Assembly (NCBI GenBank): GCA_024235015.1
Contig: JACKNG010000003.1
Location: forward strand, 280,397-344,396
Source: Gammaproteobacteria bacterium
GTDB taxonomy: Bacteria; Pseudomonadota; Gammaproteobacteria; Ga0077536
Length of the DNA: 64,000 bases
Direction of reading: 5' to 3'
Both the position numbers and the translations under genes were made by a program. The stretch's first letter is position 1. Every line of letters begins with the position of its first letter. The notes beneath the pieces were generated by a model. It had not been told where the DNA came from and did not search any database. It saw nothing but the letters and a program-made list of their open reading frames with translations. Positions 1 to 64,000 of the stretch are shown here, in pieces.

Positions 1-392
1 GTTCGCAGGCCGACAGCCAGGTCAGCAGGCCGCCGAAGCAGTAACCGACCACGCCGACCTTGCCGTGCGCGGCGACGGCGTCGATGGCCGCCTGCAGGTC
101 CTTGAGGGTGTCCTCGAGCCGGAGATCCTGGAAGGCGATGCGCAGGCCCTTGTCGAAATCGGCCTGCTCGGTGTAACCGAGTTCGACGTCGGCCTCGACG
201 CGATCGAAGATCTGCGGCGCGATGGCGACGTAACCAGCCTTGGCATAGTCGTCGACCACGGCACGAATGTGCTTGTTGACGCCGAAGATCTCCTGGATGA
301 CGACGACGCCACCCTTGGGCGTGCCGCTCGGCGCGGCCTCGTAGGCGCCGAAGGTGAAGCCGTCAGCCGCGGTCAGTTTGCGCTGTCCCATG
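1..392 (-). CDS. dienelactone hydrolase family protein (carboxymethylenebutenolidase-like), 3' end truncated by window edge
   Basis: Minus-frame translation from ATG at 392: MGQRKLTAADGFTFGAYEAAPSGTPKGGVVVIQEIFGVNKHIRAVVDDYAKAGYVAIAPQIFDR...GYCFGG. This shows the DLH-fold motifs, including the nucleophile elbow region. It is not in the ORF table because it runs off the window. Confidence 0.6.
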
Positions 393-509
393 TGGTCAAG
401 TCTCCGTGGTCGGGTCGGGAGCGCTCGATTGGAACCGAGTGTGCGGCCCAGATCAACCGCCGCCGGCGGGCCCTCATGCCCCGGCAGGGCCGCCGTGACG
501 TGGGGTTCC

Positions 510-545
510 AAAAAACCGGACAACTGTCCTAAAATCGCCCGCACC
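510..545 (+). promoter_or_regulatory. sigma-70-like promoter (TTCCAA-18nt-TAAAAT) with embedded GGACAACTGTCC palindrome upstream of amine dehydrogenase operon
   Basis: TTCCAA at 506-511 and TAAAAT at 530-535, with an 18-nt spacer containing the palindrome GGACA-AC-TGTCC (518-529). This lies about 50 nt upstream of the GTG at 588. Confidence 0.35.
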
Positions 546-587
546 GGGCCGCCGTGCCGGGGCACTCAGACTAGGGAGGCGAGAATC

Positions 588-1739
588 GTGAAGCGGGTAT
601 CTACTTCTATCCTCACCGGGCTGGCGCTGCTGCTCGGTTGCCGTCTCGCCATGGCCGAGCTCCAGCCCGAGACCCTCACCGTCGGCAAGCTGCCGCCGGC
701 GAACCCACACCGCATCTACCTGAGCGACCTCGGCGGCCTCGGCCACGTCGTCGACGGCCGCATCCATCTCGTCGATGGCGACTCCTACAAGTATCTCGGC
801 GCGATCCCGGCGGCCATGTTCGCCCTCACCGCGCTGTCGCCCGATTCCAGCGAGATGTACCTCGCCACCACGTATTACACCAAGCTCAACCGCGGCAAGC
901 GCTTCGACCAGTTCGAGGTCTACGACACCGCCACGCTGAAGCTGAAGTCGGAGATCGAAATCCCGGCCAAGCACGCCCAGGCCCTGCCCTACAAGGGCAC
1001 CATGGTGTCGACTGCCGACGGCCGTTTCGTCATCATCCAGAACGCGACCCCGGCCAGCTCGGTGACGGTGGTCGATCGCAAGGCCGAGAAGTTCGTCACC
1101 GAGATCGAAACCCCCGGCTGCTGGATCATCCTGCCCGCGGCCTCCAACGCGCGTCGCTTCGCCACCCTCTGCGGCGACGGCACCCTGCTTACCGTCACCC
1201 TCGACGACGACGGCCAGGCGGTCAGCCAGCAGCGTTCGGCCAAGCTCTTCGACGCCGAGAAGGACCCGCTGTTCGTGCAGGCCGAGCACATCGGCGACAG
1301 CTACTACTTCGTCTCCTACGAGGGCAACCTGCACCAGATCAACGTCGGCGGCGACACCGCCGTGCTCGAGGACAAGTGGTCGCTGGTCGACGACGCCGAT
1401 CGCGCGGCGAAGTGGAAACCCTCCGGATACCAACTCACCGCCCTGCACGCACCGAGCAAGCGTTTCTACGTCGCCATGCACGACAACGCCTACGACGGCA
1501 GCCACAAGAACCCGGCCAAGGAAATCTGGGTGTTCGACCTCGCCACCAAGCAGCGCATCCAGCGCGCGCCCGGCTCGAACTCCGTCGCCATGGCACTGAG
1601 CAAGGAAGAGAAACCGGTGCTGTTCACCTACGACGGCATGACCGCCGAGTTCGTACGCTACGACACCGTGCCCGAGCTCAAGCCCGGCGCGCGCAGCAAG
1701 CCGGTCGGTGAATTCGCCGGCCTCGTGCAACTGCACTAA
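588..1739 (+). CDS. mauB: TTQ-dependent (methyl/aromatic) amine dehydrogenase heavy chain, beta-propeller
   Basis: GTG start after an AGGGAGG RBS; signal peptide VKRVSTSILTGLALLLGCRLAMA. The ORF 354..1739 translation resembles MADH/AADH large subunits (7-bladed propeller, e.g. YLSDLGGLGHVVDG, DTATLKLKSEIEIP). It is followed by mauE, mauD and mauA homologs. Confidence 0.8.
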   Translation: MKRVSTSILTGLALLLGCRLAMAELQPETLTVGKLPPANPHRIYLSDLGGLGHVVDGRIHLVDGDSYKYLGAIPAAMFALTALSPDSSEMYLATTYYTKLNRGKRFDQFEVYDTATLKLKSEIEIPAKHAQALPYKGTMVSTADGRFVIIQNATPASSVTVVDRKAEKFVTEIETPGCWIILPAASNARRFATLCGDGTLLTVTLDDDGQAVSQQRSAKLFDAEKDPLFVQAEHIGDSYYFVSYEGNLHQINVGGDTAVLEDKWSLVDDADRAAKWKPSGYQLTALHAPSKRFYVAMHDNAYDGSHKNPAKEIWVFDLATKQRIQRAPGSNSVAMALSKEEKPVLFTYDGMTAEFVRYDTVPELKPGARSKPVGEFAGLVQLH

Positions 1740-1748
1740 GCCGCGTCG

Positions 1749-2285
1749 ATGCCGGACATCGTCATCCAGCACGTGGCCGCGGCGACCCTCGCCATCGTGT
1801 TCATGGTCGGCGCGTGGCAGAAGCTGCGCGATCGCATCGGCTTCGAGATCGCGCTGGACAACTACGACCTGCTGCCGGCAGCGCTGGTCAAGCCGGTCGC
1901 CTGGCTGCTGCCCGCCTTCGAGTTCGCCACTGGCCTGGCCCTGGTCTCGCCGTGGCGCACGAACGGCGGCGTGATGGCCCTCCTGCTGCTCGGCTTCGTC
2001 ACCGCCGGCGTCGTCGTCAACCTGCTGCGCGGCCGGACCGACGTCGGCTGCGGCTGCGGCGGCATCGAGGACGAGCAATTGCTGTCGTGGGCACTGGTCG
2101 CGCGCAACGGCGTGCTCGCCCTCGGCGCCTGCGCCACCCTCGGCGCCGGCGTGGCGCGCCCGCTGGCCTGGCTCGATTACGTCACCGTGGTGGGCGCGAC
2201 GCTCAGCGCCTACGCGCTGTACGTGGCGGCCAACCAGCTCATCGCCAACCGGCCGCGCCTGGCGCGCCTGAGGCGTCCGGCATGA
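1749..2285 (+). CDS. mauE: methylamine utilization protein MauE-like membrane protein
   Basis: Polytopic membrane protein located 9 nt after the heavy-chain stop; conserved mau/aau position. Contains the CGCGG motif typical of MauE. Confidence 0.7.
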   Translation: MPDIVIQHVAAATLAIVFMVGAWQKLRDRIGFEIALDNYDLLPAALVKPVAWLLPAFEFATGLALVSPWRTNGGVMALLLLGFVTAGVVVNLLRGRTDVGCGCGGIEDEQLLSWALVARNGVLALGACATLGAGVARPLAWLDYVTVVGATLSAYALYVAANQLIANRPRLARLRRPA

Positions 2286-2872
2286 ACACCGCGCTTGCCA
2301 TCGCCGTCGGCGTGCTGTGGCTCGTGGTCATCGCGCTGGTCGTCGCGGTGTTCGCCCTGGCGCGCCAGATCGGCATCCTCTACGAACGCGTCGCGCCGAT
2401 GGGCGCACTGATGCTGGACGAAGGGCCCAAGGTCGGCGAGCAGGCGCCGCGCTTCACCCTCGCCACGCTCGCCGGCGGCAGCGTCAACCTCGGCCACCCC
2501 TCGCAGCGCGGCGAACTCCTGTTCTTCCTCTCGCCGACCTGCCCGGTGTGCAAGAAGCTCCTACCCGTGCTGCGCTCGATCGCCAAGGCCGAGGCCGACT
2601 GGCTCGACGTGGTGCTGGCCAGCGACGGCGACGAGCCCCGCCAGCGCGCCTTCTACAAGAAGGCCGGCCTGGAAGATTTCCCCTACGTGTTGTCACACGA
2701 CCTCGGCATGGCGTACAAGGTCGGCAAGCTGCCGTACGCCGTGCTGCTCGACGAAAGCGGTCAGGTGCGCGCCAAGGGTTTGATCAATTCGCGCGAGCAG
2801 CTCGAGAGCCTGTTCACGGCCAAGGAGCTCGGCGTCGAATCGATCCAGCAGTACCTGGGCAGCGGGGCGTGA
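2282..2872 (+). CDS. mauD: MauD-like thioredoxin-fold protein (TTQ biogenesis)
   Basis: ATGA overlap with mauE; N-terminal TM anchor then a CPVC thioredoxin motif (LSPTCPVCKKLLP). Typical MauD arrangement. Confidence 0.75.
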   Translation: MNTALAIAVGVLWLVVIALVVAVFALARQIGILYERVAPMGALMLDEGPKVGEQAPRFTLATLAGGSVNLGHPSQRGELLFFLSPTCPVCKKLLPVLRSIAKAEADWLDVVLASDGDEPRQRAFYKKAGLEDFPYVLSHDLGMAYKVGKLPYAVLLDESGQVRAKGLINSREQLESLFTAKELGVESIQQYLGSGA

Positions 2873-2960
2873 CCCGCGCGCAGGGTAGTGGAAGACGCCG
2901 GCGCTCGGCGACAAGAACGGTACAAGGTCTCGGAGACCCGAGGCGCGGGAGACGCGACTT

Positions 2961-3497
2961 ATGAGATGGTTTGACGACTTCTTCGAACGCCAGGCGCGCA
3001 ACGTCGCGCTGAAGACCTCACGCCGCAGCGCGCTGCTGCGCATCGGCCGCGTCATGGTCGGCACGGCCTTCCTGCTGCCGGTGCTGCCCTTCGATCGCCA
3101 GCCGCGTGCCCAGCACGGCGCCATCGACGACGGCAAGCACGACCCGCTCGACCCGGAGCGCTGCGAATACTGGCGCTACTGTTCGCTGGACGGCACGCTG
3201 TGCACCTGCTGCGGTGGCTCCATCACCACCTGCCCGCCGGGCAGCGAGCCATCCTCGGTGACCTGGATCGGCACCTGCCACAATCCCGAGGACGGCAAGG
3301 ACTACCTGGTCAGCTACAACGACTGCTGCGGTGGCGCCAGCTGCGGGCATTGCTTCTGCAACCAGAACGAGGGCGAACGCCCCGGCTACCGCATGGGCAT
3401 CCACAACGACATCAACTGGTGCATGGGCAACGAGAGCAGCGTCTACCACTGCACGGTGTCGGTGGTCCTCGGCGAGTCCGGCGCCAAGGCCGGCTGA
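2961..3497 (+). CDS. mauA: TTQ-dependent amine dehydrogenase light (small) chain with Tat signal
   Basis: Twin-arginine signal (SRRSALLRIGRV). Cys-rich mature domain (CTCCGGS...CCGGASCGHCFC...NWCMG) characteristic of MADH/AADH light chains that carry the TTQ cofactor. Confidence 0.85.
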   Translation: MRWFDDFFERQARNVALKTSRRSALLRIGRVMVGTAFLLPVLPFDRQPRAQHGAIDDGKHDPLDPERCEYWRYCSLDGTLCTCCGGSITTCPPGSEPSSVTWIGTCHNPEDGKDYLVSYNDCCGGASCGHCFCNQNEGERPGYRMGIHNDINWCMGNESSVYHCTVSVVLGESGAKAG

Positions 3498-3514
3498 GGC
3501 CGCGCCCGCTCGCC

Positions 3515-3952
3515 ATGTCGGTTGCCGCGCGCCCGCTCCTCGTCGCGGGCGCGCTGGCGATCCTCCCGCTGGCCGTCTCGGCCCAGCCGCCCGAACACGA
3601 TTTCCTGCAGTTCTGCGTCGGCTGTCACCGCCTCGACGGCAGCGGCAGCGCGCAGAACGGCGTGCCCGACATGCGCGGCGTGGTCGGGCGCTTCCTGCGC
3701 GGGCCGACGGGGCGCGCCTTCGTCGTCCAGGTTGCCGGCGTCGCCCAGGCCCCGCTCGACGATGCCGCGATCGCGGCCCTGCTCAACTGGCTGCTGCCGC
3801 GCATGGATGCGGACGGCCTGCCGGACGATTTCCAACCCTATACCGCGGCCGAGGTCGCCCACCTGCGCGCAACCCGGCCGGGCGACGTCCCGGCCCTGCG
3901 CCAGCGCGCGCTCGACGAGGTTGCCGCGCTCGAGGCGGGCGCGGCCCGTTGA
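3515..3952 (+). CDS. small periplasmic monoheme c-type cytochrome
   Basis: Signal peptide MSVAARPLLVAGALAILPLAVSA and a single CVGCH heme-binding motif. Sits immediately downstream of the light chain, at the position of the cytochrome ORF in aau-type clusters. Confidence 0.65.
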   Translation: MSVAARPLLVAGALAILPLAVSAQPPEHDFLQFCVGCHRLDGSGSAQNGVPDMRGVVGRFLRGPTGRAFVVQVAGVAQAPLDDAAIAALLNWLLPRMDADGLPDDFQPYTAAEVAHLRATRPGDVPALRQRALDEVAALEAGAAR

Positions 3953-4040
3953 CGCCGCCCGCCCGCCTCGCGCACCCTCGGGGGCGGCGACGGTATCGCC
4001 TGCCATCCGCCATCCATCCGTTCACGGGGAGAAAGACCAC

Positions 4041-4916
4041 ATGACCGTCGAGTACATGGCCGCCATCCGCGCGCGCTACGAGAAGCTCGGTTACACGCCC
4101 TACCGCTGGTACGTGGCCGAGGATGCACCGCCCTTCGCGCCGCTGCGCCAGCCACTGGCCGCGAGCCGCCTGGGCCTGTTGTCGACCTCCGGCGCCTACG
4201 CCGTCGGCCAGTGCGCCTACCACTACAAGGACGACGCCGGCTTCCGCGCGATCCCGTCGGACACCGCACCGGAGGACCTCCGTTTCTCGCACATCACCGA
4301 GAACTACCTGGTCGACCCCAAGCAGGACCCGGACTGCATCTTCCCGCTCGGCACCCTGCGCGCGCTGGTCGCCGACGGCGCCGTCGGCGCGCTCGCCGAC
4401 GAGGTCTTCTCCTGCATGGGCGGGGTCTACTCGCAGCGCCGCGTACGCGAGGAAACGGCGCCGGCCCTGCTCGAGGCCTTCCAGGGACAAGGCGTCGACT
4501 GCGCGCTGCTGGTCGCGATGTGACCGGTGTGCCACCAGACCGTGTGTCTGGTCGCCCGTCACCTCGAAGCGCACGGCATTCCCACCCTCGTGCTGGGCTC
4601 GGCGCGCGACATCCTCGTCGCCGGGCGGCCGCCGCGCGCGGCCTTCGTCGACTACCCGCTCGGTCACAGCGCCGGCAAGCCACACGATCGCGCCGACCAG
4701 CGCAGCGTGGTGAGCGGCGCCCTGGCCGGCTTCGCCACCATCGACACGCCCGGCACCCTGATCGACCTGCCCAATGCCTGGGGCGACGACGCCTGGCGCA
4801 GCGAGGCCAGTTCGACCGAGGCCCGCGACACCCGCCAGCCGCGCGACCTCACCCCGCAATGGCAGCGCGCGGGCGACCGCGAGGCCGCCATTGCGAGCGG
4901 TGCCTGGGCACCGTGA
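4041..4916 (+). CDS. PrdB/GrdB-family (glycine/sarcosine/betaine/D-proline reductase protein B-like) selenoprotein candidate; in-frame TGA (Sec) at 4521-4523
   Basis: ATG at 4041 follows GGGGAGAAAG. ORFs 3522..4523 and 4527..4916 are in the same frame, separated by one TGA. TGA readthrough gives ...CALLVAM-U-PVCHQTVCLVARHLEAHGIPTLVLG, matching the PrdB/GrdB active-site region (U-x-x-C-H followed by ...GIPT). Upstream DPDCIFPLGTLRALVADG also resembles PrdB. A hairpin lies 10 nt downstream of the TGA. Confidence 0.55.
4534..4552 (+). promoter_or_regulatory. candidate bacterial SECIS-like stem-loop downstream of in-frame UGA
   Basis: A-CCAGAC-CGUGU-GUCUGG-U: a 7-bp stem with a 5-nt loop containing GU, starting 10 nt after UGA 4521-4523. 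A possible outer GGUG/CACC closing stem spans 4526-4563. Confidence 0.35.
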
Positions 4917-4932
4917 AAGACCCTCGGCGACG

Positions 4933-5799
4933 ATGAACGAGCCGGGCGGCCCGCGCGCCGACGTCCTGCTGTGGGGGGTGATCGCGGCCTGGACCGCGGT
5001 CACCCTGGCCAGCTTCTTCGCCCCGGCCGTGCTGTCACCGAACCACGCGCGCTACGTCAACGTCGCGCTGATGAGCGTGTTCACCCTGCTCCACGGCGCG
5101 CGCCGCTACGGCTGGGCCGGGATCGGCGTCTACTTCGCCATCGCCTGCCTCGTCGCCAACGGCTTCGAAAACCTCTCGATCACCACCGGCCTGCCCTTCG
5201 GCCAGTACCACCACACCGCGGCGATGGGCCCGAAGCTGTTCCAGGTACCGCTCATCATCGGCCCGATCTTCGCCGTCGCCGGCTACCTCGCCTGGGTGGT
5301 GACCGGCATCCTGCTCGGCGCGGTGTTCGGCGCGCCGGAACACGGCCTGGCGGTGGCGCGCTGCGTGCTCGCCGCCGCCGTGACCACCATGTGGGACCTG
5401 TGCGTCGACGCCATCGGCGGCACCGTCAACCGTGACTGGATATGGGCCCACGGCGGCGCCTTCTTCGGCGTGCCGTGGCTGAACTTCGCCGGCTGGCTGC
5501 TGACGATGTGGGTGATCTTCCAGCTCTTCGCCGGCTACGTGACCCGCGTCGGGCAGGTCCGCCCGGTGCCGGTGGCGAGCCCCTACTGGCTGCAACCGGT
5601 GGTGTTCTGGTTGCTGATCGCGCTGCAGTTCCCCCTGCTCGCGTTGATCGTGCCCGAAGCCGCGATCACCGACGCCGCCGGCGCAACCTGGTCGATGCAC
5701 GGCCTGTTCACCAGCATGGCCGTGGTCAGCGTGTTCACCATGGGCTTCACCGGCCTGCTCGCCTGGGTTCTGCTGGCGCGCGCCCGCGCCGGGCATTGA
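4933..5799 (+). CDS. polytopic membrane protein, carotenoid-biosynthesis-protein (DUF422/PF04240)-like
   Basis: ATG at 4933 inside ORF 4774..5799. Multiple TM helices; sequence features recall the PF04240 family. Family assignment is tentative. Confidence 0.45.
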   Translation: MNEPGGPRADVLLWGVIAAWTAVTLASFFAPAVLSPNHARYVNVALMSVFTLLHGARRYGWAGIGVYFAIACLVANGFENLSITTGLPFGQYHHTAAMGPKLFQVPLIIGPIFAVAGYLAWVVTGILLGAVFGAPEHGLAVARCVLAAAVTTMWDLCVDAIGGTVNRDWIWAHGGAFFGVPWLNFAGWLLTMWVIFQLFAGYVTRVGQVRPVPVASPYWLQPVVFWLLIALQFPLLALIVPEAAITDAAGATWSMHGLFTSMAVVSVFTMGFTGLLAWVLLARARAGH

Positions 5800-5817
5800 A
5801 CGCCCGCACGCCCGCCT

Positions 5818-6297
5818 TCACAGGCTCATCGTGCCCTGCCCCGCCCAGCCGCGCGCCAGGGTGGTCATGGCGCGGATGTGCACCACTTCGCGCGCGATCA
5901 GCCACTGCCCGCCCTGCCGGCGAAAACCCCAGTCGTAGGTGCCCCAGCCCAGCACCGAGTCGGCGCCCTCTTCCTGCGTCACGTGCCAGTACATGAAGGC
6001 GCTGGCCGTGTCGCCGGTGACCGTGACGACTTCGTTGGCGTAGTAGCGGCGCGGGTTGTCGAAGCGCCGCCAGTAGTTCTCGAAAAAGCGCATCACGGCG
6101 TCGATGCCGCGTACCTCGACGCTCCAGGCCGGCACCTCGATCACGGCGTCGTCGGTGAACAACGGCCACAGCACGTGGGGGTGCTTCTCGTCGACGCCGA
6201 CGGCGTACTGCGACAAGACGGTGCGGATGTCGCGATCGGCGCGCAGCGCCGCGACTTCGTGTTCGAGCGCCGCGAGGCGCGTTTCCAGCGTGGTCAT
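5818..6297 (-). CDS. SnoaL-like / NTF2-fold protein
   Basis: MTTLETRLAALEHEVAALRADRDIRTVLSQYAVGVDEKH..., typical of SnoaL_4/ketosteroid-isomerase-like small proteins. Divergent from the monooxygenase gene. Confidence 0.5.
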   Translation of the reverse strand: MTTLETRLAALEHEVAALRADRDIRTVLSQYAVGVDEKHPHVLWPLFTDDAVIEVPAWSVEVRGIDAVMRFFENYWRRFDNPRRYYANEVVTVTGDTASAFMYWHVTQEEGADSVLGWGTYDWGFRRQGGQWLIAREVVHIRAMTTLARGWAGQGTMSL

Positions 6298-6494
6298 GGT
6301 TTCTCCCTCCTCGGGCGCCGCCCGCCGCGCCTGCCCGGGCGGGCCCGGTGGCGCGGCGTCCATCATCGATCAAGGCCCGGCGGCCGTCACCCGCGGCGCC
6401 GCCGGCCAGCGCCCCGCACGGGGGCCTGGAACTTGTACGTACATCTGTTAATCTCAGGTTTTCCCATTCCAGTTGCGGCCGGAGGCCGACCCGC

Positions 6495-8102
6495 ATGCCC
6501 ACGACCTACGATGCCATCGTCATCGGCGCCGGAATCTCCGGCTTGTACTCGACCTACCGCCTGCGCGAACGCGGCCTGAGTGTGCACGGCTTCGAAGCCG
6601 GCAGCGACGTCGGCGGCACCTGGTACTGGAACCGCTACCCCGGCTGCCGTTTCGATTCCGAGAGTTACACCTACCAGTACTCGTTCTCCAAGGAACTGTT
6701 CGAGGAATGGCAGTGGAGCGAACACTTCGCCAGCCAGCCCGAGATCGAACGTTATGTCCATTACGTCGCCGACAAGTTCGATCTCAAGCGGCACTACGAC
6801 TTCGACGCGCGGGTCAAGACCGTGCATTTCGACGACGCCGACCGCATGTGGACCGTGACCGCCGAGGACGGGCGCAGTGCGCGGGCGCGCTTCATCGTCG
6901 CCGGCACCGGCCTGCTGTCGGCGTTCCAGTTGCCCGACTACCCCGGCGTGCACGATTTCGCCGGCCTCACCGTGCACACCGCGCGCTGGCCGAAAGAAGG
7001 CATCGACGTCAGCGGCAAGCGCGTCGGCATCATCGGCAGCGGCCCGACCGCGGTGCAGGTGATCCAGTCCATCGCCCCCGAGGTCGGCCACCTGACGGTG
7101 TTCCAGCGCACCGCCAACTGGTGCACCCCGCTGCGCAACCGTCCCATCACGGCCGAGGAGCAGCGCGACCTCACCGCCCACGCCGCCGAGATCATCGATC
7201 ACTGCAAGCAGACCTTCGCCGGCTTCATGCACGACATGGACCCGCGCGCCAGCACCGAGGTCGCCTCGAAGGAAGAGCGCTGGGCCAAGTACCAGGATCT
7301 CTACGAACGCGGCGGCTTCGCCCTGTGGTTCGCCAACTACAACGACCTCTTCACCAACCGCGCCTTCGCCGAGGAGGTCAGCGAGTTCCTCGCCGAGAAG
7401 ATCCGCCAGCGGGTCAAGGACCCGGCCACGGCCGAGAAGCTGATCCCGAAGAACCATCCCTACGGGACCAAGCGCCCGCCGGGCGAGAAGGACTTCTATG
7501 AGGCCTTCAACCGCGACAACGTCGACCTCGTCGACCTGCGCGCGACCCCCATCTCGCGCATCACCGCGGCCGGGGTAGAGACCAGCGAACAACTCTACGA
7601 ACTCGATATCCTGATCTACGCCACCGGCTTCCAGAGCCTGACCGGCGAGCTGCTGCGCATCGACATCCGCGGCGAGGGCGGCCTCGCCCTGGCCGACAAG
7701 TGGGCCGACGGGCCGCGCACCAACCTCGGCGTGCAGTTCGCCGGCTTTCCCAACTTCTTCGCCACCATGGGGCCCCACCACCCGGCGACGTTCTGCAACA
7801 TCACGCGCTGCGCGGAAACCACGGTCGACTGGATCGTCGACTGCATCGACTACATCCGCGCACACGGCTACACCTCGATCCAGCCCACGCCGGAAGCGGA
7901 GGAAGCCTGGACCCGGCACTGCTACGACTCGTCCAAGGGGCTGATCATCGACGAGATGCGTGACTCCTGGTTCTTCGGCAACAACAACCCGGAGAACAAG
8001 GGCGTGCCGCGCTTCCTGCTGTGGGCCGGCAGCGTCAGCGAGTTCCACCAGGTCTACCGCGACGTCGCCGCCGCCGGTTACCGCGGCTTCGAGTTCCGCT
8101 GA
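6495..8102 (+). CDS. Baeyer-Villiger monooxygenase (type I flavin-containing, cyclohexanone monooxygenase family)
   Basis: GGAGG RBS at 6481. Two Rossmann motifs (IVIGAGISGL, GIIGSGPTAVQ) and the BVMO fingerprint FxGxxxHxxxW region (FAGLTVHTARWP). Confidence 0.85.
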   Translation: MPTTYDAIVIGAGISGLYSTYRLRERGLSVHGFEAGSDVGGTWYWNRYPGCRFDSESYTYQYSFSKELFEEWQWSEHFASQPEIERYVHYVADKFDLKRHYDFDARVKTVHFDDADRMWTVTAEDGRSARARFIVAGTGLLSAFQLPDYPGVHDFAGLTVHTARWPKEGIDVSGKRVGIIGSGPTAVQVIQSIAPEVGHLTVFQRTANWCTPLRNRPITAEEQRDLTAHAAEIIDHCKQTFAGFMHDMDPRASTEVASKEERWAKYQDLYERGGFALWFANYNDLFTNRAFAEEVSEFLAEKIRQRVKDPATAEKLIPKNHPYGTKRPPGEKDFYEAFNRDNVDLVDLRATPISRITAAGVETSEQLYELDILIYATGFQSLTGELLRIDIRGEGGLALADKWADGPRTNLGVQFAGFPNFFATMGPHHPATFCNITRCAETTVDWIVDCIDYIRAHGYTSIQPTPEAEEAWTRHCYDSSKGLIIDEMRDSWFFGNNNPENKGVPRFLLWAGSVSEFHQVYRDVAAAGYRGFEFR

Positions 8103-8140
8103 GCCGCGCGCCGCTCAGCGCCGCGGCCGCACGACCGGCT

Positions 8141-9007
8141 TCAGTCGATACTGCTGGCGACGAACTCGCACAGGGCGTCGGTCAGCGGGCCGTCGGCCTC
8201 GCCCAGGCTCTCGATCACGTTGAAATGATGGCAATCGCCGAGTACCTGGTACTCGGCGCCCAGCCCGACCGCCTGGCAGGCGGCGACGTAGTCGCGCGAC
8301 TGGCGATGGAACTCCTCGGATTCGCCGCCGCCGACCGCCGCGATCAGCGGCGCGGCGGTGCGCGGCAGCTGCAGCTGCGGGCTCTCGCGCAATACCGTGT
8401 CACCGTCGAGCTGGATCATCGGCTGCAGCCACGAGTAGCGCAGCGGACGCAGGTCGAACAGGCCCGAGATCGCGTATCCCCCCTTGACGAGGTCCGGCGG
8501 CAGGCCGTACTCGCCGAGCCAGTCGGTGGCGAGCAGGCGCGCGACCTGGTGACCACCGGCGGAATGCCCGCTGACCACGATACGTTCGGGGTCGCCGCCG
8601 AAGTCTTGGACGTGGCGGTAGAGCCAGGCCAGCGCGGCGCGGCTCTGGCGGGTGATCTCACCGATCGAGACGGCCGGACACAGCGCGTAGTTGGTGACAA
8701 CGACGGTGTAGCCGCGCGCCACCGGCCCGGCGGCGACAAAGCTGAACTCCTTGGCGCTCAGGCGCCGCCAGTAACCGCCGTGGACGAACACCACCACCGG
8801 CGCATCCGGCCGCGCGGCGGGAAAGATGTCGAGTGTCTCGGCCAGGGTCGGACCGAAGGCGAGGTCGAGTTCGCAGGCGAGGGCGCTGCGCGTCCGCGCG
8901 CTGGCCTCGACGAAGAACTCCAGCCAGCGCCGCGCATCGGGCACCTGGCGCTCGATGTTGTACTGGGCGTCGATGTCGTCCTGGCTGGCGAAGTCGCGGT
9001 AGAGCAC
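8141..9007 (-). CDS. alpha/beta-hydrolase fold esterase/lipase
   Basis: HGGYW oxyanion motif (VFVHGGYWRR) and a GHSAGG nucleophile elbow. Convergent with the BVMO gene. Confidence 0.7.
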   Translation of the reverse strand: MLYRDFASQDDIDAQYNIERQVPDARRWLEFFVEASARTRSALACELDLAFGPTLAETLDIFPAARPDAPVVVFVHGGYWRRLSAKEFSFVAAGPVARGYTVVVTNYALCPAVSIGEITRQSRAALAWLYRHVQDFGGDPERIVVSGHSAGGHQVARLLATDWLGEYGLPPDLVKGGYAISGLFDLRPLRYSWLQPMIQLDGDTVLRESPQLQLPRTAAPLIAAVGGGESEEFHRQSRDYVAACQAVGLGAEYQVLGDCHHFNVIESLGEADGPLTDALCEFVASSID

Positions 9008-9092
9008 GCTGTCCTCCCGGGTTCGTGGCCCGACTAGACACCACCGCGAGCGCGTCCGTCAATCGGCGTCGCGCAGGCACCAGCCGGCGCCT

Positions 9093-11897
9093 TCACCCGG
9101 TATTGCGCAGGCCCGCGGCGATGCCGTTGATCGAGATGTGGATGCCGCGCTGCAGTCGTTCGCGCGCCGCCGCCGGCTCGCGGCCGTCGCGGTAACGCCG
9201 CAGCAGTTCGACCTGGAGGTGGTTGAGCGGGTCGAGGTAGGGAAAGCGATGAGCGATGGAACGCGCCAGGGCGGGGTTGGCCGCGAGGCGTTCCTCGGCG
9301 CCGCTGATCAGGCTGACCATGGCGTCGGTGCGCGTCCACTCGGCGCGGATGCGCTCGAAGATGCGCCGCGCGGCGCGGCGGTCCGGCACCAGTTCGACGT
9401 AACGCGCGGCGATGCCGAGGTCGGTCTTGGCTAGCACCATGTCGAGGTTGGAGACCAGCGCGCGGAAGAACGGCCAGCGCCGGTGCATGCGCTGCAGGCA
9501 CTCGACCCGCTCGGCGCGCTCGCCGGCGTCCAGCCAGGCCTCTACCGCGCTGCCGAAACCGTACCAGCCCGGCAACGCCACGCGGCACTGGCCCCAGGAG
9601 AAGCTCCAGGGGATCGCCCGCAGGTCCTCGATGGCGAAGGTGGCCTTGCGCGAGGCCGGCCGCGAGCCGATGTTGAGCGCCGCGATCTCGCTGATCGGCG
9701 TGGCCGCGGCAAAGTAGTCGACGAAGGCCGGGTCGTCGTAGACCAGGCGGCGGTAGGCCGCCATGCTCGCCGCGCTGATGGCGTCGGCGGCCTCGAGGAA
9801 GCGTTGCGGCGGGCGCTTGGTCGGGTGCAGCACGGTCGCCTCCAGGGTCGCCGCGACGAGCGTCTCGAGGTTGCGCCGGCCGATCTCGGGATGGGCGTAC
9901 TTGGCGCCGATCACTTCGCCCTGCTCGGTCAGCCGGATCTGGCCGTTCACGGTGCCGGGTGGCTGGGCCAGGATGGCCTGGTAGCTCGGCCCGCCGCCGC
10001 GCCCGACGGTGCCGCCGCGGCCGTGGAACAGGCGCAGGCGCAGGCGGTGGGAGCGCTCCAGCGGCTCGAACAACTCGACCAGGGCGACCTCGGCGCGGTA
10101 GAGCTCCCAGTTGCTGGTGAACACGCCGCCGTCCTTGTTGCTGTCGCTGTAGCCGAGCATGATTTCCTGCTCCGCGCCGCTGCGCCGGACCATGTCGAGC
10201 ACCCCGGGCAGGGCATAGAACTCGCCCATGATCTCGGCCGCGCGACGCAGGTCGGCGATGGTCTCGAACAGCGGCACCACGACCAGGTCGGCGACGGCGT
10301 CGCGGTCCAGGGTGCCGCGCACCAGCCCGGCTTCCTTCTGCAACACCAGCAGTTCGAGCAGGTCGCTGACGGCCTCGGTGTGGCTGATGATCGAATGGCG
10401 GATGGCGCCCGGCCCGTAGGCCGCGCGCGCCGCGGCAGCGGCCTCGAAGATCTCGAGTTCGCCGCTGGTCAACTCCGAGTAGCGCGCGCCGCGCACGCGC
10501 AGCGGCCGCGCATCGTTCAGCAGCGCCAGCAAGCAGGCCCGTCGGGCGTCCTCGTCGAGCGCCGGGTAATCGGCCTCGATGCGCGCCACGCGCAGCAGCT
10601 CGGCGACCACCGCCTCGTGCTTGTCCGAACTCTGGCGCAGGTCGAGGGTGGCGAGGTGGAAGCCGAACACCTGCGCGGCGCGCTTGAGCGGCGCGAGGCG
10701 CGGCGCGATCAGGGCCTCGGCATGGTGGGAGCGCAGCGAGGCGGCGATGACGTCGAGATCGGCGATGAATTCCTGCGCCGTCGCGTAGGGGTCCTGCGGC
10801 GCGACGGCGTGGCGCAGGGCCTCGGTGCCGGTGAGTTCGTGCAGGGTGGCGGCAAGCCGCGCGTAGATACCGACCAGGGCGCGGCGGTAGGGCTCGTCCT
10901 GGCGGTGCGCGCTGCGGTCGGGCGAGCGCGCGGCGAGCTTGCGCATGGCCGGGGTCACCGGCGAGAACAGGTTCGACATCGACAGCTCACTGCCGAGTTC
11001 GTGCACCTCGACCAGGTAGTGGCGCAGCGCGACCTCGGCCTGGCGCGCCAGGGCGCGGCGCAGGGTGGCCGCGGTGACGTTGGGATTGCCGTCGCGATCG
11101 CCGCCGATCCAGGCGCCCATGCGCAGGAAGCAGCCGATGTCGTGCCCGGGCAGGGCGCGCTCGACCTCGCGGTAGAGCCGCGGCACCTCGCGCAGGAAGG
11201 TCGCGTGGTAGTAGGACAGCGCGTTCTCGATTTCGTCGGCCACGGCGAGCTTGGCCGTGCGCAGCATGCGGGTCTGCCACAGCTGGGTGATGCGGGCACG
11301 GATGAGTGCCTCGTTGTCGTCGCGCTCGCGCGCGGCGACGAGGTGATCGCGGGCTTCGATGAGCCCGGCGATGGCGCGCTCGGCATCGAGGATGCTCTTG
11401 CGCTGGACCTCGGTCGGGTGGGCGGTGAGGACGGGCGAGATGTAGGCCTCGCGCAGCAGCGCGGCGATGTCGCCGGCGCGTTCGCCGCTGCGCTGCAGGC
11501 GCTCGAAGGCCAGGGCGAGCGAACCGTCCTGCAGCCGCCCGCCGCGCTCGTGGACGTGGCGACGGCGCACGTGGTGGCGATCCTCGGCGATGTTGGCGAG
11601 GTGCGAGAAATAGCTGAAGGCGCGGATCACGCTGACCGTCTGGTCGACCGAGAGATTCTTGAGCAGGCGATCGAGGGTCCGCCCGGCGCGCTTGTCCGCC
11701 TTCAGGCGATAGGCCACCGAGAGCTGGCGTACGCGCTCGATCAATTCGAACGCGGCACGCCCTTCCTGCTCGCGGATGACGTCGCCGAGGATGCGCCCGA
11801 GCAGGCGGATGTCCTCGACCAGCGGGCGGTTCTTGGCCGCGGCATCGTGATCGCCACCGGCGCCGCGTGCCTGCCCTCCACTTCGTCCCCGTGCCAT
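9093..11897 (-). CDS. ppc: phosphoenolpyruvate carboxylase
   Basis: About 930-aa protein ending ...[10 protein letters not shown], with conserved [18 protein letters not shown] and [12 protein letters not shown] motifs. Start chosen at the ATG 6 nt after GGAGG (11897); the ORF extends spuriously to 12017. Confidence 0.9.
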
Positions 11898-12037
11898 CGT
11901 CATCCTCCCGCCGTTACCGCTCGAGTGCGGACTATGCTGCACTGCGCAATGCGACGTTTCAACCGTGCGCGTCCGCATCGCGGCGGGAAACGCATAGAAT
12001 CCCGCGCGTTCAACCAACGACGGGGAGGTATCGACAC

Positions 12038-12799
12038 ATGGCTCTGCTCGACCAACGCGTGGTGCTGGTCACCGGCGGCAGCACCGGCATCGGCCGCGCC
12101 ACCGCGCGCATCCTGGCCAGCGAGGGCGCGACGGTGATCATCGCCGACGTGCAGGACGACGAGGGCGCGAACACGGTCGCGGCGATCACGCAGTCCGGCG
12201 GCCACGCCGAGTACCTGCACGTCGACGTCGGTGACTTCGCCGCGGTCGAGGCCGCGGTGGCGACCCTCGTCGAGCGTCACGGTGCCCTGCACGGCGCCTT
12301 CAACAACGCCGGTATCGAGGGCCCCACCGCCAAGATCCTCGACCTCGCCCCGGCCGAGTGGGAACGCGTCATCCGCGTGAATCTCACCGGCGTCTACCAC
12401 TGCATGAAAGCCGAGATCGCGCAGATGGTGAAACAGGACGGCGGCGGCAGCATCGTCAGCACGGCCTCCGCGGCCGGCCTCATCGGCATCCCCGGCGCGG
12501 CCGGCTACAACTCGGCCAAGCACGGCGTGGTCGGCCTGACCAAGACCGTCGCGCTCGAGTACGCGGCGCGCAACATCCGCGTCAACGCGGTGTGCCCGGG
12601 CTTCATCGAGACGCCCATGCTCGGCCGCGTGACCGAGGCCAGCGCCAAGATCCGCGAACAGATGATCGGCGCGACGCCGATGAAACGGGTCGCCCAGCCG
12701 GAGGAAATCGGCGACGCCGTGGCCTGGCTGCTGTCGGCCAGGTCGAGCTACGTCACCGGTGTCGCCCTGCCGGTCGACGGCGGCTGGGTCGCCCAGTAA
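12038..12799 (+). CDS. short-chain dehydrogenase/reductase (SDR) family oxidoreductase
   Basis: [20 protein letters not shown] Rossmann motif, NNAG, and the catalytic S...YNSAKHG (YxxxK) motif. Confidence 0.85.
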
Positions 12800-12809
12800 C
12801 GCGGACTTC

Positions 12810-13718
12810 TCACCGGCGTTCGTCGCGCCCTCGCCGCGCGGCGCGCGCCTCCCAGCCCATCACGCCGATCCCGCTCGCCGCGATGAGGACCATGCCGGCC
12901 GCGCTGAGGCCATCCGGCACCTGGCCGAAGAACCACCAGCCGGTCAGGCCCGACCACCACAGCTGCAGGTAGCTGAGCGGGGCGAGGAAGGACGCACCGG
13001 CCCAGAAGAAGGCGCGCAGCAGCAGCCACTGGCCGAGCGCGCCGAGCACACCGAGGGCCAGCAGCGTGGCCACCTGGCCGCTGCCGAGTGCATCCGGCCA
13101 GCCGCCCCAGGCATCCTGCCAGGGCAGCAGCACGGCCGACAGCAGCGCCGCGCTGAGCGCCGAGATGAACAGCGTCGTCATTGCCTCGTCGGCCACGGCG
13201 AGACGCCGGGTGAGCAACTGGAAGGCGACGTTGCAGGCGATCGCGAGCACGCCGAAGGCGATGCCGAGCGGCGCCAGCGTGCCGCCCGGGCGCACCACCA
13301 CCAGCATGCCGAGGAAACCGGCCACGGCGCCGACCCAACGCACGCGGCCGACGCTCTCGCCGAGCAGCGGCCCGGCCAGCAGCATCACCACCAGCGGGCC
13401 GACGAAGATAATGGCCGTGGCCTCGGCCTGCGGCAGGTAACGCAGCGAGGACACGAAGGTGAGACTGAAGGCGCCGAGCACGAGCCCGCGCGCGACCTGC
13501 TCGAACGGCCGCCGCGTACGCCACAACCGCCCGCGCAGGCGCGGTCCCAGCACGGCCAGCATCAACACCACCTGGGTGCCGTGGCGCACCGCGGCGATCA
13601 GCGGGATGCCCATGTCGGCCGCCAGCCACTTGCTGCTGGCATCGAGCACGGCGAGGAAAACCTGCGCACCGAGCAGGAAGGCGAGCGCGCGCAACGGGCT
13701 GAACGAGGGGGTGGACAC
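12810..13718 (-). CDS. DMT-superfamily (EamA/RhaT-like) transporter
   Basis: About 10 TM helices with two EamA-like halves. Confidence 0.65.
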   Translation of the reverse strand: MSTPSFSPLRALAFLLGAQVFLAVLDASSKWLAADMGIPLIAAVRHGTQVVLMLAVLGPRLRGRLWRTRRPFEQVARGLVLGAFSLTFVSSLRYLPQAEATAIIFVGPLVVMLLAGPLLGESVGRVRWVGAVAGFLGMLVVVRPGGTLAPLGIAFGVLAIACNVAFQLLTRRLAVADEAMTTLFISALSAALLSAVLLPWQDAWGGWPDALGSGQVATLLALGVLGALGQWLLLRAFFWAGASFLAPLSYLQLWWSGLTGWWFFGQVPDGLSAAGMVLIAASGIGVMGWEARAARRGRDERR

Positions 13719-13806
13719 GGGCGGATTCTACGCGAGCCCCGTCGCCGCCGCCGCCCCGCGCCGCGGCGACCTCACGTGCGGCGCTACGCCGCGACCGCCG
13801 CCGGCA

Positions 13807-15213
<1,407 letters not shown>

Positions 15214-15362
15214 GACGGGCCCCAGCATACACCGCGGGCGTCCGCCCCGAATCCGCTGCGCCGCTCGCGGTCTGCGGCGGGCATGGATTCTGGCTACACT
15301 GCGCTGCCCGCGTCGCGCGGCCCCGGCCGCGGCACGCCCGATCCCACGAGCCGGAGCAGACG

Positions 15363-16304
<942 letters not shown>

Positions 16305-16325
16305 GGGCGACCGCGGTCGCGACGT

Positions 16326-16631
16326 TCAGCCGTCCATCCAGCGCGCGACGAAGGGCACCGTGACCAGTGCGAACAGCGCGGCCAGCGCGACGTCGGGGTC
16401 GTAGCCCAGCTCGAGGGCGACAGCCACCGGCACGTTGGCCCCGCCCACCAGCAGCACCACCGCGACCACCAGGGCGAGGTGGCGATGCGCGACCAGCCCG
16501 GTGAGGACGAAGGCGACCAGGGTGATGGCGAGGATGTCCGGGTCGAACCCGAGGCGGGCGATGAAGCCTTCGTCGGCATTCACGCCGACGGCGAGCGACA
16601 CGGCGAAGAACACGAGTCCGAAACTGAGCAC
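16326..16631 (-). CDS. small membrane protein with internal two-fold repeat (hypothetical)
   Basis: 101 aa, 4 predicted TM segments; the two halves are similar (ARLGFDPDILAITLVAFVLTGL versus ALELGYDPDVALAALFALVTVPF). Confidence 0.35.
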   Translation of the reverse strand: MLSFGLVFFAVSLAVGVNADEGFIARLGFDPDILAITLVAFVLTGLVAHRHLALVVAVVLLVGGANVPVAVALELGYDPDVALAALFALVTVPFVARWMDG

Positions 16632-16759
16632 GGGTAACTGCCTCCCTGGCCGGCGGTTGACGCTATCGCATCGACCGGCAGGCGCCGGACTTGAGGCGGT
16701 AACCGCGTGCGGGAACGCGCGGTGGCACAGGTCGCTGGCGATCCAGGCGCCGGTCCGAT

Positions 16760-16866
16760 CAAGGGGACAGTTTACTTTTCGCCGTCGCCGCCCCTGGGAA
16801 CGGTTTACTTTGCAGCGTCACGGCGGCACACCCGCGCGCCAGGCACAAGTAAGCTGTCCCCCTTGT
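16760..16866. repeat. GGGGACAG-family extragenic hairpin repeat, copy 1 (contains an internal third half-copy)
   Basis: Left arm CAAGGGGACAGTTTACTTTT (16760-16780) and right arm CAAGTAAGCTGTCCCCCTTG (16847-16866) form an imperfect stem of about 20 bp. The loop contains GGGAACGGTTTACTTT, a related unit. The same head GGGGACAG(T)(G/T)TACTTTT occurs at 59993 and 26634. Confidence 0.55.
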
Positions 16867-16894
16867 CGGCGCCGACACGGCTCTCGCCGGCCGC

Positions 16895-17854
16895 TCAGCC
16901 CAGCAGCAGCGCGGCCGCAAGCGCCAGGCCGTGAACATGCGCGGCCAGGATGGCCGCGACGATGGTCCGATCGAGCACGGCCGGCTGCGCGGCGTGACGC
17001 CACAGGCCGCGCGCCGCGAGCAGCGCCGGCGGCAAGCCGAGCCCCGCCAGCACGACCGTCCACGGCAGCGCGCCGCGGGTGACGGCGAAGGCAAGCCAGG
17101 CATAGGCCGGCAGCACCAGCACGGCGTAGAGGCCGCGCCCGCGCCGCGCGCCGAGGCGTACCGCCAGCGTGCGCTTGCCCGCGGCAGCATCGGCGGCGCA
17201 GTCCGGGAAGGCATTGACGCCGAGCACGCCGGCCACGTGCAGCGCGTAGGCGAGGCCCACCCACCAGGGCGTCGCGGCGAAACCGCCGCGCTGGACGTAG
17301 TCCGTACCCACCACCACCAGCAGCCAGGCCAGCGCGACGACGGCCTCGCCGACGCCGCGATTCATCAGGGCCAGCGGCGGTGCCGAGTAGCCCCACGCCA
17401 GCGCCAGGCCGAGCAGGCCAATGGCGAGCAGGCCGCCACCACTCACCGCCACCAGCCACGCCCCGGCGACGACCACGCTGGCCAGCAGCAGGTAAGCGAG
17501 CCGCGCCACGCTCGCCGCCGTCAGCACGCCGTTCTGGATGAAGCGGCTGCCGCCGGTGAAGGGGAAACGCCGCGCGTGGTTCGCCGCGTCGCTGCCGTTC
17601 AACGCGTCGTGGTAGTCGTTGAGCAAGTTGCCGGCGGCGTGGGCGACGAGGGCGAACAGGGCGGCGACGCAGGCTCGCGCCGGCGCGATCGCGATACCGT
17701 CCGCAGCAGCACTCGCCAGCCCCAGCAACACCGCCACCGCGGTGATCGACAGGAAAGCCGGGCGCGTCGCCGCGAGCAGGCGCGGCAGCACATGCGGGTA
17801 GCGTGACGGCGTCGGTTCGCGCGCCGCGCGCGCGGCCGCGGGGCCGCCGCTCAT
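16895..17854 (-). CDS. UbiA-family aromatic prenyltransferase (MenA/UbiA-like)
   Basis: NDYHD and DAAAGKRTL aspartate-rich motifs in a polytopic membrane protein. Confidence 0.7.
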   Translation of the reverse strand: MSGGPAAARAAREPTPSRYPHVLPRLLAATRPAFLSITAVAVLLGLASAAADGIAIAPARACVAALFALVAHAAGNLLNDYHDALNGSDAANHARRFPFTGGSRFIQNGVLTAASVARLAYLLLASVVVAGAWLVAVSGGGLLAIGLLGLALAWGYSAPPLALMNRGVGEAVVALAWLLVVVGTDYVQRGGFAATPWWVGLAYALHVAGVLGVNAFPDCAADAAAGKRTLAVRLGARRGRGLYAVLVLPAYAWLAFAVTRGALPWTVVLAGLGLPPALLAARGLWRHAAQPAVLDRTIVAAILAAHVHGLALAAALLLG

Positions 17855-17861
17855 GGCGGTT

Positions 17862-18467
17862 TCACAGCGCCGCGGCGCGGACGTAGGCCGGGCGTGCCTG
17901 GAGCCGTTCGAGGTAGGCGACGAGACGTGGGAAGCGCCCGTCCAGCACGCCGAACACCTGGGCCGCGAACAGGGTGAAGGCCATCATGATGTCGGCCGCG
18001 GAAAAGCCGCTGTCGAGCAGGAACTCGCGCTCGCCGAGATCCGCTTCCAGTACCTCGAAAGCGATCGCCGCGCGCGCCTTGGCGTCGGCGACGAGGTCGG
18101 GATGCTGCTCCGCGTCGTCGCGGTAGCGGGTCAGCCAGACGAGACCACTCAAGGGTGCGAACGCCGTGCTCTCGGAGAAGTGCAGCCATTGCAGGTACTT
18201 CGCCCGTTCCGCGGCGCCCACCGCCGGCGCCAGCCGGCCATTGCCATGACGTTCCAGCAGGTACTCGACGATGGCCCCCGATTCGAACATCTCGACCTCG
18301 CCGTCGGCGATCGCCGGGACCTTGCCGAAGGGCGTCTGCTGCGCGAACAGGCGTCCGGCCACCGGCTTGAACACGACCGTCTCGACGGCATACTCGAGGC
18401 CGAGTTCCTCGAGTAGCCAGATGATGCGCATCGAGCGCGTGCGCGGCGCGTGGTAGACCTTGATCAT
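17862..18467 (-). CDS. glutathione S-transferase
   Basis: N-terminal thioredoxin-like GST domain (MIKVYHAPRTRSMRIIWLLEELGL...GKVPAI..ESGAIVEYL) followed by a C-terminal helical domain. Confidence 0.75.
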   Translation of the reverse strand: MIKVYHAPRTRSMRIIWLLEELGLEYAVETVVFKPVAGRLFAQQTPFGKVPAIADGEVEMFESGAIVEYLLERHGNGRLAPAVGAAERAKYLQWLHFSESTAFAPLSGLVWLTRYRDDAEQHPDLVADAKARAAIAFEVLEADLGEREFLLDSGFSAADIMMAFTLFAAQVFGVLDGRFPRLVAYLERLQARPAYVRAAAL

Positions 18468-18526
18468 CGCCGCACACCCTCCTCGCCATTCGCCACCACC
18501 ATCCCCCCACGCGCATTGCCAGCGCC

Positions 18527-20656
18527 TCAGGACGCCTTCGCCACTTCGACCAGGTTGTCGGAGAAGGTCGGCGCATGCCCCATGTCGACGAACTCCGCGC
18601 TCGACACCACGTTGACCGTGCCGCGGTTGAGCTGGCGCCAGTAGCCGAGGGTGGCGACGACGATGCCTGGGTTGACGTCGTCGGAGATCTCGGCGACCGC
18701 TTCGAAGGCGCCGCGCTCGTTGAACACCCGCACGGCCTCGCCGTCGCCGATGCCACGACGCGCCGCGTCGACGGCGTTGATGAGCAGGAACTGCTCGCCC
18801 TGGCCCTTCAGCTTGCCGGCCATGTTGGCGTAGCAGGAGTTGAGAAAGCCGTGACTCTTGGGCGAGACGATGTTGAGAGGAAAGCGCGCGGCGAGCGCCG
18901 GGTTGCTGGCCGGGCTCTCGCGCGGCGGCACGTAATCGGGCACGGCGTCGAGCGGCTCGCCGCCCTGCATGTCGGTGTACATCTGGCGGAACGGCGGCGC
19001 GACGAAATTGCCGCCGGCGGCGATGCTCGACTCGAATTCACACTTGCCGGACGGCGTGGGAAAGTTGCCTTCGCGATGCGGCGCGCGATCGTCCGCCGTG
19101 CCGAGCGCGAGGCGGACGAAACCCCGCTCGCGCAGGCTGGCGAGGTCGAAACCGGCGCAGGCCGGTGCCGACCAGTCGACGAACCGTTCCAGGCACTCGG
19201 CGTCCGACCATTGGAACTCGGGCTCGTCGTAGCCCATGCGCGCGGCCAGGCGGCGGAAGATCTCGCGGTTGGACAACACCTCGCCCGGCGGCTCGGCGCA
19301 GGCCGCGTTCCAGGTCAGGTAGTTGTGGCCCCAGGACAGGATGATGTCCTCCATCTCCGCACCCATGGCCGCGGGCAGGAGGATGTCGGCGTAGCGCGCG
19401 ACGTCGGTGACGAAATGCTCGGCGACGACGAGAAAGAGATCCTCGCGTTCGAGTCCGCGCACGATCTTGTCGCCCTCGGGCGCCTGGGTGACCGGGTTCG
19501 AGTTCCAGCACATCAGCGACAGGATCGGCGGGTCGAGCGGGATCTCGCCGGTGAGCAGGCGGCCGAGTTGGAGGTTGTTGACCGCGCGCGTGCCGGGCGG
19601 GATCCAGTCCGGCCGGCAGATGGCGTCGAAGTCGTAGGGATGCTCCCACACCGGCATGGCGAGGATGCCGCCGCCGACGTGGCGCCAGGCGCCGGTCAGG
19701 GCCGGCAGGCAGCACACCGCGCGCACCGTCTGGCCGCCACCGTGATGGCGCTCCAGGGCGACGCCGATGCGGATGGCGGCGGGCTGGGTGCCGGCGTACT
19801 CGTGGGCGAGGCGGCGGATGTCGGCGGCCGGCACCCCGGTGATGCCCTCGGCCCACTCCGGCGTGCGCGCCTGCGCCCGCGCGGCCAGCGCGTCGTAGCC
19901 CTGCGTGTAGCGCTCGACGTAGTCGCGATCGACCAGGCCGTCCGCGATCAGGACGTGGATCAGGGCCATGGCCAGCGCGCCGTCGGTACCCGGCCGCGGC
20001 GCGATGTGCCAGTCGGCCTCGCGCGCCGTGCGCGAACGGTAGGCATCGATGACGACGACCTTCGCTCCCGCCTTCTGCGCATCCTTGACGACGTGCCAGT
20101 GGTGCAGGTTGGTGCTGACGCTGTTGCAGGCCCAGATGACGATGAACTTCGCGTGGCGGAAGGACTCGGGGTCCACACCGCCACTCGGGCCGTAGGTCAT
20201 CAGCCAGGCGGTCGCCGCGCCCTCGCCGCAGAAGGTGCGTTCCATCACCGTCGCGCCCATGCGGTTGAAGAAGGCGTCGCCGCCGTTCAGCCCGTGCACC
20301 AGGCCCTGGTGGCCGAGGTAGCTGTAAGGCGCGATGGCCTGCGGCCCGTGCGCGGCGATGATCGCCTGCCAGCGCGCGGCGATGGTGTCGAGCGCCTCGT
20401 CCCACGAGATGCGCGCGAACTCGGCGCTGCCCTTGGGCCCGACCCGCTTGTGCGGGTAGAGCAGGCGCTCGGGATGGTAGTGCCGCTTCTCGTAGTCGCG
20501 CAGCTTGACGCACAGGCCGCCGCGGGTGAGCGGGTGGTCCGGGTTGCCGCGCACGCCGACCAGGCGGCCGTCCTCGACCTCGAACTGCATCGAGCAGGTG
20601 TCGGGACAATCGTGCGGGCAGCCGCCGTGGTGGATGGTGCGCGTGCTCGTCGTCAT
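18527..20656 (-). CDS. molybdopterin-dependent oxidoreductase (MopB superfamily) with N-terminal Cys cluster
   Basis: N-terminal CPHDCPDTC...C 4Fe-4S-type motif followed by molybdopterin dinucleotide-binding domains. Standalone, with no partner subunits in the window; substrate is unknown. Confidence 0.75.
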   Translation of the reverse strand: MTTSTRTIHHGGCPHDCPDTCSMQFEVEDGRLVGVRGNPDHPLTRGGLCVKLRDYEKRHYHPERLLYPHKRVGPKGSAEFARISWDEALDTIAARWQAIIAAHGPQAIAPYSYLGHQGLVHGLNGGDAFFNRMGATVMERTFCGEGAATAWLMTYGPSGGVDPESFRHAKFIVIWACNSVSTNLHHWHVVKDAQKAGAKVVVIDAYRSRTAREADWHIAPRPGTDGALAMALIHVLIADGLVDRDYVERYTQGYDALAARAQARTPEWAEGITGVPAADIRRLAHEYAGTQPAAIRIGVALERHHGGGQTVRAVCCLPALTGAWRHVGGGILAMPVWEHPYDFDAICRPDWIPPGTRAVNNLQLGRLLTGEIPLDPPILSLMCWNSNPVTQAPEGDKIVRGLEREDLFLVVAEHFVTDVARYADILLPAAMGAEMEDIILSWGHNYLTWNAACAEPPGEVLSNREIFRRLAARMGYDEPEFQWSDAECLERFVDWSAPACAGFDLASLRERGFVRLALGTADDRAPHREGNFPTPSGKCEFESSIAAGGNFVAPPFRQMYTDMQGGEPLDAVPDYVPPRESPASNPALAARFPLNIVSPKSHGFLNSCYANMAGKLKGQGEQFLLINAVDAARRGIGDGEAVRVFNERGAFEAVAEISDDVNPGIVVATLGYWRQLNRGTVNVVSSAEFVDMGHAPTFSDNLVEVAKAS

Positions 20657-20873
20657 AGCCTGATCTCCCCGGTAGTGAGCGGCGCGCGCGCCTGCACTGT
20701 CGCGGTGCAGTTGCGGCGGCGGCGCGCGGCCACCTCATGCTAGCAGTCCGCATCGCCACGCGCACTGAACCACCCTACGGCGGCGCACGTAGCAGTAACA
20801 GTGGCAAACTTCGGCGAGAAGACGGCTTGGCCACGTCGCCGTTGGCCCCGGCATCGCTGCAGGATGTACGCAC

Positions 20874-21953
20874 GTGAACCAGACGGACTTGAGCTTACTC
20901 GACCAGATGCGCATCACGGACCTCGAGTTCGAACGGCGCAAGGCGTACATCGGTTTCGATGATGCCGACGTCGCCGCCCTGGTCGAAGTGCGCCGGATCG
21001 TGCTCGAAGTCTGCGACGATCTCGTCGAGCGCTTCTACGCCGCGCAGACCCGCGTGCCGGAGATCGCGCTGCTCATCGGCGATGCCGACACCCTGCGCCG
21101 CCTGGCCGCGGCCATGGGGCAATACGTGGTCGAACTGTTCAGCGGCCTCTACGATCTCGAGTACGTCAGCGACCGCCTGCGCATCGGTCTCGTGCACAAG
21201 CGTATCGGCGTCGATCCCACGCTCTACCTGTCGGCCATGCACCAGCTGCGCCGCCTGCTCGGCGAGACCATCGACGACGGCGTGGACGACCCTGCCCTGC
21301 GCCACGCCGCGCAGGTGGCGCTGGACAAGCTCTTCACGCTCGATACCACCCTGGTATTCGAGACCTACGTGCGCATGCTGGTGGCCGAGGTCGAGGAGTC
21401 GCGCAACCGCGCCGAGCGCTACGCGCAGGAACTCGAGGAGAAGGTGCGCGAACGCACGCGGCAGCTCGAGGAACTGGCGCACACCGACGCCCTCACCGGC
21501 TTGCTCAACATGCGCCACATCGATCACGCCCTGACCCGCGCGCTGCGCGGGGCCCAGCGCCGCGCCGAACCCGTGACCGTGATCTTCATCGACATCGACG
21601 ATTTCAAGCAGATCAACGACCACGAGGGCCATCCGTTTGGTGACGAGGTGCTGCGCAGCGTCGCCACGATCCTGCAACGGGTGCTGCGCGCCGACGACAA
21701 CGCGTTCCGCTACGGCGGCGACGAGTTCTGCCTGATCCTGCCGAACTGCGACGAACAGCAGGCCATGGCCCAGATCGTCACGCGCATCGAAGCCGAGCTC
21801 GAAACCGTGAACGACGCTGTCAGCCTCAGCTTCGGCGTGGCCCAGACCGGCCCCGCGCGTTACGTCAGCGGTGACGCCCTGCTGGCCGAAGCCGACCGCC
21901 TCATGTACGCCGCCAAGCGCGCGCACAAGCGGGACGGCGACGCGACGCCCTGA
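20874..21953 (+). CDS. globin-coupled sensor diguanylate cyclase (protoglobin-like N-terminus + GGDEF)
   Basis: N-terminal sensor-globin features (proximal-His region LVHKRIGVDPTLYL). C-terminal GGDEF domain with an intact RYGGDEF active site and an RxxD-like I-site. GTG at 20874; alternative ATG at 20907. Confidence 0.75.
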   Translation: MNQTDLSLLDQMRITDLEFERRKAYIGFDDADVAALVEVRRIVLEVCDDLVERFYAAQTRVPEIALLIGDADTLRRLAAAMGQYVVELFSGLYDLEYVSDRLRIGLVHKRIGVDPTLYLSAMHQLRRLLGETIDDGVDDPALRHAAQVALDKLFTLDTTLVFETYVRMLVAEVEESRNRAERYAQELEEKVRERTRQLEELAHTDALTGLLNMRHIDHALTRALRGAQRRAEPVTVIFIDIDDFKQINDHEGHPFGDEVLRSVATILQRVLRADDNAFRYGGDEFCLILPNCDEQQAMAQIVTRIEAELETVNDAVSLSFGVAQTGPARYVSGDALLAEADRLMYAAKRAHKRDGDATP

Positions 21954-22154
21954 CCACCGCGCAGGGTCGCGCCCGGGATTCGACCTGCAGTCGCGGGCCG
22001 ACGGCCACGGCGCACCGCGAACCCGCCGAGCGCGCGCCACAGCGCGGGCGGCAAGGGTGCGACGGCGGCCTCCTGCGCCAGGGATGCGGCCAGCACCCCC
22101 GCGCCGCGCGGGCGCGCGGCTGCATCGCGGAGAACGACTCGGGGGATGGACCCG

Positions 22155-22180
22155 TGTCGACGGCGGGACCGCCGTCGACA
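22155..22180. repeat. perfect 12-bp inverted repeat TGTCGACGGCGG-GA-CCGCCGTCGACA between convergent genes
   Basis: Read directly from sequence. No U-tract follows on either strand. Confidence 0.5.
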
Positions 22181-22253
22181 CCTGAGGCGACCTCTGCGCG
22201 CCGGCCCTGGCGGGCGGGTACGTGAGCGCCGCGGGACGCCCGCGTGCGGATGC

Positions 22254-22679
22254 TCAGAGCTTGCGGAAGGCCTCTGCCGCGATCTGACCGATCTCCTCGT
22301 CCTGCTGGTAGGTACCACCGCTCTGGCCCAGCGCGCCGAGCATGCTGCCGTCGTCGGCGCGCAGCACGATGCCGCCCCACACCGGCGTGTAGTGCGGATC
22401 GCAGAACCAGGTGATCTCGCGCCGCTCGTCGCCGAGCGACATGTCGAACAGGCGGGTCTTGAGCACGCGCGTGTCCATCTGCCACTTGACCGCGGTGTAG
22501 GCCTTGTTGTGACTCATGCGCGCGTTCAGCGCCGAGGCGCCGTCCATGCGCGCGAGGTGAATGAGGTCGCCGCCGGCATCGACGACGGCCGCGGCGAACT
22601 TGATGCCGCGGCTGCCTGCCTCATTCAACATGGTGTCGACGATGAGGCGTGCCGCGTCGAGATCGAGCTTGTTCGCCAT
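22254..22679 (-). CDS. GlcG/HbpS-like heme-binding protein (DUF336)
   Basis: MANKLDLDAARLIVDTMLNEAGSRGIKFAAAVVDAGGDLIHLARMDGA... matches the GlcG/DUF336 fold family. Confidence 0.7.
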   Translation of the reverse strand: MANKLDLDAARLIVDTMLNEAGSRGIKFAAAVVDAGGDLIHLARMDGASALNARMSHNKAYTAVKWQMDTRVLKTRLFDMSLGDERREITWFCDPHYTPVWGGIVLRADDGSMLGALGQSGGTYQQDEEIGQIAAEAFRKL

Positions 22680-22787
22680 GTCAGGTTCTCCTCGGTGTGT
22701 TCATAGAGACGCCGATTATGCGCCAGCGGCACGCGTCCGGGCAGCGCATGCTTCGCCCCGGGTGCCGCATCCGCGTCCCCGTCGACC

Positions 22788-24797
22788 TCAACTCAGCGAG
22801 TAGTCCGCCTGCTCCGCCGCGAAGCGGATGAAGTACTCGATCGAATCCGGGTTCTGCATGGCGTCGCGGCTGACCGCCTTGGCCAGGTCGAAGCCCATCA
22901 GGATCTTGCGCACCGGCACTTCCAGCTTCTTGCCGGTCAGGGTGTAGGGAATGGCCTCGACGGCATAGACCTTGTCCGGTACGTGGCGCGGCGAGCACTG
23001 CTCGCGCAGCGCCGCTGCCAGCTTCTTCACCAGCGTCTCGTCGAGGGCGGCACCGGCCGCCAACCTGACGAACATCGGCATGAAGAAGCGCCCGCCCGGC
23101 AGGTCGAGGTTGACCACCAGCGAGTCGTCGATCTCGGGCAGCGCCTCGACGCAGCGGTAGATCTCGGCCGTACCGATGCGCACGCCGTAGCGGTTCAGGG
23201 TGGAATCGGAACGGCCCTTGATGAAACAACCGCCGCGCCGGTTCAACTGGAAGAAATCGCCGTGGCGCCACACCCCGGGGAAGGTGTCGAAGTAGGACTC
23301 GTGGTAACGCCGCCCGCCCGCGTCGTTCCAGAAGTAGAGCGGCATCGACGGCATCGGCTGGGTCACCACCAGCTCGCCGACCTCACCGACGACCGGCTCG
23401 CCGGCGTCGTCGTAGGCCTGCACGTCGACGGCCAGTGCCCGCGCCTGGATCTCGCCGGCGTAGACCGGCAGGATGCACGAACCGCTGACGAAGCCGGAGG
23501 CGACGTCGGTGCCGCCGCTCTGCGAGGTCACCCAGAGATCTTCGTTGACGTTGTCGTAGAGCCACTTCATCGATTCCGGCGTCGCCGGTGAACCGGTCAG
23601 CAGCACGCCCTCGATGGCGCTGACGTCGTAACGCTCGCGCGGCACGATGCCGTCCTTCTGCATCATCGCGAGGTAGGTCGGGCTGGCGCCGAACTGGGTG
23701 GCGCGGGTGGTGGCGGCGAGCTGCCACAGCACGTCGACGTTGGGTGCGGCGGGATGGCCGTCGTAGATCACCGGCGCCGCGCCGACCATCATCGAGCACA
23801 TCAGGATGTTCCACATGATCCAGCCCGAGGTGGTGTAGAAGAACATGCGCGAATCCGGGCCGAGGTTCGACTGCAGCGCCAGCCCCTTGTGTATTTCGAC
23901 GACGATACCGCCGTGGCCGTGGACGATGGCCTTGGGCAGGCCGGTGGTACCCGAGGAGTAGACCACCCACAGCGGGTGATCGAAATCGACCTGTTCGTAG
24001 GCCAGCGGCGGCACCTCGTCGCCGGCGTGGATGTCGCCCCAGGTGATGGCATTGGTCACCGGCGGCGCCGCGCTGGCGTCGAGGTAGGGCAGGAAGAAGA
24101 CCTGTTCGAGCGTCGGCAGTGCCTCGATGATGCGGCGCGCCTCGTCGCGGCGGTCGAAATCCTTGCCGCCGTAGCGATAACCGTCGACGGTGAACAGGGC
24201 CTTGGGCTCGATCTGCTGGAAGCGATCGAGCACGCTGGCGGCGCCGAAATCGCTCGACGTACTCGACCAGACCGCGCCGATGGCGGTCGCCGCAAGGCAG
24301 GCGATCATGGTCTCGGGGATGTTGGGCATGAAGGCCACGACGCGGTCGCCGGGGCCGATGCCGCGCGCGCGCAGGCCGGCGGCGACGCGCGCCACCTCGG
24401 CCAGCAGCGCATCGCCGCTCAGCGCCGAGACCGGCCGCCCCTCGGCGGCGAAGTACAGGGCTTCGGCCTTGCCCGCGGCGTGGCGCAGCACGTGCTCGGC
24501 GAAGTTCAGCCGCGCACCCTCGAACCATTTCGCGCCGGGCATGACGCGGCGATCGAGGACCTGCTTGTAGGGCGCCGAACTCCTGATCTCGAAGTAGTCC
24601 CACACCGCGGCCCAGAAATCTTCCAGGCACTCGACCGACCAGCGGTAGAGGCTGTCGTAGTCCGGGCATGCCACGCCGCGCTCGCGGGCCAGCCAGCGCA
24701 TGAAGTCGGTGATGCGGGCCTTGTCGATGCGTGCGGCCGTGGGTTGCCACAGCAGGTCGCCCTCGGCGAGGGCCGGCGGGGTGGTCGCGGTCGTCAT
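22788..24797 (-). CDS. acetoacetyl-CoA synthetase (acetoacetate-CoA ligase)
   Basis: 669-aa AMP-forming ligase with YSSGTTGLPKAIVHGHGG, plus the N- and C-terminal regions typical of AacS. The real start ATG is at 24797 (MTTATTPPALAEG); the annotated ORF extends spuriously to 25943. Confidence 0.85.
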   Translation of the reverse strand: MTTATTPPALAEGDLLWQPTAARIDKARITDFMRWLARERGVACPDYDSLYRWSVECLEDFWAAVWDYFEIRSSAPYKQVLDRRVMPGAKWFEGARLNFAEHVLRHAAGKAEALYFAAEGRPVSALSGDALLAEVARVAAGLRARGIGPGDRVVAFMPNIPETMIACLAATAIGAVWSSTSSDFGAASVLDRFQQIEPKALFTVDGYRYGGKDFDRRDEARRIIEALPTLEQVFFLPYLDASAAPPVTNAITWGDIHAGDEVPPLAYEQVDFDHPLWVVYSSGTTGLPKAIVHGHGGIVVEIHKGLALQSNLGPDSRMFFYTTSGWIMWNILMCSMMVGAAPVIYDGHPAAPNVDVLWQLAATTRATQFGASPTYLAMMQKDGIVPRERYDVSAIEGVLLTGSPATPESMKWLYDNVNEDLWVTSQSGGTDVASGFVSGSCILPVYAGEIQARALAVDVQAYDDAGEPVVGEVGELVVTQPMPSMPLYFWNDAGGRRYHESYFDTFPGVWRHGDFFQLNRRGGCFIKGRSDSTLNRYGVRIGTAEIYRCVEALPEIDDSLVVNLDLPGGRFFMPMFVRLAAGAALDETLVKKLAAALREQCSPRHVPDKVYAVEAIPYTLTGKKLEVPVRKILMGFDLAKAVSRDAMQNPDSIEYFIRFAAEQADYSLS

Positions 24798-25110
24798 GGG
24801 ATCTCCGGTCGGTTGCAGGCGGCGTGTCTCGGCGGCGCGTAGTGTGCCATCACCGGCCGCGACGAGGCGAACCTGCCGGCCCTGCCACGCCGCCCGCTCG
24901 CGGCCAGCAGGATCCGCTCGAGTACGGCGCTGGCCCGGTCCCGCGCGGCACGGCGTTTCACCGGGCGATGCGCAGCGGCGCAGCCGCGAATCCCGTATAG
25001 ACTGCACATCCCGGCCGACGCGCAGCTTGCCACCGGGCAGACGCTCACCGATTCGGATCGGGCTTGGCGGGCGGACCGTGACGGCGCCGCGCACATCGAG
25101 CGGAGCAACC

Positions 25111-26424
25111 ATGTTCGAACTCAACCCACAGTCCCTCACCGGGCTGATGCTGGTCGGTACGGCCTGGGCCTTCCTGCGCGCCGACTCGCGCTCCGGCACC
25201 AGCCGGGCGCTGGCCGTCGGCCTCGCCGCGGCCGGCGCCGCGGTCTTCGCCAACCTCGTGCTCGCGCGCCTGCTCGCCAACGGTCCGTTGCCGGCCTGGG
25301 CTGGCGCGCTGGTCGTGCCCGAAGTGGTCGCCTTCTGCGCGGTGTTCGAGTGGTCGCTGCGCGTGCGTGCGACCATTCCCGCCGGGCAGTTGCGGACCCG
25401 CGGCGGCGACGTCGCCCTGCGCCTGGCACAGGCCCTGGTGCTGCTGTACGGCATCAACGGCTGGCGCCAGCCCGAGTTGCGCGTGCGGGATTTCTTCGGT
25501 GGCCTGTCCGGGCCCGGCATCTGGTCGAACGAGGTGCTGAGCCTGTTCGTCGCCCCGCTCACCGTCGCCATGGTGTTGTGGACGCTGTCGATGCTGCTCT
25601 GTCTCAACCGCAACCCCGATCGCGCCGAGCGTGTACGCCTGGTGGCCTTCCTCGTCGCCATCCCGATCCTCGCCGTCGGCCTCGTGCTGCCGCTCGACAT
25701 CTCGCCCGCCGCGACCGTGGTCGGGGTCAGCATCCTGCTCGGTGGCGCCTTGCGCCACGCCGAGGTGCGTGGCCGCCAGGGCCAGTTCGTCGGCCGCTTC
25801 CTGTCGCCGCAGGTGGCGGCGCTGGTCAACCGCCACGGCCTGCGCAGCGCGGTGCCGGACGAACGCCGCGAAGTCTCCATCGTCAGTGTCGACCTGCGCG
25901 GCTTCACCGCGTTTGCCGCGGCGCGCGGCTCGGACGCCGTCATCGCCCTGCTGCGCGACTACTACGACGCGGTCGGCGCGGCGGTGCACGAGTTCGAAGG
26001 CACCATCAAGGATTATGCCGGCGACGGCGTGCTGGTCATCGTCGGCGCGCCACTACCGCTGCCGGACCATGCCGCGCGCGCGGTGGCGCTGGCGCGGCGC
26101 ATCATCGAGGTGGTCACGCCGGTGACCCGCACGCATTGCCCGGACGGCACGCTCGGGGTCGGCGCCGGCGTCGCCAGCGGCGCGGTCGCGGTCGGCATCG
26201 TCGGCGGCCAGGGACCGTTGGAATACGCCGCGGTGGGACCGGCGGTCAACCTCGCCGCCCGCCTCGGCCAGCGCGCGCGGGCCGGCGAGTTCCTCGTCGG
26301 CGCCGACACCGTGGCGCTGCTCGACGGCGACCGCGAACAGCTCGAGGCGCGCGAGGCGGTCAGCCTCAAGGGCTACGACGCACCGGTCGCGGTGTTCGGC
26401 CGCAGCCTGCTGTCGGTGACTTGA
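25111..26424 (+). CDS. membrane-anchored class III adenylate/guanylate cyclase
   Basis: N-terminal domain of about 6 TM helices, then a CYC domain (VSIVSVDLRGFTAF...DYAGDGVLVIVGAPL...). Confidence 0.7.
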   Translation: MFELNPQSLTGLMLVGTAWAFLRADSRSGTSRALAVGLAAAGAAVFANLVLARLLANGPLPAWAGALVVPEVVAFCAVFEWSLRVRATIPAGQLRTRGGDVALRLAQALVLLYGINGWRQPELRVRDFFGGLSGPGIWSNEVLSLFVAPLTVAMVLWTLSMLLCLNRNPDRAERVRLVAFLVAIPILAVGLVLPLDISPAATVVGVSILLGGALRHAEVRGRQGQFVGRFLSPQVAALVNRHGLRSAVPDERREVSIVSVDLRGFTAFAAARGSDAVIALLRDYYDAVGAAVHEFEGTIKDYAGDGVLVIVGAPLPLPDHAARAVALARRIIEVVTPVTRTHCPDGTLGVGAGVASGAVAVGIVGGQGPLEYAAVGPAVNLAARLGQRARAGEFLVGADTVALLDGDREQLEAREAVSLKGYDAPVAVFGRSLLSVT

Positions 26425-26633
26425 ACCTCGCGGGCGCCGCGTTGGCGTCACCACGGCCCGGATCCTGGTGCAGGCGGCGCGCGGCCGGCCATTGTCCCGC
26501 GCACGCCGCATCGACCGGACGCGGGCGTGGATTGCCGGCGCGGGTTGCGACGCCAGCATCGGCGACCGCGTCATTTCCCGGCGCACCGTCAGGCGGCGCA
26601 GGCCGGCGCTCGCGCGAGGCATGGCCGAGTGAC

Positions 26634-26700
26634 GGGGACAGGGACCTTCTGCCGACGCCGCAGCGGCCTCCGGACTGCGCGTCAGAAGATCCCTGTTCCC
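26634..26700. repeat. GGGGACAG-family hairpin repeat, copy 3 (divergent)
   Basis: GGGGACAGGGACCTTCTG (26634-26651) pairs with CAGAAGATCCCTGTTCCC (26683-26700), 16/18 matching with a 31-nt loop. Lies between convergent genes. Confidence 0.45.
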
Positions 26701-26734
26701 ACCGCGCGCCCCGGCGCCGCGGAGCCTTCGCGGG

Positions 26735-26953
26735 TCAACGGTGTTCTCGTGCGTCGCCCGCGGCTTCGACGAACGCCACCAGCATCGCGTTCCGCGACAG
26801 GTTGCGGAACGTGCCCACCCCGCGCGAGACGTCGCCGGCCAGTTCGTCGCCGACGCAGGTGCTGTGTTCGTTGATCGCCTTGAGCAGCCTGGTGCTGCCG
26901 GCGTCACTGACGACGATGTGGTCCCAGTCGACGTCGATCACGTGTGCAATCAT
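26735..26953 (-). CDS. DUF1488-like small protein (hypothetical)
   Basis: 72 aa. The pattern MIAHVIDVDWDHIVVSDAGSTRLLKAINEHSTCVGDELAG resembles the DUF1488 consensus (I.F.....WD....v.F.A......C.is.E.L). Weak call. Confidence 0.35.
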   Translation of the reverse strand: MIAHVIDVDWDHIVVSDAGSTRLLKAINEHSTCVGDELAGDVSRGVGTFRNLSRNAMLVAFVEAAGDAREHR

Positions 26954-27143
26954 GGCCTGGCGTCCTCGTGCGGTGTCTTGCCAACCCTAGGCGGTGCGGG
27001 ACGGGCCGGGGGTGCGACAGTCGGCACACGTGCCACCCGAAACAAAGTTTTACGGCCGGCGCCGGCCACCGCGTCGACCCGGCGGCGCCCGCCGTGCCGC
27101 GCCCGGTGTCTGACACCGCTGGGTACGTTGTTGAAGCGGGACC

Positions 27144-28000
27144 TCAGCGGCGCTGGCCGAACTCGAAGATGACGGTGTCGCCCTTGTTGTGCAGCACGTA
27201 CTGGGTACGCTCGCCGTCGCGCTGGCGGGCGAGGCGCGGCGCGTTCGCGTCGGTGGCGGCTCCCTGTCCGCCTGCTGCCGCCAGTGCCGCCGGGATGGTC
27301 GCGGCAGGCGCGCTCGTGCCCGCTCCGCTCGCTGCGGCCGCGCCGACGGGCTCAACGCCGGACGCCACCGCGGGGGCATCGGCGGCCACCTGGCGCTTCT
27401 CGATGAATACGTCCGGGTCGGCCGTGGGCAGGATGTGGCGGCGCGGTGCCGGTTCGAGGACAACCACGCGCTGTTCGTCGAGCAGCGCCGCGCAGGCGTT
27501 CCCGACCCGGTCGGCGAGATAGGCGCCGTCGCCGAGCCGCGCGGGATCGACCGGTTGGTCGACCTGTCGCGCCGCGACCAGTCGCCCGGCCGGGGTGCGC
27601 AGGCGGCAGTCGATGGCGACGACGTCGCCCTCGATGCGGCCGGCCTCGCGCGGTCCGCCGAGGGTGAAGGCGAAGCCGCGTTCGATCTCGGCGTGGCGCA
27701 ACGTGCCGATGGCGACGTCGAGGGTCAGCACGTGGTCGCCGGCCGGTGCACACGGCGCCGTCGTGCACCACGCGCTGTCGACGCGGGCGAAACCGTCGGC
27801 GGCGAACCCTTGCGCGAGCGCGGTTTCGAAGGCGTCCCTGGCGGCCGGGTCGAGTACCGCGTGACCGGCCACGCCGACGGCCAGGCGCGGGCCGTCCGCC
27901 GCGGTGGCGGCGAGCGCGGCGTCACCGCCGGCAGCGAGGACCGCGGCCATCAGCACGTCCGCCAGGCCCGGCGCGGGCGTGCAGGACATCGGCCGCGCCC

Positions 28001-28004
<4 letters not shown>
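27144..28004 (-). CDS. hypothetical protein (start overlaps ureG stop)
   Basis: The minus-frame ORF has plausible composition from [13 protein letters not shown].. to ..[17 protein letters not shown]; the overlapping plus-strand ORF is Arg-rich and antisense-like. No family recognised. Confidence 0.3.
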
Positions 28005-28639
<635 letters not shown>

Positions 28640-28663
28640 GGGGTCGTTCTCCATGCAGTGACT

Positions 28664-29314
28664 TCAGGAACGGAACAGGCGGGTGTACTGGGTTTCATGG
28701 GCGGCGCTGGCGAAGACCAGCCCTGGCGCGGTGTAACCGAGGTCGTCGTCGTCCTGCGCCAAGGCGTTCGTCACGCAGTCCTCGAGGCGATCGCCAAGGG
28801 CGAACAGCGCGCGTTGCGCGGCGGTCTGGCCGAGCGGCACGAGGCGGGTCGCGCCCTGCACCTGGTTCTCGGCCCAGGCCCACAGGTAACCGGCCAGGGC
28901 CTCGCGCGGGGCGATGCCCCAGTGCGCGCAGGCGAGCGCGAACAGCGCCGGGTAGCTGGCGAGCGCGAGGGTGTCGAGTTCCGGCGCGAGCGCGGCGAGC
29001 AGGCGCCGGAGCGCACTCGCCATGTCGGCATCTTCCCGCCGCAGTTCCGCCGTCTCGCGATACGTCGCGTGGCGCGCGGCGAGCGCAACGACGGCGGCGG
29101 CGTCGCCTGCCCGCGCCGCCGCGTGCACGCGCGCCATCAGCGGCAGGTCGACAGCGGTCATGGCGTTCTCGGCGAGGCCGCCGATCCAGGCGAGCGCCGT
29201 CGCCTCGTCGTGCACCCAGCCGGCGTGCACGGCGTACTCCAGGCCCTGCGAATAGCTGTAGCCGCCGACTGGCAGGGTCGGGCTGATCAACTGCCACAAT
29301 CGCGGATCAGGCAT
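28664..29314 (-). CDS. ureF: urease accessory protein UreF
   Basis: MPDPRLWQLISPTLPVGGYSYSQGLE... UreF family; start overlaps ureE by 8 nt. Confidence 0.8.
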   Translation of the reverse strand: MPDPRLWQLISPTLPVGGYSYSQGLEYAVHAGWVHDEATALAWIGGLAENAMTAVDLPLMARVHAAARAGDAAAVVALAARHATYRETAELRREDADMASALRRLLAALAPELDTLALASYPALFALACAHWGIAPREALAGYLWAWAENQVQGATRLVPLGQTAAQRALFALGDRLEDCVTNALAQDDDDLGYTAPGLVFASAAHETQYTRLFRS

Positions 29315-29897
29315 GGCGATGACCGCCGGCGTGGCGCCGCGGATGACGGTGCTCGGGCTCGCCGTCGCGAGCGTGCGGATCCGCGTGGCCGGCGTCGTGT
29401 GCATGTGCGTGGCCATGCGCCTGTCCGTGCTCGTGGCCATGTGCATGCGCGTGGCCGTGCGCGCCCCCATGCCCGTGTCCACCGTACGCGCCGCCCTCGG
29501 GCTCGAAGGCCTGCATCGCGCACGCGGGCTCGAGGCCCAGCCCGCGCAGCATGTCGTCGAGCACGTGGTCGTGCAGGTAGGCCAGCCAGCCGCAGCCGAT
29601 CTCGACGGCGACGTGACGGTTGCCGAGGTGGTAGGCGGCGCGCAGCAGGCGCGGCGCGGCGGCGCGTACCACCGAGACCGTCTCCGGCGCGGCGCGCACC
29701 TCGACCACGAGGTTGCCGCCAGCAATGCGATCGCCGTCGCGCAGCACCGTGCCGCGCGGCAGGTCGAGGCCGGCTTCGCGGCCGCTGGCGAGGCGCACGC
29801 GCTGGCGGGTACGGGCGCGATCGGCGAAGGGCAGTTCGAGGATGTCGTCGGGTTCACGCGCGGCATCGGTCACGCGGTCGAGCAATGGCAAGGACAT
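29307..29897 (-). CDS. ureE: urease accessory protein UreE with His-rich C-terminal tail
   Basis: UreE N-terminal and core domains, plus a C-terminal HGHGGAHGHAHAHGHEHGQAHGHAHAHD nickel-binding tail. Confidence 0.8.
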   Translation of the reverse strand: MSLPLLDRVTDAAREPDDILELPFADRARTRQRVRLASGREAGLDLPRGTVLRDGDRIAGGNLVVEVRAAPETVSVVRAAAPRLLRAAYHLGNRHVAVEIGCGWLAYLHDHVLDDMLRGLGLEPACAMQAFEPEGGAYGGHGHGGAHGHAHAHGHEHGQAHGHAHAHDAGHADPHARDGEPEHRHPRRHAGGHRHA

Positions 29898-29911
29898 GGC
29901 CGCTCCTCGCC

Positions 29912-31611
<1,700 letters not shown>

Positions 31612-31615
<4 letters not shown>

Positions 31616-31929
31616 GGCGTGCCCTCCAGCGGCCCCATGACCGTGCCACGGAAACCGTACACGCGGCGCAGCCCGGCGTAGGGCACCAGCGTGACGGTGC
31701 GGGTCTGGCCGGGCTCGAAACGCACCGCCGTGCCGGCCGGGATGTCGAGGCGCTGGCCGCGCGCCGCGGCGCGATCGAATTCCAGCGCCGGGTTGGTCTC
31801 GGCGAAGTGGTAGTGCGAACCGACCTGCACGGGGCGGTCGCCGGTGTTGGCAACGGCCAGCTCGATCACCGGGCGGCCGGCGTTGAGTTCGATCTCGCCG
31901 TCGTCGACGAAGAGTTCTCCTGGGATCAT
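31612..31929 (-). CDS. ureB: urease beta subunit
   Basis: 105 aa, [19 protein letters not shown].... Confidence 0.9.
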
Positions 31930-31954
31930 GGCGGGGTCCTCGCGCGCCTGCGCT

Positions 31955-32257
31955 TCAGGGGATGGGGTCGTGCACGGTGACGAGCTTGGTACCGTCGGGG
32001 AAGGTCGCCTCGACCTGCACCTCGGCGAGCATTTCGGGCACGCCCTCCATGACCTCGTCGCGGCTGAGGATGCGGGCGCCCTCGCTCATCAGCTCGGCGA
32101 CGCTGCGACCGTCGCGCGCGCCCTCCATCACGGCGGCCGAGATCAGCGCCACGCATTCCGGGTAGTTCAGCTTGACGCCGCGCGCACGGCGGCGCTCGGC
32201 GACCAGCGCGGCGGTGAAGATGAGCAGCTTGTCCTTCTCGCGGGGGGTCAGTTCCAT
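31955..32257 (-). CDS. ureA: urease gamma subunit
   Basis: 100 aa, [34 protein letters not shown].... Confidence 0.9.
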
Positions 32258-32355
32258 GTCTGGCTCCGGTCATCCGGCAGGGTTTCGATTCGTTTCACGG
32301 GCGCGGCCTCGGCGGATCGCCGACGACGGGCGCCGCACGCCGTGCGACCGCCCGC

Positions 32356-33186
32356 TCACGTCCGCCACACCCGTGGCGGGCAGGGCCTGCAGCCGATCAC
32401 GGCCTCGCGCAGGGCCGCCCAGGCGCGCGCGAGGTAGTCGCGCAACGCGGTGGCGTCGTCGCCGAGCACGCGCAGGCACAGCAGGTCGTCGAGCAGGGTC
32501 GCCGCGGCACGCAGCGGCCCGGCGTCGACGGCGCGTACGCCGGCGAGCACGGCGCCGTCGGCCGGGCAGGCGTACAACGTTCCGAACACGGTCGCGCCAC
32601 CCAGGCCCCACGGCGCGGTGAGCAGCTGCGACGGCGCGGCGAGGCGCAGGCGCTCCTCCAGCAGGGTGCGGCCGTCGCGACGAATGACCAGGGCCTGGTC
32701 GAGCCGGCCACGGCCATAGCGATCGCCGTGCGCGGGGCGGCCGAGCGCGATCATCTCGCGCGCGACCAGGCGTGCCGTGGTGCCGAGTTCGATGGTCGTG
32801 CGCTGCGCGTAGTCGCTGCCGTCGAAGGCGATGGTGTCCTGCGGCAACCATTCGAGGCGCGCCTCGTCGGCAACCGCGATGCGGAGATCCTGGTGCGCCC
32901 GTGGCCCGGCGCTGCGGTAGACCTTGCCCGAGGCCGGGGTCGTGACCAGGGCGTGGCTGCCGGGCGCGGCATCGAGAGCGATGTCGAGGGTATCGCCGCC
33001 GACCAGCCCGCCGGGCGGGTGCAGCAGGTAGACGTGGGCCGGCGCGCCTTCCGGGTAGAAGGCCTTCTGCACCGTGAGCGGCCCGTGCTGCGCGCGCCGC
33101 GCGATGACGGTACGTCCGGCGACGGGCGCGAATGCGAGCGCGAGGCGCGCCTGCCAGGACGCACCGCAATCAGGCAGCGCCGACAT
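32356..33186 (-). CDS. ureD: urease accessory protein UreD/UreH
   Basis: UreD family (HPPGGLVGGD...). Start chosen at ATG 33186; the ORF extends to 33333. Confidence 0.7.
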   Translation of the reverse strand: MSALPDCGASWQARLALAFAPVAGRTVIARRAQHGPLTVQKAFYPEGAPAHVYLLHPPGGLVGGDTLDIALDAAPGSHALVTTPASGKVYRSAGPRAHQDLRIAVADEARLEWLPQDTIAFDGSDYAQRTTIELGTTARLVAREMIALGRPAHGDRYGRGRLDQALVIRRDGRTLLEERLRLAAPSQLLTAPWGLGGATVFGTLYACPADGAVLAGVRAVDAGPLRAAATLLDDLLCLRVLGDDATALRDYLARAWAALREAVIGCRPCPPRVWRT

Positions 33187-33844
33187 CGTGCAGGACCTCC
33201 AGCAGGATACGCAGGGCGACCGCCAGCGCGCCCGCGCCGACGGCGGCATTGAGCACGCGTTCGAGCGCCGCACCGCAACGCCGTGCGGCGATGCTGGCGC
33301 CGCCGAGCAGGGTCGCGATGGTGAGCATGGCAACGACCACGCCGAGCGAGAAGCACAGCAGGTAGGCGCCGGTGAACCAGGGGTCCAGGCGCGCGGCGAG
33401 CGGGATCAGCGCGATCACGGGCGCCGCGCCGGCCAGGCCGTGGAGCACGCCGAGCACGACGATGCCGCGCGAACCGCGCGCCGCGGCGAGGCGGCGATGC
33501 AGGGCCGTGTGGCCGGCACTGCGTCCGCGCAGCGCGCCGGCGACCAGCCACAGGCCGAGGCCGGCCAGCAGCGTCGCCACGCAGACCTCGGCGGCCGTGC
33601 CGAGCAGTTGCGGGAAGCCGAGGCCGAGCGCGGCCAGCACCACGCCGCTCAGCATCACCGCGAGCCCGTGCCCCAAGGACCAGCGCAGGCCGTAACCGAG
33701 CGCCGTGCGCGGCGCAGCACCGCGCCGTGTGCAGGCCGTCACCGTCATCACGTGGTCGGCGTCGCAGGCATGCACCGCCCCGAGCACGAGACCGATGCCG
33801 GCATGGGCCAGCGGACTGCCGGCGGCGAGGGTGAGGAGTTCCAC
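33170..33844 (-). CDS. HupE/UreJ-family nickel transporter-like membrane protein
   Basis: N-terminal AHAGIGLVLGAVHACDADH (His-x-Asp-His signature) followed by 5-6 TM helices. GTG start at 33844; overlaps the ureD start. Confidence 0.55.
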   Translation of the reverse strand: MELLTLAAGSPLAHAGIGLVLGAVHACDADHVMTVTACTRRGAAPRTALGYGLRWSLGHGLAVMLSGVVLAALGLGFPQLLGTAAEVCVATLLAGLGLWLVAGALRGRSAGHTALHRRLAAARGSRGIVVLGVLHGLAGAAPVIALIPLAARLDPWFTGAYLLCFSLGVVVAMLTIATLLGGASIAARRCGAALERVLNAAVGAGALAVALRILLEVLHDVGAA

Positions 33845-33861
33845 CGTGCGCCCTGCCCTGC

Positions 33862-34556
33862 TCACACCGTCAGGTAGCGCTTGACGGTGTCCTCGTCGAG
33901 CGCAGCGGTGGGCATTGCCGCGACCACCCGGCCGCGATCGAGGATGACGAAGCGATCGGCGACGCGGCGCGCGAAGGGCAGCTTCTGCTCGACCAGCAGC
34001 ACGGTCAGGCCGAGTTCGCGGTTGAGGCGCACGATGATGTCGCCGATCTCGTGGACGATGTTGGGCTGGATGCCCTCGGTCGGCTCGTCGAGCACCAGCA
34101 GGCGCGGTTCGAGACACAGCGCACGACCGATGGCGAGCTGCTGCTGCTGGCCACCGGAGAGATCGCCGCCGCGACGGCCGAGCATCTGCTTCAGCACGGG
34201 AAAGATCTCGAACACCAGCGACGGGATCTCGCGGCTGCCGTCGCGCCGCGCGGCGAGCGCGATGCGCAGGTTCTCCTCCACCGTCAGCAGCGGGAAGATC
34301 ATGCGCCCCTGCGGCACGTAACCGAGGCCGGCCCGGGCACGCGCCTCGGCCGGCAGGCGGGTGATGTCCGCGCCGGCGAAACGCACCGCGCCGGAGGCCA
34401 CCGGCAACAGGCCCATCACGCAGTTGAGCAGGGTCGTCTTGCCGACGCCGTTGCGGCCGGACAGGCACACGCAGGCGCCGTCCGGCACGTCCAGGGAGAG
34501 ATCCCACAGGGTGTGGCTCTCACCGTAGAACTGGTTGAGTGCGGCGAGTTCGAGCA

Positions 34557-34557
<1 letters not shown>
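33862..34557 (-). CDS. urtE: urea ABC transporter ATP-binding protein UrtE
   Basis: LivF-like ATPase (GRNGVGKTT Walker A, LSGGQQQQLAIGRAL, LLVLDEP); last gene of the urtABCDE order. Confidence 0.85.
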
Positions 34558-35371
<814 letters not shown>

Positions 35372-35375
<4 letters not shown>

Positions 35376-36439
35376 CGCGCCTCCCCCCGGTTGCGCAGCA
35401 GGCCGGCCAGGCCGCGCGGCAGCAGCAGCGTGGTGAGCACGAACAGGGCGCCGAGCGCGAACAGCCACACCTCGGGCAGCACCGCGGTGAACGAGGTCTT
35501 GGCGTAGTTGACCAGCACCGCGCCGGCCGCCGCGCCCCACAGCGTGCCGCGCCCGCCGACGGCGACCCAGATCACCAGTTCGATCGAGTTGAGCGGCTGG
35601 AACTCGCTCGGGTTGATGATGCCGACCTGCGGCACGTAGAGCGCACCGGCCAGCCCGGCCAGCACCGCCGAGAAGGTGAACACCCACAGCTTGTAGTTCT
35701 CGACCCGGTAGCCGAGGAAGCGCGCGCGGTTCTCGGCGTCGCGTACCGCCACCACCACGCGGCCGAGACGCGAGCCGGTGATGTGGCGACAGGCGACGTA
35801 GGCGATCGCCAGCAATGCCGCGCTGGCCAGGAACAGGCTGACGCGGGTGGCGTCGGCCTGCAGGTCGAAGCCGAGCAGGTCCTTGAAGTCGGTCAGGCCG
35901 TTGTTGCCGCCGAAGCCCATCTCGTTCCTGAAGAAGGCCAGCATCAGGGCGTAGGTCAGGGCCTGGGTGATGATCGACAGGTACACCCCGGTGACGCGCG
36001 AACGGAAGGCCAGCCAGCCGAACACGAAGGCGAGCAGGCCCGGCGCCAGCGCGACCATCACCAGCGCGAACCAGAACATGTCGAAGCCATGCCAGTACCA
36101 CGGCAGGCGCTCCCAGTTGAGGAAGACCATGAAGTCCGGCAGCAGCGGGTTGCCGTACACGCCGCGCTCGCCGATCTGGCGCATCAGGTACATGCCCATG
36201 GCGTAGCCGCCGAGGGCGAAGAAGGCACCGTGGCCGAGGCTCAACACGCCGCAGTAACCCCACACGAGGTCGAGCGCCAGGGCCAGCACGGCGTAGCACA
36301 GGTACTTGCCGAGCAGGGTCACGGTGTAGGTCGACACGTGCAGCGGCGAATCGGCGCCGATGCCGAGGTTGGCCAGCGGCACCACCAGCGCGGCGAGCAG
36401 CAGCACGCCGAGCATGACGGCGCCGCCGCGGTCGTTCAT
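35372..36439 (-). CDS. urtC: urea ABC transporter permease UrtC
   Basis: LivM-like permease; overlaps the urtD start. Confidence 0.8.
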
Positions 36440-36642
36440 GAGCCAGCGCGTGATCAAGGCTCAGAGCCTGCGCAGGAAACGCCCGCCGTCGCGGGACGAT
36501 TCCCGAATGACGCGGGCAAGGCGTGGGGGTGCACGGAATCGTGCGCGTAGCCGCGCTTCGTCCGCGACTTGGGGGTCCCCACGATCCCGCCAGGGGCGTT
36601 CAGGGGACGTCGGGGCAGGTGCGGTGATTGCTTCACGGGCTC

Positions 36643-38271
36643 TCAGCTCTCGGCCGCGCGACCGCGCTGCGGAAACAGGCCGCGCGGGCGCTTCTGGATG
36701 AACACGATGATGAACACCAGGACCAGGATCTTGGCCATCACCGCGCCGGCCCAGGGTTCGAGGAACTTGTTGGCGACGCCGAGGCCGAGGCCCGCGACGA
36801 GCGTGCCCCACAGGTTCCCCACCCCGCCGAACACCACCACCATGAAGGAATCGACGATGTAGGCCTGGCCGAGGTTGGGCCCGACGTTGGTGAGCTGCGA
36901 CAGCGCCACCCCGGCCACCCCGGCGACCCCGGAACCGAGACCGAAGGTGAGCGCGTCGACGCGCGCCCCGCGCACGCCGATGGCGCGCGCCATGGCACGG
37001 TTCTGCGCCACCGCGCGCACTTCCAGGCCGAGCCGGGTGTAGCGCAGTACGGCCATCAGCGCGGCGAACACGATGAGGGCGAAGGCCATGATGTAGAGCC
37101 GGTTGTAGGTCAGCGAGAGCACGCTGTTGAGTTCGAGCGAGCCGCTCATCCAGGCCGGCGTCGCCACCGAACGGTTGAGCGGCGAGAAAATGGTACGTAC
37201 TGCCTGCTGCAGCACGAGGCTGACGCCGAAGGTCGCGAGCAGGGTCTCGAGCGGCCGCCCGTAGAGGAACCGGATGACGCCGCGCTCGATGGCGATACCG
37301 ACCAGGGCGGCGACCAGGAAGGCCGCCGGCACCGCAACCGCCAGTGACCAGCCGAGGTGGTTCGGCATGGCGAGCTGGACGACGTAGGTGGTGTAGGCGC
37401 CGAGCATGATGAGCTCGCCGTGGGCCATGTTGATCACGCCCATCACGCCGAAGGTGATGGCAAGCCCGATCGCGGCCAGCACCAGCACCGAGCCGAGGCT
37501 CAGGCCGAAGAACACCATCTGCAGGAATTCGTAGGTCGCGATGCGGTTCTCGATCGAGGCCAGGGCCGAACTCGCCGCCGCCTGCAAGGCCCGCGGCGCC
37601 TCCGGGTCCTCGGCGATCGCGGCCAGGCGGCCGCGTGCGACCGGGTCGAGCGAGCCGCGCAGCACGGCGATGGCGGCGGTCTGTGCGTCGTCGTCGCCCT
37701 GTTCGAGGTCGTAGAGGGCAATGGCGGTATCGAGCGCCGCGCGCACCCGCGCGTCCGGCTCCGACCCGCGCAGGCGGTCGAGCACGGCACGGCTGTCGCC
37801 ATCGAGGTGGCCGGCCATGGCCTCGACCGCGGCGCGCCGGGTGGCGGCGTCGGGGTTGTCCAGCGCGGCTTCGGCGATGAACCCGCGCAACTGGGTGCGC
37901 AGGGCGTTGTTGATGCTGAGGCGCGCGAGCTTGCGCTTGCCGACCGTGCCCAGCACCGCGCCGCTCAGTGCATCGGTGATGGCGTAGCCGCCGTCGGCAT
38001 CGTCGGCCAGCACGAAACGGTCGTCGGCCTTGGCGCGCATGAGGCGCCCATCGAGCAAGGCCTGCAACAGGCCGGCGGCGCGCGGATCGCGGGTGGCGGC
38101 AATGGCCTCGACGGCGCGCGCCTTGGCGTCGAAGCTGCGGGTGTCGAGCCCGGCGAGCGCGGCGGCGAGCGCATCGTCACCGGCGCGGACCGCCGGCGAC
38201 GCCACGAGCAGGGCGACGACGAGGACGACGAGGCCGGCCAGCGTGAAGTCCGCCGTGGCAGCGCCGTGCAT
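36643..38271 (-). CDS. urtB: urea ABC transporter permease UrtB with long N-terminal periplasmic extension
   Basis: C-terminal LivH-like permease core. An Ala/Asp-rich periplasmic extension of about 270 aa (possibly HEAT-like) sits N-terminal to it, as in long-form UrtB. Start ATG 38271; alternative at 38307. Confidence 0.75.
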   Translation of the reverse strand: MHGAATADFTLAGLVVLVVALLVASPAVRAGDDALAAALAGLDTRSFDAKARAVEAIAATRDPRAAGLLQALLDGRLMRAKADDRFVLADDADGGYAITDALSGAVLGTVGKRKLARLSINNALRTQLRGFIAEAALDNPDAATRRAAVEAMAGHLDGDSRAVLDRLRGSEPDARVRAALDTAIALYDLEQGDDDAQTAAIAVLRGSLDPVARGRLAAIAEDPEAPRALQAAASSALASIENRIATYEFLQMVFFGLSLGSVLVLAAIGLAITFGVMGVINMAHGELIMLGAYTTYVVQLAMPNHLGWSLAVAVPAAFLVAALVGIAIERGVIRFLYGRPLETLLATFGVSLVLQQAVRTIFSPLNRSVATPAWMSGSLELNSVLSLTYNRLYIMAFALIVFAALMAVLRYTRLGLEVRAVAQNRAMARAIGVRGARVDALTFGLGSGVAGVAGVALSQLTNVGPNLGQAYIVDSFMVVVFGGVGNLWGTLVAGLGLGVANKFLEPWAGAVMAKILVLVFIIVFIQKRPRGLFPQRGRAAES

Positions 38272-38502
38272 CGGCAGGGTGGAGCAGATGGCGTGGCGCG
38301 AACCCATGCCCGCGAAGGGAGCACACTCCGTGCCAAAGATGGTGCACATGCAGCTTTGCGCCTGGATTCGTCGATTGCTGATCTCGCGCCACGCGCGAGG
38401 TGGTGCGGCGGCGCGCCGAATTCGCGCAGGGCCGCCGGCTCGTGCACCGCGCGGGTGCGCCATCCCTGGCGCGTCGTGATTCCGTCCCCCCGGCGGCAGA
38501 CC

Positions 38503-38533
38503 GGGCCGCCCGCCATCCCTGGCCGGGCGGCCC
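38503..38533 (-). other. intercistronic GC-rich stem-loop downstream of urtA (no U-tract)
   Basis: GGGCCGCCCG (38503-38512) pairs with CGGGCGGCCC (38524-38533) around an 11-nt loop. Sits in the 290-nt urtA-urtB spacer. Confidence 0.4.
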
Positions 38534-38564
38534 GCTCGTCACCGCGCGGATGCGCCGTGCGGGA

Positions 38565-39854
38565 TCAGTAGTTCTGTCCCGAGCACTTGCCGGTCTTGAC
38601 GTTGTAGTTGCCGCAGGCCAGCGGCACGCGCCAGTCGGCGATGATGTCCTTCGAGCCCTCGAGGTAGTCCGACCAGGCGTCGCCGACCACGGTGCCGGCG
38701 GTCGACCACACGGTGACGAACTGGCCGTCGTCCTGGATCTCACCGATCAACACGGGCTTGGTGATGTGGTGGTTCGGCATCATGGTGGCGAGCCCCCCGG
38801 AGAGGTTGGGCACGGCGACGCCGATGATGGCGTCCTGGACCGCCTTCGCATCCGTGGTACCGGCCTTCTTCACCGCCTCGACCCACATGTTGAAGCCGAT
38901 GTAATGCGCTTCCATGGGATCGTTGGTCACGCGATCATCGTTCTTGATGAAGGCGTGCCAGGCGTCGATGAAGGCGTCGTTGGTCTCGTCCTCGACGCTC
39001 ATGAAGTAGTTCCATGCGGCGAGGTGGCCGATCAGCGGCTTGGTGTCGATGCCGGACAGCTCCTCCTCGCCGACCGAGAACGCCACCACCGGAATGTCCT
39101 CGGCCGACACGCCCTGGTTGCCGAGTTCCTTGTAGAAGGGCACGTTGGCGTCACCGTTGATGGTCGAGACCACCGCGGTCTTCTTGCCCGCCGAGCCGAA
39201 CTTCTTGATGTCGGCCACGATCGACTGCCAGTCGGAGTGCCCGAACGGCGTGTAGTTGATCATGATGTCGTCCGCCGCCACGCCCTTGGCCTTGAGATAG
39301 GCTTCCAGGATCTTGTTGGTGGTGCGCGGATAGACGTAGTCCGTGCCCGCCAGCACCCAGCGCTTCACGCCGAGTTCGTTCATCAGGTAGTCGACCGCGG
39401 GAATCGCCTGCTGGTTGGGCGCGGCACCGGTGTAGAAGACGTTCTTGGATGACTCCTCGCCCTCGTACTGCACCGGGTAGAAGAGCAGCGAGTCGAGTTC
39501 CTCGAACACCGGCAGGACCGATTTCCGCGACACCGAGGTCCAGCAGCCGAACACCGCCGCGACCTTGTCCTTGGCGATCAGCTCACGTGCCTTCTCGGCG
39601 AACAACGGCCAGTTCGAGGCCGGGTCGACGACCACCGCCTCGAGCTGCTTGCCGAGCAGGCCGCCTTTCTTGTTCTGCTCGTCGATGAGCATGAGCATGG
39701 TGTCCTTGAGCGTGGTCTCGCTGATCGCCATGGTGCCGGACAGCGAGTGCAGCACGCCGACCTTGATGGTGTCGTCGGCGGCCTGCGCCGGCGCCAGGCT
39801 GGTCAGCAGGGCGGCGCCCAGGGCGGCCGTGGTGATGCGCTTGAGTATCGTCAT
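38565..39854 (-). CDS. urtA: urea ABC transporter substrate-binding protein UrtA
   Basis: Signal peptide; UrtA/amide-binding family (CWTSVSRKSVLPV, YPVQYEGEESSKNVFYTGAAPNQQ). Confidence 0.85.
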   Translation of the reverse strand: MTILKRITTAALGAALLTSLAPAQAADDTIKVGVLHSLSGTMAISETTLKDTMLMLIDEQNKKGGLLGKQLEAVVVDPASNWPLFAEKARELIAKDKVAAVFGCWTSVSRKSVLPVFEELDSLLFYPVQYEGEESSKNVFYTGAAPNQQAIPAVDYLMNELGVKRWVLAGTDYVYPRTTNKILEAYLKAKGVAADDIMINYTPFGHSDWQSIVADIKKFGSAGKKTAVVSTINGDANVPFYKELGNQGVSAEDIPVVAFSVGEEELSGIDTKPLIGHLAAWNYFMSVEDETNDAFIDAWHAFIKNDDRVTNDPMEAHYIGFNMWVEAVKKAGTTDAKAVQDAIIGVAVPNLSGGLATMMPNHHITKPVLIGEIQDDGQFVTVWSTAGTVVGDAWSDYLEGSKDIIADWRVPLACGNYNVKTGKCSGQNY

Positions 39855-39908
39855 GGTGCATTTTTCTCCGTGATGATCTTCTTCGTGGTGGTTGCTGTGC
39901 CGCTGTCG

Positions 39909-41141
39909 TTACAGCTGCAGCTGGAAGGCGATGCGGAAGGCATCGATGCTGCGGCCGGCGGCGGTGGGCGAATAGTTGAGCCCCTTGGTGGCGATGTCGC
40001 CGTGCTGCCAGAAGGCCGAGACGCGGGCGTTGTGGCCGTCGATGATGTAGTTGACCCCGACTTCGACCTCGTCACGATCGGCGCTGCCGTTCGGCATCAC
40101 CTCGGTCCAGCGCACGTAGGGCTGCAACTTGCCGATACCGACCGTCTGCGGGAACAGCAACAGCGCCGCGACGGAGTAGGAATCGCCGTCGAAGGTGCAG
40201 AAGCAGTCCGGGTCGGCAAAGGCGGCCTTGGCGTAGTCGGCGTTGAAGTTCTTGTACTCGCCGTTGAGCGTCACGACGTGCTTGCTCTCGAGCACGCCCT
40301 CGTAGAGCAGGTCCGCGCTGAAGCCGAAGTAATCGCCCGGGTTGAGGAAGGAACCGGAACCGTCCTCCTGGTACTGGCCGACCAGGCCGATGGTGAAGAT
40401 GTCGCCGGCGGTGCCGTAGTAGGTGCCTGAGGTGTAGTAACCCGGGTTCTTCTCCACGCCGAGGAAGTTGTAGGCGATGCGCCCCGCCCACATCAGGTTG
40501 TCGTCCTGGTTGGGGCCGAAGCCGGCCGCCGATTCGAGACCGTTGAACACGCCGAAGACGTACTGCAGGCGCCCTTCCGGTGCGATCGCGCCCCACACGT
40601 TGACGCCGTGGTCGCGGGCGTAGACGCCGGCGCCGCCGGTGCCGAAGTCGACGCTGAAGTCGGACGGCGTGAAGGGCGTCTTGTAGGCGTCCCAGGTGGT
40701 CGAGTAGTAGGGACCGTTCAGCTCCTGGCGCTCGGCCGGCACCAGCAGGCGTCCGGCCCACACGTTGAACGCCGGGCTGAACTCGAACTTGGCGATGGCG
40801 TCGAGCACCACCCATTCCTCGTGCGCCGCGCCGGAGCCGCTGTTGCCGCAGAACACGCATTCGGTGTTGAGCTCGAACTTGATGTACTTGTGGATCTGGC
40901 CGTTGAGGTAGAGACGCGCGCTGTTGAGGTTGAAGTCGTCCGACCAGTCACCGTTGGGCGCCTGGTCCTCCGCGGTGCGGAAGTCGGCGCGCGCGCCCGC
41001 GCCCAGGCTCAGCCACTTGGTGTCGTCGATCTTGATCGTGGCCCCTGCCACCGCACCCTGCGCCACGCAGGCCAGCACCACTCCCGCCACCGGCGCCAGC
41101 CATGCGGCCATCCGCCCATTGCGATGCATCTTGGTCATCAC
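39909..41141 (-). CDS. outer-membrane porin, FmdC-like (short-chain amide/urea porin) candidate
   Basis: Signal peptide and beta-barrel composition (alternating aromatic/Gly-rich segments), ending in a C-terminal AFQLQL. Located immediately upstream of urtA, as fmdC is. Confidence 0.55.
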   Translation of the reverse strand: MMTKMHRNGRMAAWLAPVAGVVLACVAQGAVAGATIKIDDTKWLSLGAGARADFRTAEDQAPNGDWSDDFNLNSARLYLNGQIHKYIKFELNTECVFCGNSGSGAAHEEWVVLDAIAKFEFSPAFNVWAGRLLVPAERQELNGPYYSTTWDAYKTPFTPSDFSVDFGTGGAGVYARDHGVNVWGAIAPEGRLQYVFGVFNGLESAAGFGPNQDDNLMWAGRIAYNFLGVEKNPGYYTSGTYYGTAGDIFTIGLVGQYQEDGSGSFLNPGDYFGFSADLLYEGVLESKHVVTLNGEYKNFNADYAKAAFADPDCFCTFDGDSYSVAALLLFPQTVGIGKLQPYVRWTEVMPNGSADRDEVEVGVNYIIDGHNARVSAFWQHGDIATKGLNYSPTAAGRSIDAFRIAFQLQL

Positions 41142-41201
41142 CGTTGTTCTCCTTTGCTGGAAACTCGCCCGCGCCGCTTCGGCGGGGCACCGTGATGCGC
41201 T

Positions 41202-41219
41202 GCAGCAAGAAGCAGGCCA
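41202..41219 (-). promoter_or_regulatory. sigma-54 (-24/-12) promoter candidate for porin-urt-ure transcript
   Basis: Minus strand reads TGGCCTGcttcTTGCT, giving GG-N10-GC. About 60 nt upstream of the porin ATG at 41141. Shares the CCAAGGCG context with the promoters at 46520 and 48813. Confidence 0.5.
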
Positions 41220-41277
41220 AGGCGTTAACTACCTGTTATTCCTTCGGTTAATGGAATTCCCCGGCGATCGCATTCGG

Positions 41278-41291
41278 ATTTATGCACTAAA
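41278..41291 (-). promoter_or_regulatory. conserved upstream motif TTTATGCACTAAAC (putative enhancer-binding-protein site), copy A
   Basis: Lies about 75 nt upstream of the -24 element. Near-identical motifs are at 46596-46609 and 48889-48902, at matching positions relative to the other two sigma-54 promoters. Confidence 0.45.
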
Positions 41292-41430
41292 CGAAACGGC
41301 GCGCGCATGGCGCTGCACCGCGGCCGCCCGGCGCGCTGACGGCAGACATGAAAAGCGCCCCGGAGGGGCGCTGGCGCGGTCGGCGGCGACGGTCTCGCGG
41401 GCCACGGCGGTGGCCCGCGGGGGGCGCGGC

Positions 41431-42120
41431 TCACACGGCGAGGTAGCGGCTGACGTGGGCGGCGTCGACCTCGCCCCGGGCCCCCTCGTAGACGATCGCA
41501 CCGCGCTCGATGACGGCGATGCGGTCGGCCACGTCGAGGGCGAAGTGCAGGACCTGCTCGGAGACGATGATGGTGAGTTCGCGCATCTTGCGGATCTCCT
41601 TCAGGACCCGCGCGATGTCCTTGATGATCGAGGGCTGGATGCCCTCTGTCGGTTCGTCGAGCAACAACACGCGGGGTTCGGAGACCAGCGCGCGGGCGAT
41701 GGCGAGCTGCTGCTGCTGGCCGCCGGAGAGATTGCCGCCCTTGCGGTTGCGCATCTCGAACAGCACCGGGAACAGCCCGTAGATGTCGTCCGGGATCTTC
41801 TTCTCGCGCGCGGTCTCGAGGCCGGTCTCGATGTTCTCGCGCACCGTCAGCGAGGGAAAGATCATGCGTCCCTGCGGCACGTAGGCGATACCGTTCTCGA
41901 CCCGCCGGTGCGGCGCCATGGCGGTGACGTCGATGCTGTCGATGGCAACCTGCCCGCCGCGCGCGGGCAGGATGCCCATGAGTGCCTTGAACAGGGTCGT
42001 CTTGCCCATGCCGTTGCGACCGAGCACGGCCACGATCTCGTTGTGACCGACATCCATGTCGAGGCCGCGTATGACCTGGCTCTGGCCGTAGGCGACGTCG
42101 AGCTTGCGAACTGCGAGCAT
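41431..42120 (-). CDS. second UrtE-like ABC ATPase (amide/urea transporter, FmdF-like)
   Basis: Paralog of urtE (GRNGMGKTT, LSGGQQQQLAIARAL). Confidence 0.8.
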   Translation of the reverse strand: MLAVRKLDVAYGQSQVIRGLDMDVGHNEIVAVLGRNGMGKTTLFKALMGILPARGGQVAIDSIDVTAMAPHRRVENGIAYVPQGRMIFPSLTVRENIETGLETAREKKIPDDIYGLFPVLFEMRNRKGGNLSGGQQQQLAIARALVSEPRVLLLDEPTEGIQPSIIKDIARVLKEIRKMRELTIIVSEQVLHFALDVADRIAVIERGAIVYEGARGEVDAAHVSRYLAV

Positions 42121-42155
42121 ATCGTTACCTCTCGCGCTGGGTGGGATGGATGGGA

Positions 42156-42908
42156 TCAGTGGCCGAGGTAGACCTCGATCACCTTCTCGTTGCTCTTGAT
42201 CTCGGACATCGGCCCTTCCGCCAGCACCTGGCCCTGGTGCAGTACCGTCACGCGGTTGGCGATGCGCTCGACGAACTCCATGTCGTGCTCGATGACGATC
42301 ACCGCGCGGTCCCTGCAGATGCGCTTGAGCAACTCGGCGGTCTGCTCGCGTTCCTTGACGCTCATGCCGGCCACCGGCTCGTCGAGCATGAGCAGTTCGG
42401 GATCCTGGATCAGCAGCATGCCGATCTCGAGCCACTGCTTCTGGCCGTGGCTGAGCAGGCCGGCCTCGAGGTCGAGGCAATCGCCGAGGAAGATGCTCTC
42501 CGCGATCTCGCGGATACGCGCGTCGATTGTCTCGTCGACGTGGAAGAACAGGGCGCCGAACACGCCGCGCGCCGCGGGGTAGGACACCTCGAGGTTCTCG
42601 TACACGCTCAGGTTCTCGTAGATCGACGGGGTCTGGAACTTGCGCCCGATGCCCTCGCGCACGATGCGGTGCTCGGGCAGGCGGGTGATCTCGCGGTTCT
42701 TGAATCGAATCGAGCCGTCCGAGGCCGCGGTCTTGCCGCAGATGAGATCGAGCAGGGTGGTCTTGCCCGCGCCGTTCGGCCCGATCACCACGCGCAGCTC
42801 GTTGTAGTCGACGTAGGCGGTGACGTCGTTGACCGCCTTGAAGCCGTCGAAGGACACCGAGAGGTTCTCGATGGCGAGCAGGAAGTCGGTATTGCTGGAC
42901 GCAGTCAT
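42156..42908 (-). CDS. second UrtD-like ABC ATPase
   Basis: Paralog of urtD (GPNGAGKTT, LSHGQKQWLEIG). Confidence 0.8.
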   Translation of the reverse strand: MTASSNTDFLLAIENLSVSFDGFKAVNDVTAYVDYNELRVVIGPNGAGKTTLLDLICGKTAASDGSIRFKNREITRLPEHRIVREGIGRKFQTPSIYENLSVYENLEVSYPAARGVFGALFFHVDETIDARIREIAESIFLGDCLDLEAGLLSHGQKQWLEIGMLLIQDPELLMLDEPVAGMSVKEREQTAELLKRICRDRAVIVIEHDMEFVERIANRVTVLHQGQVLAEGPMSEIKSNEKVIEVYLGH

Positions 42909-42934
42909 GGCGGGTGCTCCTGGTACGTTCGCGG

Positions 42935-44134
42935 TCAGCGGTCGGTGCCGGTCGGTGCATGCGGCAGGGCGGCGTCGGCGCTCGCCGACGCCGCCGGCGG
43001 CGCGGGGTCGCGCGCCGCGAGCGCGCCCGTCCTCGTGACCGCGGCCAGCGGTGGACGGCCGAACACCCGGCGCAGGCGCTCGCTGCGGATGAGGCCGGCG
43101 AGGCCGTCGGGGAAGGCCATCACCACGCCGATGAACAGGGCGCCCATGAGGAACAGCCACAGCTCGGGGAAGGACTCCGAGAAGGCGGTCTTGCCGTAGT
43201 TCACCAGCAGGGTGCCGTAGACCGCCCCGATCAGGGACACGCGGCCGCCGACGGCGGCGAAGATGACCATCTCGATCGAGGGCACGATGCCGACGAAGGA
43301 CGGTGACATGAAGCCGACCTGCAGGGTGAACATTGCCCCGCCGATGGCCGAGAACAGGGCCGCGACGCAGAACACGAAGATCTTGAAGTTGGAGACGTCG
43401 TAGCCCGAGAAACGTACCCGGTCCTCCTTGTCCTTGAGCGCGAGCAGCAGCTTGCCGACCTTGCCCGAGAGGATGTAGCGCCCGGCCACGATGCAGGCCA
43501 GCAGCAGCGCCGCGTTGAGGAAGTAGAGCAGGTACTTGGCGCCGTCGCTGCGGATGTCCCAGCCGAGCAGGGTGCGCAGGTCGGTGATGCCGTTGACCCC
43601 GCCCGTCAGCCCCTGCTGGCCGATGATCAGGATGGTCAGGATGGCCGCCACCGACTGCGTGATGATGGCGAAGTAGACCCCGGTGACGCGGCGCTTGAAC
43701 ATCGCCACGCCGATGAGGAAGGCGAACAGGGTCGGTACCGCCAGGATCGCGAACAGGGTGAAGGCGAAGCTCTCGAACGGCACCCAGAACCACGGCAGCT
43801 CGGTGAGCTGGTTCCAATCCATGAAGTCAGGGATGCCGGGGGTCGACTGGATTGCCGTGGTCACCGGGTCCGAGGCTTCGAGCTTGAGGAACATGGCCAT
43901 GCAGTAGCCACCGAGGCCGAAGAAGATGCCCTGGCCGAGGCTGAGGATGCCGCCGTAGCCCCAGCACAGCACGAGGCCGACGGCGACGAAGGCATAGGTC
44001 AGGTACTTGCCGACCAGGTTGAGACGGAAAATGTCGAGGGTCAGCGGCATCACCACCAGGAGCACCGCGGCCAGCACGAGCAGGGCGGCGAGATCCGAAC
44101 GGCTACCGACGAGACGACGGGTCAGGGTAATCAT
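42935..44134 (-). CDS. second UrtC-like permease
   Basis: LivM-like permease, paralog of urtC. Confidence 0.75.
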   Translation of the reverse strand: MITLTRRLVGSRSDLAALLVLAAVLLVVMPLTLDIFRLNLVGKYLTYAFVAVGLVLCWGYGGILSLGQGIFFGLGGYCMAMFLKLEASDPVTTAIQSTPGIPDFMDWNQLTELPWFWVPFESFAFTLFAILAVPTLFAFLIGVAMFKRRVTGVYFAIITQSVAAILTILIIGQQGLTGGVNGITDLRTLLGWDIRSDGAKYLLYFLNAALLLACIVAGRYILSGKVGKLLLALKDKEDRVRFSGYDVSNFKIFVFCVAALFSAIGGAMFTLQVGFMSPSFVGIVPSIEMVIFAAVGGRVSLIGAVYGTLLVNYGKTAFSESFPELWLFLMGALFIGVVMAFPDGLAGLIRSERLRRVFGRPPLAAVTRTGALAARDPAPPAASASADAALPHAPTGTDR

Positions 44135-44183
44135 GGCGTGGATTCCTCCGCGGCGAAGACGTTGACGGCAGTGGTGGGTGCGC

Positions 44184-45110
44184 TCACTTGCGCACCCGGC
44201 TCGCGAAGAGTCCCTCGGGTCGCAGCATCAGGATGCCGATGACGATGGCGAGCGTGATCACCTTGGCCATCGAGCCGTTGATGAAGAACTCGAGGATCGA
44301 CTGCGCCTGGGCGATGGAGAAGGCCGAGGCAATGGTGCCGAACAGGCTGGCCGCGCCGCCGAACACCACCACGAGGAAGGTGTCGACGATGTAGAGCGAG
44401 CCGGACGTCGGCCCGGTCGAGGCAATCGTGGTGAAGACCGCACCGGCGACCCCGGCGATGCCGCAGCCGAGGGCGAAGGTGTTGCGGTCGACGCGCGCGG
44501 TGTTGATGCCGGCGGCCTCGGCCATGACGCGGTTCTGCGTCGTCGCGCGGACCTTCAGCCCCCAGCGCGAGCGGAACAGCAGGAAGAACACCGCCAGGGT
44601 CAGCACCGCGGTGACGCCGACCACCAGCAGGCCGTTGATCGGGATCTCGATGGTGTCGCTGAGCTGCCACGATCCGAGCAGCCACTCGGGCAGGGTCGGG
44701 CTGACCTCGCGCGCGCCGAACATCGAGCGGAAACCCTGCTGCATGATCAGCGACAGGCCCCAGGTCGCGAGCAGGGTGTCGAGCGGCCGCTTGTAGAGGA
44801 AACGGATGAGCGAGAACTCGACCAGCCAGCCGATCGCGAAGGCAACGACGAAACCGAGCGCGATGGCGAGGAAGAAGTAGTAGTCCATCAGCCAGGGCGC
44901 GTGCTTCTCCGCCACCACCGACATCAGGTAGGTGCTGTAGGCGCCGATGGTGAGAAACTCGCCATGCGCCATGTTGATGACCTGCATCTGGCCGAAGATG
45001 ATGGCCAGGCCCAGCGCCATCAGCAGGAAGACGCAGAACAGGCTCAGTCCCGCGAAACCCTGCATGGCGAAGATGGCGCCGATCTCGCTTGCCGTGTATC
45101 CCTCGAACAT
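44184..45110 (-). CDS. second UrtB-like permease (short form, no N-terminal extension)
   Basis: LivH-like permease core only; start ATG 45110 (MFEGYTASEI). Confidence 0.75.
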   Translation of the reverse strand: MFEGYTASEIGAIFAMQGFAGLSLFCVFLLMALGLAIIFGQMQVINMAHGEFLTIGAYSTYLMSVVAEKHAPWLMDYYFFLAIALGFVVAFAIGWLVEFSLIRFLYKRPLDTLLATWGLSLIMQQGFRSMFGAREVSPTLPEWLLGSWQLSDTIEIPINGLLVVGVTAVLTLAVFFLLFRSRWGLKVRATTQNRVMAEAAGINTARVDRNTFALGCGIAGVAGAVFTTIASTGPTSGSLYIVDTFLVVVFGGAASLFGTIASAFSIAQAQSILEFFINGSMAKVITLAIVIGILMLRPEGLFASRVRK

Positions 45111-45250
45111 GACGTCGAATCCTCGTGTCGAACCGCGAAGGGGCGCCGCCGGGGCGGCGCCGTGGATGTCGTTCTCGAATCGCGTCGGCGGATGCGCGCG
45201 GCGGCGGTGACCGGCTCGCAGCTTCCCGGTGCGCCGCCGCACGCCCGGCC

Positions 45251-46474
45251 TTACTGGTAGCCCTCAGGGAAGGGGTTGGGTTCGACCAGGTCGGACTCGT
45301 AGATCACGTCGAACTGGCCGTCCTTCTTGATCCGGCCGATGCGCGTCTTGCTCCACAGGTGATGGTTGGAGTCGTGGATGCGCACGTAGCCTTCCGGCGC
45401 GCCGGTGAACTCGATGCCGTTGGACGCGACCGCGATCTTGTCGATGTCGAAGCTGCCGGCCTTCTCGACGGCGAGCTTCCACAGCCAGGGTCCGAGGTAG
45501 GCGGCCTGGGTGACGTCACCGATGACGCTGTCGTCACCCCACATCTCCTTGAACGCGGCGACGAACTTCTTGTTGTTCTCGTTATCGAGACTCTGGAAGT
45601 ACTTCATCGCGGCATAGAAGCCCTCGGCGTTCTCGCCGCCGATGCCGAGCAGTTCGTCCTCGGTCACCGAGATGGTCAGCAGGGTCCACTTGTCGGAGGT
45701 GATGCCGGCGGCCTTGAGCTGCTTGTACCAGGAGACGTTGGAACCGCCGACGACGATGGAGTAGATCACGTCCGGCTTCTTCAGCTTGATCTTGTTGATC
45801 AGCGAGCCGAAGTTGGTGTGGCCGAGCGGGTAGTACTCTTCGCCCACGACCTTGCCACCGAGGACGTTCTCGATGTGCTTACGCGCGATCTTGTTCGAGG
45901 TGCGCGGCCAGATGTAATCCGAGCCGATCAGGTAGAAGGTCTTGGCGCCCTTCTCCTTCGCCACCCAGTCGAGGCCGGCGAGGATCTGCTGGGTCGCTTC
46001 CTGCCCCGTGTAGATGACGTTCTTCGACTGCTCGAGACCTTCGTAGAAGGTCGGGTAGTAGAGCATGCCGTTTTCCTTCTCGAACACCGGCAGCACGGCC
46101 TTGCGCGAGGCCGAGGTCCAGCAGCCCATCACCGCCGCGACCTTGTCGTTGACCAGCAGCTTCCTGGCCTTCTCGGCGAAGGTCGGCCAGTCGCTCGCGC
46201 CGTCTTCCTGGATGATCTCGATCTTGCGACCGAGCACGCCGCCCATGTCGTTGATCTGCTTGATGGCGAGCTTCTCCGCCTCGACCGATCCCGATTCCGA
46301 GATCGCCATCGTGCCGGTCACCGAATGCAGGATGCCCACGGTGACGGCGTCGTCGGTGACCGCAAGCCCGGTGGTGTTGACCTCGGCAGTGGGATAGTCG
46401 GCCGCCGTGGCGCCGCCGGCCAGGGCCAGCGCCGCCGCCAGTGCGAGCCAACGAAGGTGAATGTGTCTACGCAT
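45251..46474 (-). CDS. second UrtA/FmdD-like amide-urea substrate-binding protein
   Basis: Signal peptide; CWTSASRKAVLPV and YPTFYEGLEQSKNVIYTGQEATQQ, parallel to urtA. Confidence 0.8.
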   Translation of the reverse strand: MRRHIHLRWLALAAALALAGGATAADYPTAEVNTTGLAVTDDAVTVGILHSVTGTMAISESGSVEAEKLAIKQINDMGGVLGRKIEIIQEDGASDWPTFAEKARKLLVNDKVAAVMGCWTSASRKAVLPVFEKENGMLYYPTFYEGLEQSKNVIYTGQEATQQILAGLDWVAKEKGAKTFYLIGSDYIWPRTSNKIARKHIENVLGGKVVGEEYYPLGHTNFGSLINKIKLKKPDVIYSIVVGGSNVSWYKQLKAAGITSDKWTLLTISVTEDELLGIGGENAEGFYAAMKYFQSLDNENNKKFVAAFKEMWGDDSVIGDVTQAAYLGPWLWKLAVEKAGSFDIDKIAVASNGIEFTGAPEGYVRIHDSNHHLWSKTRIGRIKKDGQFDVIYESDLVEPNPFPEGYQ

Positions 46475-46519
46475 GTCTGCTCCTCAATCGGGTGTGGTTG
46501 AAAGGCCCGATTGCTGCAG

Positions 46520-46536
46520 TGCAGTAAACATGCCAA
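46520..46536 (-). promoter_or_regulatory. sigma-54 (-24/-12) promoter candidate for second urt-like operon
   Basis: Minus strand reads TTGGCATGtttaCTGCA (GG-N10-GC). About 46 nt upstream of the ATG at 46474. Confidence 0.5.
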
Positions 46537-46595
46537 GGCGTCAATCGCCTGTTTTTACGCAAGATTCCTCGCCAGTCGTGCAGGCGCGATGCCAT

Positions 46596-46609
46596 GTATG
46601 CACTAAACG
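46596..46609 (-). promoter_or_regulatory. conserved upstream motif GTATGCACTAAACG, copy B
   Basis: Same motif family as 41278 and 48889. A weaker variant, TGTTTTTACGCAAG, lies at 46551-46564. Confidence 0.4.
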
Positions 46610-46977
46610 CCGGGAACCGGATCGAGCGCTTGGTGCATACGCCGTTGCGCCGGGCCGGCGCATGCCTCGGCGCTTTCCAGCGGGCGCACCGCGACGCCGT
46701 CGGCCACGCGCGGCAGCAGCGCACGCAGGCCGTCGTTCTGCTCGAGGATCTTGCGCACCGTCGCGCAGTACCACGCGCCCTGGCGGGGCGCCGGGATGGC
46801 GCAGGCGGTGAGCGCATCGCAGATCTGCTGCAGGGTGAACTGGCGCGCCCGCAACATGAGGATGAAGTAGATGCAACGCCGTTGCTCGGGGTCGACGACG
46901 ATGTGTCCGGACGGCGTCAGGCGCCAGCCGTAACGCAGGCGCCGCGGGTTCTTGTGATCGGGGCGGTAGCTTCTCAT
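46603..46977 (-). CDS. recombinase-domain-only protein (large-serine-recombinase 'Recombinase' domain without catalytic resolvase domain); possible remnant or domesticated DNA-binding protein
   Basis: RYGWRLTPSGHIVVDPEQRRCIYFILMLRARQFTLQQICDALTACAIPAPRQGAWYCATVRKILEQ matches the recombinase-domain pattern PYGY..G.L..dp.E...I..IF......s...I...LN..GIP.P.G..W....V..IL.N. There is no room upstream for a resolvase domain because the fmdB stop is at 47051. Confidence 0.35.
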   Translation of the reverse strand: MRSYRPDHKNPRRLRYGWRLTPSGHIVVDPEQRRCIYFILMLRARQFTLQQICDALTACAIPAPRQGAWYCATVRKILEQNDGLRALLPRVADGVAVRPLESAEACAGPAQRRMHQALDPVPGV

Positions 46978-47050
46978 GGCCCTCGTAGACGGCTGTGTCC
47001 ATTCATGTGACGTGGAACCCTCCCCGCTCCACCCTGGCCGTCAGCGCGCG

Positions 47051-47374
47051 TCAGTGGCCGAGCATCCACGGCCGGCTGCCCGGGCGTCCGCCACCGAGCT
47101 TGTTCGCCGTGGCGGCGCCACCGCACGATTCGCCCGGCGCGTGGACGTGGCCGCAGCCGCCGCGGCTGGCGCGTCGTGGTTCGTGGGCGGCACGCTCGTT
47201 GCGCGCCCAGGCTTCGCGATTGCCCGGCGACATCAGGCCGAGACGCGGTGCGCCGACCTGGCGGGTCAGCCGCTGGTCGCATTCGGGACAGTGCACGGCG
47301 TCGTCGCGCGCCGCGATCGGGCGCAGCAGCGCGAAGCTGCCGTGGCTGCTGCAGTGGTAGTCGTAGACCGGCAT
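47051..47374 (-). CDS. fmdB: FmdB-family zinc-ribbon protein
   Basis: MPVYDYHCSSHGSFALL.....CPECD matches the CxxC...CPxCG FmdB putative regulatory protein signature. Immediately downstream of the formamidase gene. Confidence 0.6.
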   Translation of the reverse strand: MPVYDYHCSSHGSFALLRPIAARDDAVHCPECDQRLTRQVGAPRLGLMSPGNREAWARNERAAHEPRRASRGGCGHVHAPGESCGGAATANKLGGGRPGSRPWMLGH

Positions 47375-47519
47375 GGCGGGCTCCTCGATGGTGTCGCTGG
47401 CTAGCTGGTAACGGTTGACGGCGCCTGCCACGCGCCGTCACCCGCTCCGGTGTCGTCGCCCGTGGCCCGAAACGGCCGGCCCGCAGGCCGGCAAAGCAGA
47501 GGTCACGGGAAAAACTGCG

Positions 47520-48746
47520 TCACGAGGTCCTGGCCATGTCGACGCCGCCGAAGTCGACCGCCTTGGGTCCGTCGGCATTCAGCGAGATATCGAAGTCGAA
47601 GATGCCGGTCGGCAACCACAGGGTGGCGCAGGCATTGGGGATGTCGACGATGCCGCTGATGTGGCCTTCGACCGGCGCGGTGCCGAGAATGCCGTAGGCC
47701 TGTGCGCCCGAGTAGCCGAACTTCTTCAGGTACTCGATGGCATTGAGGCAGGCGCGGCGGTAGGCGACGTGGGCGTCGAGGTAGTACTGCTTGCCGTCCT
47801 CGTCGACCGAGATGCCCTCGAAGATCAGGTAATCGGAATACGACGGGTCGATGCGGCTGGGCTTGAAGATGGGATTGGTCACGCCGTACTTGGCCACGCC
47901 GCCCTTGATCAGGCTGACGCGGATGTCGAGGTAGCCGGCCATCTCGATCGCGCCGCAGAAGGTGATCTCGCCGTCGCCCTGGGAGAAGTGGATGTCGCCC
48001 ATCGACAGCCCGGCGCCCTTGACGTAGACGGGGAAGTACACCGTCGAGCCGCGCGAGAGGTTCTTGATGTCGCAGTTGCCGCCGTGCTCGCGCGGCGGCA
48101 CGGTGCGCGCGCCCTCGGCGGCGGCCTTGTCGCGCGCCGCGCCGGTGAGCCCGCCCATCACCGCGGTGGGCTCGAAGGGCAGCGTGGCGAGCGCCGGCAC
48201 GCGATCGGGATCGGTGTCGTAGAGCGCCTGCTCGCGGGTGTTCCAGGTCTTGAGCAGGTCCGCCGACGGCAGGCAGCCGATCAGGCCCGGGTGCATGGTG
48301 CCGGGGAACTTGACGTGCGGAATGTGGCGCGACGAGGCCCACACGCCGCTGTAGTCCCAGCACGCCTTGCGCGCCTCGGGATAGTGCTCGGTGAGGAAGC
48401 CGCCGCCGTTCTCGCGGGCGAACAGGCCGGTGAAGCCCCACGCCGATTCCGGCAGCACGCCGACGTCGAGGATGTCCACCACCAGCAGGTCACCGGGCTC
48501 GGCGCCCTCGACCCCGATCGGGCCGCTCAGGTAGTGCACCTTGGTCAGGTCGACGTCGCGGATGTCGTTGGCGCTGTCGTCGTTGTTGATCTGGCCGCCG
48601 GTCCAGTCGAGGCACTGGATGCGGAACTCGTCGCCCGGCTTGACCGTGCGTGCCATGGGAATGTCGGGGTGCCAGCGGTTGTGTATGACCTCGGCCTGCG
48701 CCTCGGCCGGCTTGTTCACGTCCACCTCGATCAGGGTCTGGATCAT
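47520..48746 (-). CDS. fmdA: formamidase / acetamidase-formamidase family amidohydrolase
   Basis: 408 aa, MIQTLIEVDVNKPAEAQAEVIHNRWHPDIPMA...; FmdA_AmdA family with fmdB downstream. GGAGG RBS. Confidence 0.85.
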   Translation of the reverse strand: MIQTLIEVDVNKPAEAQAEVIHNRWHPDIPMARTVKPGDEFRIQCLDWTGGQINNDDSANDIRDVDLTKVHYLSGPIGVEGAEPGDLLVVDILDVGVLPESAWGFTGLFARENGGGFLTEHYPEARKACWDYSGVWASSRHIPHVKFPGTMHPGLIGCLPSADLLKTWNTREQALYDTDPDRVPALATLPFEPTAVMGGLTGAARDKAAAEGARTVPPREHGGNCDIKNLSRGSTVYFPVYVKGAGLSMGDIHFSQGDGEITFCGAIEMAGYLDIRVSLIKGGVAKYGVTNPIFKPSRIDPSYSDYLIFEGISVDEDGKQYYLDAHVAYRRACLNAIEYLKKFGYSGAQAYGILGTAPVEGHISGIVDIPNACATLWLPTGIFDFDISLNADGPKAVDFGGVDMARTS

Positions 48747-48812
48747 CGATAGTCCTCCACTAACGGTCCGCAACGGTTGTGGCCGCAGGCCGCGGCCGTC
48801 GCCGTGCTGCAT

Positions 48813-48829
48813 TGCACACAACATGCCAA
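48813..48829 (-). promoter_or_regulatory. sigma-54 (-24/-12) promoter candidate for fmdA-fmdB
   Basis: Minus strand reads TTGGCATGttgtGTGCA (GG-N10-GC). About 68 nt upstream of the ATG at 48746. Confidence 0.5.
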
Positions 48830-48846
48830 GGCGGGTTCGTGAATCG

Positions 48847-48902
48847 AATCAAGTGCTTGCACCAAGTACCCGATTTCCGGTGCCTTGTTTTTGCACTAAG
48901 CC
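48847..48902 (-). promoter_or_regulatory. upstream activating region: IHF-like site AATCAAgtgcTTG, NtrC-like half-sites TGCACCA / GGTGCC, and motif TTTTTGCACTAAGC (copy C)
   Basis: The IHF consensus WATCAANNNNTTR is matched at 48847-48859. TGCACCA lies at 48858-48864 and GGTGCC at 48879-48884. The conserved motif lies at 48889-48902. Confidence 0.4.
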
Positions 48903-48993
48903 CAGGGAGGGAGGATGAAAACAGTGCGCGGCGCCGCTTGCGTGCCGGCATGCCCCGTCGCGGTGCGGGCGCTCTTGACGCCACCTCGGCACT

Positions 48994-49014
48994 GGAATTA
49001 AGGTCGGTAATTCC
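48994..49014. promoter_or_regulatory. palindrome GGAATTA-N7-TAATTCC in AT-rich promoter region upstream of DUF1302 operon
   Basis: Read from sequence. A related GGAATTCC palindrome lies at 41252-41259, upstream of the porin gene. Confidence 0.35.
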
Positions 49015-49118
49015 AATAGCGACATATAGTTATCGGCCATATCTAAGAGCCGACAACACTTTTACTTCGTAACTCGATATCGTCCGCGAGGGGGAACCGC
49101 GGCGAGGGGAGATCCACC

Positions 49119-50669
49119 ATGACACGCACCGCTGTGCGCGGCGCCCGCCTGCTGCTGACCCTGGTCCTCGGCGCGACCGCTATCGGCCCGGCCGCGGCCG
49201 AGGGCGTCGCCGCCGACCTGTTCTCCAAGTTCGATCGCGCCATGGCCGGCTTCGATCCCATCGGCAAGCACGTGCGCCGGCCAATCGAACGCGCCGTGCC
49301 CAACCTCACCTTCCGCGGCTTCTACCGCAACTGGTCGGACGTCATGCTCGACGACGACGGCATGGTCGGCTTCCGCAACAAGGACTTCCGCTTCGCCCAG
49401 CTGCAGAACCTGTTCGAACTCGAGACCAACTACCACGTCGCCGCCGGCCTCGACATCCGCGGCGTGGCGCACATGCTCTACGACGGCGTCTACGAGTGGC
49501 AGGACTCGCGCGGCCTGTTCGCCGATCGCATCGATCGCGAAGCGGAGCTCTACAACACCTCCGAGCGCGTGTTGCGCGAGCTCTACGTGAGCTGGCGCCG
49601 GCCGGGCTTCGACCTCCTGGTCGGCAAGCAGCAGGTCGCGTGGGGCAAGATGGACGGCCAGTTCATCGACATCGTCAACGCCATGGACCGGCGCGAGGCC
49701 TTCCAGCTCGAGACCGAGGACTACGAGTGGCGACGGCTGCCGACCTGGATGGCCAACGGCACCTTCCATCTCGGCGAGAGCACGGTCCAGCTGCTCTACA
49801 TCTTCGACTTCGAGCACGACCGCCAGCCGCTGCCGGGCTCGCCGTGGTACTCGCCGCTGATCCCGCCGACCACCAACGACGTCATCGTCGGCGTGCGCCG
49901 CCCCGAGGCCGGCGATTTTGACGACCACCAGTACGGCATCCGCGTCGATCGCTCGGCCGGCGCGCTGACCTACGGCTTCGTCTACATGTATGCCTGGGAC
50001 AAGAACCCGGTCGACCACGTCCTCGGCACCACCCTCAACAACGGCCAGACGGCGCTGCGCATCGAGCAGCGCCACGAGCGCGTCCACCACGCAGGGGTCA
50101 CCGCCGATTACGCCATGACCTTCCAGAACGTGCCGCTGGTCGGCTCGCTGCCGGCGGTGTTCCGCTTCGAGGCGCTGTATACCAACGGCGTGCGTTTCGC
50201 CGATTTCCGCAAGCGCGCCCAGGCCCTGGCCGGGCGCAACACCGACGGCACCACCAAGCGCGACACGCTGCGCGCGGCGATCGCCGCCGAGTTCGCCCTG
50301 CCCGGGCGCACCACCGTGATCTTCCAGCCCTCGTGGTACCAGACCATCGACCACCGCGAGGAACTCGGCTTCGGTTTCGGCGGCGGCTTCGGCGACGAGT
50401 GGAGCCTGATCCCGGTGGTGTTCTTCTCGCGGCCCTTCGCCTTCACCCGCGATCGCCTGAGCATGGAGTTCACCGCCTTCCCGCTGATCAGCGGCCCGGA
50501 CACCGGTTGGGGCGGGCTCAAGACCAAGCTGCGCCTGATCTACAAGTTCTCGCAGTTCGTCAAAGGCCAGCTGGTCTACAACGGCTACGACACCGGTTCC
50601 TCGACCGACGTCTACGGTCAGTACAATCAGTGGGACAACATCGGCTGGGAGCTGAGCTATGAATTCTGA
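49119..50669 (+). CDS. DUF1302-family outer-membrane beta-barrel protein
   Basis: Signal peptide and C-terminal aromatic residue (..WELSYEF). DUF1302-like sequence features; followed by its usual DUF1329 partner. Confidence 0.7.
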   Translation: MTRTAVRGARLLLTLVLGATAIGPAAAEGVAADLFSKFDRAMAGFDPIGKHVRRPIERAVPNLTFRGFYRNWSDVMLDDDGMVGFRNKDFRFAQLQNLFELETNYHVAAGLDIRGVAHMLYDGVYEWQDSRGLFADRIDREAELYNTSERVLRELYVSWRRPGFDLLVGKQQVAWGKMDGQFIDIVNAMDRREAFQLETEDYEWRRLPTWMANGTFHLGESTVQLLYIFDFEHDRQPLPGSPWYSPLIPPTTNDVIVGVRRPEAGDFDDHQYGIRVDRSAGALTYGFVYMYAWDKNPVDHVLGTTLNNGQTALRIEQRHERVHHAGVTADYAMTFQNVPLVGSLPAVFRFEALYTNGVRFADFRKRAQALAGRNTDGTTKRDTLRAAIAAEFALPGRTTVIFQPSWYQTIDHREELGFGFGGGFGDEWSLIPVVFFSRPFAFTRDRLSMEFTAFPLISGPDTGWGGLKTKLRLIYKFSQFVKGQLVYNGYDTGSSTDVYGQYNQWDNIGWELSYEF

Positions 50670-51993
50670 GACGCCCGTCGCCAGCACCGCCGGCCGCCTG
50701 CTCGCCGCGGCCGCACTCGTCGCCGTCACCAGCCTCGCCGCCGCCGCCGAGCGCAGCTGGCGCGGCGTCGACGAGATGGCACCCGAGGACCGCGCCCTGT
50801 TCGACCCGGCGATTTCGACCCCGCGCGACGCCAGCCTCGACTACGTGCCCGCCGAACCCTACCCGTTCGAAGCGCCCTACACCGCCGAGGAGATGGGTTA
50901 CCGCTCGGCCGAGTTCGTGCACATCTCGCGCTGGGACTACGCCCTGGTCGACGTCTTCGGCGTCGTCACCAGTTCCGGCTACATCAACCAGGGCGCCTCG
51001 GTGGGTTACGTCGAGACCGGCGGCCGACCCGGCTTCGAGGGCTACATGCTCGACAAGAAGGCCGGCGAGATCTATTCGAAGTGGTTGCTCTACGACGTCT
51101 TCCCGCCGGAGAACGAGGGCGCGCAACAGCTCTGGCTGCCCTACCGCACGGACAAGAGCTTCCGCACCAAGATGGACTTCTTCGTCTACTCGCCGCAGCT
51201 CAGGCGCGTGCGGCGCCAGCCCGAACCACGCCGCGACCAGCGCTTCCCCGACAACTCGCAGACCTTCGACGACGTCATCGGCCGCGACCCGTGGGAGTTC
51301 GAATGGCAGCTACTCGGCACCGACGTCCTCTACGAGACCCTGCGCTTCCCGACCAGCCGCCCGAGCGTGACCCTCAACGTGCCCGGCCAGGGTTTCGTCG
51401 AGCGCCAGGGCGCGAGCATCAAGCCCATGGGCGAGAACTTCCCCCACTACCGCGCCGACGGCGGCGTCGACTGCTGGGTGGTGAAGGCGACGGCGAAGAG
51501 CGACTGGCTGCCGGGCTACAACGAGAAGTACCTGGTGCTGTGGCTGGAGAAGCACACCTTCTACCCGCTGCGCACGGAGAAATACGGCACCGACGGCCGG
51601 CTCATCATGATCGAGGAACGCAATGCCGAGCTGCAGAACCCGGCGCGCGGCGAGTTCGGCTACGCCGCCATGATGACCACCTACTGGAACGTCGATCACG
51701 ACCTCATCGGTTACAGCAACCACGACGCGCACACGCTCCGCGACTGGACGCCGGAGGAGATCGACATGATCTTCACGCCGGAATTCATGCGCCGGCAGTG
51801 GCTGGTCGAACCGCTCAAGTCGCAGGTGTTGATCGACGCCCCGGAGGACTTCTTCCTGCGCCCGCATCTCTACCCGGACAAGTTCCCGGGTGAGCGCAAC
51901 CCGGTGCTGCCAGCGGCCGTGCAGGCACGTTACGACGCCCAGGAAGCGGCCGGGCAGCTGGTGTTCGAGTCGCCGGGCGCGGCCGCCGAATGA
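50659..51993 (+). CDS. DUF1329-family (LolA-like fold) periplasmic/outer-membrane-associated protein
   Basis: Signal peptide; 11-nt overlap with the DUF1302 gene; DUF1329-like sequence. Confidence 0.65.
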   Translation: MNSETPVASTAGRLLAAAALVAVTSLAAAAERSWRGVDEMAPEDRALFDPAISTPRDASLDYVPAEPYPFEAPYTAEEMGYRSAEFVHISRWDYALVDVFGVVTSSGYINQGASVGYVETGGRPGFEGYMLDKKAGEIYSKWLLYDVFPPENEGAQQLWLPYRTDKSFRTKMDFFVYSPQLRRVRRQPEPRRDQRFPDNSQTFDDVIGRDPWEFEWQLLGTDVLYETLRFPTSRPSVTLNVPGQGFVERQGASIKPMGENFPHYRADGGVDCWVVKATAKSDWLPGYNEKYLVLWLEKHTFYPLRTEKYGTDGRLIMIEERNAELQNPARGEFGYAAMMTTYWNVDHDLIGYSNHDAHTLRDWTPEEIDMIFTPEFMRRQWLVEPLKSQVLIDAPEDFFLRPHLYPDKFPGERNPVLPAAVQARYDAQEAAGQLVFESPGAAAE

Positions 51994-52003
51994 CGTGCGG
52001 ACC

Positions 52004-53005
52004 ATGAGCGTACGGGCCACGCTCGGCCTGCTCGTCGCACTGCTCCTCGCCGGCTGCGGCGACCCCGAGCCGCTGGTGCTCGAGGGCCGCCCGGGCGGCC
52101 CCTACCGCATCACCCTGGAACTCGCGCCGGCGCCGCTCGTCGCCGGCACCCCCACCCGCTTCACCGAGCGCCTGCGCCACACCCGCGACGGCAGCCCGGT
52201 CCGCGACCTGCAGGTGGTGCACGAACGCGCCGTGCACAACTTCGTCGTCGCGCGCGACTTCTCGAGCTTCGCCCATGTCCACCACGAGGACAGCGAGGCC
52301 CTCACGGCCGCCGATCTCGACGCCGCCACCTTCCATTTCGATTACACCTTCCCGCACCCCGGCCACTATCGCGTGGTCAGCGAATTCACCCACCACGACC
52401 GCGGCTGGATCAAGCATTTCGACCTCGTCGTGGGCGCCCCGGGGCCACCGGCCGAAGTCGTCGTCGACCTCGCACGCGAGAAGCAGGTCGGCCCCTACAG
52501 CGCGCGCCTGGAGGTGTCGCCGGCGGTGCCGGTGGCCGGTTTCGAGACCGAGCTCGTGCTCGACCTCGCACGCGAGGGCGTCCCGGTGACCGACCTGCAG
52601 CTCCTGCTCGGCTCGGAAGTACACGTTGCCCTGTGGCGCGTGGACGGCGAGCACTTCGGGCATGCGCACAGCTACACCCCGCACATGGCGGCCATGTTCG
52701 CCGAGATGCACGATCGCCAGCTCGACCCCGCCGCGCGCGCCGAACGCATGGCACAGATGATGGTGGCGATGATCGACATGCCGGCCGAGCTGGTCTACCC
52801 GGGGCCGCGTATCCCGGTGCGCCTGGTGTTCCCCGAGCCCGGGGTCTACGCCGTGTTCATGCAATGCGCGCCGGGCGGCGAACCGCGCGTGTTCGAGTTC
52901 ATGGTCGAGGTCGCGCGCTTCGTCGAGGGCATGGACACCCACATCGATTCGATGGTCGTACCCGCACACGCCGCGCCGCACGGCGGCGCACACGGCGGCA
53001 CATGA
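52004..53005 (+). CDS. lipoprotein with tandemly duplicated His-rich domain (hypothetical)
   Basis: Lipobox LLAGC. Two homologous domains of about 150 aa (PYRITLELAPAPLVAGTPTRF... and PYSARLEVSPAVPVAGFETEL...), each with HxH/HH clusters; the C-terminal end is HAAPHGGAHGGT. Confidence 0.5.
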   Translation: MSVRATLGLLVALLLAGCGDPEPLVLEGRPGGPYRITLELAPAPLVAGTPTRFTERLRHTRDGSPVRDLQVVHERAVHNFVVARDFSSFAHVHHEDSEALTAADLDAATFHFDYTFPHPGHYRVVSEFTHHDRGWIKHFDLVVGAPGPPAEVVVDLAREKQVGPYSARLEVSPAVPVAGFETELVLDLAREGVPVTDLQLLLGSEVHVALWRVDGEHFGHAHSYTPHMAAMFAEMHDRQLDPAARAERMAQMMVAMIDMPAELVYPGPRIPVRLVFPEPGVYAVFMQCAPGGEPRVFEFMVEVARFVEGMDTHIDSMVVPAHAAPHGGAHGGT

Positions 53006-53607
53006 AGGCGGCGGCGGTCGCCGGCCTCGCCCTGCTGCTGGGCCTGGGCGTGGTGCCGGCGCAGGCCGGGCACGGCCTCATGAACGCCTTCAGCGACATC
53101 GCCTGGCTGCCCGACCCCGGACGTACCCCGGACCAGGCCGACTACCCGCTGGATGCGCTGGCCGAGCGCGCCCGCCTCGCCCTCGCCGACAGCGACGAAC
53201 GCCTCGCGCTCAGGCTCGACTACGCGCGCGAGAAGCTGGCCGAGGTCGAGGCGATGGTCGCGGCGGAAAAACCAGGGCCGGCGAACGTCGCCATCGACGC
53301 CTGGCTGGCCCACGTCGACGCCGCCATGGCCGAGATCGACGCCCTCGCGCCGGACGCCTCGGCGGCCGCCGCCGGGCGCCTCGCCAACGCGCTGCTCGAG
53401 CACCAGTACCTGATGTCGATCGGCTACCTCGACCTGCCGCGCGACACCCGCACCGTGATCGGCCGGGTCATGGCCGCGGCCCGCGCCCATTACGACACCC
53501 TCGTCGCCGGCCTGCCACAGGCTTTCAAGGACGCCCAGTTCTTCAAGGAGGAGGAGGTGCGCTGGTCGTGGGAAATGGCCACCCGCGGCGATGCCCAGGG
53601 CCTGTGA
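53002..53607 (+). CDS. secreted hypothetical protein
   Basis: ATGA overlap with the upstream lipoprotein gene; signal peptide MKAAAVAGLALLLGLGVVPAQA; Ala-rich helical. Confidence 0.4.
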   Translation: MKAAAVAGLALLLGLGVVPAQAGHGLMNAFSDIAWLPDPGRTPDQADYPLDALAERARLALADSDERLALRLDYAREKLAEVEAMVAAEKPGPANVAIDAWLAHVDAAMAEIDALAPDASAAAAGRLANALLEHQYLMSIGYLDLPRDTRTVIGRVMAAARAHYDTLVAGLPQAFKDAQFFKEEEVRWSWEMATRGDAQGL

Positions 53608-53886
53608 AGCCCGCCGTATCGACGCACCGCCGGGGCGATCCGCGGGCGGCCCCGCCCGGCGGGCGCACAGGTCGGCGGGCGCGGCGAGGGGCGAGCGGGA
53701 AGCGCGTTTCGTGCCAGCGGACGCGCCGCGCCGGGCGACGCGGAAGACAAGCGGCGGGCGGCACGGCCAGGTGTTCAGGCCGCCCCTGAAAATATTTTCC
53801 CGGCGACACCGCAGTCTCGATTAAAATCACGCCAGCGCGCGTGCCGCGCGCGGCCTTACACTCATTGCCCACCCGACGGAGATCCA

Positions 53887-55611
53887 GTGTCCGAAAAAGT
53901 CCTCACCGACGTCTGTTTCGAAAACTTCGCGTTACATCCCCAGTTGCTCAAGGGTCTGGAAGAAGCGGGTTTCGTCCGCTGCACCCCGATCCAGGCCATG
54001 ACCCTGCCTCTCACCCTCGAGGGCAAGGACGTCGCCGGCCAGGCCCAGACCGGCACCGGCAAGACTGCTGCCTTCCTGGTCGCGCTGTACAACCGCCTGC
54101 TGAACCGGGATGCCCTGCCGCAACGCCGGGCCGAGGATCCGCGTGCCGTGATCCTGGCACCGACCCGCGAACTGGCCGTCCAGATCGAAAAAGACGCCCA
54201 CCAGATCGGCGCCCATACCGGCCTGCGCCTGGCCCTCATCTACGGCGGCGTCGACTACGACAAGCAACGTGCGGCACTGGAAGCCGGCGTCGACCTGGTC
54301 ATCGCCACGCCGGGCCGCCTCATCGATTTCCTCAAGCAGGGCACGGTCAGCTTCCAGGCCATCGAGATGATGGTCCTCGACGAAGCCGACCGCATGTTCG
54401 AGCTCGGCTTCATCAAGGACATCCGCTACATCATCCGCCGCATGCCGGGGGCGAGCGAACGCCAGAACCTGCTGTTCTCGGCCACCCTCAGCCACCGCGT
54501 GCTGGAACTCGCCTACGAGCACATGAACGACCCGGAGAAGCTGGTCGTCGAGAGCGACAGCATCACCGCGGCCAACGTGCGCCAGGCGGTGTACTTCCCG
54601 GCGCGCGAGGAAAAGCTGCCGCTGCTGCTCGGCCTGCTGGCCAAGACCGAGACCGATCGCAGCATGGTCTTCGTCAACACGAAGGCTGCCTGCGAGCGCG
54701 TCGCCCTGACCCTCGAGCGCGCCGGTTACAAGGTCGGCGTGCTGTCCGGCGACGTGCCGCAGAAGAAACGCGAGAGCCTGCTCGGCCGCTTCGTGCGCGG
54801 TGAGCTCAACTTCCTCGTCGCCACCGACGTCGCCGCGCGCGGCCTGCACATCCCGGCGGTGAGCCACGTCTACAACTTCGACCTGCCGTTCGATGCCGAG
54901 GACTACGTCCACCGCATCGGCCGCACCGCCCGCCTCGGCGCCGAGGGTGATGCGATCAGCTTCGCCTGCGACGAGTACGCCATGAGCCTGCCCGACATCG
55001 AGGCCTACATCGAGCAGAAGATCCCGGTGGAATCGATCAACCCGGAACTGCTCGCGCCGCTGCCGCCGCGCCGCCCGCGCGGCGAGGGCGGCGAGAGCGT
55101 GGTCGAGGACGCCATGGCGGATGCGGCGGAGACGCGCCGCAAGCGGCGCGAACGCGACCGCCGTGACGGCGATCGTGGCGGCCGTTCGCATAGCGGTTCA
55201 CGCGGCGCCCCCCGTGGCGACGGCCGTCGCGAGGGCGGCGAACGCGGGCGCCGGCGCAGCGAAGGACCGCGCGAGGAACGTCCGCGCGAGCCGCGCGAAG
55301 CAGAGGCCCCGGCAGAAGCACCAGCGATGCCTGCCGCAGCTTCGCCACCACGAGCGGACGGCGACGGCCCGGCTGGCGAGGCGCCGCGCAAGCGCCGGCG
55401 CCGCGGACGTGGGCGCCGCCGCCCGCAGGGCGAGGACGCCGCCAGCGCGAACGGCGCGAACGGCGCGGCGCGCGCCGAGCACACGCCGGCGTCGACGGCA
55501 GCCGCGGCACCGGAGGCGACCGGCAAGCCGACGCCCAAGCTGTCGATGCGTATCAAGCAGTCCTTCCGCTCGCTGGCCAAGCGCTTCGGCTTTGCCGGTC
55601 GTCGCGGTTGA
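53887..55611 (+). CDS. rhlB: DEAD-box ATP-dependent RNA helicase RhlB-like with Arg-rich C-terminal tail
   Basis: Q-motif, Walker [13 protein letters not shown] (VLDEAD), SAT and HRIGRTAR motifs. C-terminal [17 protein letters not shown] low-complexity tail. GTG start after a GGAG RBS. Confidence 0.85.
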
Positions 55612-55651
55612 GTGGAAGGGGTCCGCCCCGCTAGCACACAGGAGACCTGCC

Positions 55652-56104
55652 ATGGCCCTGCCCGAACCCGGCGCCACCGCGCCCGCTTTCACCCTGCCCA
55701 ACCAGGACGGTCGCGACGTCAGCCTCGGCGACTTCGCCGGCCGTCGCGTCCTGCTGTGGTGGTATCCCAAGGCCGACACCCCCGGCTGAACCATCGAAGG
55801 CAAGGGGTTCCGTGATCGAATCCCCGACTTCGCCGCCCACGACACCGTGGTGCTCGGCGTGAGCAGCGATGCACCGGCCGCCAACGCCGCGTTCCGCACC
55901 AAGTTCGACTTCCCCTACGACCTGCTGAGCGACGTCGACCTCGCCATGTCGACGGCCTACGGCGCGGCCGCCGCCGGCGCCGCGCGCGCCAGCCGCGTCT
56001 CGGTGCTGATCGGCGGCGACGGCCGCGTGCTGCGGAGCTACGCCGAGGTCAAGCCGGGCGACCATCCTGCCGAGGTGCTCGGCGACCTCGCCGGCCTCGA
56101 CTGA
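55652..56104 (+). CDS. Bcp/PrxQ-type peroxiredoxin selenoprotein candidate; in-frame TGA (Sec) at 55787-55789 replacing peroxidatic Cys
   Basis: ATG at 55652 with an AGGAG RBS 7 nt upstream. Translation [45 protein letters not shown]-[TGA][48 protein letters not shown]... aligns with the Bcp consensus ...YPKDDTPGCTKEACGFRD...VLGVSxD.... The TGA falls exactly at the catalytic Cys, and the downstream ORF 55847..56104 is in the same frame. Confidence 0.5.
55795..55832 (+). promoter_or_regulatory. candidate SECIS-like extended stem-loop downstream of UGA 55787
   Basis: An outer CGAAG/CUUCG stem encloses an inner GGGG(UU)/(AAU)CCCC stem, with an apical loop CCGUGAUCG containing GU. Starts 5 nt after the UGA. 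Imperfect. Confidence 0.25.
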
Positions 56105-56220
56105 GGCCCGCGCCGGGCGGCGTCGGCCGGGGTAAGGATCGCCGGCCTGCCGCCGCTAACCCCGGGAGCATCGACGCTCCGGGGTGGAGCGTGCGCGAGT
56201 GGAGGAGGAGAAGCAGCACC

Positions 56221-57012
56221 ATGGCGGGAGCAGCCGCGACAGTGACCCAGGCCGGCCTGGGCAATGAACCCGTATACGTCTTCGGCACCGACCTCGGTGG
56301 CCAGCACCAGGGCGAGAGCGCCGCGATGGCCGCCAAGGTGTTCGGCGCCGAAACCGGCAAGGCGAGCGGTGCGACCGGCCACGCCTATGCCATCCCCTTC
56401 CGCAACAGCGCCGGCGAACTGCTGCCCGCCGAAGTGATCAAGAACTACGTCGATTCCTTCTTCGCCCACGCCCAGGCCCACCCGCAGACCCTGTTCCACG
56501 TCGCGCGCTTCGCCTGCGAGGCCCAGGCGCACGACGACGCCACCCTGGCCCGGCTGTTCGCCAGGGCGCCGGCCAACTGCCTGCTACCGGGCCTGTGGAC
56601 GGCCCGCCTCAACGCGCAGCAGGCGGCGCGCCTGCTGGTCTTCGACGCCGGCGCCCATCTCAAGGACGCCGCCTGGCAACGGAACCTCAAGGGCTACCTC
56701 GACCTCAACGCGCCGTTGTGGAACGTCAAGGCCATCGAACTCGTCACGGTGGGCAGCGCACGCACCGTGGTCGCCAACGACGTCGCGGCCAAGGCGCTGG
56801 GCCTCAAGCACCGCGTGTTCGGCCAGAACGAGTCGGCCTACGGCCGCGAGGCGGCCCTGGTCGCCGAGCACAAGGCGATCTGGTATTGCACCCACCTGCT
56901 CAGCATTCTCGATTTCGAGCAGACCGCCCAGCCGCAGCAGGTGCGCATGCTCGGCGCCGCCGCGCGCAACGGCCTGGCCATCGATCAGTTGAGCAGCACG
57001 CAGGCCGGCTGA
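56221..57012 (+). CDS. protein with N-terminal A1S_2505-like domain (phage non-structural-protein family homolog) and C-terminal extension; hypothetical
   Basis: VYVFGTDLGGQHQGESAAMAAKVFGAETGKASGATGHAYAIPF resembles the FGSN..GRHGAGAA......GAE.G...G.TG.SYAIPTKD family signature. Confidence 0.4.
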   Translation: MAGAAATVTQAGLGNEPVYVFGTDLGGQHQGESAAMAAKVFGAETGKASGATGHAYAIPFRNSAGELLPAEVIKNYVDSFFAHAQAHPQTLFHVARFACEAQAHDDATLARLFARAPANCLLPGLWTARLNAQQAARLLVFDAGAHLKDAAWQRNLKGYLDLNAPLWNVKAIELVTVGSARTVVANDVAAKALGLKHRVFGQNESAYGREAALVAEHKAIWYCTHLLSILDFEQTAQPQQVRMLGAAARNGLAIDQLSSTQAG

Positions 57013-57082
57013 CGCCGGCCGGGCTCGCGTCGCCCCTGCCGTGGGCGGCATACTGGGCGCGGTCCAAGCCGCGTCTGCATCG

Positions 57083-58147
57083 ATGAAGACCGAAACCCTG
57101 TTGCCACTGGGCAAGCTCGATCCCGGCCTCGCCGTGCCCGACTCTCCGCTCGATCTCGCCAGCGTGCCGCGCGAAGCCGGCCTCGTCGATCGGCTCGGCT
57201 ACCACGGCCTGCTGATGGAAGAGACCAAGGACGACCCTTTCGCCGTCCTCGCCCTCGCCGCCACGGCGAGCAGCCGCGTCCAGCTCGGCACCTCGGTCGC
57301 CATCGCCTTCGCGCGCAGTCCCTACGTCACCGCGATGTCGGCGTGGACCCTGCAGAAGCTCTCCGGCGGGCGCTTCGAGCTCGGCCTCGGCTCGCAGGTC
57401 CGCGGTCACGTACGCCGCCGCTTCGGCATGGAATGGCATCCGCCGGGTCCATGGATGCGCGACTACGTGCGCGCGGTGCGCGCGATCTGGACGGCCTGGC
57501 AGCACGAGACCCGGCTCGAGTTCGACAGTGCGCACTACAAGCTCGATCTCTCGGTGCCGCTGTTCACCCCGGCACCGATCGAACATCCCGACATTCCCAT
57601 CCTGGTTGCCGCGGTCAATCCGTACATGGCCGGCGTCGCCGCCGCGGTCGCCGACGGTGTGCGCCTGCACCCGGTGTGTTCACCGCGCTACATCGCCGAG
57701 GTGATCCGCCCGGCGGTGGCGGCACGGCGTCCCACCGGACAGCGTTTCGAGCTGTGTCTGAAGCCGCTCATCGCCACCGCCGGTGACGCCGACACGCTGG
57801 CGCGGCGCACCGAGATCGCGCGCCAGCGCCTCGCTTTCTATGTCAGCACCCCGGCCTACCGCCTGCCGTTCGAGCGCGCCGGTCTCGGCGACCTCGCCGC
57901 CGAACTCGCGCAACTGTCGAAGCAGCAGCGCTGGAACGAGATGGCCAAGCGCATCGACGACGCCGTGCTGCACGAGTGGGTCGTCGTCGCGCCCTACGCG
58001 GATCTCGCCGCGACCCTCGTCGCCCGTTACGGCCAGCTCGTCGATCGCGTCGAAGTCAGCATTCCGCAGTCCACGCCTGGCGACCACGCGGTCCTGGCGG
58101 GCATCCTCGACGAACTCGCGCGCGCGCCCGCGGCCCCAGCCGCGTGA
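57083..58147 (+). CDS. LLM-class (luciferase-like) flavin/F420-dependent oxidoreductase
   Basis: TIM-barrel LLM family features (GYHGLLMEETKDDPFAVLA..., ELGLGSQVRGHVRRRFGMEW). Confidence 0.65.
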   Translation: MKTETLLPLGKLDPGLAVPDSPLDLASVPREAGLVDRLGYHGLLMEETKDDPFAVLALAATASSRVQLGTSVAIAFARSPYVTAMSAWTLQKLSGGRFELGLGSQVRGHVRRRFGMEWHPPGPWMRDYVRAVRAIWTAWQHETRLEFDSAHYKLDLSVPLFTPAPIEHPDIPILVAAVNPYMAGVAAAVADGVRLHPVCSPRYIAEVIRPAVAARRPTGQRFELCLKPLIATAGDADTLARRTEIARQRLAFYVSTPAYRLPFERAGLGDLAAELAQLSKQQRWNEMAKRIDDAVLHEWVVVAPYADLAATLVARYGQLVDRVEVSIPQSTPGDHAVLAGILDELARAPAAPAA

Positions 58148-58190
58148 CGCGCGTGTGCACCGCGTTCTATTTCCACAGTTCCTGACCGGT

Positions 58191-58219
58191 TTGATCTGGA
58201 TTAGAGCGCCCGGGATAAT
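58191..58219 (+). promoter_or_regulatory. sigma-70 promoter candidate for sodB (TTGATC-17nt-GATAAT)
   Basis: -35 at 58191-58196 and -10 at 58214-58219; about 66 nt upstream of the ATG at 58286. Confidence 0.4.
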
Positions 58220-58285
58220 GCGCCCACCTACCGGGCGCGCCGCATCGGGCGCAGTCCAGTCCGCTCATCAAACCAGGAGAAAGAC

Positions 58286-58876
58286 ATGGCCCATTCCGTG
58301 CAGCAATTGCCTTACGACCTCACGGCGCTCGAACCGCACATCTCGCGCGAGACGCTCGAGTTCCACCATGGCAAGCACTATGCCGGTTACGTCGCCAAGC
58401 TCAACGCCGCCATCGAGGGTAAGGACGAGGACAAGCTCAGCCTGCTCGACCTGGTCAAGAAAGGTCCGTCGACGGCGTACTTCAACAACGCCGCCCAGAC
58501 CTGGAACCACGAGTTCTATTTCAATGCCTTCAGCGCCAAGGGCGCACGCGAACCGTCCGGCGACCTGGCCAAGGCGATCAGCGCCAAGTTCGGCGATTTC
58601 GCCAAGTTCCGCGAGGCCTTCAATGCCCAGGCGACCGGCCTGTTCGGCTCCGGCTGGACCTGGCTCGTGCTCGACGGCAAGGGCGAACTCGCCATCGTCA
58701 ACACCGGCAATGCCGGCAACCCGGTCAACGACGGCATGACCCCGCTGATGACCTGCGACGTGTGGGAGCACGCCTACTACATCGACTACCGCAACCTGCG
58801 CCCCGACTACCTCAAGGGCTTCTGGGAAGTGCTCGACTGGAACGTCGTCGGCCAGCACTACGCCGCGGCGAAGTAG
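58286..58876 (+). CDS. sodB: Fe/Mn superoxide dismutase (Fe-SOD-like)
   Basis: LPYDLTALEPHISRETLEFHHGKHY and DVWEHAYYIDYRN signatures. Confidence 0.9.
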   Translation: MAHSVQQLPYDLTALEPHISRETLEFHHGKHYAGYVAKLNAAIEGKDEDKLSLLDLVKKGPSTAYFNNAAQTWNHEFYFNAFSAKGAREPSGDLAKAISAKFGDFAKFREAFNAQATGLFGSGWTWLVLDGKGELAIVNTGNAGNPVNDGMTPLMTCDVWEHAYYIDYRNLRPDYLKGFWEVLDWNVVGQHYAAAK

Positions 58877-59019
58877 GCCCACCGCCCCGCCCGGCCGGGT
58901 CCTTGCCCGGCCGGCGCCTGGCCCGGCGGCGTGCCTGCGCTGCCGCGCCCTGCATTCCCAGTGCACCGTCTGCCGCTGCTGGCCACCGCGCGCAGCCAGT
59001 GTCTCCAGGCTGACCGTCG

Positions 59020-59928
59020 ATGCCTGAAACCCGGGCCCGCAAGCGACTCCACACCCTGTTCGCCGGCCGACGCTCAGCGCGCGCCTACCTCGTGTTCACC
59101 GCCCAACTCGCCCTGCTCGCACTGCTCACGCCGATGCTGGTCAGCCTGGCGGTATTCGGCCTCACCGCCGTGCTCGGCGGGACTGCTGGCGCATCTACCG
59201 AAGCCGTCATCGGCACGCTCGTCACGCTCGCCTTCGGCGGCCTCGCCTTCGCCCAGCTACGCGCCACCGTGCAGCGCCTGCACGACGCCGGCCGCGATGC
59301 GCGCTGGCTGGCGCCGTTCGTGCTCGTCGCCACCGCGGCATTCGCCGCGCGGGGTCATCCCGCGGCCGTGCCATGGCTGCCCTATGCCTGGGCGCTGGTC
59401 GTACTGGGCTGGCTCGGCCTCGCCCTGTGGCCCGGCACCGCGGGCAGCAATCGCCACGGAGCACCGGTTCCGCTACCCGCGAACAAGCGTGGCACGGGCT
59501 GGCTCGTGGCGGCACTGTTGGTGGGCGGCCTGCTGGCTTTCACCGTCCCGGTCTTCCTGCAGCAAGAAGAACGACGTTATGCCGTGCAGGGCTACGAGTG
59601 GGCGGCCAAGCGGCGTCAGCACGTCGAGAACGTCTATCGCATCCAGGGACGTTTCCCGGCGAACAACGCCGAGGCCGGGCTGACCGCGCTCGGCGCCATG
59701 CACGGACGCTACGTGGCGGCAGTCGAGGTCGGCGCCGGCGGCGTACTGACGTTGCGCTACTCGGACGACCCGCGCCTCGGCGACGAGGCGGCCGGCCGCA
59801 CACTGCGGCTCACGCCGACAATCGAGGACCCGGGCGACGACCCCGCCACGGCCGTCATCAGCTGGCACTGCGGCGGCGGCGACCTGCCCCAGCGCCTGCG
59901 CGCGGCAGCCTGTCGCAACACGCCGTGA
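59020..59928 (+). CDS. fusion protein: N-terminal DUF805-like 4-TM membrane domain plus C-terminal type IV pilin-like globular domain (no prepilin leader)
   Basis: The N-terminal domain carries the conserved DUF805 motif LHDAGRDARW. The C-terminal region YEWAAKRRQHVENVYRIQGRFPANNAEAGL...VISWHCGGGDLPQRLRAAACRN resembles pilin C-terminal domains with a disulfide pair. Confidence 0.4.
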   Translation: MPETRARKRLHTLFAGRRSARAYLVFTAQLALLALLTPMLVSLAVFGLTAVLGGTAGASTEAVIGTLVTLAFGGLAFAQLRATVQRLHDAGRDARWLAPFVLVATAAFAARGHPAAVPWLPYAWALVVLGWLGLALWPGTAGSNRHGAPVPLPANKRGTGWLVAALLVGGLLAFTVPVFLQQEERRYAVQGYEWAAKRRQHVENVYRIQGRFPANNAEAGLTALGAMHGRYVAAVEVGAGGVLTLRYSDDPRLGDEAAGRTLRLTPTIEDPGDDPATAVISWHCGGGDLPQRLRAAACRNTP

Positions 59929-59950
59929 AGACCCGAGAAGGAAGGGCGCA

Positions 59951-59995
59951 GGACAGGGGAACGGAGGGTAACGGGAACGGGGGTGAGGGAACGGG
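59951..59995 (+). repeat. G-rich degenerate tandem repeat (GGGAACGG units), possible G-quadruplex-forming tract
   Basis: GGACAGGGGAACGGAGGGTAACGGGAACGGGGGTGAGGGAACGGGGAC has six G-runs of at least 3. Confidence 0.4.
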
Positions 59996-60059
59996 GACAG
60001 TGTACTTTTAGCCGGGCGCTGGCCGCGGCTACACTTCGCACGAAAAGTATACTGTCCCC
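59993..60059. repeat. GGGGACAG-family hairpin repeat, copy 2, between convergent genes (putative bidirectional terminator / REP-like element)
   Basis: GGGGACAGTGTACTTTT (59993-60009) pairs with AAAAGTATACTGTCCCC (60043-60059), 16/17 matching with a 33-nt loop. Confidence 0.55.
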
Positions 60060-60121
60060 GTTGCTGGCGCGTTCCCGGCGCGCTGCGCGGTGCAGGCAGA
60101 AGGCCATTCGCGGCCGCCGCC

Positions 60122-61327
60122 TCACGCCACCTCGACCCCCACCACCAGCGCCATCGCCGTATCACCTGCCGCGCAGCCCGAAAACAAGCCACGACCGCCG
60201 CCGCGCAAGGCCAGTTCCTCGATCAACTCGATGATCGCGCGGGTGCCGGTCGGCGCCTGTGGATGGCCCCAGATCAGCGAGCAGCCGTAGTTGTTCATGC
60301 GCTCCCACGGGAAGCCGGTGGCGCGCGCGAAGACGATGTCGTTGACCGCGAAGGGGTTGTGCGTCTTGACCGCCTCGATGTCGGCGATGGCGAGCCCGGC
60401 CTGGGCCAGCGCCACCGACGCCGCCGGCACCACCGCCTCGGGCATGTAGGCGGGCGCTACCCGCGCCTGGCCGAAGCCGAGCAGGCGTACGCGTACGTTG
60501 GCATCGATACTCAGCTCGGCGGCACGTGCCGGCGTCGTCACCACCAGCCCGGCGTTGCCGTCGGCCGGGTGGGTCTGGGCGGCGAAAGTCACGGTGCCGT
60601 CCGGCAAGACCGGGCGCAGGCGCGCCAACGCCTCGCCCGAAGTCGGCGTGACGCCGACATCGCCAGCGATGATCGTGGCGGTCTTGTCGAACCGCGGCCG
60701 CGGCACCTCGAACGGCAGGCGCATGTAGCGCTTCTGGAAAGCCCGGTCGTCGGCCAGCGCATCCTGGTACTGCGCGTAACGCCGCAGCACCACCTCGTGC
60801 TGCAACTCGGTCGGGATGGCGTGTTTCGCGGCGACGTTCTCGGCCGTCGTGATCATGGCGTGGCCGCCGTTGGGATCGCAGCTGAAATTGTCCAGCACCC
60901 AGTTCTCGCTGCTGCCGGTGCCACCCATGCCGGCCGGCTCGGGGTAGTAGAGGTGCGCACCGTTGGAGGTCCGGTCGGCGGTGACGACCAGTGCCGTCGT
61001 CGCCAGGCCGAGCGCGAGTTCGCCCGCGGCGGCCGCGATCGCGCGCACCCCGGTCGCGCAGGCCTGGGCCACGCTCGGCCCCGCGATGCCGCCCATGCCG
61101 GCGAGGGACATCAGCCACGGCGCGCCGTAGAAACAGTGCGGCTGCGGAATGGTGCTACCGAGCACGGCGAAATCGAAGACCTCGCCCGGAATACCGCGCT
61201 GCGCCAGCGCGTCTTGCGCAACGTGCGCCGCGAACTTCAATGCATGCAGATGCTGGAAATCCGTCTGCCACTTGCAGAACGGCGTCGACCACCACGCGCC
61301 GTAGGGAATCTCCGCTGGCCCGTTCAT
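60122..61327 (-). CDS. thiolase-family acetyl-CoA C-acyltransferase
   Basis: Thiolase fold with a C-terminal ...GCAAGDTAMALVVGVEV active-site Cys region and an N-terminal catalytic Cys region. Confidence 0.75.
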   Translation of the reverse strand: MNGPAEIPYGAWWSTPFCKWQTDFQHLHALKFAAHVAQDALAQRGIPGEVFDFAVLGSTIPQPHCFYGAPWLMSLAGMGGIAGPSVAQACATGVRAIAAAAGELALGLATTALVVTADRTSNGAHLYYPEPAGMGGTGSSENWVLDNFSCDPNGGHAMITTAENVAAKHAIPTELQHEVVLRRYAQYQDALADDRAFQKRYMRLPFEVPRPRFDKTATIIAGDVGVTPTSGEALARLRPVLPDGTVTFAAQTHPADGNAGLVVTTPARAAELSIDANVRVRLLGFGQARVAPAYMPEAVVPAASVALAQAGLAIADIEAVKTHNPFAVNDIVFARATGFPWERMNNYGCSLIWGHPQAPTGTRAIIELIEELALRGGGRGLFSGCAAGDTAMALVVGVEVA

Positions 61328-61619
61328 TTCGTTGTCCCTCCCCTTGCATCAGCCGGTCGGCATGTTGCGCGTCGTCGCCACCGACCGGGCGCCGAGTATC
61401 GCACGCCGGCGGCCACGGCCGCGGCCCCACGGGCGATGACCTTTTCGCATACCCGGTGTGATCGGTTTCGCACTGCGATTACCGCACGCGGTGAAGGCGT
61501 TCACAGCTAGCGGGGGAACTCGGCAGCGTTCCGGGCGGGCGTGAACTTCGTCCGGCGCCGACCCGCGGCCCTCTGCTTCCCTTGTCGGCGTGTAGGACAA
61601 ACACAGCGAGGGTAACGCC

Positions 61620-62153
61620 ATGAATCCCGAAGAACGCACCCAACCGAATCCCAACGATCCGACGCGCACCGGGGCGCCCGCGCGGCGCACCACGACCGTG
61701 GTCGCCCTGGTCAGCGGTACCGTGATCGGCCTGCTGGCCGCCGGCGGCATCACCTGGGCGGCGCTCTACGACGGTGTGGAAGACAAGGGGCCGGGTGACG
61801 CGACCGCCGACGCCGCCGCGGCGCCGCCGAGCGCGCCCGCCCCGGCCGCATCGCCGCCGGCCGCCAGCACGCCGCCGCAGCCGCCACGCGAGAACTGCGC
61901 CGTCTACCTCGCCGACGCGCGGCGCGACAACGGCCGCGTGCTCAAGAACGGCGCGGTCGGCGCCATGGTCGGGGCGGGTACCGGCGCCGCCGGCGGCGCC
62001 ATCGCCGACGGTGGCGACGGCGCCGGCAAGGGCGCGGGGATCGGTGCCGTGGTCGGCGCCGTGGCCGGCACCCTGCACGGCCTGACCGGCGAGAAGGAGC
62101 GGGTCAGCGCGGCCGAACGCGCCTACCGCGACTGCCTCGCGCGCAACGACTGA
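61620..62153 (+). CDS. glycine-zipper membrane protein with Pro/Ala-rich linker (hypothetical)
   Basis: TM anchor, an [24 protein letters not shown] linker, and a GAVGAMVGAGTGAAGGAIADGG glycine-zipper segment. Confidence 0.4.
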   Translation: MNPEERTQPNPNDPTRTGAPARRTTTVVALVSGTVIGLLAAGGITWAALYDGVEDKGPGDATADAAAAPPSAPAPAASPPAASTPPQPPRENCAVYLADARRDNGRVLKNGAVGAMVGAGTGAAGGAIADGGDGAGKGAGIGAVVGAVAGTLHGLTGEKERVSAAERAYRDCLARND

Positions 62154-62191
62154 CGCGCGGCCACCCCCACTCACGTCCAGGGAGAATCATC

Positions 62192-62608
62192 ATGAACACC
62201 AGGCTCGTATCCATCGCGCTGCTCGGCACGCTCCTCACCACCCCCGTCGCGTCGCCGGCCGCGCAGCTCACGCCCGACGCCACCCTCGCCCGCCATGTTG
62301 CGCTGGAAGCCGAGTATCGACCCGCAGGCGAGGTGCGCGGCACCCTGACCAACATCGGCGAGCAAGCGCTCGGTGGCATCGTCCTGCTGGTCCGCCACGG
62401 CTGGTTGTGGCGCGACGAACTCCACCCCGGGCCGGACGACCCGTCGTGGGCCGATTACGTGAGCGTCGACCAGCGTCTCGAACCCGGCGCCTCGACGACC
62501 TTCGTCTATCGCCCGGCAACGCCGCCGCCAGTGCGCGACGACGGCCGCTTCACGCGCGACGTCGAGGTGGTCGGTGCCACGGTCTACCGTTACGCTGACC
62601 CGCGCTGA
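62192..62608 (+). CDS. secreted hypothetical protein
   Basis: Signal peptide MNTRLVSIALLGTLLTTPVASPAAQ; no family recognised. Confidence 0.35.
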   Translation: MNTRLVSIALLGTLLTTPVASPAAQLTPDATLARHVALEAEYRPAGEVRGTLTNIGEQALGGIVLLVRHGWLWRDELHPGPDDPSWADYVSVDQRLEPGASTTFVYRPATPPPVRDDGRFTRDVEVVGATVYRYADPR

Positions 62609-62656
62609 GCCCCACGGCCCCCGGGGCACGCCCCCGGGGGACGACTCGCCGCCGCG

Positions 62657-63394
62657 TCACCGCGCGGCAGCCGCCGCCAGCACCCCGAGTTCAGGGTCGA
62701 CGAAGCCCGCCCAGATCATGCCGACCGCGACGTAGAGGATGACGCCGAGCCCGACCCAGGCGATCCAGCGGAAGCGTTCGATGTAGGCCGCGATGAGATT
62801 GGCGGCGATGCCCATCAGGGCCACCGACAGGGCGAGGCCGACGATGAGGATGCCCGGATGCTCACGCGCCGCGCCGGCCACGGCGAGCACGTTGTCGAGG
62901 CTCATGGAGACGTCGGCCAGCGCCACCGCCCAGGCCGCGCCGGCGAAGCTCTTGGCGGCGGCGAGACCGCTGTGCTGGTCGCCCGTGACCTCGGGTGAGC
63001 CCGGCGACTCGTCGCGCGCCGGGCGCAGTTCGCGGTACATGCGCCAGGCCACCCACAACAGCAGCAGGCCGCCAGCGAGGATCAGGCCGACCAGGCCCAT
63101 CAGCCAGCTCACCCCGAGTGCGAAGACCACGCGCAGCACCAGCGCCGCGACCACGCCGATGGCGATGACCTTGTGCCGTTGCGCCGGCGGCAGGCCGGCG
63201 GCCAGCGCGCCGACCACGATGGCGTTGTCGCCGGCCAGCACGATGTCGATGAGGAGCACCTGGACGAAGGCGGCCAGGGTCGCCGGTGAGCCGAGGTTGG
63301 CGAAATCGGCGGCGATCGCCGACCACACGTCGCTGCCGGCGAAGCCAGCGGCGGCACCCGCGGACGCGGCGACGGCAAAAACAGCCGGGTTCAC
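62657..63394 (-). CDS. TerC/YjbE-family membrane protein
   Basis: Duplicated DN(A/V)(I/L)(V/A)V motifs (LAGDNAIVVGALAA and MSLDNVLAVAGAA) in a 7-TM protein. Confidence 0.7.
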   Translation of the reverse strand: MNPAVFAVAASAGAAAGFAGSDVWSAIAADFANLGSPATLAAFVQVLLIDIVLAGDNAIVVGALAAGLPPAQRHKVIAIGVVAALVLRVVFALGVSWLMGLVGLILAGGLLLLWVAWRMYRELRPARDESPGSPEVTGDQHSGLAAAKSFAGAAWAVALADVSMSLDNVLAVAGAAREHPGILIVGLALSVALMGIAANLIAAYIERFRWIAWVGLGVILYVAVGMIWAGFVDPELGVLAAAAAR

Positions 63395-63577
63395 GACCGC
63401 ACCGCGGGCGGCGACCGGAGAGCATCGGTGCGATGCTCGGCAAGGACTTCGGACATGCTCGGGAATGCTCTTCGGGACCGGGGCCGGGCACGCGACACGG
63501 CGCGTCGGCCGCGCGATCAGACGCCAAGACGGGCGACTTGTCGAGTCCCCGGCTTGCCGCGCGGGCCGGCGATGGGC

Positions 63578-64000
63578 TCAGCCTGCCGCGTCATTCCCCG
63601 CGGGCTGCGGAATGGGCGCCTCGTTCGGCACCACGAAGCCGCGTTGGACCGCCGGGCGGGCCGCGATCGCTCGGTACCAGCGCAACACGTGCGGGTAGGC
63701 GGCGAAGTCGACGCCCTGCCACTCGTAGCGGGCAATCCAGGGCCAGGTCGCGATGTCGGCCACGCTGTAATCGTCGCCGGCCAGGAAAGCATGTTCGCCC
63801 AGGCGGCGATCGAGCACGCCGTAGAGGCGCTCGGCCTCGCCGCGGTAGCGTTCGCGCGCGTACTCGGACTTGTCGGGATTGAAGTGCACGAAATGGTGCG
63901 CCTGGCCGAGCATCGGGCCGGCCCCGCCCATCTGCCACATCAGCCACTCGATGGTGCGCCAGCGCGCCACGCCGTCGGCCGGCAGGAAGCGACCGTGACG
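63578..64000 (-). CDS. glutathione S-transferase (YghU/Nu-class-like), N-terminus beyond window edge
   Basis: GST C-terminal domain (AGDDYSVADIATWPWIARYEWQGVDFAAYPHVLRWYRAIAARPAVQRG). The reading frame continues to the window end. Confidence 0.55.
   Translation of the reverse strand, partial: RHGRFLPADGVARWRTIEWLMWQMGGAGPMLGQAHHFVHFNPDKSEYARERYRGEAERLYGVLDRRLGEHAFLAGDDYSVADIATWPWIARYEWQGVDFAAYPHVLRWYRAIAARPAVQRGFVVPNEAPIPQPAGNDAAG

Follow-up and report, generated by a model that had tools for sequence, protein, structure and literature searches.

A probable selenocysteine peroxiredoxin gene with a coding-region SECIS-type hairpin in gammaproteobacterial DNA

Does an in-frame TGA at the active site of a peroxiredoxin gene stand for selenocysteine (Sec), or does it mark a broken gene, a misread base or an ordinary stop? 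The question is raised by a frame of the Bcp/PrxQ peroxiredoxin type in a 64,000-nucleotide stretch of gammaproteobacterial DNA (hereafter the window), in which TGA stands in the place of the peroxidatic cysteine. A preliminary description, made from the sequence alone, had proposed a selenoprotein. Here, we evaluate the coding frame, its relatives in public genomes and metagenomes, the RNA downstream of the TGA and the active site of the predicted protein, and we conclude that positions 55652–56104 very probably hold a genuine Sec-peroxiredoxin gene (Sec-Prx) with a coding-region SECIS element.

The reading frame and its relatives

The window is GC-rich (69.7% GC, with a GC3 of roughly 85–95%). 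The Sec-Prx frame opens with ATG at 55652 and has a single internal TGA (Table 1). Translated with Cys at the TGA, the frame matches the Pfam family AhpC-TSA (PF00578) over residues 7–126 with an E-value of 8.4e-28 (97.2 bits against a cut-off of 26), and the match crosses the TGA. In HMMER alignments the TGA coincides with the peroxidatic Cys (TPGC) of the solved BCP/PrxQ structures 5enu, 3drn, 3gkk and X. campestris BCP. The preliminary description had reported a ribosome-binding site, the ATG and the in-frame TGA, all of which are found with the translation as it was quoted, and it had taken the mechanical 85-aa open reading frame for the in-frame C-terminal remainder of the gene, in agreement with the frame given in the ORF listing. 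Its placement of UGA at the catalytic Cys of a Bcp/PrxQ protein is borne out by the Pfam match across the TGA and by the alignment with solved structures, although the ‘canonical’ Bcp motif that it quoted is approximate.

Table 1 Features of the Sec-Prx locus and of the second UGA-containing gene, in window coordinates
Feature	Position	Strand	Details	Basis
PrdB-like gene with in-frame TGA	4041-4916		TGA at 4521, codon 161, ...ALLVAM-U-PVC-HQT...	
RhlB-type DEAD-box helicase gene, 5' of Sec-Prx	53887-55611			
Shine-Dalgarno-like AGGAGA	55640..55645	+	6 nt 5' of ATG	Read off sequence
Complete selenoprotein CDS (probable), BCP/PrxQ-type peroxiredoxin	55652..56104	+	150 codons, 149 aa + Sec46	Translation
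Predicted Sec codon UGA	55787..55789	+	Codon 46, peroxidatic position, PxxxTxxU motif (P39, T43, U46)	Comparative alignment
Predicted bacterial SECIS-type element	55796..55831	+	Lower helix 55796-55799 with 55828-55831; upper helix 55804-55810 with 55818-55824	
Apical loop CGUGAUC	55811..55817	+	7 nt, starts 21 nt past UGA (spacer 55790-55810)	
Mechanical 85-aa GTG ORF	55847..56104	+	C-terminal remainder of Sec-Prx gene, no separate gene	ORF listing
Terminal stop TGA of Sec-Prx gene	56102-56104	+		Translation

We scanned both strands of the 64-kb window for TGA codons with a strong coding signal (GC3 > 0.8) on each side, and found homology that continues across an in-frame TGA only at 55787 and 4521. 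The in-frame TGA within the Prx coding frame is far beyond chance. Other TGA junctions within one frame were rejected as Sec sites: 31955 (UreA/next urease gene) and 63578 (GST/TerC) separate adjoining genes, and 28666 (before UreG), 36645, 16328 and 62659 likewise lie between neighbouring genes that share a frame. A looser rescan of the window for small selenoproteins with redox motifs gave no third candidate.

The site at 4521 lies in a gene for a PrdB-like protein, which scores 122.5 bits against TIGR04483, below the cut-off of that model. Among its best 120 homologs, 65 end exactly at ...LLVAM, where the TGA stands, and 49 are full-length with Cys; one homolog with 90% identity (P0167) is truncated at the TGA. 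With its UxxC motif, the gene appears to be another Sec/Cys pair, independent of the first. The preliminary description had counted two UGA-at-Cys genes in the window, and the PrdB-like gene does display the same Sec/Cys pattern as the peroxiredoxin.

The Sec-Prx gene follows a helicase gene. Because the 40-nt gap between them holds no promoter-like or terminator-like site and the same gene order recurs at two related loci (L002 and L005), co-transcription of the two genes is plausible, probably on one transcript. Downstream of Sec-Prx are genes for a 263-aa protein without a Pfam match, a luciferase-like monooxygenase and an Fe/Mn superoxide dismutase. L005, from a Gammaproteobacteria MAG (JBFXAQ01, Gammaproteobacteria bacterium CA_2019_TPBS_26), represents the closest named genome; its Prx is 86% identical, and the locus is collinear with the window from 45.5 to 61.4 kb at 83–86% nucleotide identity. 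The MAG that holds L005 probably also has the pairing of Prx with the PrdB-like gene.

Homologs of the Prx protein were searched for among 5.8 billion proteins. The closest relatives, at 96% and 87% identity, are C-terminal fragments of 84–85 aa, and the best 120 database proteins have W (60) or C (47) at the catalytic site or are truncated there (13). Checked at the DNA level, a W call (P0074/L003) and the truncated fragments have TGA underneath. Related loci were then collected from GTDB species genomes and JGI/ENA metagenomes with two peptide patterns that leave out the catalytic codon, WWYPKAD and EGxGFRDR[IS][QP]; these scans returned 160 loci, and three contigs fetched earlier bring the set to 163. 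The catalytic codon is TGA in all 163 loci and TGG in none, at a locus GC of 41–71%. Most of the hosts are uncultured marine bacteria, either Alphaproteobacteria (Rhodospirillaceae-like) or Gammaproteobacteria. More distant homologs, for example P0001–P0003, carry Cys at the TGA position, and judged from these alignments UGA and Cys appear to form a Sec/Cys pair in this peroxiredoxin.

A hairpin downstream of the UGA codon

Nucleotide conservation around the TGA was followed in a gapless codon table of 132 distinct sequences, covering 30 codons upstream of the TGA and 50 downstream. Protein-level selection is purifying on both sides of the TGA, and synonymous change is free except in one short stretch. 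Synonymous entropy is near its maximum upstream of the TGA and again from codon +12, and collapses in codons +3 to +11. Glu+3 is GAA in 124 of 132 sequences, Gly+6 is only ever GGG (120) or GGA (12), Phe+7 is TTC in 130 of 131, Arg+8 is CGT in all 132, Asp+9 is GAT in 121 of 132, Arg+10 is only CGA or AGA, and Ile+11 is ATC in 130 of 130. Two of the hairpin codons, GAU and CGA, have A or U in the third position, contrary to the GC3 of the window.

The preliminary description had pointed to 55790–55840 as the place for an RNA structure, and a hairpin that fits the published model of bacterial SECIS elements (bSECIS) is predicted there, with its synonymous sites constrained. As given in the legend to Fig. 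2 of a 2026 review (PMC13188914), a bSECIS has an apical loop of 3–9 nt, an upper stem of 4–16 bp, a G at loop position 1 or 2 or both, most often with G or U as the next nucleotide, a distance of 16–37 nt from UGA to apical loop, and a minimum free energy (MFE) of −7.5 kcal/mol or lower. The window hairpin lies within all of these limits: its loop and stem lengths fit, the second loop nucleotide is G and the third U, the spacing is in range, and the 36-nt element of the window sequence has an MFE of −11.6 kcal/mol. Across the family, the 36-nt element has a median MFE of −7.9 kcal/mol; 69 of 113 sequences reach −7.5 kcal/mol, and the low-GC relatives are borderline.

The structure is shared by the family. 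RNAalifold on 113 distinct sequences returns the same two helices, in agreement with the hand-drawn structure, and 98.7% of cells are paired, against 13–63% after the 3' partners are slid by 1–3 columns. Loop variants are confined to CGUGAYM, the G-U at loop positions 2–3 is invariant (113/113), and the spacing from UGA to loop is 21 nt in 113 of 113 aligned sequences, with no indels. Variants that preserve pairing are G.U to A-U (11 sequences), U-A to C-G (L075) and C-G to U.G (L106). There are only two double-sided changes in this nearly invariant element, and covariation is thin because the element hardly varies. The upper stem has 7 bp in the window compared with 6 bp in the family consensus; in the window protein GFRDRI is followed by Pro rather than Gln, a change that gives one extra G-C pair in the upper helix.

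Three Cys-containing relatives (L164, L165 and L166, 61–63% identical) served as a control. In L164 the peptide GKGFRDRS is written GGT TTC CGG GAT CGG TCC, in L166 GKTFRDHY is written ACC TTT CGC GAT CAT TAT, and the hairpin can form in neither. Hence, the nucleotide constraint tracks the TGA and not the peptide. The third relative, L165, has TGC together with intact hairpin codons (GGG TTC CGT GAT AGA ATC), at a distance of 0.08 from a Sec form, which is consistent with a very recent Sec-to-Cys conversion. All three Cys-forms fall inside the Sec clade in a neighbour-joining tree drawn without support values, a placement suggestive of Cys-forms nested within that clade. The difference between Sec-forms, in which the hairpin is fixed at synonymous sites, and Cys-forms, in which it is lost or, in one apparently recent convert, kept, is a textbook-style example of SECIS constraint on codon choice.

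RNA-level selection thus appears to act on the predicted hairpin. The case for an RNA element is made by the conservation of synonymous sites together with the Cys-form control, and not by single-sequence stability or covariation: in this GC-rich context the stability of the single hairpin relative to shuffles is not significant (z = −1.35). Rfam gave nothing relevant to the hairpin for the whole window at the gathering threshold or for 55700–55900 at E<=10, a result that is silence and no evidence against the hairpin.

The core of the element, the 19-nt sequence GGGUUCCGUGAUCGAAUCC, hardly varies between Alpha- and Gammaproteobacteria or over the range of 41 to 71% GC. This is simply explained by the conserved peptide GFRDRI overlapping the putative SelB-binding site. 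The invariance could also reflect gene and SECIS moving as a cassette between lineages, or a second role of the hairpin such as selenium-dependent control of translation.

Other readings of the UGA codon

The reading that survives best besides Sec insertion is that UGA is read through by near-cognate Trp, Cys or Arg, with a hairpin that merely stimulates read-through or pauses the ribosome. In other systems, structures 3' of a stop codon can favour its read-through, and no Sec machinery was found close to the gene: selA, selB, selC and selD are absent from the 64-kb window and from ~1.2 Mb of flanks of related loci, as judged by tblastn with approximate E. coli SelA, SelB and SelD probe sequences and by motif searches. 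The probes gave a single weak GTPase match, in L067; the window has no tRNA genes, and tRNA-Sec is absent from the window and from 60 related loci. However, Trp or Arg at the peroxidatic site would inactivate the peroxiredoxin, and Cys could be encoded directly. The hairpin agrees with the bSECIS model on every point, loop G-U and spacing included, and the window holds a second Sec/Cys gene. Moreover, catalogues of marine communities list the family beside further Sec/Cys families, and SelD is abundant in those communities along with Prx and PrdB selenoproteins (PMC1088965, PMC2398784). We consider read-through without Sec very improbable. On the preferred reading, Sec insertion, the two UGA-containing genes indicate that the source organism, a relative of the uncultured Gammaproteobacteria MAG, probably decodes Sec.

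A pseudogene, or a sequencing or assembly error, would require only that a Cys codon (TGC or TGT) had mutated to TGA or been misread as TGA; TGC and TGA differ by one base, and the close relative L165 does have TGC. However, the 163 TGA-containing loci are independent and come from many assemblies and taxa, purifying selection extends over the whole ORF, and a specific RNA element is conserved only beside the TGA. The occurrence of TGA in every one of these loci makes both the pseudogene and the error readings untenable, and we give them even less credit than read-through.

Public gene calls suggest a split gene, with a 45-aa peptide ending at the TGA and a separate 85-aa product starting at GTG 55847: gene callers give exactly these two fragments for relatives on public contigs, and each fragment alone matches AhpC-TSA/Redoxin. 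However, the 19 codons from the TGA to the GTG, which would then go untranslated, are among the most conserved positions of the family. All relatives keep the residues encoded there (TIEGxGFRDRIQDF), and translation must therefore traverse the TGA. Neither fragment has a complete active site, given that T43 and R115 would be separated and the nucleophile absent, and GTG 55847 is not preceded by a ribosome-binding site. The split reading is hardly credible, and annotation would gain from calling one 150-codon selenoprotein in place of the 45-aa and 85-aa fragments.

Just as implausible is a genome-wide reassignment of UGA to sense (code 4 or 25), as the W calls in half of the best 120 homologs might suggest: TGA terminates 35 of the 43 strongly coding frames in the window, so UGA is a normal stop here and a code-4/25 organism is excluded, only two in-frame TGAs have homology on both sides, and the W calls come from short metagenome contigs in which the DNA reads TGA rather than TGG. 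Gene callers that switched to code 4 are probably the source of these calls. A spurious Trp, apparently from code-4 translation of TGA, occupies the catalytic site in many public metagenome proteins of the Sec-Prx family and can mislead alignments and active-site inference.

Active site, proposed mechanism and known systems

P39, T43 and R115 are invariant in a 38-sequence alignment of the subfamily, and R115 aligns with the catalytic Arg of solved BCP/PrxQ structures in HMMER. The best NCBIfam match of the window protein is Bcp (NF006960), at 102.8 bits against an equivalog cut-off of 140 bits, and the protein seems to belong to a diverged subfamily and to be no equivalog of E. coli Bcp. With the PrxU model (NF040737, 233 positions) it scores 26.1 bits against a cut-off of 270, which argues against a PrxU ortholog. 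The closest Cys-form (P0001, 63% identical) served as a proxy for the window protein, and its AlphaFold model has a pLDDT of 95.9. This proxy superimposes on E. coli BCP, S. solfataricus Bcp1, X. campestris PrxQ and the 1-Cys peroxiredoxin AhpE with TM-scores of 0.88–0.92.

The window protein has no Cys at all. Position U+5 is Lys51, and in the family it is always N, K or Q; 75 of 134 distinct family members are Cys-free, and no Cys position is conserved. The resolving Cys of an atypical 2-Cys cycle, at CP+5 or in helix alpha3, is absent from the window protein. An intramolecular selenenylsulfide is accordingly impossible in this protein, and with no Cys in the protein and none conserved in the family, the oxidised Sec would have to be reduced by an external thiol. 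The preliminary description had noted Lys in place of a resolving Cys at C+5 and proposed a 1-Sec mechanism; the observation holds for the protein and its family, and the protein would fall in the 1-Cys (1-Sec) mechanistic class.

Following the bacterial Sec-insertion mechanism established by Bock and colleagues (summarised in PMC1088965), SelB-GTP carrying Sec-tRNA(Sec) would bind the apical part of the hairpin, with its invariant loop G-U, while the UGA is in the ribosomal A site, and Sec would be inserted at UGA in place of termination. In the folded protein, the Sec46 selenolate, activated by Thr43 and Arg115 in the PxxxTxxU pocket, would attack the peroxide and become a selenenic acid, as expected from peroxiredoxin chemistry. 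Like the 1-Cys peroxiredoxins, the enzyme would then depend on an external thiol, such as thioredoxin or glutaredoxin/glutathione, to reduce the selenenic acid. That the clade goes beyond a routine Sec/Cys swap, as a completely cysteine-free single-Sec peroxidase, is an idea we think unlikely.

Several known systems resemble the locus in part. AhpE of Mycobacterium tuberculosis, which PDB titles name a 1-Cys peroxiredoxin, is alike in size and fold (TM about 0.90 with the proxy model) and has one redox residue needing an external reductant, but this residue is Cys and not Sec, the sequence similarity is lower (E about 1e-13) and AhpE belongs to another subfamily. The Cys-type BCP/PrxQ proteins of E. 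coli, X. campestris and S. solfataricus (Bcp1) share the fold (again by the proxy model), the Pro, Thr and Arg, and the position of the nucleophile, whereas the window protein has Sec for the peroxidatic Cys and no resolving Cys. PrxU of Eubacterium acidaminophilum, a Sec-peroxiredoxin that has been studied biochemically and is cited as the reference case in PMC13188914 (ref. 83), shares the peroxidatic Sec in PxxxTxxU but differs in Prx subfamily. At the RNA level, the E. coli fdhF-type and consensus bSECIS likewise form a hairpin in the coding region just past UGA, with a small loop containing G and then U; compared with that consensus, the upper helix in the window is predicted without a bulged nucleotide, and in the 7-nt loop the N1/N2 positions (C and A) do not pair, unlike the commonest pattern.

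The closest system is the marine selenoprotein family ‘Peroxiredoxin (Prx)’ (COG1225/pfam00578, TxxU) described by Zhang, Fomenko & Gladyshev 2005 (PMC1088965) and Zhang & Gladyshev 2008 (PMC2398784), which in the Global Ocean Sampling (GOS) analysis accounted for 253 selenoproteins, beside 235 of PrdB (PMC2398784). The locus appears, from its sequence, to be an unannotated ortholog in this family, catalogued in 2005 and 2008, and the preliminary description identified it correctly. The alignment with Bcp/PrxQ and known Sec-Prx proteins that it had suggested puts the TGA on the peroxidatic Cys, and it gives 60% identity to a GOS Sec-Prx (JCVI_READ_1000727) over 149 residues without gaps. A Sec-Prx of exactly the same subfamily has thus been on record since 2005, among the most abundant bacterial selenoprotein families of the surface ocean, and the finding adds little to the science. 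The window protein shares with the family the domain, the TxxU/PxxxTxxU motif and the subfamily signature ending in (N/K)GFRDRI; the same extended motif is listed under ‘Peroxiredoxin’ in the supplements on the Sargasso Sea and GOS selenoproteomes, PMC1088965 and PMC2398784 (AACY01271188, AACY01451564, JCVI_READ_560720 and JCVI_READ_1000727). A PrdB-type selenoprotein, abundant alongside the marine Prx in the same samples, is likewise present in the window. Nothing of substance sets the window copy, at 70% GC and unannotated as a selenoprotein in public gene calls of its relatives, apart from the marine Prx family.

Tryptophan calls at the catalytic site

Among the top 120 homologs of the Sec-peroxiredoxin (Prx) in public protein catalogues (P0004-P0062 and others), 60 are printed with tryptophan at the catalytic site. 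At the DNA level, the catalytic codon is TGA in every Prx locus that was fetched and TGG in none, and one Trp call checked directly against its DNA (protein P0074, locus L003, positions 285-287) was confirmed as TGA. We infer that the tryptophans stem from gene callers using genetic code 4 on short contigs, and that they amount to a systematic mis-annotation of the Sec-Prx selenoprotein family.

Variation of the hairpin among Prx relatives

The only clear compensatory events across the Prx family were seen in the SECIS-type hairpins of two rare members with an altered peptide 3' of the UGA (GLRDRA and GFRDRAK; L075:9619-9681 and L057:10127-10189). Despite its nucleotide changes (U-A to C-G, G.U to G-C), L075 retains a paired upper helix. 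The majority of the changes in L057 likewise preserve pairing, with one pair becoming a G.A mismatch. The full hairpin sequence is also still present in one relative with a cysteine codon (TGC) at the catalytic position (L165:120-572), which lies at a distance of only 0.08 from a Sec form. From its sequence, this locus looks like a 'fossil SECIS' left by a very recent Sec-to-Cys conversion, although it may instead be an assembly variant on this 590-nt contig.

Neighbourhood of the Prx gene

The Prx gene is followed by a gene for a 263-aa protein, for which a Pfam search returned no match, and the same gene order is present on a related contig (L167). Both the 263-aa protein gene and its surroundings (53785-58151) align with the collinear locus of a gammaproteobacterial MAG (L005). 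Window positions 58152-59728 show no DNA-level alignment with L005:12478-14040 in this otherwise collinear locus, which suggests a local replacement or a segment diverging much faster. At 58286-58876 the non-aligning stretch encodes a superoxide dismutase; it also takes in the beginning of a gene with a DUF805/pilin domain.

Coordinates of genes in the window
Feature	Position	Strand	Remark
Heavy chain, MauB-like	354-1739	+	methylamine dehydrogenase cluster
MauE	1749-2285	+	methylamine dehydrogenase cluster
Light chain, MauA-like	2961-3497	+	methylamine dehydrogenase cluster
PrdB/GrdB-family gene, selenoprotein candidate	4041-4916	+	in-frame TGA 4521-4523, codon 161
263-aa protein	56221-57012	+	directly 3' of Prx gene

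Putative urease region and PrdB-like candidate

An Rfam match to 5_ureB_sRNA at 105 bits (E = 1.3e-26) covers 31180-31466 of the + strand, antisense to a - strand coding frame (29912-31954). An adjoining UreG-like GTPase motif suggests a urease operon. The Rfam match most likely reflects conservation of the - strand coding frame and not a real sRNA in this organism.

The methylamine dehydrogenase cluster (354-3497) is located directly 5' of the second selenoprotein candidate. This PrdB-like gene encodes a U-P-V-C (UxxC) motif at its in-frame TGA, and 13 nt past the UGA begins a hairpin of 7 bp (CCAGACC/GGUCUGG) with the loop GUGUG. Of its top 120 homologs, 65 end exactly at the TGA position and 49 have cysteine there. 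Given that it scores 122.5 bits against the PrdB equivalog model, below the cut-off of 300 bits, the predicted protein is unlikely to be a genuine subunit of D-proline reductase.
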